DNA of 64,000 nt. Source: Octopus vulgaris. Lineage: Eukaryota. Below, one piece after another: positions 1-64,000 of the stretch. Each line of letters starts with the position of its first letter. The first letter of the stretch is position 1. Both the position numbers and the translations under genes were made by a program. The stretch covers positions 75,950,001 to 76,014,000 of the forward strand of contig OX597819.1 in the NCBI GenBank assembly GCA_951406725.2, written 5' to 3'. Under the pieces are notes generated by a model, which did no database searches, was not told the DNA's origin, and saw only the letters and a list, made by a program, of their open reading frames with translations.

Positions 1-1007
1 ATAATAGTGGTTCTGTGGCATTTTTTAAAATACCATGCTATGTTGTTTTCTTCTACTCTAATGCTCTGTTCGCAACCAATCAGTCCTCTTCCCCTCATTT
101 TCTTCTTCTTATTATTCTTCTAAATATTATTCTTACAATTTCAACTTTTAATGGATTGTATTTTTTTGTTTTTCGTCTTCTTTCTTTGCGATCCTGGAGG
201 CAAACGGACAAAATGTATCAATTAGCAGGCAACTTCACTTTTCTGCTTTAATTTGTAGTTTATGTATATTTGTTTGTGTCCGTGTATGTGCATGTGTGTG
301 TGTGAGAAAGAGAGAGAGAGAGAGGAGAGGAGAGGGAGGGAGAAACACGAAGAGGAGAGATGTGGGAAGAAGTAGATGCGTTAAATAAACAACTATTAAG
401 AGTTATAAATATACGGAGATTGGACAGCTCTTGATTTCTGTGAATGTCTTGAAACCAGTAAAACATAAGAATATAGTCTGAACTGTCTGAAAGAAATCGC
501 ATTTGCATATATACATATATCCACGTATGTATATATTACGTATATATGTATGTGTGCATGTAGATGTACGTGAGTGTATATAAGTATACACACCGTACTA
601 TTACTAATGTATTAGAATGAATTAAATTACAAGTCACCGATGTTATTAATCTAATTTCTCTAACTTGTATTTCTTTCAAGTGCTGTATTTCCTTGTCTCC
701 TCATTCGATATAGAAGGAGAGGATCATTGAAGACGAGGCTATGAAAACCGGGAGAACCAGGAAAGGGTCAAAAAGACGAAGAGGAAAGTTTTCAGAAACG
801 AAAATTTAGTAGCAGTTGCTAGGCATATACCTACGTGTTTACTTTTCTCGTTTAAATAGAACTCAGTGAAATCATTCAAGCTGGATAGTTCCGAAGTTTA
901 ACCGAGCGTTGAAAGTAAATAACTCACTCGGTACCTCACAGGGATTTATGACTACATACTGTGTATGAGAACACTTGCATGTTAGCTGATGGACTATCAA
1001 TGAAGCA

Positions 1008-1100
<93 letters not shown>

Positions 1101-3005
1101 GCTGTAAGAGCACTGTCAGTAATATGAGAGTATTAATCGCTATAGTTTCTTTACTTTCTTGAGGTATTTGTTAACCATTTGTTTCTAATAGATCCAGCAG
1201 TTATGATATTTTGTCTCCTTCAAAATCCCATATATAAAGGCCCTATTCTAAAATCGTAGATCTTAATGCTTCGAGAGTAAGCTGCTTTGGAATTATATGT
1301 ATGTATATGTCTGCGATTCATGTATATCGTTAGGAGGCCCATGTTAACACACGGAGGATTTAATCAGATACTGATCGAACCCTGGCGTGTTAACATGGGA
1401 CTCCTAACAACATAGTAAACATCATATAATCAAGATATCCATCGCATGAGGAGGAGCCTGCGGTTTACACCTCGCTTGGATATTTACTGCTTCCGAGGTT
1501 TAGCTCGCTATGAAACATATGTAGCCCGGATTCTATCTACGCCAATCCTTAACATTTGGATTTTTAGTCGCGTACCCTGCAAACCTGACTGTCAACCGTG
1601 AACTATATATAACGTTTCTCAGCTGATCGTACTTCGATATGGGAGAAAATCACAACCTTGAGCACCAATAAACCACTGTTGTTCCTGAAAGTTGTCTTTT
1701 ATATGTTCTATGGCTTGCTTGAAGCTTACTTTCTTCCTACACCTCGACTCTGGATCTTACATTTCTCGCTCTCCCCCCTCTCTCTTTATATATATCAGTG
1801 TGTGTCCATACACTCACACGCACACACACGCAGACATACACATACAAGCACACGCCCGCCAGCTTTACGTCTGCCACACCCAGACAATATAATCACCACC
1901 AGCTCACTGTCAAAGAATTTCCATTTTTAAACGAACTGGTGTCGCAGACCAATTGGTACTCTTCGATAACACTATATGACACACTTTGACTAATAGCAGC
2001 CTATCTTCCGGTAGCCATCTTGAATTTCCTGTGTCTCTCTATTCGGTAATTTAAAGCCTAAAAGAAACGAGCTATTGTTAGAAGATAGCATCGTAAAAAA
2101 TAAAATATGTGTTGTGAAAAAGAAATATGCACTCTGAAGATGGAGGCCTGATCTAACCAATGTTTAGTTTCTTCCATCATAGGTTGCATATTTTTATGAA
2201 CAACATTTGCCAATATTATGGAGTAACTCCGAGCCTCCAGAAACAATTGTCGGACTTGTAACATCATACCTACCCCACGTTAACTTTCCGCATCTTTGTA
2301 GTCTGTACGTTTGCTCTGTTAATAGATATTTATATATCTATTTATACATGGATATTCATCGTGTTGAAATTATCAGTCTTTGCATTCTCTTTATATACGT
2401 ATATGTATATTTGTATATCAAACTCAACCGGTTTTATCTGTTTATTTGCATTCATATCTACGCACCTGGATTCCTCTTATAGCCATTCTCTATCCCGCGA
2501 ATTTGGTCCTCGGTAAAGATTTCGGACGGTAAGTTCAAATCACTTTAGTGCCGCTGAATGTCTTCTATATTGAGCTTATCTGAATATCATCTGTTGACTA
2601 TAAATACATACATACATACATACATACATACATACATACATACATACATACATACATACATACATTCATACACACACACATACATACATACATACATACA
2701 TACATACATACATACCTGTGTGAGGCGATCTGGTGTACGCGAAAGACTAAAGATTAAAACAAACTAAAAAGCGCATATGCGTATGCATATATTCTATATA
2801 ACTTCATATACACGTTGTTCGGGGAAATACATTTTCAAGTTATCTCAAAGTTTACTTCAAAGTAAATAAAAACTGAAAACAAAATTACTTCCCGTCTTCA
2901 TTATATTTTATGGAAGTTCACATACATATGTTCATTCACCTCAGTCTCTCTGTTGCACATTAACAAGTCATTGTTAGTTGTTTTTTTAAAAAATACAGTG
3001 GTCTA

Positions 3006-3431
3006 TTTACTCTTTTACTCTTTTACTCTTTTACTTGTTTCAGTCATTTTGACTGCGGCCATGCTGGAGCACCGCCTTTAATCGAGCAACTCGACCCCGG
3101 GACTTATTCTTTTGTAAGCCCAGTACTTATTCTATCGGTCTCTTTTGCCGAACCGCTAAGTGACGGGGACGTAAACACACCAGCATCGGTTGTCAAGCAA
3201 TGCTAGGGGGACAAACTCAGGCACACAAACATATACACACACACACATATATATATATACATATATACGACAGGCTTCTTCCAGTTTCCGTCTACCAAAT
3301 CCATTCACAAGGCTTTGGTCGGCCCGAGGCTATAGCAGAAGACACTTGCCCAAGATGCCACGCAGTGGGACTGAACCCGGAACCATGTGGTTGGTAAACA
3401 AGCTACTTACCACACAGCCACTCCTGCGCCT
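3006..3431 (-). mobile_element. tRNA-derived SINE, family A (full length)
   Basis: Minus-strand head GGCGCAGGAGTGGCTGTGTGG (A box) ... GGTTCAGTCCC (B box), internal (TA)/(CA) tract, (GAGTAAAA)n tail; near-identical copy at 44631-45038. Confidence 0.9.
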
Positions 3432-3856
3432 TTAAGAAAAATATAACTGCGGGATTGAAAATAAACAAAATGAAGTGAAGAATGTACGAAAGTTATTAGA
3501 GATTTCTCTTTTCATTTTTTAACAGTATGATGTCGCTAATTCACGTCGGTAGCATCGCTGAGAATAATGCTTCTATTGTAAAAAAAAAAAAAGAAGTATA
3601 TGTATAAAAAGAATTGCAAATTGGCAATTCATTTAAAATTTTCCTTCGTAAATATTTAAATAATATTCTTGTCTACGTTTTGAAGAAATACGTTGTGCAT
3701 GTGTAGAGAGACAAGGTGAGTGAACTGTAAAGATTGAGAGAAAGGGAGAGAGAAATTTTACAAATATAGGATTTCGTTGGGGGTAGACGGCGTTTGGTAT
3801 TGACTATGTTTGTGTATGTATGTATGTATGTATGTATGTATGTATGTATGTATGTA

Positions 3857-3965
3857 TGCTTTTATTCAGTTTTATTTCATGATTTCTTGCCAAAATGAAA
3901 GAGCCGGTTTCTAGCCTAGATCCAGGTTCCAACATTGGAATTTCAACATCAACAGGGTATTTTTG
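3857..3965 (-). repeat. Short interspersed repeat inside (TACA)n, with HHR-like 3' half (GAAACCGG)
   Basis: Homologous to 60115-60215 (+): CCTGTTG..TGAAATTCCA..TGGATCTAGG.TAGAAAC.GGCTCTTTC. Confidence 0.55.
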
Positions 3966-4232
3966 TATGTATGTATGTATGTAGATTTGTATATTTTGTA
4001 TAATGTGTGCATTCTCATTTATTTGCATGTCTTGACATGTACATATATAGTTAAATGACAAACATCTGGAAAGTTTTTCAGATTTTTACAGTTCCAGTGA
4101 TGGCGTGGAACAGTAGTTTTCGAGTCAACTTTATCCTTTCTGGTTTTGAGGAGTCTAATACCTCAAGATTGGTATTTGTATGTATGCAAGTATGTATGTA
4201 TCAATATATATATACATATACATCTGTCCGTG

Positions 4233-4398
<166 letters not shown>

Positions 4399-5434
4399 AC
4401 GAATTGAGAAAGTCATTACAAAGTAGAATAGATTACGGAGGAGTATTTGTCCTGAGTCTCTCAGCCTTAGTTCCAATCCTGGCAAGATCAAGGTTGCCTT
4501 CCATTATTTGGGGGTCGATAATTTATGTACAAGAGCAGGATGTTTTTTTGCCTAACTAATAAGAGCTTTGGTGAGTTGGTTCTCAGTACGTTACCCAGCG
4601 TTCTGAGAATGTCTTCCGTGTATGTACTATAAAGTATAACTGTATTAAAGAAATATTTTTACGTAACTACTAATTTTGTAATCATACCAGCGACAAAAGA
4701 TGCACTTGAAAATTTCAATCGGTTTGTCCGATTTAGTGAAGTCACTAATAACACTGACAAAATTTTAATATTTTTTGTGTTTGTTCAGTGTTAATTCCTA
4801 TTTGCTTCTATCTAAAAATTAAAGGAAATAACTACTATTCATTTCAAACTTAGCTTTTGAGATCTGGACATCAATGTTTTGAAACTAACCAAATTTCCAT
4901 TACATTTCAGACAGTTTCATTACTGTATTGCTAAAGCAGAAATATCGTTATAGCAAACATTCTGCTCAATACCACAAATTCGCTTGATCTTAACCACGTT
5001 CCTAGAGTGGTTGAAAATATGTGCATCGCTGAATATGAGCATGTATAGTGGGGGAAAATCATAGCCATGTGTTGAGAGGGATTTTTGGTTGTTTGAATAA
5101 ATGCAACAAAAGTTTGAAGGAAATATTAGCCATTTTTCATACTTTCTAGGAGTGACGAAATAGGAAATAACAGTTGCTACCCAAGGGCAAACTTTGTATT
5201 ACATGGTGTAGTAGCGGTTTTACTAGTGGACAAAGCGGGAGTTACTCAATAAATACCAATATAGTATCGAATTTCATTCGGTCCTGCACAGAACGATATT
5301 GCATGAGAGCAAACTGTTTTCATATGTACGTCTCCCTAAACACAGATGGTTAACTCTATTAATATATTCTGTAGTACATAATAGTATTGCAAACAAACAC
5401 CTGTTAATGCGCCATGAACGTATCTGTATGTATG

Positions 5435-5650
5435 TTTCTTTATTACCCACAAGGGGCTAAACATAGAGGGGACAAACAAGGACAGACAAACGAATTAAGT
5501 CGATTACATCAACCCCAGTGCGTAACTGGTACTTAATTTATCGACCCCGAAAGGATGAAAGGCAAAGTCGACCTCGGCGGAATTTGAACTCAGAACGTAG
5601 CGGCAGACGAAATACGGCTACGCATTTCGCCCGGCGTGCTAACGTATCTG
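5435..5650 (-). mobile_element. SINE family B, 5'-truncated
   Basis: Matches 20604-20835; B box GAGTTCAAATTCC; core GCCTTTCATCCTTTCGGGGTCGATAAA; AACGTATCTGTATGTATGT on both sides. Confidence 0.9.
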
Positions 5651-5711
5651 TATGTATGTATGTATGTATGTATGTATGTATGTATGTATGTATGTATGTA
5701 TGTATGTGTGT

Positions 5712-5752
<41 letters not shown>

Positions 5753-6519
5753 TGTGTGTGTATGTGTTTGTATACATGCAAAGAGGGAAGAAAGTGAGAG
5801 ATACAAGAGAAAGATAGAGCGAATGCATGCATGCATATTTAAAATTTATTGACTTTAGAATAATTTTTTATTGTGCTTATCTAACATTTTCGCTTCGTCT
5901 TAAGATATCTTGTAACGTTGCTTTGGAAGTGTTTCTGTATGTATGAGTGTGTTTACGACAGCTAGGTGTACGTTTAAATATGTATGAGTTTGTATGAGTG
6001 GTTACGAGTGGTTATGAGTGGTTCAATCTGTATGTGAGAAACGATGTTTCTTGAGAAACGTTGTCTATGTTTTAATCTTTTATAAAAATTAAACTATGAG
6101 ACAAAATGTCTTCTAATGATTAGAATGCGAAATTATTTGAATAGTCTAGAAAAATATACATAATGTACATAACATTAAAAAGTAAAGCAAGAAACGAAAA
6201 ATGGAGAACATTTATATGAAACTATTGATTGCTTTTTTTGCTTTCGATTATTAATTTTTTCTGTTCTTTTCTTATTTCCACTTTGTATGCTTTACACTAA
6301 TATGTCTAAATGAAGCGTTATTTAAATTTAATTGAATTTGTGGAGATCAAGGATATTAAATTTATGTAATTATGTAATTGGTCATACACACAGATACACA
6401 TATACACATACATATACATATAAATATGTAGATATATATGTGCGTGTATCATAATTGAAATTTGGTAATTATTCAAATACACTCGTTTCTGATTACTATA
6501 CATACACTTAACACTATAA

Positions 6520-7190
6520 GCACCCAAACGAGCCATTGCTGGATAAAGCCATGCCCTCTGTTAATTTGTTCGGGTTTCAGTGCTCGATCCCAAATTGTCA
6601 GTTTAATTCAACACATCCTTCCATTTTGGTCGTTGTGGCCCACTATTTCTTTTGAAGTCTCTTAGAATCTCAGTCTATCAACTTTTCACTACTGTATCGT
6701 TACTTAACTTCAGGACGTTTCCAAAGCAACTACATTTGAATGATGTTATGGATTTGACAACATTATCTAGTTTTGTTCGGTTTAGATTTTGCCCCGTTGC
6801 TTATGGTCTTTTCTCATTATTCCAGACATAATGGATTGATATGGATGCTTGAAACGCATATATCTTACCTGTCAGTTCATTTGTCGGATTCTATGTTTCT
6901 GCACCATAAGGAATAGTGGTGATGACAAAGTGGTTGTCATCTCAGCTTCTTAGTTTCAGAAGAAAATTCCTCTTAAAAGACCAGTTTTTAACAACCGATT
7001 TTGTTAAACTTGCTAGTTGAAGTTAATTTGCTGTTTTGTCTCTTCTATCTCTTTTGTTGGTTGGTTTGTTATAAGCTACCCAATCTAGGTGTGACATATT
7101 GCGACAGACTTGAAACGGATTTTTCTTTATTTATGATATCAGAGACTTCAAACATGTTCTTTGTCAGTCATACAGCCTTATTTTCCATAT
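6520..7190 (-). pseudogene. Highly decayed RTE-like LINE RT C-terminal remnant
   Basis: Minus strand reads YGAET* (YGAETW motif) near 6890-6910; many stops. Confidence 0.35.
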
Positions 7191-7196
7191 TCAGTT

Positions 7197-7339
7197 GGCG
7201 TAGGCGTGGCAAGAAGATTGCTTCCTAACAACATGGCTCCGGGTTCAGAGCCACTTTGGATAAATATCTTCTGCGATAGCCTCGAGCATACCAAAATTTC
7301 GAGAGTGGATTCGGTCGACGGAATCTGAAAGAAGACCGT

Positions 7340-7341
<2 letters not shown>
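7197..7341 (+). mobile_element. SINE family A 5' fragment
   Basis: Diverged head ...CCGGGTTCAG...GTGGATTCGGTCGACGGAATCTGAAAGAAG. Confidence 0.7.
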
Positions 7342-7383
<42 letters not shown>

Positions 7384-7386
<3 letters not shown>

Positions 7387-7543
7387 GGGTTGGAAAAAAT
7401 AATGGAAACACTTAGCATCATAGCATCATAATTTTGAAATATATATAAAACCGTCAAAAGTTTGCTTATTTTTATGTCTTGTTTTATTTATAATTAGCTT
7501 TGCTAAACTTGTTGTTTCTTTTCAGATATCATCAGAAAAAGGT
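7384..7543 (+). mobile_element. Tc1 terminal fragment (same family as 15225-16437)
   Basis: TA + CAGGGGTTGGAAAAAATAATGGAAACAC, then TAGCATCATAGCATCATAATTTT, which is the reverse complement of the right end of 15225-16437. Confidence 0.85.
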
Positions 7544-7550
7544 ATTTACT

Positions 7551-7663
7551 GTAGCGCGAGGCAACAGTAAAAGACACTTGCTCAAGGTGTCACGCAATGG
7601 CACTGAACTCGGAACCATGTGGTTGGGGAGCAAGGTTCTTACCACACAGTCACGCCTACGCCT
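7551..7663 (-). mobile_element. SINE family A head fragment
   Basis: AAGACACTTGCTCAAGGTG...GGAACCATGTGGTTG...TTACCACACAG. Confidence 0.75.
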
Positions 7664-7813
7664 AGTAGCCATGATAGATCGGTAGCCACTACACATATTT
7701 TTTCTCTCTTTGTTTTTTTCTGTGTCCCTTTCTGTAGAAGAGCGTTATACTAATACATCTGTTTCTTTTTACACCACCTGTCTTCGTCTTTTCTTTTTTT
7801 CTTGAACTCTTCC

Positions 7814-7815
<2 letters not shown>
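7664..7815 (+). mobile_element. HHR family C element, 3' half of ribozyme deleted
   Basis: Aligns with 31931-32145 and 45690-45878; deletion between two GAGCG direct repeats; ends in (TA)n. Confidence 0.75.
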
Positions 7816-7857
<42 letters not shown>

Positions 7858-8091
7858 AGTGTGTGTGTGTGCATGTATGTATATGTTTATGAATGCATGT
7901 GTAAGTTGTTGTGTATCTACGTGTGTGTGTATACGTGCATACGTAAATCTTTAGATTCTCAATGAATGAAGTTAGTACTTTATATAAACTGAATATCTTT
8001 TACTTGCAACGTCATTTTCAACCCATTCATCTTAAATCGCAATGGCGTGGAACTCGAATGATATATACATCCGTATCTCTCTCTGTATGTA

Positions 8092-8214
<123 letters not shown>

Positions 8215-8571
8215 ATAGATCTTCTGCTGAGAGCATGGACGATTGCTAGTGGCGATCCGCCGAACAACATCATCACTGCCGCGCTAAAAAACAATGGATT
8301 TCATAGAACCATTGACCAGATAGAGCGGAAGAAAAGTGAGTTTATCCGGCCTTACATGCTTATAAGACCACACATCAAAACACTGGGCAACATAATTGAA
8401 AATTATTGTGGCAAAGCTGATGAGGATGAAGAGGACGAAAAAGAGAAGGAAGCCGGAAGTCTCTGTGATCCAGGGGTTCCTCAGGAAAATGGATCACCAA
8501 CCCCGGTGAAAGACCAGGTAGTGAAGGATAGGTGAGCCAAGGGAGCAGAAACCGGAAGCCCCCCTGTACCA

Positions 8572-8976
8572 GTGGTCCTACGAAGAAATGAAAAATTAGA
8601 TAAACAGAAGAAAAAAGGAAGGACCGAAAACCAAAATAAGGAGGGAAAAGGAGGAAAAGGCAAAACAACCAAAGCTGAAACCCCAACCCACCACACAAAC
8701 AGCAGAGAACCCCATGGAGGATCCAATGCCACCCAGTACACTTCAGAAAAGAAGAAATCTGGAAGGCACCGAAGAACCTGTAAGTTCTACCTGCGGAGCA
8801 AATGTTGGCATGGTGAGGACGGCAAAAACTGCCGGTTCGCCCACCCGACACCCCGCCAGAACTTCAGGCGACTCAAAGAGAAAAACTTTACCGAGGGAAC
8901 ACAAGAAATGTCTCCCAGGAAAACTTTCAAAAGACGAAGTGCGCTCCTCAGGTGTTCTGCGCAATGCAGCATCTGA
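8572..8976 (+). pseudogene. LINE ORF1 remnant with CCCH zinc finger
   Basis: CKFYLRSKCWHGEDGKNCRFAHP (C-x7-C-x8-C-x3-H), basic region, upstream of the APE domain. Confidence 0.65.
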
Positions 8977-9099
8977 GCAAGAGTCTTTTTTATGCATGGC
9001 GCAAAGAATTGTCCGGCAGCTAACCTGGCTACACCAAGCACAGAGAAGGAACCCTGCCCACCACTATGCAAGACCACCACAGTCAACAGACACGGGATG

Positions 9100-11721
9100 G
9101 CCTCCCTAACGCCATCACCCCAATACTTTTACTAAATATTGGGGGCCTGTTGCATCAAAATAGAAACAAAATTTCTTTCCTGAGAGATCTTACTGCATGC
9201 AATCAGGCCCTATGCATAGCACTTGTGGAAACTCACCTCAACCCTGATATAGAGGACGCAGAAGTACACATACCAAACTATGCCATACTGCGACGGACAG
9301 AAGGGAAAGGAGCCATGGTGGAGTTGCTGTATACATCCACGATGACCTCACACCCCAGGTCTTAATGACATACTCAAATTCGGTATGTGACACTTTAATT
9401 GTATACATAAGACAACATAATATAGTCATATGCAATACATATTGCCCACCGGATGCCCCAAATCACATAGGCAAGTTTGAAGATTGCCTCACAAGAATTA
9501 AAGAAATCCTCATGAATCTGGAACACCACGTGACCATATTTCTTATGGGTGATTTCAACTTCCCCAACGTCAAATGGCCCGAAGGTCACATACTCTCAGG
9601 AATGAATCATTGCAAGCAAGTACAGGTGGAGTCCCTGCTCAACCTCACCAATGTCTTATTCATGGAGCAAGTTGTACTCAAGCCAACTAGGGCGAATAAC
9701 ATTCTGGATCTCTGCTTCACGAACAATATGGACATCATTCATGATGTGAAAGTGACACTGACATCAGTTTCGGATCACAACATAATAGAGCTGTCTATGT
9801 TTGGGCCAAAAGTAACCAGAGACATACAGCCTAAAAGAAGCACCCGAAATCTCTCCAATCTGAACTTCCACAAAGCAGATTGGAAATCGATCCAAAAAGA
9901 GATCCTCAGAGAGGACTGGCTGGAATGTCTCTCCACACCAGACATTGACATGAAACTAGAATGTTTCATGTCTTCTGTGCAAGCCGTATGCCAGAAATAT
10001 GTCCCAGAGCACAAGGCCAAAACAAATAGGAGCAAGATTCCAAGAGACAGGAAGATCCTCATGAGACGTTGGACGAAGGTTGCAAATCGTCTCAACCAAC
10101 ATCCCAAAAGTAGCGAAACGTCCCGCCTAAAAACAACACTGATGGAGATCGAAAAAAGGCTGCAACAATCCTATGTGAAGGAGAAAGCAGACAAAGAAGC
10201 CTGGGTTATAAAAAACATTAAATCAAACCCAAAGGCCTTCTTTCATTACGCGAAAGAAACAGTCTCAGTGCACTACAAGATAGGACCCCTCCTCCAAAAG
10301 GATGGCTCCCTCACAGACAGTCCAACTATGATCAGTGAGATGCTGAATGACCAGTTCAAAAGTGTCTTTACCACTCCGTTGGAACACAGACAAGTGAACG
10401 AACCAGTGGACTTCTTTGCCGCCTCACCTATAACCAGCGAGGCGGTTACAATAGAATGTATTGACATTAGCGAAAAAGATGCCCTACTAGCCATAGATGA
10501 AGTGGACACAAACTCAGCTGCTGGTCCAGACGGTTTCCCAGCCATCCTCCTCAAAGCGTGTAAGAATACCCTGGCAAAACCCCTCAAGATTCTCTTCCAG
10601 AGCTTTCTTGCGAATGGCAAACTGCCAAGCAAGCTGAAGGAGGGAATAATATGCCCAATACATAAAGGGGGAAGTAGAGCAGATGCCAAAAACTATAGGC
10701 CTATCTTTCTGACTTCACACATCAGCAAAGTCATGGAACGGATAGTAAGAAACTAATCGCATTCCTTGAAGAAAATAACTTGCTGAGTGATACCCAGCAT
10801 GGTTTTCGACCAGGTAGGAGCTGCCTGAACCAGCTCTTACAGCATTATGACTGGGTGTTGAGGCAGTTACTCAACAAATCAAATGTGAACGTAATCTACC
10901 TTGATTTTGCAAAAGCTTTTGACAAGGTGGATCATGGTATGATATGCCACAAACTGCGTGACCTCGGCATAGCTGGAAAACTTGGAGTGTGGTTGCATGA
11001 CTTTCTGAAAGATAGGAGTCAGGCAGTAGTGGTTAATGGAGCCACCTCTGTGAACACACAAATAGCGAGCGGTGTTCCACAGGGCACTGCTCTTTATAGT
11101 GGCCCTCTCAGATATGCCCTCAAATGCCCGGATAGCCACTCTGGCCAGCTATGCAGACGATACGAAAGTCTCGCAGAAAATACAGAACCTCAGCGATGTT
11201 GCACACCTGCAGCAGGAGTTGGACTCAATCTACAGATGGGCTGAGGATAATAATATGCAGTTTAATGCTGAAAAATTCCAGGCCCTGCGCTACCAGCATC
11301 CAAAACTGAATATTAAACTTACAGGATACACTGGTCCACAGGGAATTTCAATCCCAGAGTCTAAGTCTGTGAGGGACCTGGGTATTGACATGAGTGATGA
11401 TACCTCTTTCCAAGTGCACATTACCAGGATGGCGACAAAGTGCAGACGACTGGCTGGGTGGATCCTAAGAACATTCAGAACCAGAGATAAGGAAACCATG
11501 ATGGTCCTCTGGCGGACATTCGTCCTCAGCCGCCTGGATTATTGCTCACAGCTATGGTCACCCACCAGTGTAAAATTAACAGCGGACCTTCAAACAATCC
11601 AGAGAAGATTCACAAATAAGATCGTCTTTGCAATAGCTCAGCTATTGGGAAAGGTTGAAACAGCTAAGACTCTACTCCTTGGTGAGAAGACGGGAGAGGT
11701 ATGCAGTAATATATGTCTGGA
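9100..11721 (+). pseudogene. LINE ORF2 (AP endonuclease + reverse transcriptase), frameshifted
   Basis: APE: ALVETHL, MGDFNFP, NILDLCFTN, SDHNII. RT: AGPDGFP, KNYRPI, QHGFRPGRSC, YLDFAKAFDKVDH, SGVPQGT, YADDTK, RDLGI, RLDYCSQLW. Confidence 0.95.
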
Positions 11722-11963
11722 GCATCAAAAGTCTTCCGTGGTGTGCGTCCTTTCAAATACAAAAACCGGATCACTGCTCGACACCCAACAGGCTCCATTT
11801 CATACTTGACTCAGTTCAAACACCTGTAAATCAGAAACCGCAATTAGTCCAGAGCTGTAATTTGCCACTTTATCTATAGAGATATAAATAATTGCACATG
11901 CAAAATTTCAGCTAGATCAAATAATTGCAAGTGGGTCAGAGCATTACTTATTGAACGTCCCTC

Positions 11964-11964
<1 letters not shown>
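11722..11964 (-). mobile_element. mariner 5' end (TIR + transposase N-terminus), inverted
   Basis: TA-CGAGGGACGTTCAATAAGTAATGC TIR; ATG at 11798 gives MEPVGCRAVIRFLYLKGRTP. Confidence 0.88.
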
Positions 11965-12056
<92 letters not shown>

Positions 12057-12097
12057 GTAGGTGTATGTATTTATGAATAAATGTATGTATATATATT

Positions 12098-12513
12098 TTT
12101 TTTCTAGTTTCAGCTCAGAGCTGCGGCCATGCTGATGCACCGCCGTTTTGTGCTACACTGTTATTACGACGAACCTCGTCTAATATGTGGCACTTGGTGA
12201 AGAATGGAGTTTGATATAGCTACTCTCATTTATACCTCTTGCCGTGAGGTAGGTTCATCTGGGACTCTTGACAGGAAGATGTCCAGCTTTGATTTAAAAA
12301 CCGCTACATCTACTTTGTGCAAGTTCCTCAGACTCTTTGGGAGAATATTAAAAAGCTGTGGGCCCTTGAAACCCACGCTGTTGCAGAAGCTGGTCCTGAA
12401 GCGTGATGGCATTGCTGGGATATTTGGCACTATGCAGTGTCGTCCCGTTCTAGCATTGGCGTAGCTTACAATGCCAAAATTTGGCACAATTCCTTCCAGG
12501 ATCTTCCAGACAT
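12098..12513 (-). mobile_element. 3' end of the CR1-group LINE (ORF2 C-terminus + 3' UTR), inverted
   Basis: VWKILEGIVPN...GPQLFNILPKSLRNL...FKSKLDIFLSRVPDEP continues ERYAVIYVW, which ends at 11720; A-rich tail. Confidence 0.9.
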
Positions 12514-13342
12514 CGGGTCTGTGGAAACTATCATTCATGACCATTTGGATATTCAAAAGGTGTCTGCAAGATGGATTCCCAGGTTGCTCACACCTTTCCA
12601 GAAGCAAGAACGCATCGAGTGCACAAGGATGAATTTGGAGACGTGCCAAGAAGATGAGTCAAAATTTTTCAAAAGACTGATAACACAGGATGAAACCTGG
12701 GTCCATCACTATGATCCAGAGACCAAAGCTCAGTCAATGCAGTGGAAGCACCGTGACTCACCTCCTCCAAAGAAGGCAAGGGTACAGCCCTCCGCTGGCA
12801 AGGTCATGCTCACAGTCTTCTGGGACCAGGACGGAGTAGTAATGACAGATTTCCTGGCAAAGGGTACCACAATTACAGGAGCCTATTATGCTTCACTTTT
12901 GAGGAAATTAAGAGAAGCTGTAAAAATCAAGAGGCGGGGCAAGATCAGCAAAGGCATCCTCCTCCTGCAGGACAACGCTCCGGTCCACAACTCGCTTGTC
13001 GCCAGATCAGAAGCACAGGCGTGCGGCTATGAACTCCACCCCATCCCTCCTACTCTCCTGACCTTGCACCCTCTGATTTTCACCTCTTCCCAGCCATGAA
13101 GTTGTTTTTGAAAGGAAAGCATTTTCCAGATGATGCAGCCTTGATTTCTGAAGTCACGTCGTGGTTGGAGGACCAAGCTGGGGTCTTCTACAAAAACGGT
13201 CTCCAGAGCTGCATCAAACGATGAGAGAAATGCGTACCTCTGGGTGTTTCCTATGTAGACAAAGACTAATAACTGTGCCAGGTTTCGTTGCTCTACTGCT
13301 ATAGGAAGTGGGTCAGGGGCATAACTTATTGAACGCCCCTCG
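12514..13342 (+). mobile_element. mariner (DD34D) transposase pseudogene, 3' part + TIR
   Basis: KVSARWIPRLL, ITQDETWVHHYDPE, VMLTVFWD, LLQDNAPVH, frameshifted YSPDLAPSDFHLF; TIR ...CTTATTGAACGCCCCTCG. Confidence 0.93.
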
Positions 13343-13373
13343 TGTATATATATATATATATATATATATATGA

Positions 13374-13411
<38 letters not shown>

Positions 13412-14207
13412 ATATGTATGTATATATAAATATATATATATATATATAAACCCACATATATACACCATACACGCGCAGATGTCAATATTTGTATTTTTGT
13501 CTTGAAGCAACTTCAGCGTTTCTGAATGAATAAATTTCACTATCTCTGTGATATCTTGTATTACAGTCATAGATTTTTAGATGTGTCTGTCATCTTGTGA
13601 AATGTCTTCGTGTATCATTCTAACGCTCTCTTTCTTATCTATAAATACCTATGTGCCTCTGGTAATCGGCAGTCGAAACACTAATTCTCTGTGGTTAGCA
13701 AAATCAAGATAGAATTCTAAATATTACATTTGTATAAATGACACTGTTGCTTGTTCGTCTTTTTGACTTTTAAACTGTTAATGATATTATATTTAAAGAA
13801 AGAAACATATGCAGTCATAAAAATATGGTATACGTCGTAATAGTCATAATTATGGAATTACTGCACAATGGTAAAATTTTGAACGAATTTTGAATTCTTT
13901 GAATGATAATGATTCATGTAAAAGAAGCTAGAGTTGGATTTTGAAATTAAAAGACGTAGCTAAAAATTAAATAAGTTTAAAATTTGGTTATTTTCTCTTT
14001 TTCAAATGAAAACATTAGTTGCACATTTTGCTCGAAGACATGTCTGCTGATATACATATATACATACATGCATACATACATACATACATACATACATACA
14101 TACATACATACATGCAAGGATGCATACATACATATATACACACGTATATACATACACATACACGCAATTACATACATACATATATCTATCTTTTATTATT
14201 TTATGCC

Positions 14208-14480
14208 TTTTACTTGTCTCAGTCATTTGACTGCGGCCATGTTGGAGCACCGACTTTTAGTCGAAGAAATCGACCTCATGACCTATTCTTTGTATGGTTA
14301 GCGGCCGCAAAGGACACCGATTGAATAAGTACCAAGCTTACAAAGAATAGGTCCTGAGGTCAATTTCTTCAAAGTGACAAGACAAGTAAAGATAGGTATA
14401 TGTTTGTATGGTTGACTCGAGTCAATAGTAGAAGGCACTTGCCCAAGGTGTCACGCAGCTGGACTGAACCCTGAACCATG
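14208..14480 (-). mobile_element. Rearranged SINE family A remnant
   Basis: Tail (TGACTGCGGCCATGTTGGAGCACCG) and head (CACTTGCCCAAGGTG...GGACTGAACCC) separated by an internally inverted piece. Confidence 0.65.
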
Positions 14481-14505
14481 ATAAATATGTAGGTATATAT
14501 ATATA

Positions 14506-15012
14506 TATAGAAAATAGTAAAAAGTGAAAAACTACAGAAGGCTTAAAGGTTAAAAAATATATATTTGCGTCAATATGTCTGAAGAATATTAAAAAATTTT
14601 TTTTTCTTACAATGACATAATTTAGAAGAAATTTCTTGCGACGTTATGTTTATCTTGAACAGAGTTATCTTTATGTTTATGTTTAAAAGAGTTCTAAATA
14701 AGGGAGGTAATGAGTGATTTCCTTACACCGGAAGAAATCACTCATTACCTCCCTTATTTAGAACTCTTTTAAACATAAACATAAAGATAACTCTGTTCAA
14801 GATAAACATAACGTCGCAAGAAATTTGAAAAGCTAAACGCGAAACCGGTCTTTCTTCTAAATTATGTCATTGTAAGAAAAATTATTTTAATATTCTTCAG
14901 ACATATTGACGCAAATATATATATTTTTTAACCTTTAAGCCTTCTATAGTTTTTTCACTTTTTACTATTTTCTATATATTCAACCACGTGCTTTCACAAA
15001 CCAACTTTCTTA

Positions 15013-15014
<2 letters not shown>
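14506..15014 (+). mobile_element. Penelope-like pLTR / retrozyme-type element: 5' inverted arm + direct copy, in (TA)n
   Basis: 14506-14721 is the reverse complement of 14734-14978 apart from small differences and a 27-nt deletion; TA tracts on both sides; HHR motif inside. Confidence 0.8.
14818..14856 (+). ncRNA. Minimal type I hammerhead ribozyme, U3-A8 core variant
   Basis: AAGAAA-T-TTGAAAA-GC TAAAC GC-GAA-ACCGGT-C-TTTCTT; stem I AAGAAA/TTTCTT; palindromic stem III; GUC site at 14850. Confidence 0.65.
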
Positions 15015-15071
<57 letters not shown>

Positions 15072-15077
15072 TTGTGC

Positions 15078-15111
<34 letters not shown>

Positions 15112-15166
15112 GCGTATATATATGTATATCTATATATATATATACATACATACACACACACACATT

Positions 15167-15224
<58 letters not shown>

Positions 15225-15225
<1 letters not shown>

Positions 15226-16437
15226 AGGGGTTGGACAAAATAATGGAAACACCTTAAAATTTCAAAAAAAATTACTTTAATATGGGGTAGGACTGCTTTT
15301 GGCAGTAATTACAGCTTGGATTCTACGGGGTATGGACTCGTTTGAATTGTTTGGATTGTTTCCAAAGGAATATTTGTCCGTTCTTCAGTCTCCAGTTCTT
15401 GTAGCGATGATGGTGGAGGATATCGACTCCTTACTTGTTTTTCTAAATTGCATCATAAATTTTCAATAATATTAAGATCAGGGGACTGTGGTGGCCAGAT
15501 AAGATATTCAACTTGACTAGAATTTCCTTGTGTCATTCAGTAAAAAGATTAGCCGTGTAAATTGGTGCACTAACATCCAGATAGATTGCGTCTCCCTCCG
15601 GAAATAGTTCCGCAAACATAGGATGAATTTCATCAGAAAAAATAGTCCTGACTATTGATTCTGCCATGAAGGGAAACTATTGGGCCAGCGGGTTTCCAAG
15701 ATATAAACCCCCAGATCATCACAGATCCTCCTCCATGTTTAACAGTTGGAAGAATGCAGGCTGGGTCAAACGCTTCGTTTGGCTGTCTCCAAACGTATAG
15801 TCAGCTGGTAGTCAGTAATAGGGCAAAGGATGACTCGTCCGAGAACAATTCTCTAGGGACCAATTCTGTAGTTCTTTTTTACTCAACTCAAAACGTTCTG
15901 CAAAGCTTGTTTTTGAAAATAGTGGTTTTCTGATTGCAGCCCTCACGTGAAATTCGGCTTTGTGCAGTTCCCGGCGAAATGTGCTTTGGAAACTGGGTTC
16001 TCGCGGTGGTCATTAAGCTCTGCAGTAATTTTGGGAGCTGTAATTTTGTGATCCTTTCGAACAATTCGCGAAAGAGTCCAATGTTTTGATTTCCTTCCGG
16101 AGTTTTGTTCTGACGAGGAGGTTTTTCCCTATTTCTTAAAGACTGTGATTATTTTCGAGACAGTACTTCTTGATACACCAAACATTTCAGCTGTTTTCGT
16201 TAGCGCCTGCCATACGGCCACCAACAATTTGACATCTTTGAAAGTACGATAGATCTGTCATCTTAATGAATTTTAATTATATTTTTGTGATGATATCTGA
16301 AAAGAAACATCAATTTTAGCAAAACATATTAAGCAACACTAACAATAAATAAAAAACAAAAGTAAACAAGCTTAATAGATATTTAAAAATTATGATGCTA
16401 TGATGCTAGGTGTTTCCATTATTTTGTCCAACCCCAG
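15225..16437 (-). mobile_element. Tc1-like DNA transposon, defective
   Basis: 30-bp TIRs CAGGGGTTGGACAAAATAATGGAAACACCT, TA flanks; minus strand TDLSYFQRCQIVG..EMFGVSRSTVSKI and WPPQSPDLNIIENL with stops and frameshifts. Confidence 0.93.
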
Positions 16438-16443
16438 TATATG

Positions 16444-16545
<102 letters not shown>

Positions 16546-17475
16546 AGTGGGAAGAGAAGTTTTGGCTTTGAAATTGTCTCTCCCCAACCGTCCCTATTTA
16601 CTTGTAAACTTAACCATTCCTACTATATCTTCCTACTATATCTTCATAAATATATTTTCTTCTGGAACTGTGCTTTCTTCGCATTTCGATCGAATTTTCT
16701 GTAAGTTAAAATCGATTTCCCAACGGCAAAGTAGACTTCATGTAATCAAGTTATCCTGAAGAGTAGCTTGCAATATAATCCTCGCTTGGGTAATTACTAC
16801 TACAAGGTCCCGCTTGCTATGAAGCATATGTAGCCAGGATTTTATTTGCTCCATCCCTTAATATGTGGTTATGATATGTGGTTTGTGCCAGATAATTCTC
16901 AACATATGAAACTACTAGTAGCAATTAAAGATATGTACTGCATCCTCAAAATAAATAATAGTTATCTGTCACCACATGGAATACTTTTTCTGTGAATACT
17001 CTATCACGGATTAGTATCTTAAATCTAGAATAGCGATATTTTCTAGACCTGGTCGTTAAATTTGAAGAGTCTTCAATCATAGATACAAACACACACACAC
17101 GCATACACACTCATGCAAATACACACAAATGCACACAAATGCAAACACAAATGCACACATACACTTAAATACACCGACAAATATATATAATGTCTGGATG
17201 TGCAAAGGTGAAATAGGATACTAAACTTTTACCGTTCTGCATTTTGCTGCGGTGAAAGGGTTGAGACGCGAAATTACTGTAAATAGCAACAAATTCTATT
17301 ACATATCTTGAGTAAATTTTTTCCGCCTTTCTTTGAAAATTGAAATGTATTTATGAGTACAAAAATATATATGTGACTTCTTTCATGGCCATTGATCTCC
17401 ATTGTCCGCAAATGAGCCTGTACCTAATTGCACAAACTCTTAGAAATGTGCACAGACACACATATATGTGTGTGC

Positions 17476-17510
<35 letters not shown>

Positions 17511-17513
<3 letters not shown>

Positions 17514-17703
17514 GGAGAATTCACAAATAAATAAACACAAAAGACGAAGACAGGTGGTGTAGACGACAAACAGATGTATTAGTATAACTCTCGGGAGGTG
17601 AAAAAGTCTTTAACGTTTCGAGCCTACGCTCTTTCACAGAAAGAAATACAGAAAGAAACAAGGAGAGAAAATAAAGAATGTGGAGTGGCTAGCGATCTAT
17701 CAT
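17511..17703 (-). mobile_element. HHR family C element between (TA)n tracts
   Basis: Reverse complement of 31931-32145; motif CTGTGAA-A-GAGC GTAG GCTC-GAA-ACGT-T-AAAGA at 17606-17644. Confidence 0.8.
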
Positions 17704-17711
17704 ATATATAT

Positions 17712-17823
<112 letters not shown>

Positions 17824-17847
17824 ATACATAAGTGTATTTACATATGA

Positions 17848-17895
<48 letters not shown>

Positions 17896-18283
17896 CGCGC
17901 TTTCTTCATTATAATCGTTAGAGAAATCTCTGAAGAAATATTTCCAAGTTTGATGCGTGTGGATAACATTTAGTGATTTGGATATGCGATAACTCATGCC
18001 TAATGATAAACGAGTTGTGCAATGCAGCAGATATCTATCGTGATATCAAGACATCTCAACATATCTTTAGGTGTAGATTAAGCATCATTGATATGTATAT
18101 GTGTATATGTGAATATATGACTGTACACACACACACAGACTCGCACGCACATACACACATTTAAATCATGTGTATATATACGTATATATATGTGTGTGGT
18201 GTATATATATATGCACAAATACATCTGTATATATACATATATATATATATACATACACATACATATATACATACATACATACT

Positions 18284-18333
<50 letters not shown>

Positions 18334-18787
18334 CATAAACATGCATAAATGCACATACATACGTTTACATACATACTTAGATACAAACATACCTTTCACC
18401 TTGTTCAAAACTAATTATCATGGTATGATTACTAAATCCCTGTTTAACCACATCAGTAAATACGTTTGTATAAAGTTTCTTTGAGTTAGTAAATGTGTTA
18501 GCAATTAAAGCTGCGACATCATGATTCTTTTTACATCTTAGAAATTGATGGATATGGCTGTAATTTTAATCATACACAAGCCTATTGCATGTAGCTTTTC
18601 ATATGGGGTACTGTTCGCAAAGTACCCTGGTATTTCGCAGTGCGACTGTTGATTCAAGAGGTAAAGACTACTGCATACTTATAAGAACCTGTAACGATAA
18701 AAGAGCATATATTACGAAATCAGTTAGAAATAGCACTCAAATTCCCATTAAATCATTACCTACCATCTTAATACATTAGTTAGACAA

Positions 18788-19008
18788 AGGTTGCGAGCTG
18801 GCAGAACTGTTAGCACACCAGGTTACATATTATGAATGTTTCGTCTGCCTTCACGTTCTGAGTTAAAATTCCTTGAGGTCGAGTTTGCCTTTCATACCTT
18901 CGGGCCGATAAAAAAAAATACCAGTTGAGTTGAGTACTGGGGTCGATGTAATCAATTTAGACCCTCTCCTTCGAAGTTGCTGGCCTTGTGCCAAAAATTG
19001 AAATCAAT
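18788..19008 (+). mobile_element. SINE family B (diverged)
   Basis: GCGAGCTGGCAGAA...TTCTGAGTTAAAATTCC...GGGGTCGATGTAATC. Confidence 0.8.
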
Positions 19009-20603
19009 ATATTATTAAACGAAGGCGGCAAACTGGCAGAATCGTTAGCAACCGATATATTAGACGATGCCGAAAGAATTCTGGTGATGGCCATGACTGG
19101 AACAGTTTTGAGTATTAATATGTTTAATTGGGACCAACTTGGCGCTTAAGAATAGCAACAACAAAATAACATTCTACTGGAATTGGTTAGGTATAAAGAG
19201 AAAGAAATTTCTTCACTCTGTTTGCTTGACATGGTTCAACACTTTTGGTATTAGGCCTGCTGAAATATCTGCAACCATGATTTGTTGCAAAACAGTAACA
19301 ATTTTCCTCGTATTGTATCCTTAAAAAGGGAAAGACATATAAGATAATGTAGACCCAGAAGCACTTTATTTGAAAAGACAAAAGCGCATCTATCTATTCT
19401 GCAAGAAACAGTGTAGCATGCCAATAGCATCATTAATTTGAAAGGGAACAAACTGTGTTCATCTATTTACATTGTATTGTATGGTAATATATGAAGCGGT
19501 GAAATTGAAAGTACGAATACGAGTGATTAATCGGAATAACACACGTGTATTGAGAACTTTGGCTGGAAGCCAGGCTTCTGGGCTAACTCTAGACAAAGAA
19601 AAATACTGCAACAACACCATTATACCATTTTCTGACTGGATGGTGTGCTGCCCGAAAGAAAACTTTCTTCCTTTGGAATCTGTGCCAATATTTACACTCT
19701 AAGAAGAAATTGCTTCCTTAATTCCGATATTTTCCTTATCGAAGCCATGTACAATAAAGCTTCCGTTTCTCAATCCTATACATTTTAAGCGATTGTTGTT
19801 TAATTAAAAGTAGCAACATTAAATACATCTACTTTGCATAGAAAGAAACCAGAAAGGTTATTAGGTGTTTATATGAAGATAAGATTGAACGTTTTAACCC
19901 ATTGCCTGCAATGAGCCCCATTTAAGGATCTGCTAAAGACAGCCTTACTGCCGGTTGTTCTTTGTATTGCTTTTGCAGAGGTGTGTTTACCAATATTTAG
20001 TATAAAGTTGGCATTATTAGCTCTGGCTAATTCTAGAGGACATTTTATGTCATAAATCGCAAGTTTTTAACTGCAAAGTATGGACTGTTTTGAAAACTTT
20101 TTATTATTATTTTTTTCTTTTGTATTTCCCATCTATATCATTCACATTATTTCATTCACATTCGCATTTGATACTATAGTTTTAAAAAAAACTAAATAAA
20201 TAAATAAAAACTAAAATTTTCATTATTGCAATTGAACAGAAAAGGATAAATATACATTTTTTCAGCGATCTCCATTTAGGACTTATCAAAAATTTATCAT
20301 AATTTCCAAAATAATTGACATATGTAGAAAATTTAAATACCATATATTATTTTAATTTCTAAAACCTGGCAAACCCCAAAAATATCTATAAAGAAATTTG
20401 GCAGTTAATGCGTTAATTAAATCTAACTTCATCATGTAATGCAGCTATGTATTTTATTATTAATTATGAAGGAGGAATATAAATTAATAGATCACGAACT
20501 TGACATAGCTTTATACGCATCCCCGTAAGGGAAAAGTTTAAAGCAGTGTAATTTTCTTCATCTATACCAAACCAGCAAATCTAATCTATATTACAGCCAC
20601 TTA

Positions 20604-20835
20604 TGGCGGCGAGCTGGCAGAACCGTTAGCACGCCGGGCGAAATGCGTAGCGGTATTTCGTCTGCCGCTAAGTTCTGAGTTCAAATTCCACCGAGGTCGA
20701 CTTGGCCTTTCATCCTTTCGGGGTCGATAAATTAAGTACCAGTTACGCACTGGGGTCGATATAATCGACTTAATCCCTTTGTCTGTCCTTGTTTGTCCCC
20801 TCTATGTTTAGCCCCTTGTGGGTAATAAAGAAACA
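20604..20835 (+). mobile_element. SINE family B, full length with 17-bp TSD
   Basis: TSD TATATTACAGCCACTTA at 20587-20603 and 20836-20852; A and B boxes. Confidence 0.93.
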
Positions 20836-22062
20836 TATATTACAGCCACTTACTCGTCTCCGTAGTCACTTGACTTGCTAGGCGTAGCAGATGTCGCCCT
20901 TCTGCAAACTGAATTTCAAAACTGCTAACCACAATCCAGAATGTCAAAGCTGCAAACCACAAAATATAAATCGTGCGTTGTTAATAAATACGATTGACTG
21001 CTTTCTTCGACTGTCAGTTTCAGGACCGTATTTCTGTTCAAGGAAAGCTGCCCGTAGCTATACAAGAACAATAACCCAAGTCAAATATAACAATGATATT
21101 TAAAGCTATTGATCTATAGGTATAATCAAATGCCTATAAATCAATAACGGAAATATCACTAGATGTAAAGCAGTATCATAGAATACTGCAAAGTGTCAAT
21201 GTAAATTTTCTAAAGCAAATGTAAACAATTTTATAATCTACCCGTTTAACAATACGTATGGCTTGGTCATCATAATATATGAACACTTTCAGAGATCGGG
21301 GTACTGTGATTTACCAGTGGCGGTGTATTTCTTCCATAACTAAAGCACTTAACGGTGGAAGGTCCTGTTCAACTAACAACGTGAATAACAAGATCAGAAG
21401 AAAATTTCTCCACTTCACAGCTAATTTATTTCATCTGCAAATTAGTACTTGATCAAGAGCATTCCAGCCATGACTATCACATCATATTTTCTGGCATCGT
21501 CTGACTGAAACTACAGTATATGATGTAAACTTAACTATCATCTTATTTAAGATGGCATGTTTTAATTTAAAGGAAACCTTGAAAATGAAATGGTGTGCAT
21601 TCTTCGTGACATTTCAATAATATTCACATTTTCAACAAAGTTAATATATTAATAAATTGAAGATTAATTTACAGGGCATCTATGACGTGTGTCTTGAACA
21701 GTTTATGTAAATTAAATCATTCTAAGTGACTGTCACGCATTTCTAATCAGAGAAATACTGGCATTGGCTATTTGCTTAAAACGACGAGTTTTCAAGGTGG
21801 TATAGTGATTTAAAACCTATGAAAGTTCATTTCTATTTTTGCAGTTAACTCAAACGTTTAAAGCAATGACAGTTGACCTTTATCATGATGTAATTGATAA
21901 ATATTTAAATTATATGCATCATTCAATACAGGGCAGTGTGGTAAGCTGAAAAAATTTGGAAGAAAATGTGTGCTTTTTTCGTTTCGATATAAATTTTTGA
22001 ACAAATCTTTTGAATGGACTTTGAGAAATCTGATAGATTAAAATTTACCCTATAACTATATT

Positions 22063-22242
22063 GAAGAAAGAGTGAGAGAAAGTTGTGGTGAAAGAGTACA
22101 GCAGGGTTCACCACTACCACCTGCAGGAGCCTCGTTGAGCTTTAGGTGTTTTCGCTCAATAAACACTCAAAATGCCCGGTCTGGGAATCGAAACCGCAAG
22201 CCTACGACCGCGAGTCCGCTGCGCTAACTAGTGGGCCATTGC

Positions 22243-22243
<1 letters not shown>
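22063..22243 (-). mobile_element. SINE family D (tRNA head), 5' part
   Basis: Minus-strand CGCAATGGCCCACTAGTTAGCGCAGCGGACTCGCGGTC...GGTTTCGATTCCC; matches 43797-44106 and 63559-63935. Confidence 0.85.
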
Positions 22244-22279
<36 letters not shown>

Positions 22280-22368
22280 TGTCTGTCTGTCTGTCTCTCT
22301 CTCTCTACTCACACATACATATATATATATATATTTACACGTGTGTGTCTGTGTATATATACGTTTGC

Positions 22369-22412
<44 letters not shown>

Positions 22413-23056
22413 GTTTGCATATATATATATATATATATATACATATAAATATATATGTACATATGTATCTATGTATCTTTAGTCTCACCTAACGCGAACG
22501 CGCGTGCACACACGTGCACACACACACACCCAGGCATATTTATAGATGACTTCCATAAAACAAATAAATATTAATATAGAAATCAAATAGAAAACAGGAA
22601 ATGAAATTAAAAACGCAATATACGATGCAGCAATCTTAATTAATAACTAGCTTTTGAGATGAAGCTTCGGTATCATGTTATCGACACTGCTAAATTTACT
22701 TTAATAGGTTCTAACAAGACAAACAACTACAAAAACACGATGGCGCACGAAATAAGACGAAAAATATCTACATATATAATTAAATATTAATAAGTAAAAA
22801 GAAAGCCCTACACATCTAAAGATGTATATAGCGTAACAGATTTTTATGTTTTACTTACGTACATTCTTTTGATTTACAATTAATTCTATTTGTTCTTAAA
22901 AAACATGAGAAATTTGATTTGTTCTTTGACAGATAAAAGCGAAATTTGATTTCTTGCTTAAACAGATAAAAAGAGGTATAAATGTGTTTTAAGTGTTTTC
23001 TAACACATGAAAAGCGGCTCCAAATGGAACGGCACTGAAAATTTGTTTAGTTATCC

Positions 23057-23090
23057 ATCATCATCATCATCATTATTATTGTTGTTGTTG

Positions 23091-23173
<83 letters not shown>
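23057..23173. repeat. (CAT)n/(TTG)n/(TTA)n trinucleotide microsatellite
   Basis: Seen directly. Confidence 0.95.
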
Positions 23174-23175
<2 letters not shown>

Positions 23176-23207
23176 CGTTGTGAGTTCGCAGAACAATTAT
23201 TACCACG

Positions 23208-23350
23208 CCGTTCAGAGTTCAAATTTCGACGAGATCAGCTTCGCTTTCCATCATTTCAGGTTTCATAAGAAAGTACCAGCTGATCACTGGGGTCGATTTA
23301 ATCGACTGAATCCCTGCCCCGATATTGCTGGTCAAGTGCCAAAATTCAAA
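23208..23350 (+). mobile_element. SINE family B fragment
   Basis: GTTCAGAGTTCAAATTTCG...GTACCAG...CACTGGGGTCGAT. Confidence 0.7.
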
Positions 23351-23545
23351 AGTATTTATTTATTTATTTATTATTAAAAAGGTATGTTCTTCTAAAAATC
23401 ACTTGAACTTTTTGTGTAACTATTTGATAAACTTTGAAAAAAACGGAAATTTCGGTCCTGAAGACAAAAAGAGAAAACAAGCTAATAACGCTGATTTCCT
23501 ACTCCACTGAGCCAGTGGGCAAGGGAACATTTTGGTTGAGAAGAT

Positions 23546-23869
23546 TATACACCATATCAACGATGGAACTGACTTGGGATTCATCGTTACCATAAAGTTT
23601 GAGGTCATCTTTGAAGAACAAGTGGTTGTCTTTTTGTTGGCGGCTTTTGAATACATACCTAGCCTTTAGTTTCCTGAGAATCAGTGTTAGTGGTATCATT
23701 CGCAGTCTAAAAGTCAGTGGTGGCAGACAGACAGTTCCCTTGTAAGATGCCTCCCCTGATTTCTATTGTCCCTAAACTTCTTCCATATGCTGTCAGTTCC
23801 GTCCTCCACCTCGGCATACCTTTTCCATGCAATCGCTCAACATTCGATGCAGTACCAAATAGGTTCATT
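23546..23869 (-). pseudogene. R4/Dong-clade non-LTR RT fragment
   Basis: WRTELTAYG..IEIRGGILQGNCLS..MIPLTLILRK..NHLFFKDDLKLYG resembles GIFQGDSLSP and HLLFMDDLKLY. Confidence 0.8.
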
Positions 23870-24077
23870 GATCATTGATCCGTTAGAGCAAGTCTGACCT
23901 GTGAACATCAACATATTCTTATTCAGTCATTTTGCCAATAATAACACCGGTTCTATTTCAGAATCAGTGAGGTGCTTTTATTGGCAAAATGACCATCTTT
24001 TGATATGCCATCTGTTTCAGCAAATCATTTCACATCAGAATTCTTGCAAAACAACTTTTAAACGAAATACAAACACA

Positions 24078-24123
<46 letters not shown>

Positions 24124-24165
24124 CACAGACACACATGTAATATATTGATACTTACATGTATATAC

Positions 24166-24208
<43 letters not shown>

Positions 24209-24264
24209 TACATACATGTATATGTATATACATACATACATATATATTATATCATATCATATTA

Positions 24265-24347
<83 letters not shown>

Positions 24348-25199
24348 GTGTAATATATATATATGTGAATATAAAGTCATAAAATTACCATAGGCATAGA
24401 TATAATAGTTACGTTTATGATATCTAGTTCAGCTGTTATATCAGACTGCATCAAAACACCATTGCCAGAACATCCAACAATATCACTGCGGGAACATCGC
24501 TAACACTGCCATACAAACTCAATACCTCACCACCATGAAACAATTAACACGAATCATATTCTACACCCTCAAGAGTAAGAAAAGAACTAATGTTGTCGAA
24601 GATGTTCTTTACCAAGAAATAAAGATGAGTTTGTCACGCTTAGAATTCTTTTGATTAGAAATCGTCTCGGTCAGTGTTGGCTTCGACTAAATAACAAAAA
24701 GAGTAACAGCAACAACAATTAACAATACTCATCATGATTCTGGTAGAACCCTATTGAAGAGGCGCCCGAAGATTCTACCTCGCAGGAACAATGATTGGCA
24801 AAAGGAATAATGATCAACGCAGGAATAATGCTCGGCGAAAACGGTTGGTTGGATATTCCTCACGATCACGATCAAAACCTGGACGAGCATCACCACACAC
24901 ACCATCAACTTAAACTTTAAAAACATTCAACTTTCTACAACCAGCACTATCAAACATCAGATATATCAATAAGGACTCTTCCACGTGGTTCCTTGACATA
25001 CTAGAAAAATAGCAGTTAAATTTTCTCAAATCAGATCTATAGTTTCCTTGGAATATCTTTGATCATAGGTTAGCTCAAATAGTGTGGAACTACGATTAAA
25101 TACAACAATAGCAGCAGCAGCATCCAATACATTCTTCGACTACAACAACCACCACTATCAAGACTACCATGTTAAAAACACAAACCTACTACAATTGAG

Positions 25200-25376
25200 G
25201 TAGCACGCCGGTTAAAATGCTTAGCGACATTTCGTTCGTTTTTATCTTCTGAGTTCAGATTTCGCCCAGATCGATTTTGCCTTTCATCCTTCGATGAAAT
25301 AAATAACAGTTGGTTGTAATCAATTTACCTGTTCCCCCGAAATTGCTGTCCTTGTGCCAAAATTTGAAACCAATAT
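25200..25376 (+). mobile_element. SINE family B (diverged)
   Basis: TAGCACGCCGG..AAATGCTTAGCG..TTTGCCTTTCATCCTT..CTTGTGCCAAAATTTGAAAC. Confidence 0.75.
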
Positions 25377-25683
25377 CACCTTTATCACTGTTGAATTTAA
25401 CAGTAACTCCACCATCATCAAACGTTTCACTTTTATTAACATTAACACTGTAGCACTAACACAACTGCTGCTCGCACCACCGCCGACGCCACTATCTGAA
25501 TCATCACTTTTACCGTCACGAGGGCGACGCAGACGACGAAAGCGACAAAGGGGACGAAAGTGACGATGGTCATGAAAGCGATGAAGATGGTGGCCACCAG
25601 GAACACCACAACTGCTTGTAACTTGTAACTAAAACTGTAGCTACTCTATAACCACTGCTGATAACCGAGTCAATATTAATATC

Positions 25684-25901
25684 TATTTCAAATTTTGGCA
25701 CAAGGCCAGCAATTTCGTGGAGGGGATAGGTCGATTATATTGATCTCAGTAATGAAATTGTACTTATTTTATTGACCCCGAAAAGTTGAGAGGTAAAGTC
25801 AACCTCGGCACAATTTGAACTCAGAACGTAAAGGCGGGACGGACGAAATGCTGCTAAGTATTTTGGCTGGCGTACTAACGATTCTGCCAGGTCTCCGCCT
25901 T
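25684..25901 (-). mobile_element. SINE family B
   Basis: Reverse complement of the family B sequence, from AAGGCGGAGACCTGGCAGAATCGTTAG to TGTGCCAAAATTTGAAA. Confidence 0.85.
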
Positions 25902-25919
25902 TAAGTACCCGTTAATATC

Positions 25920-26354
25920 ACAACCAGAAATACTTCTAACTCTACCATCACCTTTACTATGACTACCACCCACACTAATATCGACACCTAAACACCATCT
26001 GAAATACCCCCAAACGCACAACACAACCAAAACCACAGGAAAACAATCACCACTTTCATCACTGATAAACTACGATAACGATGACATTCTCAGTTCCACC
26101 ACTACTGTAACCTTCACCAGTAGCACCACAACTTCCACCTACACCACCACCACCACCACCAACACCACCAACATACCTGCAACTAAACACCATCATCACC
26201 ATTACCGTCGTAACATCATCACCATCATGACCACAGCGACTATTGACTTCACTATCACAATCACCACCATTAGCGCTATCACTATCTCCCACACAATTTA
26301 CCACGAAAAACCACTACCATCACCACAACCACTACAAGAGCCAATCACACTAAT

Positions 26355-26407
<53 letters not shown>

Positions 26408-26630
26408 TAACGGAATTACCATCACCACAGTCGCAGCTACAACTACAAACTTAGCCACCGTTGAAAACGTAACCCATCAATCAACCGACCTACCAACCAA
26501 CCAGCTTACCGACCAACTAACCAGCCAACCGACCGACCACCCAACCAACCATCCTCCTCAATCACGGCTATTAAATGCACAACCATCGTAAGCAAACCAC
26601 CTCGACCACAACCGACCACATCCAGTTACG
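25920..26630. repeat. Low-complexity CAC/ACT/CCAA repeat region
   Basis: (ACT)n at about 26356-26408, (CAC)n and (CCAA)n runs. Confidence 0.8.
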
Positions 26631-27308
26631 ATCAGTATCGTTCAAACCCGAATATAGACATAGACATGGAAAGATATGGCCGACTCAAGAAATGGATTGA
26701 TAGCATAACAAACATCGATTGCAAGCAAATACCTATAATTATCGAACTTACTGTGCTAACTCGTACAAATGATAGAAACAAAATGTACATCGTTATCTTC
26801 TACATTAAGCTGTTACTGTTGTTCTTGCTGTTGGTTTTTGTTGTTTGCTGCAATTGTATTGTTTGTTGGTGTATTTCGCTCAATATAGTGAATCAAGAGA
26901 CAAAAGGCATTGGGGAAAATTATAGGGGAATTCAACAGAAATACAGAACAATAAATATGCCAGTCAGTTTATGCCAGTGTTTCCAATGCTTCGAAGCAAA
27001 TCATTCAGTTTATATCAGCGTATATATCAGTCTATGTTAGATAAAAGCAAAAATAAACACACACACACACACTGTCAAACGCACACTCACTCTTTCTCTC
27101 TCTCTCTCTCTCTCACACATACACACACACGCACATATACACACGTAGATGCGCACACACATATGCACAGAAAGGTAGACAAACTCGTAAGCACGTACAG
27201 CTATTTACGTGGAAAACAGAACATCAATATGTATTGAATTATGCAGAAAAAAAAAACATGCAGAAAAACGTGTGTATGCAAGGAAATATATGCGTGTGTG
27301 TGTATTCG

Positions 27309-27389
<81 letters not shown>

Positions 27390-27426
27390 TTATCTATCTA
27401 TATATCTGTCTCTGTCTGGCTGTCTG

Positions 27427-27562
<136 letters not shown>

Positions 27563-27577
27563 CTATCTATCTATCAA

Positions 27578-27646
<69 letters not shown>

Positions 27647-28651
27647 GTCTGTCTGTCCGTCTGTCTATCTGCCTGCCTGTCTCTGTCTCTCTGTCTCTCT
27701 GTCTATCTGTCTGTCTGTCGCTCTCTCCCTCTCTGCCATTCTCTCTTGTCCCCTCTTTCTATTTATCTGCCTGTCTGTCTGTCTCTGTCTCTTTGTCTAT
27801 CTGTCTGTTTATCTATCTCTCACTCGCTCCCCCTCTCTCACTTGTCCCCACCATTTATCTGTCGGCAGACAGATAAATAGATAGAAGGTACAACAATGGC
27901 TATCCTTAGTTATAGAACAAAGTGTCTGCAATCAAAAACAAAAAAAAAAGGAACCCTACCCAGCCCTTGTTTGGAGGCAGTTCCCTACTATATATTTCTA
28001 AGTTTACTTACAACATGCAAGGAGTTTTACCTCTGGAAAACAGCAAAGATAGTAGATCCGTCAGAAATTTAACTGTAACTGGGGAATGAACTGAAAGATG
28101 TTCTCTGGTGAAAGGATAGTGTGATTGCTAGCACGTCTGTTAATGAGTAAAGGTGACTGTAAGCCCTGTTAATGGCAAGAGTGTGAAGCAGAGAAAAGGG
28201 TAGAAACAATTACGTTATCAAATAGTTTGCCAAGAGTGACCGTGTTCTAAGCACCAAACTTTGTGAAGGTTCTGAAAGGTCAGTGGCGAAGTAGCGAAAT
28301 ATAAGATTAAAAATTAATAAGTAAATTATTACAGCTAAGGGAAATAAATAACATCCCGTTTCCCTACAACTTTGAAGATACATAGAAATGCTTGAAGATA
28401 CATAGAAATACTGGGTGTATAACAACATCCATTTGGACACGTCAGTAGCTACAACCATATAGAGCATGCAAATATATACACATTCATATATACACGTACA
28501 GAAATGTGAATGAATGTGAGTAAATTTATAGCTTTACTTACATTTTCATATACACCCCTCTCTCTCTTTCTCTCTCTCTATATATACACATACATATAAA
28601 TATATACGTATATACATGTATATGTATACACATATACATATATGTATATAA

Positions 28652-28693
<42 letters not shown>

Positions 28694-28697
<4 letters not shown>

Positions 28698-29566
28698 AAA
28701 TATTAAGGAATGACCCTGAGAAGGTCGTTCGACTCACTTGAAAAGAGCAGCTAAAACTCAAAACCGCAAAAAATAGTAATTCTGAAACTAGAGGAAAATA
28801 AAAAAACATTTATCCCCTTCAAACTTTGTACCCTGCAAGGTTTTAACATCTTCACGCAATCAAATTTAATTAAATTAAATCAAATCCGTTTACGCTTGGC
28901 TTGTCTCGTCAGCAAAGTCACTTGAGTTTTAGCTGCTCTTTTCAAGTGAGTCGAACGACCTTCTCAGGGTCATTCCTTAATATTTTGTTGAATGTATCAT
29001 ATAGTCTGCGACTATTTCTATTTTCTCACTTGACCGCTGGTGGCAGAAAATTTTTCTTGAATTTTTTGTTACCCTTATATTGATTGATTAATGAATGTTT
29101 GACTAATTCTGAAATTTGTATCAGCAGCTTATATTTGCTGCGGAGTAGATGGCGCGATTACGGTGAATTCGAAAATTTACGATATATAGACCCGAGGCTT
29201 AGATGGTGTAGCCTCGTGTATATATATCTGCCTCCTATTTTGGTGACTTTGCTGACGAGACAAGCCAAGCGTAAACGGATTTAATTTAATTTAATTAAAT
29301 TTGATTGCGTGAAGATGTTGAAACCTTGCAGGGTACAAAGTTTGAAGGGGATAAATGTTTTTTTTATTTTCCTCTAGTTTCAGAATTACTATTTTTTGCG
29401 GTTTTGAGTTTTAGCTGCTCTTTTCAAGTGAGTCGAACGACCTTCTCAGGGTCATTCCTTAATATTTTGTTGAATGTATCATATAGTCTGCGACTATTTC
29501 TATTTTCTCACTTGACCGCTGGTGGCAGAAAATTTTTCTTGAATTTTTTGTTACCCTTATATTGAT

Positions 29567-29570
<4 letters not shown>
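28694..29570 (+). mobile_element. Retrozyme/Penelope-like non-coding element: inverted segment + ~1.35 tandem units of a 482-nt monomer, in (TA)n
   Basis: 28694-28921 is the reverse complement of ~29243-29472; 28922-29088 repeats directly at 29404-29570; HHR inside. Confidence 0.88.
29245..29342 (+). ncRNA. Type I hammerhead ribozyme with extended stem II
   Basis: GACTTTG-CTGACGA-GACA..(AT-rich hairpin)..TGTT-GAA-ACCTTGCAGGGT-A-CAAAGTT; stem I 7 bp; GUA site at 29335. Confidence 0.85.
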
Positions 29571-29636
<66 letters not shown>

Positions 29637-29642
29637 GTATAT

Positions 29643-29695
<53 letters not shown>

Positions 29696-29824
29696 TCATA
29701 AACAGCACAAAGAGAGACATATACATTCATATGTGGACATTCATCACAATCACATACCACACAAACATCATACACGCACCACACATACACTCACACATAC
29801 TACATATACCTACATACTTATAGA

Positions 29825-30030
29825 GATACCGCAAGCTGAGGTCTGGCAAAGAAAGCATCCCCACTGCTCGCTATGCATGCGTTTTAATACAGCCCTAGAA
29901 ACACACTTAAAAACTCAATACCGCTACACTTGGGAAGATCTTGCGTCAGACAGGGTGCTATGGGGGGGATCCAATCGTTACAAGTGTTAAAGAATTGAAT
30001 TGGAGAACAACAGGTTTGCATACGCTGAAT
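29825..30030 (+). pseudogene. RTE-like LINE 3' remnant
   Basis: LKTQ..TWEDLASDRVLW resembles the RTE ORF C-terminal WExLAxDRxxWR motif. Confidence 0.45.
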
Positions 30031-30178
30031 TGAAACCTGCTGGTAAATATGTAGAAGACTTACTCACAAACGTAGTCACTGAAATACTCAGTATAACAAT
30101 TTATTATTCAGCATTATCTCTCATGCTCCTTGAGTAACAAAGTGTGTAGGTGAGCCAGTAAACTCCCTCGGTATTACA

Positions 30179-31408
30179 CAGGGTTGGACAGGGAGAACGG
30201 GTGTTTTTGAAATGGCTATTACTAAGCCTCAGGGGAAGGGACATATTTTGCCTACAACAGTTACTTGAAGAATAACGAGTCTGTCGCAGCAGTTCAGCTT
30301 GAGCTTTGGCGCCACTTCAACATTCACCGAAATCAGGCTGTTCCTTCCCGTAACACAATCTTACGTTGGGTGAATGCACTTCGTACAAGAGGTATACTAA
30401 TGAATAAGAGACTGGTAGGGTTGCCACGAACGGTACGGACCCCGGAAACTGTGGAACCCGTCAGACAAGCTTTGATACGGAGTCCGAATCGCTTGGCTCA
30501 GAGATATTCCACTGAACTTGGCATCGGTAATCGCTCGGTAAGGCGTATTTTGCATGACAAACTGCATTTCCACTGGTACAAATAGGGCAAAAGTCGAAAC
30601 CATAGAACTATGCACAGCGGCTTAACTTAGCACATCAAATGGAAACAATTTTTAAGGCAAATGACAGCCTCATTTTGTTAATGAGTGATGAAGCCCATTG
30701 CATCTCAATGGCAGGGTAAAACAGCAGAACTGTCGTTATCGGGGTCTTGAAATTCAGAGAGAACTGCATGAAAGACCACTGCACAGCACAAAAGTGACGG
30801 TCTGCTGTGCTGTTGGAAAAGCTGCCGTCATTGGTCCTTACTTTTTTGAAGAAAATGATGGAAATGCTGTCACTGTGAACTCCCAGCGTTACATCGAGAT
30901 GATAAAAAACTTCTTTGTGCCTGAAGTACGACAAAAACGTATGCCTATTCGACGTGTGTGGTTTCAGCAGGATGGGACGACGGCCTACACAGACAGAGAA
31001 CTAATGGACGTTCTTTGTCCTCTCTTCTGGCGTTTGCCTCATTTCCAGGTTTGCTGACATTCCTTGGACCCCTCGGTACCCTGATTTGTCCATGTATGAT
31101 TATTTCTTGTGGGGAAACCTCAAGGCACGTGTATATGAGCATAATTCTCGTACATTGGATAATTTGAAGGAAGCTATTCGCATGAAAGTCGCTCAAATCG
31201 ACGGAGCAATGCTGGAGAGAGTGGAGGCCAGCTTCCAAGAAATACATCAATGAAAATGGACACCACATGATGAATGTTGTTTTTCACACATGATTTTGAT
31301 AAATGCTAATTCAATACAAATACATTGATGTTAATAAAATTTGTTTGCAGCTAAAATTAATAATTTTGTGGATTTTTCAAAAGCATCCGTTCTCTCTAAT
31401 TCACCCTG
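30179..31408 (+). mobile_element. Tc1/mariner-superfamily DD41D (rosa/Visitor-type) transposon, defective
   Basis: Imperfect TIRs CAGGGT..GAGAACGG.TG.TTTTGAAA; MSDEAH, VIGPYFFE, WFQQDG; after one frameshift WTPRYPDLSMYDYFLWG, giving 41 residues between the 2nd and 3rd D. Confidence 0.88.
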
Positions 31409-31879
31409 TATATCGAACAAGACAGCCAGGCTTCTGCTAGAAAAGTAAGTTACTTGTAATCAATGTAGATTAAGTCCTTTGAAGGCCATATGAGAGGTCA
31501 TTAGCAATGAGGAAACCAAACACAATGTGTTTCTAAGAATGATATGAGTTTAAGAGGTAGTATAACTCGGCCAAGAGTTGATTTACACTACATTTTGAGT
31601 AAGTTTTGAATGCAAATTGAATGTCGTCTTATTACCTGGATTACTATCAACAGATTTCTCGTTCTTTCCTGGGGTGATATCAGTTCTTATTAGATTACCA
31701 TAATCCTTCATGTCACTTGTGTCTTCTTGATATGCACACAAATCTACCGGCACTAATGTACACATGAGCATTTCATAGTTGACAAAATCATTTTTCACCA
31801 AAATTATAAAGCTAATTTCTTCCAGAGAGAGAGGGGGAGAAAGAGAATTGGGAAATTGAGACAAGAATCGAGCGTAGGG

Positions 31880-31930
<51 letters not shown>

Positions 31931-31933
<3 letters not shown>

Positions 31934-32145
31934 CCACTGTCCGAAGTCAGGACGCCATGATAGATCGTTAGCTCCTACACGCATTTTTTTCTCTCCTTGT
32001 TTTTTTCTGTGTATCTTTCTGTCGAAGAGCGTAGGCTCGAAACGTAAAATACTTTTTCTATTCCTGAGCGCTATACTAATACATTTGTTTGTTTGTACTC
32101 CACCTGCCTTCGTATTTTGTTTATTTTCGTAAACTTTCCCATTAA
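31931..32145 (+). mobile_element. HHR family C element in (TA)n
   Basis: CTGTCGA-A-GAGC GTAG GCTC-GAA-ACGT-A at 32019-32046; homologues at 7664, 17511 and 45690. Confidence 0.8.
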
Positions 32146-33229
32146 ATATATATATATGACCCCCTGAATGATCAAATGCAATGTTGAGCTCTGATGGGAG
32201 TTGTTCTAAGCATCCTGGCAAATTCTCTACCTGGAGAAAACTCACTGGACGAATGAAAATTATTCATATACAAACGGAAGGTTACATACGCGGAAGTGTC
32301 GTTTATTGTAGGATTAGTTCAGGAATTAACTGCGCCTACTTTTTAACAACAACAACATCAGCAACAGCAGCAGCAACAATTACTGCAACAACAACAATGA
32401 CATCAACAATAACAACAATAACGCACGGGAGTTACCGTCGGCGCCACAAATGTCACATACGATTGTAATTATTTATGATTCCCGAGCGCAACTTTCCTAA
32501 TGCAAGTTATTGAATAAATAATATATCTATACATATGAGTATAGTATTTCAGTTATGTAAATCAAGAATAATTTTTCGCCAGTATGTTACATTAAGAGCG
32601 AAGAATATGTACGTACACACAGACACATACAAACACACACACACGCACACACATACACGCACAAACGTTCGCACGCACGCACTCACCTATACTCACATAC
32701 GTGCACTCAAACAAGAACACACAAATTAATAGCAAAAGAGTAGGCGCTACAGTAACACTGTCATATACTATCATTAATTCCTATTTGTTTTCGTGCTTTT
32801 TCAATTTCGGTCTAATCAACCTAAAACTTTCTCTACATAAGTCCATAAAATTACGAAAAGAAATGTTTGTTAGCAGTAAGAATATATAGCTGGTGATATC
32901 AAAAGGTTGCACACCACATTTGAACTAGCAATGCCAGAGCTTGACTACGCCGTATGATGGAGCATCGTCACCTTAAACTTCTTTCATCTCATCAGAAGTC
33001 TCCTTTGGTGTACGACTTTTCAAGTATAAGAACCTCTTCATTGATTTGCATTTGACTGCCTCTATTATAACACCTCAGTCCACTTCAGCCGCCGCAAAAG
33101 ACAAATACTAGTGGAAAGCTGCAATTTACAATGTACATTTAGAGACATGTATGATTATACTTGCTCAGGTTCCGTTTCCTGCGTTAACCGGAAGTGCTTA
33201 ATGAACAACCCACGCGTGTACGCGCATGT

Positions 33230-33276
<47 letters not shown>

Positions 33277-33939
33277 AGTTCTTCAATAAACATATATAGT
33301 ATTTCAGTGCAATGCTTCTTTTAGCAGAAACAGTTGTAAGCTAATGACAGTGATTACGTAACACCTACTCGTTTGTCATTCATTAGTTGATATTATAGTT
33401 CTGCATTCACCAGACTGCTTACTCTAAAGTAAGGGTATATTACTTTCTAACAACCGGTTATTAGTTTCGCCACGCCTATCGAATCTTCAGGAAGAGATTC
33501 AGTTTAAAATACACCTACCTACCTACCTTCCTACCTACCTACCTACCTACCTACCTACCTACCTACCTACCTACCTACGTACATACATGCATACATAGGC
33601 ATACACACCACACACACACACACGCACGCTTATCTTTTATGTGAAGAAACTTTTGTTTTGTATTTGGAAGCGTCGAATTATATTATAGAGACAATAAAAT
33701 AGTATTTTGAACGAAGTGTAACCGTGTCTGATGGCAACTGTTTCTGTCTTATAAGGGTGAAATACTCAATCTTCCTGCTGTTTCCACGGCTATACCGTGT
33801 TCGAAATGATATATTACTTTCTTGTCTGTGTTAATATCTACATATACATGCATACATATATATATATATATACATACATATATATATATATATATACATA
33901 TATATATACATATATATACATAAATATATACATACACAA

Positions 33940-33973
<34 letters not shown>

Positions 33974-35059
33974 CTTTATTTATTTATTTATTTATATTTT
34001 TGCGTGTCTTTCTGTATATATGTATATTGTGTTGCATCGCTCCATGTCACGTAAACTTGCTATTTGATGGATATTTACAACAAAGTCCCACATAGCAAAA
34101 ATAATTAGATGGACCTAATCTACATAATAAGTCGTACAGCATTATGGCTGCAATCCAAACGAGGCGAAGTGTAAAACATGAAAGAACATCTTTTACACTT
34201 TTTGACAGGTTTTAGTAATTGGAATATGGCCATGATGGAGAACTCAGATCCTACTAGGTGTACATATGTATGTGTGAGTGCATGTATACTATGTATGCAT
34301 ACATTTGTGCATGTGTACGTGGGTCCGTGTGTGCGTGTCTGTGTCTGTGTGTGTGTGTATGTATGTGTGTGTATTTGTGTGTGCGTGCTAACAGAGACAG
34401 TGCTAATGCTTATACAATATTAAATATGAAAATAAGAATAACAAAGTTATTGAATGCTACTTTAGAAATATTTAATTAGGTCTGATATCTCATGTTGCTC
34501 TACTGTCTCCTCTCGTTAAAGAACAAGGAAAGAGGGAGAGAAAGAATGAGAAGAAGAAAATAAGACAGAAAGAGAGAAAGAGTGGGAGAAAGTGAGAACA
34601 GCGTGTGTGTGCGGATCTGTGTTAGATATGTATCATTAATCCGGCGCTGTTGGATTCGTACGGTTTGATGTATGAAATCGTACCTCTTTGACATCTTACC
34701 TGTTTAAGATTTTACATGAAGATGTTGACACATCAATAATATTCAAACGAAACATCTGTCGTAAACATTTAACACCATTTGTGTTCTCTGGAAACTACGC
34801 TGGTTCTATGGAGGACATATGTACTCGGCCGTCTGGACCACTGCTCCCAACTTTACTCCCCACAATGTAAAATTAATGCGGGAACATGAAGCTAGTTATA
34901 GAGACTGAAGCAGAAACTACTCTACTCCCTGGAAGGAAGACGGGAGAGATATGCTGTGATACAAACCTCCGAACTGGATAGCACTGCACTGTTCGTCAGG
35001 TCTCAACTATCCCCTCTAGAGCGAGGATTATGTACGGCAATAGATTGGTGTTAAAGGAC

Positions 35060-35172
35060 ATTTTTCAGTTTCTGTCTACGAAAACCACTCACAGGGCTTT
35101 GGTCCGCTTGAAGCTGTAGTAGAAGACTCGGAACCATGTGAATGGTAAGCAAGCTACTTACCGCACAGCCAC
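35060..35172 (-). mobile_element. SINE family A fragment
   Basis: CAGTTTCTGTCTAC..CACTCACA.GGCTTTGGTC..GGAACCATGTG..GGTAAGCAAGCTACTTACC. Confidence 0.7.
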
Positions 35173-35189
35173 ATCTATTTATAAATAAA

Positions 35190-36345
35190 TATTATAAAAA
35201 TATATATGGATATTACTATTAATAATTTACAATAATATCAGTGACTGGGCATGAATAAAACAATCATTAAGGCATAATTATTAATTAATAATGAAGGGTT
35301 ATACTTGTAGAACCAGCATGCTAAAGATAGCGGTCAAACCGACTCAAAATCACAGTTTTCACTTGTACACAAGGGTGAAAGAGAGTGTACGAGCAGTAAA
35401 ACTTCAAGACCCGTATCATAGACAAAAATAATCAAAATGAAAATCAGACTTACCCATATCACAATGATTTCGAATATTTTGAATGACCACTTTGTTCTCG
35501 ATCTTTAGCATGCTGGTGCTACAAATAGTACCCTTCATTATTAATTGGTAATTTTGACTTGATGGTTGTTTTACGCATGCTGGCCACTGATATTATTGTA
35601 AATTATTAACAGTAATATCATTATATATTTTTATAATTTACTAGCAGTATTGCCCGGCTTTGCAAAATGATCACATTTAATTCAAAGCGTTAAAAATGTT
35701 ATGAAAACAATTGGTTTGTGTTCACAAAGTCCAAACGATTAATACGTAAAAACCCTCCAGGCTACATCAAGAAAATTCCTTTCTATGCCGAATTTCTACA
35801 ATGTTTACGGCGATTCGTTTTTATATCTTGATTTTTTTATTTTTCATGCAACTTACGCATGCTTGTAGGCGTGGTGAACACAGTTCAGGTCAAACAGCTG
35901 ACTGAGTAAAGTTCACTATTCAATGCATGGGATAAGGCCTAAACAAACACATTATCAATTTTTGCACTTGCGAGAATTTCGGAACAGAAATAGCGCAGTT
36001 CAATTTTCATTCGCCTAAACTTTAAGTGACCCATTTTTGGTGGTTCTACGATTTGTTGGCTAGGAGGAGATGTGCCGGGAAGTTAAACACACAGACACAC
36101 AAGTTGAGTTTTATATATATAGATATTCACTTCGATCATCTTTTTAAATTTGCCGCGGCATTAAAAATGATTGTCGAGCACATGAATGAAGTGGGCATGT
36201 TTTTGATCATTCACAAAGTTCGCTATCACTGTGATATAGGTAAGTCTGATTTTCATTTTCAATTCTTTTCGTCTTTGATACGGGGTTTTAAAAGTTTGCT
36301 CGTACCCTAGATTTTACCCTTGTGTCCCAGTGTAATAACTTCGTT
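35190..36345 (+). mobile_element. Old inverted/permuted Penelope-like non-coding element interrupted by a Helitron
   Basis: 35190-35327 is approximately the reverse complement of 35500-35640; 35355-35490 is approximately the reverse complement of 36200-36335. Confidence 0.6.
35641..36123 (-). mobile_element. Non-autonomous Helitron
   Basis: Minus strand starts TC(TATATATATAAAA), carries GTGTCTGT repeats, ends GCAAAGCCGGGCAATACTGCTAG; inserted between A and T with no TSD. Confidence 0.75.
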
Positions 36346-36403
36346 ATAAATTTATATATATAAATAACAAATGAAAGACAGGAGATGAAATATAGGAGAA
36401 TTA

Positions 36404-36506
36404 ATCACAACAATTGTTTCGACATACGTAGCATCGACTCCTCTTGTGGACACACAAAAACTGGTTCAGGAGTACCCGGTGGCGTAAACGTATCTTGTCG
36501 GGTGAT
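36404..36506 (-). ncRNA. Degenerate type I hammerhead ribozyme with long stem II
   Basis: ATCAC-CCGACAA-GATACGT...ACGTATGTC-GAA-ACAATTGT-T-GTGAT on minus strand. Confidence 0.55.
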
Positions 36507-36623
36507 AAATAAATAAAAAAAAATCGTTGAAATGACTGTTCCTTAATCCAACTTTCCGTTTTGCAGAGAGAAAAACAACCGGACACATACATACACACAC
36601 ATTATATTATATTATATCATATA

Positions 36624-36663
<40 letters not shown>

Positions 36664-36665
36664 CA

Positions 36666-36870
36666 CGAGACTGTGCTGAAATGTTCCTGGCTTCGGATAA
36701 AAGAAAATACTGGAGGATCAGTTAATTATGATTTTATTCATCATATTCTCCTCTCAGATTCACACATTTATTGCATTTTTGTAAACCCTGTAAAAGATCT
36801 CGGAAGTTTAGGTCTCCAACTAGGCCTTTAGCAATGCCCTTAAAGCCAGGAACTTTTCAGTAACCCCGCG
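36666..36870. mobile_element. mariner-derived MITE
   Basis: Imperfect TIRs CGAG...GCTGAAATGTTCCTGGCTT / AAGCCAGGAACTTTTCAGTAACCCCGCG-TA. Confidence 0.75.
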
Positions 36871-36949
36871 TATATTTATTAATTGCCAATACAAATGATT
36901 TTTGTTGATTGGTTAATACTCCAATCACACTCTACATTGTATAGTAGGA

Positions 36950-36980
<31 letters not shown>

Positions 36981-37432
36981 GGGGGGGAGAGAGGGGGGGA
37001 GAGAGACAGTTAAGACTAGAAATTAAAGAACATATAGGAAAACAGCGATTGAAAATCAGGGTTAAAATAGTAAAAGTTGCGTAATCGATAGATGTACAAT
37101 ACATGATCAAGGTTTCACCACTCACATACACTCACACACACCTACATACATATAAACATAACTATAGTCTCAGTAGGAAAATGAAGCCGGCACCATGTGG
37201 TTGGAAAGTTAGCTTCATACCAGCCATGGTTATTGCTCAGATGTGTGATATTTCCAAGCTCGGTTGACATCGTATAGAGAGAGTTGAGCAAAAACAGAGA
37301 ATGTGGAGAGCAGTAACGTAAGTGTTTCAGGGTGAGTGCTTCTACGAGGCTTTGTGTTACGTAATGCCAACTTGATAACTCTGAAAAATATATACCTTTT
37401 AAAGAAATCCTTCAGGTGTAGAGTAAATTGTG

Positions 37433-37474
<42 letters not shown>

Positions 37475-38155
37475 TCTGATCTTAACTGATTGGAAGTGTT
37501 ATCATGTACATTGTTTTGTCTTGGTATAAAAGATGGGCTACAGCAAATATTCTGCTCAATCATGATGGGTTTATAATACTAATAATAATAATAATAATAA
37601 CAACAATAATAATAATAATACATACACACATACTTACATACATATATACATGCATACACACACACATATAAGATGATTGAATTAGCAGTTGCAATAACCA
37701 TCTAAGAGTTAAGAATATCCATTTTACTACCGGTAAAAATTAGCTGTGTTAAACCTGGGCATACATATGCAAGCATATTATGCTCATTGTATAAGGCAAT
37801 AACAAAAATAAACAAGATATTATCAGGAATCAAATTTAAATTCAGAAGAAAATGGAGAAGTTTTGATCAACAACATTTGACTACCTTCGATTATTATTTT
37901 TTAATACAAAACTTGATCCCATCTAACAGCTGTTTCTGCTTCCGTCGTCCCACAGCGCTTCCAAAGAAAATTCTGAGAAAAATACTCGTCATATTCTATA
38001 GCACATCCGATGAGGAACATCGAGCTTCATCAGAGTGAGGAAAATACATAAAATAATATAAAAGAAAAAGAGCCTCGAGACGAGGAATGATGGCTCAATT
38101 CATTTGAATCATACCCTTTTGACGTGTAACGCCTCAGGCCGTTCGATGATATATA

Positions 38156-38468
38156 TTACTCTTTTACTCTTTTACTTGTTTCACTCATTTGACTGCGGCC
38201 ATGCTGGAGCACCGCCTTTAATCGATGAACTCGACCCCAAGACTTATTCATTTGTAAGCCCAGTACTTATTCTATCGGTCTCTTTTGCCGAACCGCTAAG
38301 TAACGGGGACATAAACACACCAACATCGGTTGTCAAGCAATGCTAGGGGGAGAAACACAGACACACAAACACACACACGCATATATATATATATATATAT
38401 ACATATATACGACGGGCTTCTTTCAGTTTTCGTCTACCAAATCCACTCACAAGGCTAGCCACTCCTGC
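38156..38468 (-). mobile_element. SINE family A, internally deleted
   Basis: Near-identical to 3006-3431 but lacks most of the head. Confidence 0.88.
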
Positions 38469-38473
38469 ATATA

Positions 38474-38557
<84 letters not shown>

Positions 38558-38570
38558 TATATATATATAT

Positions 38571-39246
38571 CTAATGTATTACCATATCGGTCCGATATGG
38601 TAATAATGGAATTTTTAAGAAATTTCTGTCGACCTTTTTTCAAGTAACGTGCATATTGTGAAAAAATTATATGGTTAATGGACAATATGTCCAATTTTTC
38701 GGCATATTTGGCATTAGAAATTTTTTCGTTTGCCCTTATTTATTAATTGTTTATAAATTTAACCTTTAAAGGTATTTTTTAATATGCTGGTCATTGATAA
38801 AATTTTTTTCGAAAAGAATTTTTTTGAAAAAAAATTTATCCTACATTAGATATAAATTTAAGCGTTCACTTCCGGACTCTCTCACTCTGTGAGGGCCTCA
38901 GTTCAAATCGCATGTGTCTCGAATGGGCTGGAGTATTTCTATTTTGGATGTATTTGGGGTACTTAATTGTGCTCATGACTTAGAGTTTGCTTCTTCCATG
39001 GGTATGAGTAAGTATCTCATTTATTTCTTTTGCCACATGTATCACTGACGAAGGGAAGGCTGTTATAAGCTAACCCTGAAATCGGTCCGATATGGTAATA
39101 ATGAAATTTTTTAGAAATTTCTGTCGACCTTTTTTCGAGTAGCGTGCGTATTGTGAAAAAATTATATGTCCAATTTTTCGGCATATTTGTCATTAGAAAT
39201 TTTTTCGTTTTTGCCCTTATTTATTGCCCTTATTTATTTGCCCTTA

Positions 39247-39252
<6 letters not shown>
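38571..39252 (+). mobile_element. Retrozyme/Penelope-like non-coding element: ~495-nt monomer + partial repeat, 5' fold-back at the HHR cleavage site
   Basis: ATCGGTCCGATATGGTAATAATG... occurs at 38586 and 39081; 14-bp fold-back TATTACCATATCGG-T-CCGATATGGTAATA; (TA)n on both sides. Confidence 0.88.
39038..39094 (+). ncRNA. Minimal type I hammerhead ribozyme
   Basis: TGTATCA-CTGACGA-AGGG..CCCT-GAA-ATCGGT-C-CGATATG; canonical core; GUC site at 39087. Confidence 0.82.
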
Positions 39253-39296
<44 letters not shown>

Positions 39297-39300
<4 letters not shown>

Positions 39301-39529
39301 GAAATATGTTACCAAAAGGAAATAAAAATTACACGTGGAAATGTAAGGGGAGAGTAAGAGAAAAATAAGCGAAAATGCACACTAGAAATAAAAAAAAATA
39401 AAGGCTTTTTATGAAAAGTAACGATAGATATATACAATTAGATTAACTGAGGTAGGAGTAAAAGTAATAAAAGTCATTATTGTGAATTGTTAAAGAGATT
39501 CAAAAGCGTACCGGTTTCGTAAAATTACT

Positions 39530-39531
<2 letters not shown>
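39297..39531 (-). mobile_element. pLTR-like fragment starting in the 3' half of an HHR
   Basis: Minus strand GTAATTTTAC-GAA-ACCGGT-A; CUGANGA strand absent; (TA)n on both sides. Confidence 0.55.
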
Positions 39532-39577
<46 letters not shown>

Positions 39578-39584
<7 letters not shown>

Positions 39585-39783
39585 AAGAATTCCAACCTTG
39601 TCTGATTTTCACGTTTTATTTACAATCTTATAATGATATATTATAAGATAATATATTATAATTGAATAAAATAAAATGAAATAGTAGAATGTTAAATATT
39701 CATTCTGATTGAACTAGTACTTTCATGCATTGAATTCTGCAATCTTCGGGTTCATGTAGTAGTGTTGACAGTCATGCTTCACA

Positions 39784-39787
<4 letters not shown>
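39578..39787 (-). mobile_element. Short HHR-bearing element in (TA)n
   Basis: Contains the HHR at 39710-39754; TA tracts on both sides. Confidence 0.65.
39710..39754 (-). ncRNA. Minimal type I hammerhead ribozyme (C4 variant or decayed)
   Basis: TGAAC-CCGAAGA-T-TGCA GAATTCAA TGCA-T-GAA-AGTACT-A-GTTCA on minus strand. Confidence 0.65.
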
Positions 39788-39835
<48 letters not shown>

Positions 39836-39922
39836 GTTTCCATATATATATCCATACATATATCCATACATATACGCATACATAAAAATATATGTATGCA
39901 TATGTATATGTATGTATATATG

Positions 39923-39975
<53 letters not shown>

Positions 39976-41080
39976 GATATATAATTTCTGTGTGTATTGA
40001 AATTGAATATTCCAGTATCGTTCTTGCCGAATGTTTGACATTAGTTTGCAATTTGAGGAATCTTTATGTGCCACGCCTTGTAGGATGAGCGCCTGCGCAG
40101 AGGACTTCCAACTTTAGTACGAAATAAACTGTGTAGTGTATCCCCAGATCATCACTCTTAGTTGAACATATCAATGTTCAGTTCCATTCACATTTTCTAC
40201 TAGAAATCATATTGTTTGATACTGCCTTCGTTAAATTACGACATTAATCTATAATAGTTTTGACTGAGCACCTACAGAAAGATCAGGTGTCATAGTGTTC
40301 CCTTACATTAATGAATCGGGTGTATTATGAACACACATTCTTCTGAAAGGAGACTTTGTTGAGGAAAGACAGAAACAGTTAGCACATTTCCGTTCGAAAT
40401 TGACGGAACATATTAAGAATGAGTAAGTATGTCATCTATATGTTAGCCGTTGTCCACCGTGCACATGAAGATTTAAGTTAATAAATATCAGCGCACATTA
40501 GCAAATAATTTGTTTGCTGAATTTATAAATAAGACTCACAAACGCTTTTTAGCTTCATGAACTTCTAGTAGTTTTGGCTAAAGAGACACACCGATATCGA
40601 AACAGCGGGTATCCGAACGTCCTCTTGCGCTAATGAATCAAGTGTACTATGATCTCACATTCGCCAGAAAGAAATTGTTCTCCGATAACAACATACCACA
40701 AATATTAGCATATTGCAGTTCGTATCTACCGAAACGTATTAAGAATAAAAATGCATGTTGCCGTTTTGATTCTCGCTGTTCAGAGACCTCACTCACGCGC
40801 GAATTTTTCACTCACTACCTAGCTACCTAATTCTCTTTGTCTTTATATATACGCATTCGATTACACACATAGGTACACATATAATTGCTTGGGTGCACAT
40901 ACATTCTTCACTTATGCTTACGCCTTCCCCCTATCTTTCTTAATATATATATATCGCAATGTGTATGTATGTGAATGTATGTATGCATGCATTTATGTAT
41001 GGATGTTTGTATGTATGTACATATGTATGTATTATGAATGCATGCATGTATGTATGTTTGCATATATGTCTGTCTGTCTG

Positions 41081-41120
<40 letters not shown>

Positions 41121-41141
41121 ATCTTCTATCTATTATCTATC

Positions 41142-41194
<53 letters not shown>

Positions 41195-41198
<4 letters not shown>

Positions 41199-41730
41199 CA
41201 TAAGGGACTAAAGCCATCTGAATATGGCTAGGGACAGGGCAGGGTGGTGGGGGTGTTACTGTTGCATTTAGCCCCAGGCGAACATCAACGTCGCCAGATA
41301 GGCTTGACACCATCACGGCGTCCTTTATCCTGCAAAGGGAGATAATTCCCCGATGAAGCGGAAACCACACACGGACCTAGGTTTCAAGGTGTATTGCCTA
41401 TCATCAACGTGTGGTAGGCCCCCGCTTCCTCGACGAAAAACTCACTCTGCAGGATATTTATATATACCACACGTTGATGATAGGCAATACACCTTGAAAC
41501 CTAGGTCCGTGTGTGGTTTCCGCTTCATCGGGGAATTATCTCCCTTTGCAGGATAAAGGACGCCGTGATGGTGTCAAGCCTATCTGGCGACGTTGATGTT
41601 CGCCTGGGGCTAAATGCAACAGTAACACCCCCACCACCCTGCCCTGTCCCTAGCCATATTCAGATGGCTTTAGTCCCTTATGTTATGGAGCAGTTACTGT
41701 CTATATCTCATTTAGAGAATTATTATTATT
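41195..41730 (+). mobile_element. Young Penelope-like pLTR / retrozyme-type element with ~222-bp inverted arms
   Basis: 41195-41416 is the reverse complement of 41465-41686 (identical peptides on both strands in the ORF track); 48-bp spacer; microsatellite flanks. Confidence 0.88.
41468..41513 (+). ncRNA. Minimal type I hammerhead ribozyme (U3 variant)
   Basis: CACACG-TTGATGA-T-AGG CAATACA CCT-T-GAA-ACCTAGGT-C-CGTGTG; stem I 6 bp; palindromic stem III; GUC site at 41507. Confidence 0.78.
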
Positions 41731-43120
41731 ATATATATATGTATATATATATATATACATATGCAGCCGCCAGTATAGTTCGTTAACGGCAAATCAGACA
41801 AGCATAATGTATATTGGCAAGCGATGTTCTTCAGTTAATATATTTATACATATTCAATGTTGTATATACGTTCTTTTATGAATTGCTCTAACTTTACAAT
41901 GAATAGCAATTTGCGTGTTTATATGTGAGTCTGTAAACGTACCATACTTCTGTAAGTGTATGTTAGGTGCATGTATGTATATGTGAGCAGTAACCTTTAA
42001 AGTATATATCCGTAAATGCTTTGAAAGAAAACTCGGTTAAAAGGATGTCTAATTGGAAAGAAAAGTATTCACAAGAAGCAAGAAAGAAAAAAAACCCACC
42101 TAAAATAATAATACTAATAATAACAATATTTCTAACAATAGTAATTGCACATATGTAGTAAATAATAACAAAATGTATCACAATGCTACGAAAATAAAAA
42201 TGTTTGTTATATCTGTTTGTTATCGATCTGGGTCATATTTTCTGAAAGTCAAAACATTTGTCCAGGACTCCTGGTATCTAAACTGTATTTTTTTTTATGT
42301 CTCTGAGGTAGTAGCTTCTATGTTGTTTAGTGTCTGTATAATGGGTATTTTTACTGGTGTGGTTGTTTTACTGGAACGAACACAATATATTCTCAAAACA
42401 ATGGCTATTACATCGAAAATTTTCTGTTTTATTAATAATAATGATAAAAAAAATCATTGTACTGTAAATAAGTAAATTTGTATGTTTGGTTTTTCATAAC
42501 AGACATTTTCACATAAAATTTAGGAAATTTCTGGCTGGAAATAATATTGAAAATAATATATAATTCTATTTTTATTTCAACGGATATTATTTCATAATGT
42601 CTGATATATTTTATTTCTTCTGATATCTAATCCATTACATCGAATAAAACTGTGCCAGCGTTCATATACAGAGAAATTATTATTTCCCAGTACGCTTACA
42701 ATAGTAGCTCCAGTGGGACAATCAGAGATCAAACTTAAATAAGTCTTTGAACCACGTCACTTTTAAACTCTTAGATGATGTTCACATTATAGATTTTCCC
42801 CTGGAGCTCTTTATTTTGGAGAAATCGATCGTCGTAATGGAGAAGGGACTTTTGATCGTTTTCTTCAGGGAATGTTTAATAATAGCGTACTGAATTAAAT
42901 CACGAAAGTTAATCGAATTTGGAATTAAGAAATTGGTGGAGAAGTGTATATAGGTGGAAGAAGAAGAAAATGGAAAGGGAGGGGGTAGTGAGTGACAATG
43001 AGTGGGAGTGCAGGGGAGTATTGAGTGAGAGATAGGAAGAATGTGAGAGAAATGAGAATCTATAAAAATCTCTGTTGGTAGAATTTACGCTTTCAGATGG
43101 TCCCTATATATGTTATTTTC

Positions 43121-43462
43121 GGCGTGGCTGTGTGGTAAGAAGTTTACTTCCCGACAGCGTGGTTCAGGCTTCCTTCCCATTGCGTAGCACCTTGTCAATG
43201 AATTTGGTAGAGGAGAACTGAAAGAAGCCCATGGTCTATATCTATCTATGTGCGTGTCTTTGTGTCTGTTTGTTCCTCACTACCGCTTCACAACCGGTGT
43301 TGGTGTTTTTACGACCCTGTAACATAGTGGTTCGGAGAAAGAAGCCGATGGAATAAATACCAGGCTTTAAAAAAGAGTATTGGTGTCGATTCAGTTGACT
43401 AAAATTCTTTAATACGGTGCTCCAGAATGGCCGCAGTCTAATGGCCGAAACATGAAAAAGAT
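43121..43462 (+). mobile_element. SINE family A (diverged)
   Basis: GGCGTGGCTGTGTGGTAAG...AACTGAAAGAAGCCC...CGGTGCTCCAG.ATGGCCGCAGTC. Confidence 0.85.
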
Positions 43463-43796
43463 GAAAAATATTTATGTATTTTAGATGGTGAGAAAAAAGC
43501 AGACAGAAGGAAAGAGAAGAAGTAGACATGAGTGGAGGAATAGAGAAGAGAGAAGGAGAGACTGAGAGAGTTAAAGAGACGTTGATACGTTTCAAAAGAG
43601 TACAACTTACGTGAATGAAGAAAATTAATTTCAACCGCGAACGAATCAAAATCAGTATATCATGTAATGTCAAAATCGATTACGACTCATCGTGGATGTT
43701 CTATGTAGTCGTTTCGCTATTTGAAATAGCAGCAGAATTGGCCCTCATAGCACACCCTGCAGTCTTAAAAAGAGTTAAAGAACACATTGGATAATT

Positions 43797-44106
43797 GTTG
43801 TTCATTGTTTGTTCCTTCTTGAGCCATGCCTGGTTCATAAGGGCCGGTTTCCTGGTTCCCTTGGCGTATAGGTTCCCCACCTGGACGGGACGCCTGTCCG
43901 TCGCAGGTGAGCTGCAAGATGCAGAAGGAAAGAGTGAGAGAATGTTGTGGCAAAAGAATCAGTAGAAGTTCGCCATTACCTTCTGCCGGAGCCGCGTAGA
44001 GCTTAGGGGTTTCGCTCATAAACGCACACATCGCACGGTCTGCGATTCGAACCCGCGATCCCTCGACCGCGAGTCCGTTGCTCTAACCACTAGGACATGT
44101 GCCTCC
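43797..44106 (-). mobile_element. SINE family D, full length with 15-bp TSD
   Basis: TSD ACACATTGGATAATT at 43782-43796 and 44107-44121; tRNA head TAGTGGTTAGAGC..GGTTCGAATCGC. Confidence 0.92.
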
Positions 44107-44346
44107 ACACATTGGATAATTAAGTAGTCCTAAGCGCATTAAAGCCGAAAAAAAAAAGAAAAAGCAGAATAAAATAATAATAGTGATTGGGATTACTTTA
44201 ATCATAATTTTGCTGAAATAGGTCTGAACTGGCTAAGAAATAACGACAATGATAACAGCAATAATGCTATATTAATAACAACTCAACTAACAAACATCTA
44301 CAATAAAAATAACAGCAGGAACGTCAATGAGACAGTGATACCCTCC

Positions 44347-44405
<59 letters not shown>

Positions 44406-44630
44406 GTCTTCCTTCCTTCCTTCTTTCTTTATTTATTTCTATGACCATCCACGCAGCAAGATTGAGCAACTGTTTAATCATTAGTTGCCTTGTTAAGCGA
44501 CAAATAACGAATATTTATGTATTTTAGATGGTGAGAAAAAAACAGTCAGAAGGAGAGAGAAGAAGTAGACATGAGTGGAGGAGTAGAGGAGAGAGAAGGA
44601 GAGACTGAGAGAGTTAATGAGATGTTGATA

Positions 44631-45038
44631 GGCACAGGAGTGGCTGTGTGGTAAGTAGCTTGTTTACCAACCACATGGTTCCGGGTTCAGTCCCACTGCG
44701 TGGCACCTTGGGCAAGTGTCTTCTACTATAGCCTCGGGCCGGTCAAAGCCTTGTGAGTGGATTTGGTAGACGGAAACTGAAAGAAGCCCGTCGTATATAT
44801 GTGCATATATATATGTGCGTGTGTGTTTGTGTGTCTGTGTTTGTCCCATCCAACATCGCTTGACAACCGATGCTGGTGTGTTTATGTCCCCGTCACTTAG
44901 CGGTTCGGCAAAATACACCGATAGAATAAGTACTGGGCTTACAAAGAATAAGTTCCGGGGCCGAGTTGCTCGATTAAAGGCGGTCCTCCAGCATGGCCGC
45001 AGTCAAATGAGTGAAACAAGTAAAAGAGTAAAAGAGTA
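44631..45038 (+). mobile_element. SINE family A (full length)
   Basis: A and B boxes, body and (GTAAAAGA)n tail; reverse complement of 3006-3431. Confidence 0.92.
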
Positions 45039-45093
45039 TTTATTTACCAAAGAGTGTTGAGCACACATTCTCACTTTTCGATATTGACATCTG

Positions 45094-45182
<89 letters not shown>

Positions 45183-45227
45183 TCATCCATCCATCCATCC
45201 ATCCATCCATCCATCTATCTATCTATC

Positions 45228-45269
<42 letters not shown>

Positions 45270-45689
45270 AACACATATATACACGATTACATATATATAT
45301 ATGTATATATACAACACCCCAACACCACATATATATCAAAAACAGATAATGAACAAACAAAACGTTGTAACATGTATTATTTTGAGCATTTAATTTATAA
45401 GTCTAATTTAAACATAATTCGAACATAGTGCAGACTAGTTATTAAGAATACACAAGGTCTCTTACAGTTGTGTCTAGATAGCTAAGCATAGGGACCATAT
45501 GCTATTGAGTAGAGATTTCCACATAAGCTAACTATACCGTCATCGGTGAGAGGGAAATAAAGAGTATTCCTAATGAAGGACAGTAGCAGTTATGTATGTA
45601 TGTATGTATGTATGTATGTATGTATGTATGTATGTATGTATGTATGTATGTATGTATGTATGTATGTATGTATGTATGCATATATATAT

Positions 45690-45878
45690 ATCGTTAGCTA
45701 CTACACGCATTTTTTTATCTTGTTTCTCTCCTTGTTTTTTTCTGTGTATCTTTCTGTGGAAGAGCGTAGGCTCGAAACGTAAAAGACGTTTTCTATTCCT
45801 GAGCGCTATACTAATACATTTGTTTGTTTGTACACAACCTGCCTTCGTCTTTTGTTTATTTTCGTAAACTTTCCCTTT
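45690..45878 (+). mobile_element. HHR family C element in microsatellite
   Basis: TCTTT-CTGTGGA-A-GAGC GTAG GCTC-GAA-ACGT-A-AAAGA at 45749-45786. Confidence 0.8.
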
Positions 45879-46089
45879 ATATATATATATATATATATTT
45901 TAAATATTAGAATTGTGCGAGTTATTAGACTGTGTTCATGCTGGGGTACTGCACTAAAGAAATTTAGTAACACGAATCGAGTCAAGTAGTTATTCTTTTA
46001 ATCTTGGTATTTTTATCAGTCTCTGTGGCCTAACCGCTAAATTGCGGGAACATAAAAACACAAACACCGGATGTCAAGCGCTGTGGCGA

Positions 46090-46154
<65 letters not shown>

Positions 46155-46189
46155 TCACACACACACACACTCACACACACACATACCGC

Positions 46190-46227
<38 letters not shown>

Positions 46228-47130
46228 CGCCTACACACACACAAACTTATGCGTATTCCTTTCTATTTTCATTTACTCTTGCTAATTTCAGTATACCTCA
46301 TTATACAGATACCCCTTAAAAAACTTTGTACACGTTCCACCATTACAAACATCGATGTGTCTTTCAGCTATCTCTTTCGCTTATCTAAGTAGATCTCCTA
46401 GGATGGAATGTTTTTTCCCCCAATATATTCAGTATTAGACAAAGACATATTATTTTAACATTTTCTACAAATTCTCTAATTCTTGAATCGTTCATTCGGC
46501 AAATAGGATCAAGTCAACTCTCCTGTGATGCAGTCATGATAAGTCTAAACTTCTACGGAGTTATATCCCGTACTAGTTGAAATAATTCAAATAATATAAG
46601 TCTCTGTCTAATATTATTTACTCCTCATTACGTAATTGCGTCTGCTAATTATCATTTTTGTTATCTGCTTTAATTCAGTTTAACTCTAACTTAATTATAG
46701 ATGTCTCAGTTACTTGTGGACGTAAATATGTTATTTATTTTCAGCAAACTACTTTGTACAACCACTGAAACATCATTGATTAAAAATGATAAGTGATGAA
46801 AGAGTGAATATCATGTACAGGAAATAGATGCAAACTCGGAATTACTGTTACGTTAGTACAAATGTGTATTGCCAAATGGCAAATTGTAGTAATGGATACA
46901 AACTAAGGTTTTTGTGTAAAATTACTAATGGCTTTGCGCCTCTGGTTCTTACAAAGTTAAATGAGAACAAAAAAAAAAAAAAATAAAGAACCAAAATCTT
47001 CAAATTTTACAAATTGGAGCATCTTTCTAATAATCTTTAGTCAGATTCAGCTGTACATCGTTAACCAGCTAGAGATGTAGAGACCGCTCGAACAAACAAC
47101 AACATGTTAAAGTGGCATGTTAAAGTGGCT

Positions 47131-47205
<75 letters not shown>

Positions 47206-47223
47206 CATACACAGACATATATG

Positions 47224-47264
<41 letters not shown>

Positions 47265-50200
47265 GTATATACATATTTATAAACGCATATATATGTGTAT
47301 ACATATGTATATGTGTGTGTGTGTGTTTGAATATATGTATATAGATATAAAAAAATAACGAAGATATCCGATTTTATTAGCGACACTAAATCATGGGACA
47401 CGATTGATAAAATGAGTTTCTCTTACCATTTGATCGATCAGAATTATATCAACTAAGATAAAACAGCAGGCTGAAGTCTGTACAGAAAGGGGTTACTGTA
47501 ACTTGTTTGACATAGGCAAATGTATCAAACCAGGATAGCATCCTGTTGATATGTTCATACTATGTTTATGGAGGAATAGAGGTCAGAATAGCTATGGAAT
47601 TCTAGGTCGACAATTATGAGGCGGTTAATAGAAAATGCAGCTGATACCGTCCGCTGTTACCAACAAGCACTGAAGTACAAGCTGTGAATAAAATACGGCA
47701 GAAAAATAGCTGGCCTCTGCCTACTAGTAATTTGAATTTAATTGAATGCCCAGTGACTCGACTTCACGGTCAGGGGATCAAGCCGGTTGAAAAGGTAAAT
47801 TGGTAGGTGTCTGCATCTGTAGCGACTACCGTAAGAAACAGGAAATCCGCTGCAGGTTACGTACAGGTTATTCAGTAATGGTTGACCTGAGCAACGTGTT
47901 GAAAGGTCACAAAGTGCGGAGAGTGTATCTTGTAATACAAGCACGCACGTGGTGAAGTTATTGATATTTTCAGAAACATTGGATAATCTGGTTCCAGACA
48001 CACACTACGTCAAAAAGACCAGTTGATGTTGGCTGGAACGTCGTTAATGATTGGTATGCCGATTTGGTCATTGCAAGGGTTAAGCAAAATTAACAGATTC
48101 AACGACTGAGTCTCAAACATGATTCCGCCTTCCTAATTGCAAGAAATAGCACCGAAGTCTTCCTCATGACAAATTTTACAACGTTAGAATGAGAATAAAT
48201 CGAATAATGTCCAGAATGCTCAGTATTTGATTGAAAGGGATGGTCATAACCGAAATGTCTTTGAACAGATCTATTCGATCAGGCCCGACCTAGGGTAAAT
48301 CAACGGCAACAACAACAATAGTAACAACTACCATCTTTACCGTCATGGAGTGAAATCACTTTTCACTTTGTTTAATTAGCAAGATGTTCAGATTGATAAA
48401 AATAATTATTTAATTCAGTGATAAGCTTGAAAATATTACATTCTTTGATGTCGTAGTTGATTCGAATCTAATGGATATTTTCATGTATTGAAAAAATGAA
48501 TCTACTTTAGTTATGAAAATCAGAGAGATATAGAGATAAAATAGATAGAGAAATAGATAGAGAGAGGTTAAGATAGAAATAGGGTAAGATCGAGATAAAT
48601 TGAAACCATAATAGCAAAACCTCATTTTATATTATAAAAGTCTTTTATTATTCCTTTTCTCATCAACGATGTACTATAAACATAATGATCAAATACGACC
48701 CCCCCCCCCACTATATTTGAAATCAGAAATTAAAGGATCACTACTAAATACTGCAGGTTATTTCATCCGATGCTAACCCTCAAACAGTTATATGAGAGTG
48801 TCATATTTATTGGTGTTTCTTTTGTGAAAGAAACACCGAGAATGACTTCAAATTTGATAGCCTTTGATAATGTTTATTTTCTGGGAATTCCCAACCTAAA
48901 GTAAAATATTTTATATATTTCGGACAAGCAGGAAATTGTGTATAAGTCACCAGGAAAAAAAAAGGTTCGTTTCATTTCTGGGTAAGAAAAACATATTCTT
49001 TGATTTAGGAAGAAAAAGAAGCGGGGTGGGAGATTTCTAACAACGGCGCAAGTCTATGGATTTTGTCGGAGAGTATAGCCGATTTAAGTGTCTAGGGTAA
49101 TGGGGCCCCTGCTCGGGAGTTCCAGGGTTTTGAGGAGTGTGGAACCATCTCTTAGCCATTATTGTTCCTAGAACTGCTCTCATCCGGAGTAGTAGCATCT
49201 CTTAGGGTCACAAGAATGGGTTAAATAACATGTAATCACTCAAGCCAGGGTACGTTGAAATCATGGGATGCAGAATTGTAGATGTGAACAATTTCAGCTT
49301 ATGAACATATTTGGTTACTGACAAATATCACAGAATGCTGAAAGAATGGATATGCAACAAACTAGCAACAGCCAGGTTCAACCAGTTCAGTCAGCGAACT
49401 ACTATTCTTATATGTAGTAGTGGCGTGTGCAGATAAGATGATACAGCTAGCGAAAGACCAATGCGAGCAAACCCAAGCTATACATTCTTGTCGCATCGTT
49501 CGACTGGAATATTTGACGTGGAAGGGTTGCATTCGTCAGAGCAAGTCATCCGACCGGATAATGATAGCCGATTTAATTTATTTATTGTCATCCTAGGAAA
49601 CTTCTGAATCCACTCCGTAAAATTTCCCTTAAATGGGGCTGGAGAGCTTCATTGAATAACAAACAGACTATCATGCTAGAGAATAGAGAAGAAATAAAAC
49701 ATAATAGTCAGATATAGAATGCCTTTGATCTTAGGTCTGTTCGTGATCGGAGGCTAAACGAGATCATTCATAGTAGTATACAATAGTGTAAATTTAATGT
49801 AGCTAACAAAAGAACGTGAATTAATCAGAGTAAGACTGTCAAAAACCCTGCACTAATAGGAAGAGAAATGGGAAATGTGACGATTATACTTATTGATTGG
49901 TCCACTGTATTCCAACCACTACCACACCCTCTTAATATAGGGACCAGAATGTGATTAAAATGCGAGCTTCTTTTCTGAAAGAAATGTATGGTTTTATGAG
50001 AATTTCCCTGCTATTTCTAGCATATACTGGCTTTCTCGATGTCTTATGATAATTGTACCGCTCCATTAATATACTGACAGTGAATGTCAAATGACATTAC
50101 CTGAAGCAGGGTAACACATCAGACATGACCATCTATGATTGCCAGCTATTTATAGTTTTCTCTATAATGTTCGAAACATAAACTACTTGTGTTGTGAGAT

Positions 50201-50342
50201 AGGAAGAATTAGTCGAGCATCGGACAACAAACTTTGCGATACTTGATATCGTTGTTGAACTTTCAGTTAAAATCCTGCCGAAGCCAATTTTCACTTTCAT
50301 TTCCTCAGAGTCGGTAAAACAACGTACCAGACAAGTATCGAA

Positions 50343-50573
50343 GTTGGCGAGCTGGCAGAAACGTTAGCATGCCGGGTGAAATGCTTAGCGGTATTTCGTC
50401 TGACGTTACGTTCTGAGTTCAAATTCAGCCGAGGTCGACTTTGCATTTCATCCTTTCGGGGTCGATAAATTAAGTACCAGTTACGCACTGGGATCGATGT
50501 AATCGACTTAATCCCTTTGTCTGTCTTTGTTTGTCTCCTCTATGTTTAGCCCCTTGTGGTTAATAAAGAAATA
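50343..50573 (+). mobile_element. SINE family B, nested in an older SINE remnant
   Basis: Matches 20604-20835; AAGTATCGA on both sides. Confidence 0.9.
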
Positions 50574-51979
50574 AGTATCGACTAACACTCCTACCCATAT
50601 CTCAGACTATGTACTTATGTTAGTAACGAATGTTGTTCTTGTTATTGTTGTTTACTATTTCTTGTTACTTATCTGACATTAGCTTTGATTAAACAGGCCT
50701 ATTATCAAAGGCGTTCTAGTCATGACATTTCCCCTCTGCTTTGTTTATATTCAGCTTTGTTATTCTATGTGTTCAGATATATCTTGCATTTGACTGTTGG
50801 GTTACGTCCATGCAGGAACGATTGAGATATATTTGGTTACTTTTATATCTGCATGACTGTCTATGTTTACCTTGTTATTTAGCTGCATGTCCCTTGTTAT
50901 GGCCAACAGGACTGATGAAAATAGTTACGCTCAAAGCAGAGACTCGGCTCAAATGATTGCAGTAGAGAGTACTTCACTAAGAAGTCTGCTGGAGGTGTTA
51001 AATCGGTACTATATAATTGCAGAATACACCTTTTAACTACACAGCTAAGTCTATTCTACATTACTCGATGCGAGAATATGTGTATTGTCTTGTGTTTATA
51101 GAGGAAATCTATTTTGCACTGATTTTTCTTTTACAGAAATGAAGCAGTATAGATAAGCTATTGATTTACTTTGACCAAACTGAGAGCCAAATTGTGCTGG
51201 GCAAGAATTCAGAATTGAAATTTCTTGAAATAGATTGTCAGTCATGAAATATTCTCAAAACTTTTACACTTTCAATGCCTGGGTTACTCCAATGTTCTTT
51301 ATTTATAACTAGGTGGACTAAGCGTCTGCCATTTCAGTAAGCTGGCCAATATCGTAATATTTCAGTTGTTCAAAACCAGCACAATATAACAATAGAATAT
51401 TTTACTAAGCCTCGAATCTTGACTTTGTTGTAAATCAATTGAAACACCGTTAATCTGCTGATTAGAAATACAGCCATGAAATTATTTTAATCCATTTTCT
51501 GTTTGTGAAAATGAATCATTGAATATCCTTAAAAATGTTTTATTTTCATTCAGTATTTTTCACTCAATATTAAGTGATACTGGGATTTGCTGAAAATTTG
51601 AAAACATTTCTGCAAAAAGCAGCTTTCCATATCATTCTCAACTGCTAAAACCTGGATTTCTTTTCGTTTATATCAGTTTCCACAGTACGACAATGCGTAT
51701 TACATGCTGCTTGAGTTATAAAGTTGAAACAAATAATTTCTGTGGAGTTTACATAGAAATTATTTTATTCATTTTCTCATATATAATTTCTTCATATAAT
51801 ACAAGCTTTACAGTACTTTAAAAGCAAACATCTACGTCACACCCAGAGCAAACAAGTGCTACATACAAACATTACAGAATTGTCATTAACATGCAGTAAC
51901 ATATTCTTTTCAGACAAACAAAATATGTATTATGTTCTAGCACTGAAAATCATATTTAATGAAAGTGTATATTTTATCT

Positions 51980-52484
51980 TTTCTTTTACTTGCTTCATTC
52001 ATTGGACTGCAGCCATGCTGGGGCATCATCTTGAAGGGTATTAGTCCAAAAAATCGACAACAGTATTTATTTTTAAATCTGGAAATTATTCTGTTGGTGT
52101 TTTTTGCCCAAATGATAGGTTATGGGAACTAAAAAAAACACCACCTATTGATAAGCGGTGTATTTGTGTCAGTTCTCGATCATTGTTTAATCAAACGATG
52201 ATAGGAGACTGATACGAACACAAAAATACATACATGTACACGCATGCACATTCAAACACACACATACACATACACACACACAAACACACACACACACACA
52301 CACACTCACCCCCTCCACACACATGACGGACTTCTTCAAAGTTTCAGCGTACCAAGTTCACTCAGAATGCATTGGTTGGTCTGGGGCTATAGTAGGAGAC
52401 ACTCCCGGTGCCGTGCAGAGGGACTGAACCCTAACCCATTGGTTTCAAAACAAGCTCTTTAATCAGAGAGCCATAACTGTGCCT
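51980..52484 (-). mobile_element. SINE family A (old)
   Basis: GACTGCAGCCATGCTGG tail and GGGACTGAACCC head. Confidence 0.7.
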
Positions 52485-53122
52485 GTAATATAAATTTCCT
52501 AGTTTTGTTTTGCACCTCTTATAAAATGTTTCAAAGTTTATATATCCACTGAAAGTTTATATATCCAACTTGTCATACATAAAATTTATTCGCTAAAAAA
52601 TGATACACATAAAATTCTACAAGATTTCCTATTATTTAAAAATACCCCTTAAAATTATTTCGGCATAAGGAAAATATGTAATATAATAATATTTACTAAA
52701 CTATCATTATTACATGTAATTAAGGAACTCATTAATTATCTTGACTGAGATAAGTATAAGAAGAGCATAAATTATAATGATATTGCTTTTCTTACTGTAC
52801 TCCGATGTTTAGAGCTGATTGAGCACAACAGGAATCAAACAAATTACTGCTATGATCCGTCTGTTTCTTAATGTCGCAGGTAGGCTAGTGTCCTTTTCAT
52901 GAGCACATAATGTGTGTATGAGCGTGCGTATATAGTAGGTTGTTATGTTTGTAATACAGTGACTTAGAAAAAAGTCTAAGATGAAGCTAACAATTTGTGG
53001 ACAAAATGTCACTCAAAGAGTGTTCATATAGAGAAAGCAATGAATAGAGTGAAAAGCAATGAATACATCACCATTTTAAACCTTTTCAAGGAACCATGTT
53101 CACTTACAAAGACTGAAAATGA

Positions 53123-53160
<38 letters not shown>

Positions 53161-53163
<3 letters not shown>

Positions 53164-53545
53164 TACTATTATACCATTCAAACAATGCTAGACATAAACC
53201 AAATCATAAATAAAAAATAAAATATATTTTAAACATATATAATAAGTAAATGCTGCTTAGTTGTAGAGACATGGTATGTTCGATCTTTTTCACGACTCGT
53301 CTTTAAAAACTAGATCTACTCCAATCACGGTTGTATGTATGTCCATCAAGTAATAGACTTTTTGTGATCTAGTTATATGTTTTAAAATATATTTTATTTT
53401 TTATTTATGATTTGGTTTATGTCTATCATTGTTTGAATTGCATAATAGTGGATTTTCTCTAATTTATATATATTACATATTTATATTGTGAAATTTGATT
53501 TAATACTAAATTGAATTTTTCCCTGTAAGTTTGTAGTTATACTCC

Positions 53546-53552
<7 letters not shown>
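53161..53552 (+). mobile_element. Penelope-like pLTR-type element with 5' inversion, in (TA)n
   Basis: 53165-53240 is approximately the reverse complement of 53373-53450; internal part has an inverted homologue at 53845-53960; no intact HHR. Confidence 0.55.
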
Positions 53553-53616
<64 letters not shown>

Positions 53617-53999
53617 TATATAGAAAGAGAGGGAGAGGGAGAAAGAATTAGACAGAATTTAGTGACACAGGATATGAATATAGACTAGATGGCTGAGGTT
53701 AAAACACGCCAGGGATCGTTCTGCACATTAAATACAAATATTATAGATTCATACATATTTAATGCATAGATAAGTAGAATTTCGAATGACTGAAATGATC
53801 TGTATAGTTCATAAGCAAATACGTCTTCAAGAGTGCTTAAATCAAAAATGATTACTTGATGGACATATAATACAACCGTGACTAGAGTAGATCTAGTTTT
53901 CAAAGACGACTCGGGAAAAAAAAACATCGAACATACCATGTCTCAATAGCTATGCAGCATATTCTACTTGGTTTCTAAGAAGAATGTTTGAGTATATTT

Positions 54000-54096
<97 letters not shown>

Positions 54097-54307
54097 CACA
54101 CAAAGACAATGTAGTAAAGTCGATCATTTATATGACCGAGAAAAAATAAATTGAGGTGTACTTTCTCATACTAAATATAAATAATCTCAAAGGCCTGAAA
54201 TATATCATATTCTGCGCTGAAATATTTCGATCAACTAAGATTATCCTAGCAAATTCCAGACAAAAAAATTCGATTGGGTGGGATTTAAAAACCTATGAAT
54301 TCTTCTG

Positions 54308-54508
54308 GCAACCTGGCAAAATTGTTAGCAGCGTCGGGCAAAATGGTTAGAGGCATTTCATCCGTTCTTACCTTCTGAGTTCAAATTCCGCCGAGATACG
54401 TTTTCATACTTTCTGGGTCGATAAAATAAATACCAGTCAACCACCAGGGTCGATGTAATCGACTTATCCCTTCTCCCTAAATTACCAGCCACGTGCCAAA
54501 ATTTGAAC
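54308..54508 (+). mobile_element. SINE family B (diverged)
   Basis: TTCTGAGTTCAAATTCCGCCGAG..GGGTCGATAAAATAA..GGGTCGATGTAATCGACT. Confidence 0.8.
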
Positions 54509-55258
54509 ACAAGATTTCTTCTAGAGATGTTTGAAATTCAAAATAACCAGAAAAGAATTTAGTCTAATGTGTTAATTTGATGAAAACTTAGAATGCAAAT
54601 AATGCTGACTTTAGTTAAAATATGTTGGTGACATATTTCAACTTCTAAGCGCAAATTCATCGCTGTTACCTTGGAGGAAAAAAAATTATCTCTTATGGTG
54701 AAAAGGTGTAAAGACACCGTGTCCTGTCAGTTGGATTCCAAGACGCGTTTCTAGCCCTTCAATTGTTATGAATGGGAAATACGGAAGAGGGGAAACTCAA
54801 CACTGAACAGGCTTAATTAAAGATGAAGCTTTAATTGAAGAAACAATTAACTACATTGACTGAATTGCGCCATTAGGCCGCGAAATCGGAAAAAACTACA
54901 GCAGTACCAGCACCAATCAGTGTTTAGGTATGAGCGATCTTTAGGTTCGTTAAAACGTCTGTGACATATTTCAGCTCCTAAAGGCAAATGCACTCTCTTA
55001 TGGTAAAAAAGGTGTAAAAGCACTATATTTATCCATGCTGCCAGCTATTGGATTCCAGGACTAATTTCTAGATCTTTAGCCGGTGTCAGCTTGATAATCT
55101 TTTCTCTACGGTAACCGTTGGGAATTTGTCTTTAGATGTTGAAATATGTCACAGATATGTTTTAACTGACCTAAAGTTTCCTTACGCCTAAACATTGCTT
55201 GGCGCTGATACTGTTGTAATATATATATATATATACATACATACACACACACACACAC

Positions 55259-55316
<58 letters not shown>

Positions 55317-57973
55317 CTATCGAGAAAGAGACAGAGGAAGAGAGACAGAGAGAGAGAGAGATAGATAAGATAATGATGCAAATAGACATGCTTGGGCGCT
55401 TGATATACAAAATATACATACATGTAAATATATGTATAGAGAAACAAAGCTGAAAATCATGTATAAGTATGTAGATACGATATATTTGCAGAACAGCTTT
55501 ACATAGAATACAAAAGATACGGAAAACTAAGTGGAGAGGGCATGACATTTCGGATCCGACAGCTGTATCGAGGGTCTCGGAATTATGTAACAGTAATGAT
55601 GTTAGATGGATTATGCAAAGATTCAAGGGTATGCAACTAGTAGTGGATGCATATAAATATTACCGTAAATCCGGCCTTCAGGGTGTCGGAGAAATTATAA
55701 TGGAAAACGATGTTAAAGAGACAAAATTATCCTGGCTATAATATATTTAGAATTAAATTGTTTTGAGACGGTAGGCTTGAATTGAGGGATATTTCACTGC
55801 TATTTATAGCTGGTCTAGCGCTTATGAGAGGGCTGGTGACTCCGATGTTTGATCGTAGAAATCATTATAATTGTAGGACTGAATAACTGGAGTGATGAGA
55901 TATATATTTCACAGTTTCGCATTATCCCATTTTCTCAACGAAATGAGCTTGCTAATAGCTTTTATAGAGATTTATACTGTACTAACTATATTTCCAAACA
56001 TTGCCTTCATGATAAGTTTCATAAAACGAACGTTATAAATTTTACACAATTCACGGAATATGCTTAATATCCATTCATCTATATAGACTCTATTACTAAA
56101 CGTTTGGTTCTTTGTTAGTTTTAATCATTTCAGCCATCTTAATGGGTTTTTTCTCATCTTTTGTTTTGTTTTAAATTCACTTGAATCGATTGTCATAGAA
56201 AGATTGCTTTTGGAACAACTCTTTCATTTCAAACTCCCCAAGCCATTAAATATATATATATATATACAAAATGTAATAAAATGTAGTAAAACAAAACAAA
56301 TTTTACAATATTGGTAACATTATTTATATGTGATACTAGTTGCTCTGTTTGCGAAAATTCAAACGAATTTAGTTGTACCAAACAATCTCTTCTTTGTTGT
56401 TTACAAATTATCTGCATGGTTTATTTTCCTACGTTCTTCAATCGCCGGTTCTTTGAGACAATATATTTATAACTTCATTAAGTTTTCTATAGCAATAGCT
56501 TTGTGAGCGAAATAAAGAAATATTTTAAAATAAAATTTGATACCTATATTTGTTGTTGTTGGTCTGGTTGTTGTTGTTGTTATTGCTGTTGTTAAGTGTG
56601 GAAAATGTCTTTTCTTTTTTATGACATACAGTGATATTTGAGAGCAATATTGCTGCTATTTCTTTCAAGCTAAGAGGTAGCTGCCTATTATTGACATACT
56701 GGTTAAATACTAAATTAGCAATCACGAGTTTTTATTTTGCAATCCTGACGATTTTCTAATCTAAGATTCGTCACCTGCATTTCAAAGAAATCAGGTTCGC
56801 CGGAGCTTTTCCAAGTATTGTGAAATGAAACAATTATTCAAAAGCATATAAATGGGGGAAGAGGCTTTTCCATCTGACTTGGAATTGGATATTTTTGATC
56901 AAATGTTAGTCTTATGATGTTGGTAAAGTCTAGAAAGAAACCTATATTACATTCTCAGCAATACACATGTAGACAGCTTCTTTGAATCATAAGTAGAAAG
57001 AGAATGACTTTAAGAGAGCTCGTCAAGATCGGTAAGTAAGTCAGAAGAGAAGTAAATAAGTAAGCGAGCTTCTCCAAAAGCAAAAGACTTTCTGAATTTG
57101 CTTATATAAATCTATGGTTTCCACTTGATAACTTTTTAGTAAAGGAAATCTCTTATTTTTTTCTCTGGCAACCTATTATGCACTGTTGTCACTGAATAAC
57201 ATTTTACTCAAACTTTTCTGGGGCTCCTTTATATATACATGAATATAATCATAAGGCAGCAAATCGCCAATTAATAAGGACAGGTAAGTTTCTACAACAT
57301 TACGGCATTGAATTAAATGATATCAGGTTAAGCGACAAGATAATGCAGCATGTCTCTGGGTATATACTCTCTTATTTACAAGATCAGCAGAACAGTACTG
57401 GATTCAGCAAAAGTAAGTACTATTTAATGAATGCAGAAGTTGCACGGGAGCTGCCTCTGGTTTCGTGTCCAGATAGCTCAGTAATCAGACGTGCGCACAT
57501 GGCGTACCATGCACGATCTGTTAATTATTCAAGGTTAAACGACGTAGATACTTCATGAGGAAGCGCAAGAAAAACATTGGGAGTCCGAAATAAAAGAACG
57601 AGAAGAAATCGTCTACGTATTTTGTAAAATTACTATAATCTGATCAGCGGATTAAGCACATAGGTTAACGAACTTAGCATTGGTTTTAGTCGATTACTCC
57701 CACTAAACATTTAAAGATTAAACAGCAACATAAACATTCTTCTTCTTGTAGAGGGTTACAAGAATATAAACTTTATTACCATTTCCCCTTAACGTTTGTT
57801 TGGTCGTTTTTTCCTCTCGGATTTCTTAATGGAGTAGCCTCATCGTTTGAGCTTGAACGATTGCCAGCCCGAGTCCGGTACGCTGTACACGTCAGTCTGA
57901 TTACTGTATTATCCGAGTATGAAATTTGAAGAGTCAACTCAGGTATAACAACTATATTAATTACTTGATATAA

Positions 57974-58042
<69 letters not shown>

Positions 58043-58146
58043 CATATATACATGAGAAACGCTAAACATAAATTCACTACGTACACACATGGAATTATCA
58101 ACTCAACAGCAACAGTCGTACATGTAAGTACACGCGCAAGGTATAT

Positions 58147-58361
58147 TCTTTTCTACTCTAGGCACAAGGCACGAAATTTTGAGGGAGGTAGCTAGTCGAT
58201 TAGATCGAGCCCAGTACGCCGCTAGTACTTAATTCATCGACCCCGAAAGGATGAAACGCAAAGTCGACCTCGGCGGAACTTGAACTCAGAACGTAGCGGC
58301 AGAGGAAATAACGCTAATAATTTCGCCCAGCGTACTAACGTTTCTGCCAGCCCTCCGCCTT
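58147..58361 (-). mobile_element. SINE family B with TSD
   Basis: ACGCGCAAG(G/A)TATATT on both sides. Confidence 0.9.
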
Positions 58362-58905
58362 ACGCGCAAGATATATTGTAAACATTTATACCGACTTAAA
58401 TATGGATGTTTAATACTGCGGTAGCTATCATGAGAGAACCTCTCATATTGGTTTTTTGGTCAAAATTCAATCTTATTGTTGTGTTTTATGTCTTGCACCA
58501 AAAGCCAATATGAAAATTTCTCAAATAGTAACTGCCACAGTATTGTTTGTTCTAACAGATCATCCACGTTTAATTGTGGGTATTACTTTTGGTATTAATA
58601 CTCCCTCTGTCGCTAATAAAAATCTTTTGATACTGTAAATATATACATGCATACAAACATACATACATATAAATGTATGTATGTATATATGTATGATATA
58701 AACAGTTATAGAGAGGAAAATAAAGATGAGAATAATACAGATAATTCCGAGTGTTCATCTTAGTTCAGCTAAAGACATGGTATTCCTCATTGAACACATG
58801 TTCATTTGGAAAATTCAAATTTCAAGAAATTATTTAGATTTAAATCAACACTGAATATATGAACAAAATAGACGGGGAGGAAGACATCTCGCATTTATAA
58901 TGTAG

Positions 58906-58989
<84 letters not shown>

Positions 58990-58990
58990 C

Positions 58991-59047
<57 letters not shown>

Positions 59048-59048
59048 C

Positions 59049-59102
<54 letters not shown>

Positions 59103-59378
59103 TTATCTATCTATGTGTGAGAATATACTTGCGTGCTTATATACATGTATGTATATACGCCTGGGTTTACAATCGAGGATATATACTCGATGCAAGCTTG
59201 TGCTTATTCCATTGCGGCTCCGACTTTCTCGGTTGAATTGGTTTGTCTGAACAAACGCAGACAAGCGATAAACTCGAAATAACGAAGAAGTGAACCTGAT
59301 TCTATCAAATCTATCTTTCTATTGATCTGGTTTTCTTTCGTTCCTTCTTCTTCCTCCTTTCTTTGTGTATGTGTGTGA

Positions 59379-59480
<102 letters not shown>

Positions 59481-60114
59481 CAAAACATCATCATTTTTAT
59501 CATCATCATCATCATCATTAGAGCAGCGAGGAATTCTTTCTCCACTTCTTTTCGTCTTATAACCTTAATCTCTTTTGTCACAGTTTTCCAATTTATTCAA
59601 ATGTTCCCGTTGGCTATCCCACTCTTACTACAACCCTTGTCCGCCTACTTATATGTTTCACTTTCTTATCCCTCCATTCCTCTTCCGCTATATTAAATAT
59701 TATTCTTTTCTCTCACAATCTATTTGCTCAGCATTATCGAAAAACATTTTGCTATTTCTCGGTGAAGGGGTCTACAGGAAACATCAGACATTTCTTCCTC
59801 CTCACGACCTACTAATTTATTTCACGTAGGAAAGTCTTTGGGTTTCTGACACTTTAAACAGATTACTGTAGTGGTTTTCAAATGGCATCACACAGTTACG
59901 TTGCCAGGTATTTATATATCTTTAAAAAATATTTTTACATTTTACAAACTATTCTTTGAACGCCTTGAAAAATAAATACGCTATTCACAATTTTATAAAG
60001 CACAAACATATACATGTACAAATGTCTAGTCATGCAACTATATGCATAAAATTAAATCTACAGATCTGCACATGCACTGACTCCAAATACTATACATATA
60101 CGCACATACATGCA

Positions 60115-60215
60115 CAAATAACCTGTTGGTGTTGCTGAAATTCCATTGACGGGGACGTGGATCTAGGTTAGAAACTGGCTCTTTCTCTATCTTGAAATAA
60201 ACGGAATAATAACAT
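60115..60215 (+). repeat. Second copy of the 3857-3965 repeat
   Basis: CCTGTTG..GAAATTCCA..GGATCTAGGTTAGAAACTGGCTCTTTC. Confidence 0.55.
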
Positions 60216-60511
60216 TCATCCATCCATATGCGTATATGTTATTATACGCTAGCTTATATGTAAATGTACATAGCTTAAGAGAGACCTAGTATCTCGTGGT
60301 CAGTTCAGAGTCGCCTCTCAATGTTCGATACTTAAAAGGTGATAATTACTCCGAAATGCATCTATCGACCTGGGTAGAGAGTGCTCCGAACTGACTTGGT
60401 GTGTTCATATCTTTTTTTTTTACAGTGAGAATTTTTCTCCATCACAAAATGCAGTGAATATCCTTCTTAAGTCTTCAAATGTCTCAAACATATTTAAGCT
60501 GGTAACATGTT

Positions 60512-60614
<103 letters not shown>

Positions 60615-62142
60615 GTGTGATTGATAAGATAGGGAAAGCAATAATGTCTCTCTCTAAGTTACTCTACTAAACTTTTAACTCTAATGGTTGTTCCGTTTTT
60701 TGCTCCCTATTTAATATTTCATATGAAATATGCTGGTAATTTTGTGTTTGATTTGTCTTCCACAAAATCATAAAGAATGAGAACAGTCGTATATGGGGAT
60801 AAAGTTATATGTGAATAAATAATGAAGAGCTGGAAAATGGTGTGATAACATTAATTAATGAAGTTTTTACTTATATCAAGGTGACGTAAACATTGTGAAC
60901 AAATGTTCAACTCAAGTCAACAAAAGCTCAACTCAGATATAAACAATAGATAAATAAATAAACAAGTAAATAAAACAGTAAAATTTTGAAATCTGTTGAC
61001 ACATTTAAGACCAGTAGTACGACGGTCCATGATGAGTATCTAAATTTGACATTGGTTGGAATGCAGAATTGAAAGCAAGACTGCATACGAATGAAACAGG
61101 TGAAAGCTCTATGGTTTCGATTCTGCGTACTCGTGCATCAGTCTTATATTACATACGATATGTACTAATTTGTAAGTGGTCCTGTTGTGATCTACTAGAA
61201 ACGGTAACGATATCTACTTTGAATTACACATATAAAAAAAGGACATAATGACCATTGTAGTCTAAGATGTACAAAAGAAGCGATGACCATCATAGCTCGA
61301 AATTTCTGTTATCTTAGCTCTGCTCAACCATGGTAGATCTGAAGCTAGTAATGAATAAGTTTCAACCTGATTGCTTAATCTAAAGAAAAAGTAGCCAAAA
61401 TTCCTTCAAATATAAAAAAAAAGGTCACATTCAAAATTTCGTGCGAGATAGATACTAACTTGAGAAAGAAAAAGGTCGTGGTTAGAATCACCTTGATTCT
61501 CGGTTTCTTCAATCAGGATTGAACTGGGGGTTAAGCAACACAAAGAAGACAAGCATCAACTTTCCAGATACCTACTAATGTCTTGGTTAAGTTGAAAGTC
61601 ACAGGTTTCGGTAGGTTTGAAAAGGAGCGAAGATAAATCTGATGTGTTTCGGCAAAGCAGGCAGTCAGAAGTCTCATAGTCTCATTTTTTGTCACATATT
61701 ACTGGCATTAGAAAGTTAAGTAGCTTGGCTACAGAAAATCCATAGCGCTGGTGAAAGGATACGAAATGCTGACTCAAAAGAATGGTTTGCTTTGGTAGCT
61801 ATTAGCTGGAACATTTGCAGTTGACGATATCACGTGACCACCTCACATCACGTTGTTAGGAAATGTATGATTATGATATCGATTTGTCTAAGCAGGCTGC
61901 ATCTATACATCTTCCATGTGGCTGGTTGGCCATATCTCCACATTGGCCATATCTTCAGGGTTAAACAGCAGGATATAGAAACATCTATGATACCAATAAG
62001 AAAAAATAGGAACTAAAGAAAGTGGGTGATAAGAGAAATGTCGACAGTCGAAATGTCAAAACACACACACACACACACGCACAGACACACACACACATAT
62101 ATATATATTCTGTTCCTATTGTATTAATGAAATATAAATATT

Positions 62143-62330
62143 AGTTTCAAATTTCTGCACAAGACCATCAATTTCGGGTCAACGATATCGATCCTAGTCA
62201 ACGATATCGATCTTAGTCCTTAGCTAGTGTTCATTTTATCGACCTCGGAAGGGATGAAAGGCAAAGTGGACGTCGATGGAATTTGAATTCAAAACTTAAA
62301 GCCGGACGAAATGTCGCTAAGCATTTTGCC
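62143..62330 (-). mobile_element. SINE family B (diverged)
   Basis: TTTTATCGACCTCGGAAGGGATGAAAGGCAAAG..GGAATTTGAA..GACGAAATG.CGCTAAGCATTTTGCC. Confidence 0.75.
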
Positions 62331-63558
62331 TCCTTATTCACATTAAAAACAAACAATATTGTAATAATTGAGTAGAAACAGATATCATAAATGTTTATTT
62401 CAAAATCTTCCAATGATTATTTTGGTTCAAAGCTGAATCCATTCCAATGCTTCTGATGAAGCCATCAGAGTTATATAACCTTATTATCTCTCACACAGCA
62501 AGATTGCGTCAACTCATCTGAGAAAAATTATTTCAGCCAGTAACAACTACTAAATCTATAAAGATATCATGTTAGATCCAAGATTATTTTCTTTTGGATT
62601 TTCTGTCTTTCATACTGTAATATCTGATCTCTTGATAACTCCACTCAGACATTCTCGACCCAGTCGCCTCTCCTACTTTCCACACCCAAAATGTAAACAT
62701 CCTAAAGTCACTTATTAACCTCCAACAGCCGATCCTTTCTTCGCATATGTCATTGACCATTTTATGCCTATGTTTTCCCTTCAGTTCGCAACTTGCAACT
62801 ATTCTAGAGGACCATTACGCGCTTAGATTTCACTGATCTCGAAAAGCCTGTTAGAGCAATAAACACATTTCACTTCTCTCAACAAAGCTATAAAAAAATA
62901 GAAGGTGTACTAAACCTTCTCTAAAAGAGACGTTCTATACTTAAATTAGAAAACATTTGAATTTAAGATTCGGATTTAAACCTCATGGTATTCCTGATTA
63001 AAGGAATTTCCCACTTTTTGTGTCGCCAATATTTTCGAAGGAGTGATCATAACTTCATTTGGCGTTCATGAAGTGCTTGTTCTCAATACTCTTGAACTCT
63101 TTTTCTGGTTATTACCATGTAGCTCTGACCATGCGGAAGTATTTCCATCAAAGAACAAACAATCTTCCGAGCAAAGAATTCTTACACTAAGTGATCGATT
63201 TGGCTGTTAGAAATAGCAGAAATATCTCCAGCAAATGCTTAAGTAAAGAAAAAGAAACACTTCCACATCTTAAATAAGAAAGATAAGCGATACTGTTTTC
63301 CAACATCTCATCAACAAAGCAGGGTAGTCACAATTAGAGAATCTATTATATCTCTATTTCTTCCTAATTGACCTGGGATTAACCGAGAAAAGCACCAACA
63401 AACCCATTGACATATCTTCAACCGGTTGAGTATCTCATATCGAGCATGCGCATTATCAATCTCATTATAGAAACACCTAACTCTGTGAGTCGATCTAATA
63501 TTGAAATATCGGTTTTCTATCTGCAACTGAATCATCTTGAATTATGATGCTAATATCG

Positions 63559-63935
63559 TGGCACATCGTCGGTTACGACGACGAGGGTTCCAGTTGATCC
63601 AATCAGTGGAACAGCCTGCTAGTGAAATTAACTTGCAAGTGGCTGAGTACTCCACAGACAAGTGTACCCTTAATATAGTTTTCAGTGAGATTCAGCGTGA
63701 CACAGAGTGTGACAAGGCAGGCCCTTTGAAATACAGGTACAACAGAAACAGGAAGAAAGAGTGAGAGAAAGTTGTGGTGAAAGAGTACAACAGGGTTCGC
63801 TACAACCCCTGCCGAAGCCTTGTGGAGCTTTAGGTGTTTTCGTTCAATAAACACTCACAACACCGGTCTGGGAATCGAAACCTCGACCCTACGACTATGA
63901 GTCCGCTGCTCTAACCACGAGGCCATTGCGCCTCA
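63559..63935 (-). mobile_element. SINE family D with an alternative 3' tail
   Basis: Head and body match 22063-22243 and 43797-44106; the 3' part differs from the 43797 copy. Confidence 0.88.
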
Positions 63936-64000
63936 CGATACTATTACACAACGGAAAGGTATGGAGATTATTCTATCTCAGTATTTGAAAGCTCGCAATA

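Follow-up and report, generated by a model that had tools for sequence, protein, structure and literature searches.

The 877-nt insertion at 28694–29570 of the window (the whole 64,000-nt stretch of Octopus vulgaris DNA analysed here) lies between two (TA)n tracts and carries a hammerhead motif in a partly repeated unit. This raises the question as to what kind of element it is and whether it was written from a circular RNA, as proposed in a sequence-only reading that had called it a retrozyme with a rolling-circle signature. The anatomy described in that reading holds up well (Table 1). The direct repeat with a period of 482 nt is present, 28922–29088 and 29404–29570 being 100% identical over 167 nt, and the inverted arm is the reverse complement of 29243–29471, from which it differs by two substitutions and the deletion of one T. 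The substitutions include the G12 to A change that had been noticed in the inverted hammerhead copy (29320, mirrored at 28844). Likewise, there is no coding capacity for a reverse transcriptase (RT), the longest frame inside the element being at most 87 aa, and the unit is indeed rich in hairpins: those named earlier are present in the predicted fold, which beats 100 of 100 shuffled sequences when the unit is folded as a linear molecule (z −6.4) and has a z of about −4.7 (40 shuffles) when it is folded as a circle. Just past the hammerhead, a polypyrimidine run ending in TAG/CAG at 29355–29384 looks like a splice acceptor; the contigs examined show no spliced joint.

Table 1 Features of the insertion and its flanks, in window positions.
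Feature	Position	Strand
Left part of the (TA)n target microsatellite	28579–28693	
Inverted arm, unit positions 155–383, 3' end at fixed site B	28694–28921	−
Hammerhead copy with G12 to A at 28844, predicted inactive	28822–28919	−
Direct arm, 649 nt or 1.35 units, 3' end at fixed site A	28922–29570	+
Partial unit (u316–482), identical to 29404–29570	28922–29088	+
Complete 482-nt non-coding unit, 35% GC	29089–29570	+
Type I hammerhead (long stem II, palindromic loop III; cut predicted after 29335)	29245–29342	+
'Tail' of about 99 nt, from fixed end B (about 29471) to fixed end A (29570)	29472–29570	+
Right part of the (TA)n target microsatellite	29571–29696	

We identified the ribozyme by a core-plus-stems scan and by covariation across subfamilies. 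Scanning both strands of the window with the core motif of type I hammerheads gives two hits, the one in Table 1 and an unrelated one near 39045. The former has the core CUGACGA at 29252 and GAAA at 29320, separated by a 61-nt stem II region, a stem I (GACTTTG/CAAAGTT) of six Watson-Crick pairs plus a G-U pair, a stem III (CCU/GGG) enclosing the palindromic loop UGCA, and a GUA cut site. The canonical core, 7-bp stem I and stem III closing a 4-nt loop that had been read from the letters are all borne out by the scan. Rfam gave no hammerhead match, at the gathering threshold for the whole window or at the E-value threshold for the element, and returned only matches of (TA)n to miRNA models; the ribozyme was probably missed because of its 61-nt stem II region. 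All twelve core positions have been preserved in 59 of the 63 complete copies of the family described below. Among six representatives, a small and related set for which we fixed the structure ourselves, 7 of 14 base pairs change on both sides, spread over all three stems, while pairing is kept in 82 of 84 cells and loop III is palindromic (UGCA or UAUA) in five of the six. The suggestion that the ribozyme might cleave as a monomer finds no support in folding, since the active monomer fold of the window copy lies 2.1 kcal/mol above the predicted minimum and accounts for about 0.3% of the ensemble. A stem III dimer of this copy is predicted at −20.9 kcal/mol, and the available text of PMC4209133 describes dimer activity for hammerheads with such a palindromic stem III. 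For frog retrozyme dimers, the part of bioRxiv 10.64898/2026.07.22.740005 at hand reports that eight out of nine did not cleave.

The unit is one copy of a dispersed family in the 2.8-Gb host assembly. An exact 18-nt unit motif occurs 234 times in the genome (control, 0), and a 19-nt motif common to related families occurs 984 times. We mapped at least 93 separate insertions including the window locus. Best-match lists, which favour long or similar copies, supplied 63 of them, and the remaining 30 were taken from the motif list, on the first contigs only. The insertions comprise a young subfamily, with about 92–100% identity to the unit in the window, and one of greater age (about 80–90%); 45 loci are single-armed, 41 simple two-armed and 7 complex. 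Arrays reach 4.5 units, and 36 of the 147 arms extend past one unit into the next. At least two complete hammerheads in one arm are found at 7 of the 93 loci, so that the family contains the consecutive hammerhead-bearing units by which Li et al. define 'active' retrozymes; the window locus itself has a single sense hammerhead. A second, very young retrozyme family (L225–L244, e.g. L225 1033–9368), found via L171, has a 485/491-nt unit with about 70% identity. For this sister family, two-armed arrays of up to 14.2 units occur in our sample, which consists of its 20 longest-looking arrays, and the active hammerhead fold is predicted for the monomer. Matching contigs also come from runs bearing three other organism labels. 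Contigs of sequencing runs that are only presumed to represent RNA cover the unit; no joints and no molecule ends are recorded for them, some have loose ends in (TA)n, and they are uninformative about strand, molecule ends and circles.

The most distinctive property of the family is the way in which its arms end. Among the 147 arms at the 93 loci, the 3' end falls at site A (29570 in the window) in 70, at site B (modal position 29471, range about u377–391) in 66 and elsewhere in 11; the two sites are about 99 nt apart. Five of the A ends were assigned by eye, the alignment having stopped at an 11-nt duplication. A TA run directly follows 133 of the 136 A and B ends. At the 41 simple two-armed loci, one A end is paired with one B end in 34 cases and with an irregular end in seven, and like ends are absent. 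The P value for one-A-one-B pairing (2e-9) was computed with L093 counted as A+A; the second end of this locus is at u458 in non-TA sequence and is hence irregular rather than A. The sister family behaves similarly: 13 out of 15 two-armed loci pair A with B, and the remaining two have one irregular end each, none being like-ended. The A+B geometry is also seen in contig X10, whose run carries the label of another organism. The 5' ends, by contrast with these fixed positions, are scattered over the unit. The proposed check for permuted ends in other copies consequently gives a split answer, with variable 5' ends but 3' ends that are fixed at two sites in 136 of the 147 arms. Just 3' of the cut site there is an excess of 5' ends, with 17 against 5.2 expected at u248–263 (the best 16-nt window, chosen post hoc), and the adjoining u264–300 is also rich in them (27 versus 14.5); a pile-up exactly at the cut site (u246–250) is not significant (3 versus 1.5). 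In the sister family, 6 of 35 arms have a 5' end near the cut site (P 9e-4, one degraded arm left out). Strict A+B pairing, 5' ends near the cut site and the array-wide variants described below are footprints of this clade that can be counted. Our literature search found no paper on the 482-nt family or on A+B arm pairing in retrozymes; supplements could list related families.

These end positions bear on a first alternative, in which a satellite-like repeat was duplicated and inverted locally at the DNA level, or the structure arose as an assembly artefact. Palindromes and microsatellite flanks are prone to both, but unlinked loci on many contigs, with differing 5' junctions, have the same pair of 3' ends, as does a contig from an independent run, making this origin very improbable. 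Instead, fixed 3' ends with a tail, 5' truncation, an inverted arm and a microsatellite target form the footprint of Penelope. In the sections available of PMC8557442 (Craig et al. 2021), PMC11167929 (Frangieh et al. 2024) and PMC4209133, EN+ Penelope-like elements share with our family the partial tandems, the inverted 5'-truncated arm, the tail at one end, TA- or AT-rich targets, two internal RT start sites and a hammerhead with a palindromic loop III. They differ in that our family has no ORF and a period of 482 nt, and its tail measures about 99 nt (sister family, 104) as opposed to 30–40 nt. A Penelope-like protein has been reported to use two internal RT start sites in vitro, and to have both target strands cut and extended (PMC11167929, in part).

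Could the repeat then simply be the pseudo-LTR (pLTR) of an autonomous Penelope-like element, with the copies representing truncated solos? Hammerheads do sit in pLTRs and 5' truncation is common, going by the portions of PMC8557442 and PMC4209133 consulted, and the genome contains thousands of GIY-YIG candidates (6136, of which 150 were scored and 30 loci inspected). However, the tandem period is 482 nt versus 3–6 kb, many arms run past one unit into the next one (see above), and none runs upstream into an RT ORF at the 93 family loci and 20 clade loci picked by the shared motif, as searched with three Penelope protein queries. At none of these loci is the unit the terminal repeat of a Penelope ORF, nor does an RT plus GIY-YIG frame lie between repeats. 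The permanent attachment to a Penelope ORF that would have spoken against a retrozyme is thus not what the copies show, and the pLTR explanation is already largely refuted and barely credible. With a unit that is non-coding, dispersed and tandem, and with a conserved hammerhead, the designation as a retrozyme is supported.

Comparison with described systems points in the same direction. Animal non-LTR retrozymes, said to be derived from Penelope pLTRs (Li, Clavereau & Pollet 2026, bioRxiv 10.64898/2026.07.22.740005), consist, in the extracts seen of that paper and of PMC7229834 (Cervera & de la Pena 2020), of non-coding low-GC tandem units with a type I hammerhead each, dispersed as monomers to multimers with a reported range of 51–972 bp that includes 482 nt, and a circular intermediate and mobilisation by Penelope have been proposed for them. 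They differ in having a canonical stem II of 4 bp where ours is a 61-nt region; the two fixed 3' ends and A+B arms in (TA)n were not found described for retrozymes in those extracts. Moreover, no homologous pLTR was found here. Non-autonomous Chlamys elements such as MRC1 (PMC8557442, in part) are also non-coding Penelope derivatives with pLTR-like partial tandems and head-to-tail multicopy insertions, but they usually share 3' sequence with an autonomous family, whereas no such partner was found here among three autonomous families, and our units carry a hammerhead. Plant-type LTR retrozymes, with a type III hammerhead in LTRs and a 4-bp TSD, do not match the type I topology, tandem units and TA flanks seen here. 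On the features that can be tested, the locus adds a new member to the animal non-LTR retrozymes already described.

Which enzyme might have mobilised the family? The genome contains autonomous TA-targeting Penelope-like families with RT plus GIY-YIG ORFs of 781 and 775 aa, and these have two alternative 3' ends 30–46 nt apart as well as inverted arms, with the exception of one 775-aa locus (L287/L288) with like ends. Neither these two families nor a GC-rich Penelope family have a hammerhead of their own in our scan, and none of the three resembles the unit in sequence. A repeat of 93 nt that follows the 781-aa ORF was considered as a tail and rejected, being an unrelated internal repeat. The 775-aa family (L290 975–8657) has a 4,270-nt tandem period and no hammerhead by scan, and the 3' end of this young family is also present in the window at 39576–39787 (−), 99.5% identical to L066. 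All 110 scored copies are 100% identical over 372 aa, suggesting that the family is probably still active; such young autonomous families provide material for tests in trans. The GC-rich family (L291 1–9901) has a period of about 6.2 kb and 76,919 first-look candidates. In the flanks of the motif-picked loci, the three Penelope protein queries revealed only neighbours, apart from a truncated junction at L136 and a tandem fusion at L121. In the latter (L121 373–1620, −), a 155-nt retrozyme arm with a stuttered 5' end, identical to the 3' end in the window, is joined at site A, without any intervening TA, to a 5'-truncated open Penelope RT-GIY-YIG frame belonging to the very abundant GC-rich family. 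This single case suggests that retrozyme RNA was present at a Penelope insertion event.

The remaining question is whether the template was circular or linear. The 'rolling-circle signature' does not follow from the window locus, given that a partial tandem of 1.35 units with an inverted front is an ordinary Penelope-like footprint (PMC8557442, as far as available); it is the family data that favour a circle. Within the young subfamily, units of one arm diverge by 0.85%, those in the two arms of one locus by 1.30% and those at separate loci by 2.49%; leaving out L012, the values are 1.31, 1.35 and 2.50%, and the within-arm value then equals that between arms. In 128 of 194 comparisons (66%) a minor allele is also carried by another unit of its arm, against 28 of 76 (37%) for the other arm and 1054 of 24174 (4.4%) for another locus. 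Four sister loci (L227, L232, L238 and L239) have locus-marking variants in every unit of both arms, and an indel scar at the cut site is absent from the 77 copies listed. The shared array variants, the long sister arms and the lack of a scar imply that each insertion goes back to a single monomer sequence, as expected of a circle. These data favour a circular template without proving one, as a homogeneous linear multimer also fits. The sister family is the best material for testing this. Circle-templated tandems were in fact already proposed in 2014 (Cervera & de la Pena, PMC4209133, available in part).

In the most serious alternative, the same family was written by the same Penelope-type enzyme from linear RNA, either read-through or partly cleaved multimers, possibly with template jumping. 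The 5' ends within about 15 nt 3' of the cut fit this scenario, even in arms that pass the cut several times (L229, L233, L234 and L236), although the excess may be due to cleaved linear templates, to circles reopening, or to RT stalling at stem I. In the longest array of the sister family (L225), two sites are mosaic, in an irregular order that one circle would not yield and that argues against a single circle; gene conversion or assembly polishing may be the source. The L121 arm, joined at end A to a 5'-truncated Penelope ORF, suggests template switching in that one case, and uncleaved RNA is the dominant substrate in vitro in the consulted part of PMC11167929, where the one Penelope tested inserted without needing its hammerhead to cut. 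On the other hand, copying of linear templates alone can only shorten arrays, yet the youngest family has, on many chromosomes, arms that hold 8–14 nearly identical units. The cut site is scar-free, and position-specific variants stay private to their locus: of the 43 differences counted between the last two units, only one turns up at another locus, a comparison of low power with few sites. Overall, a linear template is possible but the less probable option, and we would put the odds of a circle over a purely linear template at about 2:1.

Our preferred explanation, to which we assign a probability of roughly 60%, is that the locus is an insertion of a dispersed retrozyme family, likely written in trans by a Penelope-like RT-endonuclease and likely from a circular RNA monomer. 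The anatomy, the two fixed ends with their one-A-one-B pairing, the TA target and the covarying hammerhead are seen directly in the data, while the steps of the cycle are inferred from them. According to this model, a multi-unit locus elsewhere would be transcribed, and its hammerheads, probably folded as dimers via the palindromic stem III, would cut out unit-length RNA that is then ligated to a circle. The Penelope protein would cut both strands of the (TA)n target and prime reverse transcription inside the unit, with site A used from one target end and site B from the opposite one. Each cDNA could continue beyond unit length for a variable distance, and the two cDNAs would be joined back to back, giving 1.35 units plus 0.47 unit in the window locus. 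Counting against the model are the lack of a mobilising element among the three autonomous families tested, the active monomer fold of the window copy, which is not the predicted minimum, and the 5'-end excess, for which cleaved linear templates are as good an explanation as circles. As for the window locus, a read-through transcript of its plus strand is predicted to pair 227 of the 228 bases of the inverted arm with the hammerhead-bearing segment. With only one intact sense hammerhead and an inverted arm pairing with it, the locus probably does not make circles of its own; rather than a circle source, it is most likely a dead end, and by itself an ordinary product of the cycle.

More speculatively, and with considerable doubt on our part, the arrays could be records of rolling-circle reverse transcription, in which one hammerhead-made circle is copied by the Penelope protein from both (TA)n ends and reopening by the hammerhead often ends the copying. 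If so, the ribozyme would be both the maker of the template and a brake on array length in vivo, as opposed to the single Penelope examined in vitro, for which cutting was dispensable. The copying of circles by Penelope enzymes is how animal retrozymes are supposed to spread, a step for which we found no demonstration in the parts of the literature consulted.

Several other repeats were noted during this work. A second hammerhead repeat lies between (TA)n tracts at 38573–39252 of the window, with a period of about 495, a partial repeat that is 85% identical and one type I hammerhead near 39036–39100; it has a relative at L042. It was considered as kin of the 482-nt unit and dismissed, as there is no useful alignment between them. 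Frames that, by eye, look like LINE endonuclease/RT and mariner-type transposase fragments are present in the window at 9248–11809, 12407–13099 and about 30200–31000. Further unrelated hammerhead motifs occur at L039 131–532, L179 348–381 and L293 441–499 and 4905–4939; those of L039 form a near-perfect inverted pair in the same TA tract as a Penelope copy.

Follow-up and report, generated by a model that had tools for sequence, protein, structure and literature searches.

A fold-back junction at a predicted hammerhead cut site in a high-copy non-coding element of Octopus vulgaris

Introduction

Does an insertion whose 5′ end lies at a ribozyme's cut site record the cleavage of the RNA from which it was copied? 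The question is raised by a locus of Octopus vulgaris (assembly GCA_951406725.2, contig OX597819.1), where the initial annotation had described an element beginning at its own hammerhead cleavage site, preceded by a reverse complement of its first bases, and had read the arrangement as genomic evidence of past in vivo cleavage.

The function of the hammerheads carried by Penelope-like elements is described as open (PMC8557442, PMC11167929). Retrozymes, their dimer-type ribozymes and a circle model have been set out (PMC7229834, PMC4209133), and a 2026 preprint (10.64898/2026.07.22.740005) presents retrozymes as non-autonomous Penelope-like elements. In Penelope-like elements themselves, partial tandems, inverted 5′ copies and a (TA)n bias (PMC8557442) have been reported, as have inverted pLTRs with an optional tail and 5′ palindromes of 18 and 38 bp that were read as self-priming (PMC3846280). 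One Penelope-like protein has been found to cut both strands of AT-rich DNA, to extend them and to start at two internal sites; in vitro its template is mostly unprocessed RNA, and no RNA-seq reads end at the cut (PMC11167929). Penelope-like families are active in Octopus vulgaris according to PMC13282606, the main text of which makes no mention of hammerhead or retrozyme.

Anatomy of the element

All coordinates are positions in the window, i.e. the whole 64-kb stretch of DNA that was analysed. The element lies between two (TA)n tracts, and its parts are the following.

38469–38570, no strand: left (TA)n tract, 51 copies; target sequence, in which a target-site duplication is not distinguishable
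38566–38578, minus strand: 13-nt inverted piece, exact reverse complement of 38842–38854; its outer end merges with the (TA)n tract
38577–38590, minus strand: fold-back arm, perfect reverse complement of 38592–38605; TA at 38577–38578 is common to it and the inverted piece
38586–38592, plus strand: seven bases, from stem III/loop 3 and GTC, that match the ribozyme on the 5′ side of the scissile bond
38593–39087, plus strand: cut-to-cut unit of 495 nt, 32% GC, no recognizable ORF, predicted to be strongly self-paired as a circle
38796–38840, no strand: AT-rich internal hairpin of 45 nt (self-match and fold), a candidate stall site
39030–39098, plus strand: type I hammerhead of the dimer type, predicted to cut after 39087
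39088–39252, plus strand: partial second unit of about 165 nt with a 16-nt deletion, ending near the family's first 3′-end zone
39252–39297, no strand: right (TA)n tract, 23 copies

The direct repeat at 495-nt spacing (38586–38673 against 39081–39168, 94% identity; 137 matches, 6 mismatches, one 16-nt and one 2-nt gap over the repeated part as a whole) supports the earlier proposal that one cut-to-cut unit and a partial repeat, about 1.3 units in all, were inserted. In the second repeat, 16 nt are missing between short direct repeats at 39149–39150 (compare 38669–38684), and these are present in other copies. At the 3′ end of the element (39210–39252), a motif of 13–14 nt stands three times head-to-tail, whereas a single copy is found inside the unit at 38731–38743; the triplication may reflect slippage when reverse transcription starts. 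Folded as a circle, the unit is predicted to be more stable than 60 of 60 shuffles (z −4.1).

Two other identities were considered and rejected: a coding remnant, on account of the stop codons present in all six frames of the unit, and a plant LTR retrozyme, since the ribozyme is of type I rather than type III and the repeats form a partial tandem. Within the window, none of the 13 ORFs matches a GIY-YIG domain and the element has no further copy outside the locus. Other mobile sequences in the neighbourhood are a broken LINE (9365–11809) with an APE-type endonuclease (PF14529) and a reverse transcriptase (PF00078), which is not a Penelope-like partner, a remnant of a mariner-type transposase (PF01359; 12437–13099) and, just upstream of the target tract (38150–38410), what we take to be a SINE-like repeat ending in (CA)n(TA)n. 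The element is a copy of a high-copy non-coding hammerhead repeat, with no reverse transcriptase or GIY-YIG ORF.

The family and its two 3′-end zones

Part of the stretch is contained in 20 of the 24 sequencing runs listed, under four organism labels. Contigs of four of these runs (X1, X3, X5 and X10; three labels) were aligned at 80% likeness to 38561–39090, a reference chosen so that the repeated part occurs once. The survey consists of short contigs only; X1, covered to about 80%, may be the source sample itself, and since X10 is taken for RNA only by guess, its contigs are not counted as evidence of expression. Pile-ups of ends were not used, as contigs cannot show ends.

The number of contigs aligned (5,997 in X1, 3,275 in X3, 3,170 in X5 and 426 in X10, over 29–30 of the 30 bins) shows that the family is present in high copy. 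All four runs contain the joint closing the 495-nt unit (1, 1, 3 and 1 contigs), a 244-nt contig bridges the middle of the unit, and about 11 of 530 places in the copy under study carry a letter other than that of the majority. Exact-pattern scans of metagenome contigs, viral contigs and prokaryote genomes returned no loci.

Among the 24 of 775 loose ends listed, three rows pass into (TA)n at 38755 (23, 21 and 21 contigs), and three more, opening at 38815 (25, 35 and 30 contigs), follow the unit to about 38850–38858 before becoming TA-rich; one contig passes from 38854 into TA repeats. The family has, in all three larger runs, two 3′-end zones (38755 and near 38850) about 100 nt apart.

The hammerhead ribozyme

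The ribozyme consists of the core CTGACGA (39045–39051), stem II (39052–39077), GAAA (39078–39081) and GTC (39085–39087), with a stem I in which 39030–39043 pairs with 39089–39098. Stem II is long, with predicted pair probabilities of 0.97–1.0, and the base of stem I bears an A2.1-C1.1 mismatch (39044 and 39088). Stem III is a single base pair closed by a self-complementary loop, and its six bases are predicted to pair with a second copy, two G-U pairs included.

The assignment was made by the core motif, folding and variant letters rather than by Rfam, which gave no match in the window at the gathering score and, at E up to 10, ten weak matches with no hammerhead family among them. A scan of both strands of the window for core and stem II found two matches, of which only that at 39045 has stem I and GTC; the second, a loose core match at 56745, was set aside for want of both. 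None of 200 shuffles of the 81-nt hammerhead stretch folds as well as the stretch itself (z −3.2). As to variant letters, T replaces C at 39060 in 32–50% of the depth and the loose-end consensus of other copies has A at 39069, an apparent C-G to T-A change of the 39060/39069 pair that is read as compensatory and supports the ribozyme fold. A second subfamily, represented by 16 contigs in X1 and 1 in X10, has G at position 2.1 of that consensus, and two ribozyme subfamilies seem, from these letters, to coexist in all runs compared. The A at 39044 was also considered as a private CpG decay; the position is missing from the variant rows listed (40 of 55), which suggests that A may be common in the subfamily of this copy.

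In the monomeric state the ribozyme is predicted to misfold, its core pairing with its own loop 3 at a probability of 0.95–0.98. Cutting of the 5′ site copy in cis by the single core was examined and rejected, the predicted cost of the required structure relative to the minimum being 31 kcal/mol when the fold-back arm is included and 20 when it is left out. A transcript of the locus is predicted to yield no cut-to-cut monomers, because the 5′ site would be buried in a hairpin and the single core paired with loop 3.

A splice-donor-like hexamer (39008–39013) was also noted 17 nt upstream of stem I, within a long hairpin (38940–39029), with a 26-nt likeness to the surrounding stretch at 40419–40444. 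In the Penelope element of Drosophila virilis an intron adjoins the ribozyme (PMC4209133).

The 5′ junction

The inverted arms 38577–38590 and 38592–38605 pair perfectly over 14 bp around T38591. Perfect arms of at least 12 bp with at least two G/C occur at five places in the 64 kb, the other four being microsatellite-based; perfect palindromes of 18–36 bp at 13374, 17752 and 55243 are made of (AC)n, (TA)n or (GT)n tracts. The hairpin makes a cDNA snap-back at the 5′ end likely, as had been suggested.

Where the fold-back sits relative to the cut is another matter. The direct part had been thought to start at the cut, and the reverse complement of its first 14 nt to stand immediately upstream. 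The perfect 14-bp hairpin is there; with the base next to the cut taken as the start, 13 nt remain for the inverted arm and 3 nt for the loop, and an arm of 14 nt takes in C17 of the 5′ cleavage product. Identity with the ribozyme already begins 7 nt 5′ of the scissile bond, GTC included (38586–38592); four of these bases are common to the inverted arm, and the loop bases GTC are not accounted for by the fold-back. The retention of GTC and of ribozyme identity 5′ of the bond implies that the cDNA crossed an intact bond, uncleaved or re-ligated, before folding back. The same scissile bond is also intact inside the insert (39087/39088), and the template was therefore uncut or re-ligated there.

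Folding agrees with a stop beyond the bond. The cut site bears its own 5-bp palindrome (the seven bases 38586–38592 with 38593–38596), as a result of which a cDNA that has gone 6–7 nt past the bond, ending at 38586, possesses a ready hairpin primer of 4–5 bp, whereas one ending at the cut has no 3′-terminal hairpin. The palindrome is one of 12 centres with arms of at least 4 bp among the 495 possible stop points and ranks sixth by energy, five being stronger. Given a unit of 495 nt, a junction would fall as close as 7 nt to the cut in about 1.6% of cases if positions are uniform and in about 1 in 12 among palindrome centres, or less when these are weighted by energy. These figures leave room for a ribozyme-linked bias of junction position.

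It is against this background that an explanation by cleavage has to be judged, namely that the RNA was cleaved at this GUC and that a cDNA reaching the new 5′ end added a few untemplated bases and snapped back. In its favour, the 13-nt arm, with its 3-nt loop, starts precisely on the base that follows the cut; R2 is reported to snap back once its cDNA is full length (PMC11371274), and ribozyme cuts set 5′ junctions in R2 (PMC3774820) and Perere-3 (PMC8501958). However, the three loop bases equal the ribozyme's own GTC, for which a cDNA from a cut end has no template and which untemplated addition would produce by chance about once in 64 to once in 100, and such a cDNA lacks the terminal hairpin; the predicted misfolding of the monomer also weighs against it. 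Nor do the ends and joints listed for other copies show the preference for this GUC that the initial annotation had anticipated: with limited power, 5′ ends are not clustered at the cut, none falling at 38590–38593 among the 24 of 775 ends listed, and none of the seven strand-changing joints among the 15 of 35 joints listed is at the cut, these lying at seven different places with one contig per run each. Among the same 24 ends, three rows stop before 38586 (11, 13 and 11 contigs in X1, X3 and X5), their consensus being ribozyme stem II. Mean depth on 38561–38578 (90.5, 35.7, 4.8 and 0 in X1, X3, X5 and X10) is far below that of the next bin (70,843, 57,213, 14,889 and 855), depth being no copy count; long fold-backs at the cut site are rare in the family on that account. 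We regard a snap-back from a cleaved end as very unlikely, and the claim that the junction is genomic evidence of cleavage in vivo is not supported.

Cleavage may have taken place and left no trace. A monomer could have been ligated into a circle, or the reverse transcriptase could have jumped to the 3′ end of another monomer, and copying could have gone round 1.3 times, with a pause at the ligation site or the ribozyme fold biasing the fold-back. The 1.3 units with their junction at the ligation site would suit this, as would the predicted stability of the circle; the 4% difference between the repeats would fit later decay of identical copies, given the departures of this copy from the majority letter, and retrozyme circles and this very model are published (PMC7229834, PMC4209133). 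On the other side stand a 1-bp stem III, which requires a dimer, the A2.1-C1.1 mismatch, cleavage in vitro of only one of nine Xenopus dimers (10.64898/2026.07.22.740005) and the fact that uncleaved tandem RNA yields the same DNA. We consider this course of events possible yet doubtful. Since the letters would be identical whether the template was uncleaved tandem RNA or a ligated circle, or the reverse transcriptase jumped between templates, the junction cannot report cleavage, which is neither demonstrated nor excluded by the locus.

A second inverted piece at the left end

Between the (TA)n tract and the hairpin there are six bases which, with their neighbours (38566–38578), are the exact reverse complement of 38842–38854. 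When random 6-mers were put in this place, 200,000 times for each of two base compositions, about 0.11% gave a match of at least 13 nt (P about 0.001), the observation being a single 13-nt match, about 5 nt of it TA-like, at one locus. The two inverted pieces share two bases (TA, 38577–38578). The inner end of the 13-nt piece lies 2 nt from the base of the hairpin 38796–38840 and its outer end at the family's second 3′-end zone; the two ends of the insertion coincide with the two zones, since the direct one falls near unit position 38748 and the inverted one at 38850–38854. We interpret the piece as a short cDNA for which the left target strand provided the primer.

The composite structure bears on the possibility that the hairpin is an assembly or sequencing fold-back beside a long (TA)n tract. 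No contig listed for the four runs carries the locus's own junction with its flank, as an artefact would have it; a simple read fold-back, however, would not account for a left end composed of two inverted pieces that reaches a family 3′ end, and we attach hardly any probability to this explanation.

The main rival for the left end is the collapse of a longer structure: the end may once have been a long inverted copy with arms of about 263 bp, reaching 38854, from which 236 nt of the left arm were later deleted at the TA microhomology. The outer piece ends at a family 3′ end and the inner one at the hairpin centre, and both are inverted the same way; tailed inverted pLTRs have been described, as have microhomology deletions (PMC3846280), and this copy contains the 16-nt microhomology deletion noted above. 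By contrast, the halt of the outer piece 2 nt from the base of a 45-nt hairpin would rather suit a stall of synthesis. A deletion of this kind remains a minority view, tentatively held, and leaves the conclusion on cleavage unchanged.

A proposed origin

The reading that we prefer, at a probability of roughly 0.65, is that the locus is a non-autonomous Penelope-like element, i.e. an animal non-LTR retrozyme, whose insertion was primed by both strands of the target, the two resulting cDNAs being joined through a snap-back. A Penelope-type reverse transcriptase/endonuclease acting in trans would have nicked the (TA)n tract and primed from both strands. The right-hand cDNA would have begun about 160 nt downstream of the ribozyme, read through the intact scissile bond, copied the whole unit, passed the bond a second time by 6–7 nt and stalled before stem II, then folded back on the cut-spanning palindrome and extended 9 nt on itself. 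The left-hand cDNA would have begun at the second start zone (38850–38854), stopped after about 13 nt at the base of the internal hairpin and joined the snap-back end via the TA microhomology. As template, an uncleaved tandem transcript would serve as well as a ligated circle, and the DNA does not discriminate between the two. Each part of this origin has a published precedent; the locus is taken as a new family member and not as a new mechanism.

A more specific proposal is that the hammerhead places the inverted junctions of Penelope-type insertions with no need for cleavage. Loop 3 of a dimer-type ribozyme, being self-complementary, would act together with the first part of stem I as a built-in DNA fold-back primer, while the reverse transcriptase would pause at the ligation site or before stem II, so that the scissile site is where copies taken from circles snap back. 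We judge this unlikely. If it were true, the ribozyme motif would gain a role in closing the 5′ junction, and the locus with its second inverted piece would record two-strand priming at two fixed start sites.

Comparison with known systems

With the animal non-LTR retrozymes (PMC7229834; 10.64898/2026.07.22.740005) the element shares a non-coding tandem unit of low GC content (below 50%) with one type I hammerhead, a predicted self-paired circle and a proposed Penelope-like origin; the axolotl HHR_Amex1 likewise has a 1-bp stem III with a self-complementary tetraloop. The unit of 495 nt is above the 150–450 bp of PMC7229834 and inside the 51–972 bp of 10.64898/2026.07.22.740005. It differs in the long stem II, in the mismatch at 2.1-1.1, in a circle and a cut that are only predicted, and in the single complete hammerhead core of the locus, as against the two consecutive complete units by which the 2026 preprint defines an 'active' copy.

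The endonuclease-bearing Penelope-like elements (PMC3846280, PMC8557442, PMC11167929) are similar in the partial tandem, the inverted 5′ piece with a palindromic centre, the two alternative 3′ ends, the hammerhead upstream of the start of reverse transcription that is read through intact, and the (TA)n target. Unlike them, the present element has no reverse transcriptase/GIY-YIG ORF, its 3′-end zones are about 100 nt apart rather than 30–40, and its inverted part is only 25 nt, composite, and centred on the scissile site.

A ribozyme site at the 5′ junction is also found in R2, with an HDV-like ribozyme (PMC3774820), and in Perere-3, with a twister (PMC8501958), and R2 cDNA can prime itself before joining (PMC11371274). 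In those elements the ribozyme-defined junction recurs at the cut in many copies, whereas here the element sequence does not stop at the scissile bond, the 7 nt 5′ of it being kept, and the ends and joints listed show no recurrence.

Implications

Had the junction been fixed at the cut, it would have offered in vivo evidence of a rare kind on the role of the hammerhead, and the locus does not supply this; what it holds fits the in vitro result that uncut RNA serves as template (PMC11167929). The feature is real and its class ordinary, the best added detail being the second inverted piece at a family start zone. The locus points to a high-copy retrozyme family under at least three related species labels. 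In the main texts searched, with most subscription papers and all supplements outside view, no paper was found that deals with this family or with fold-backs whose centre is a hammerhead cut site. The locus represents a clear natural example of an insertion in which both target strands would have been primed at the family's two start zones.
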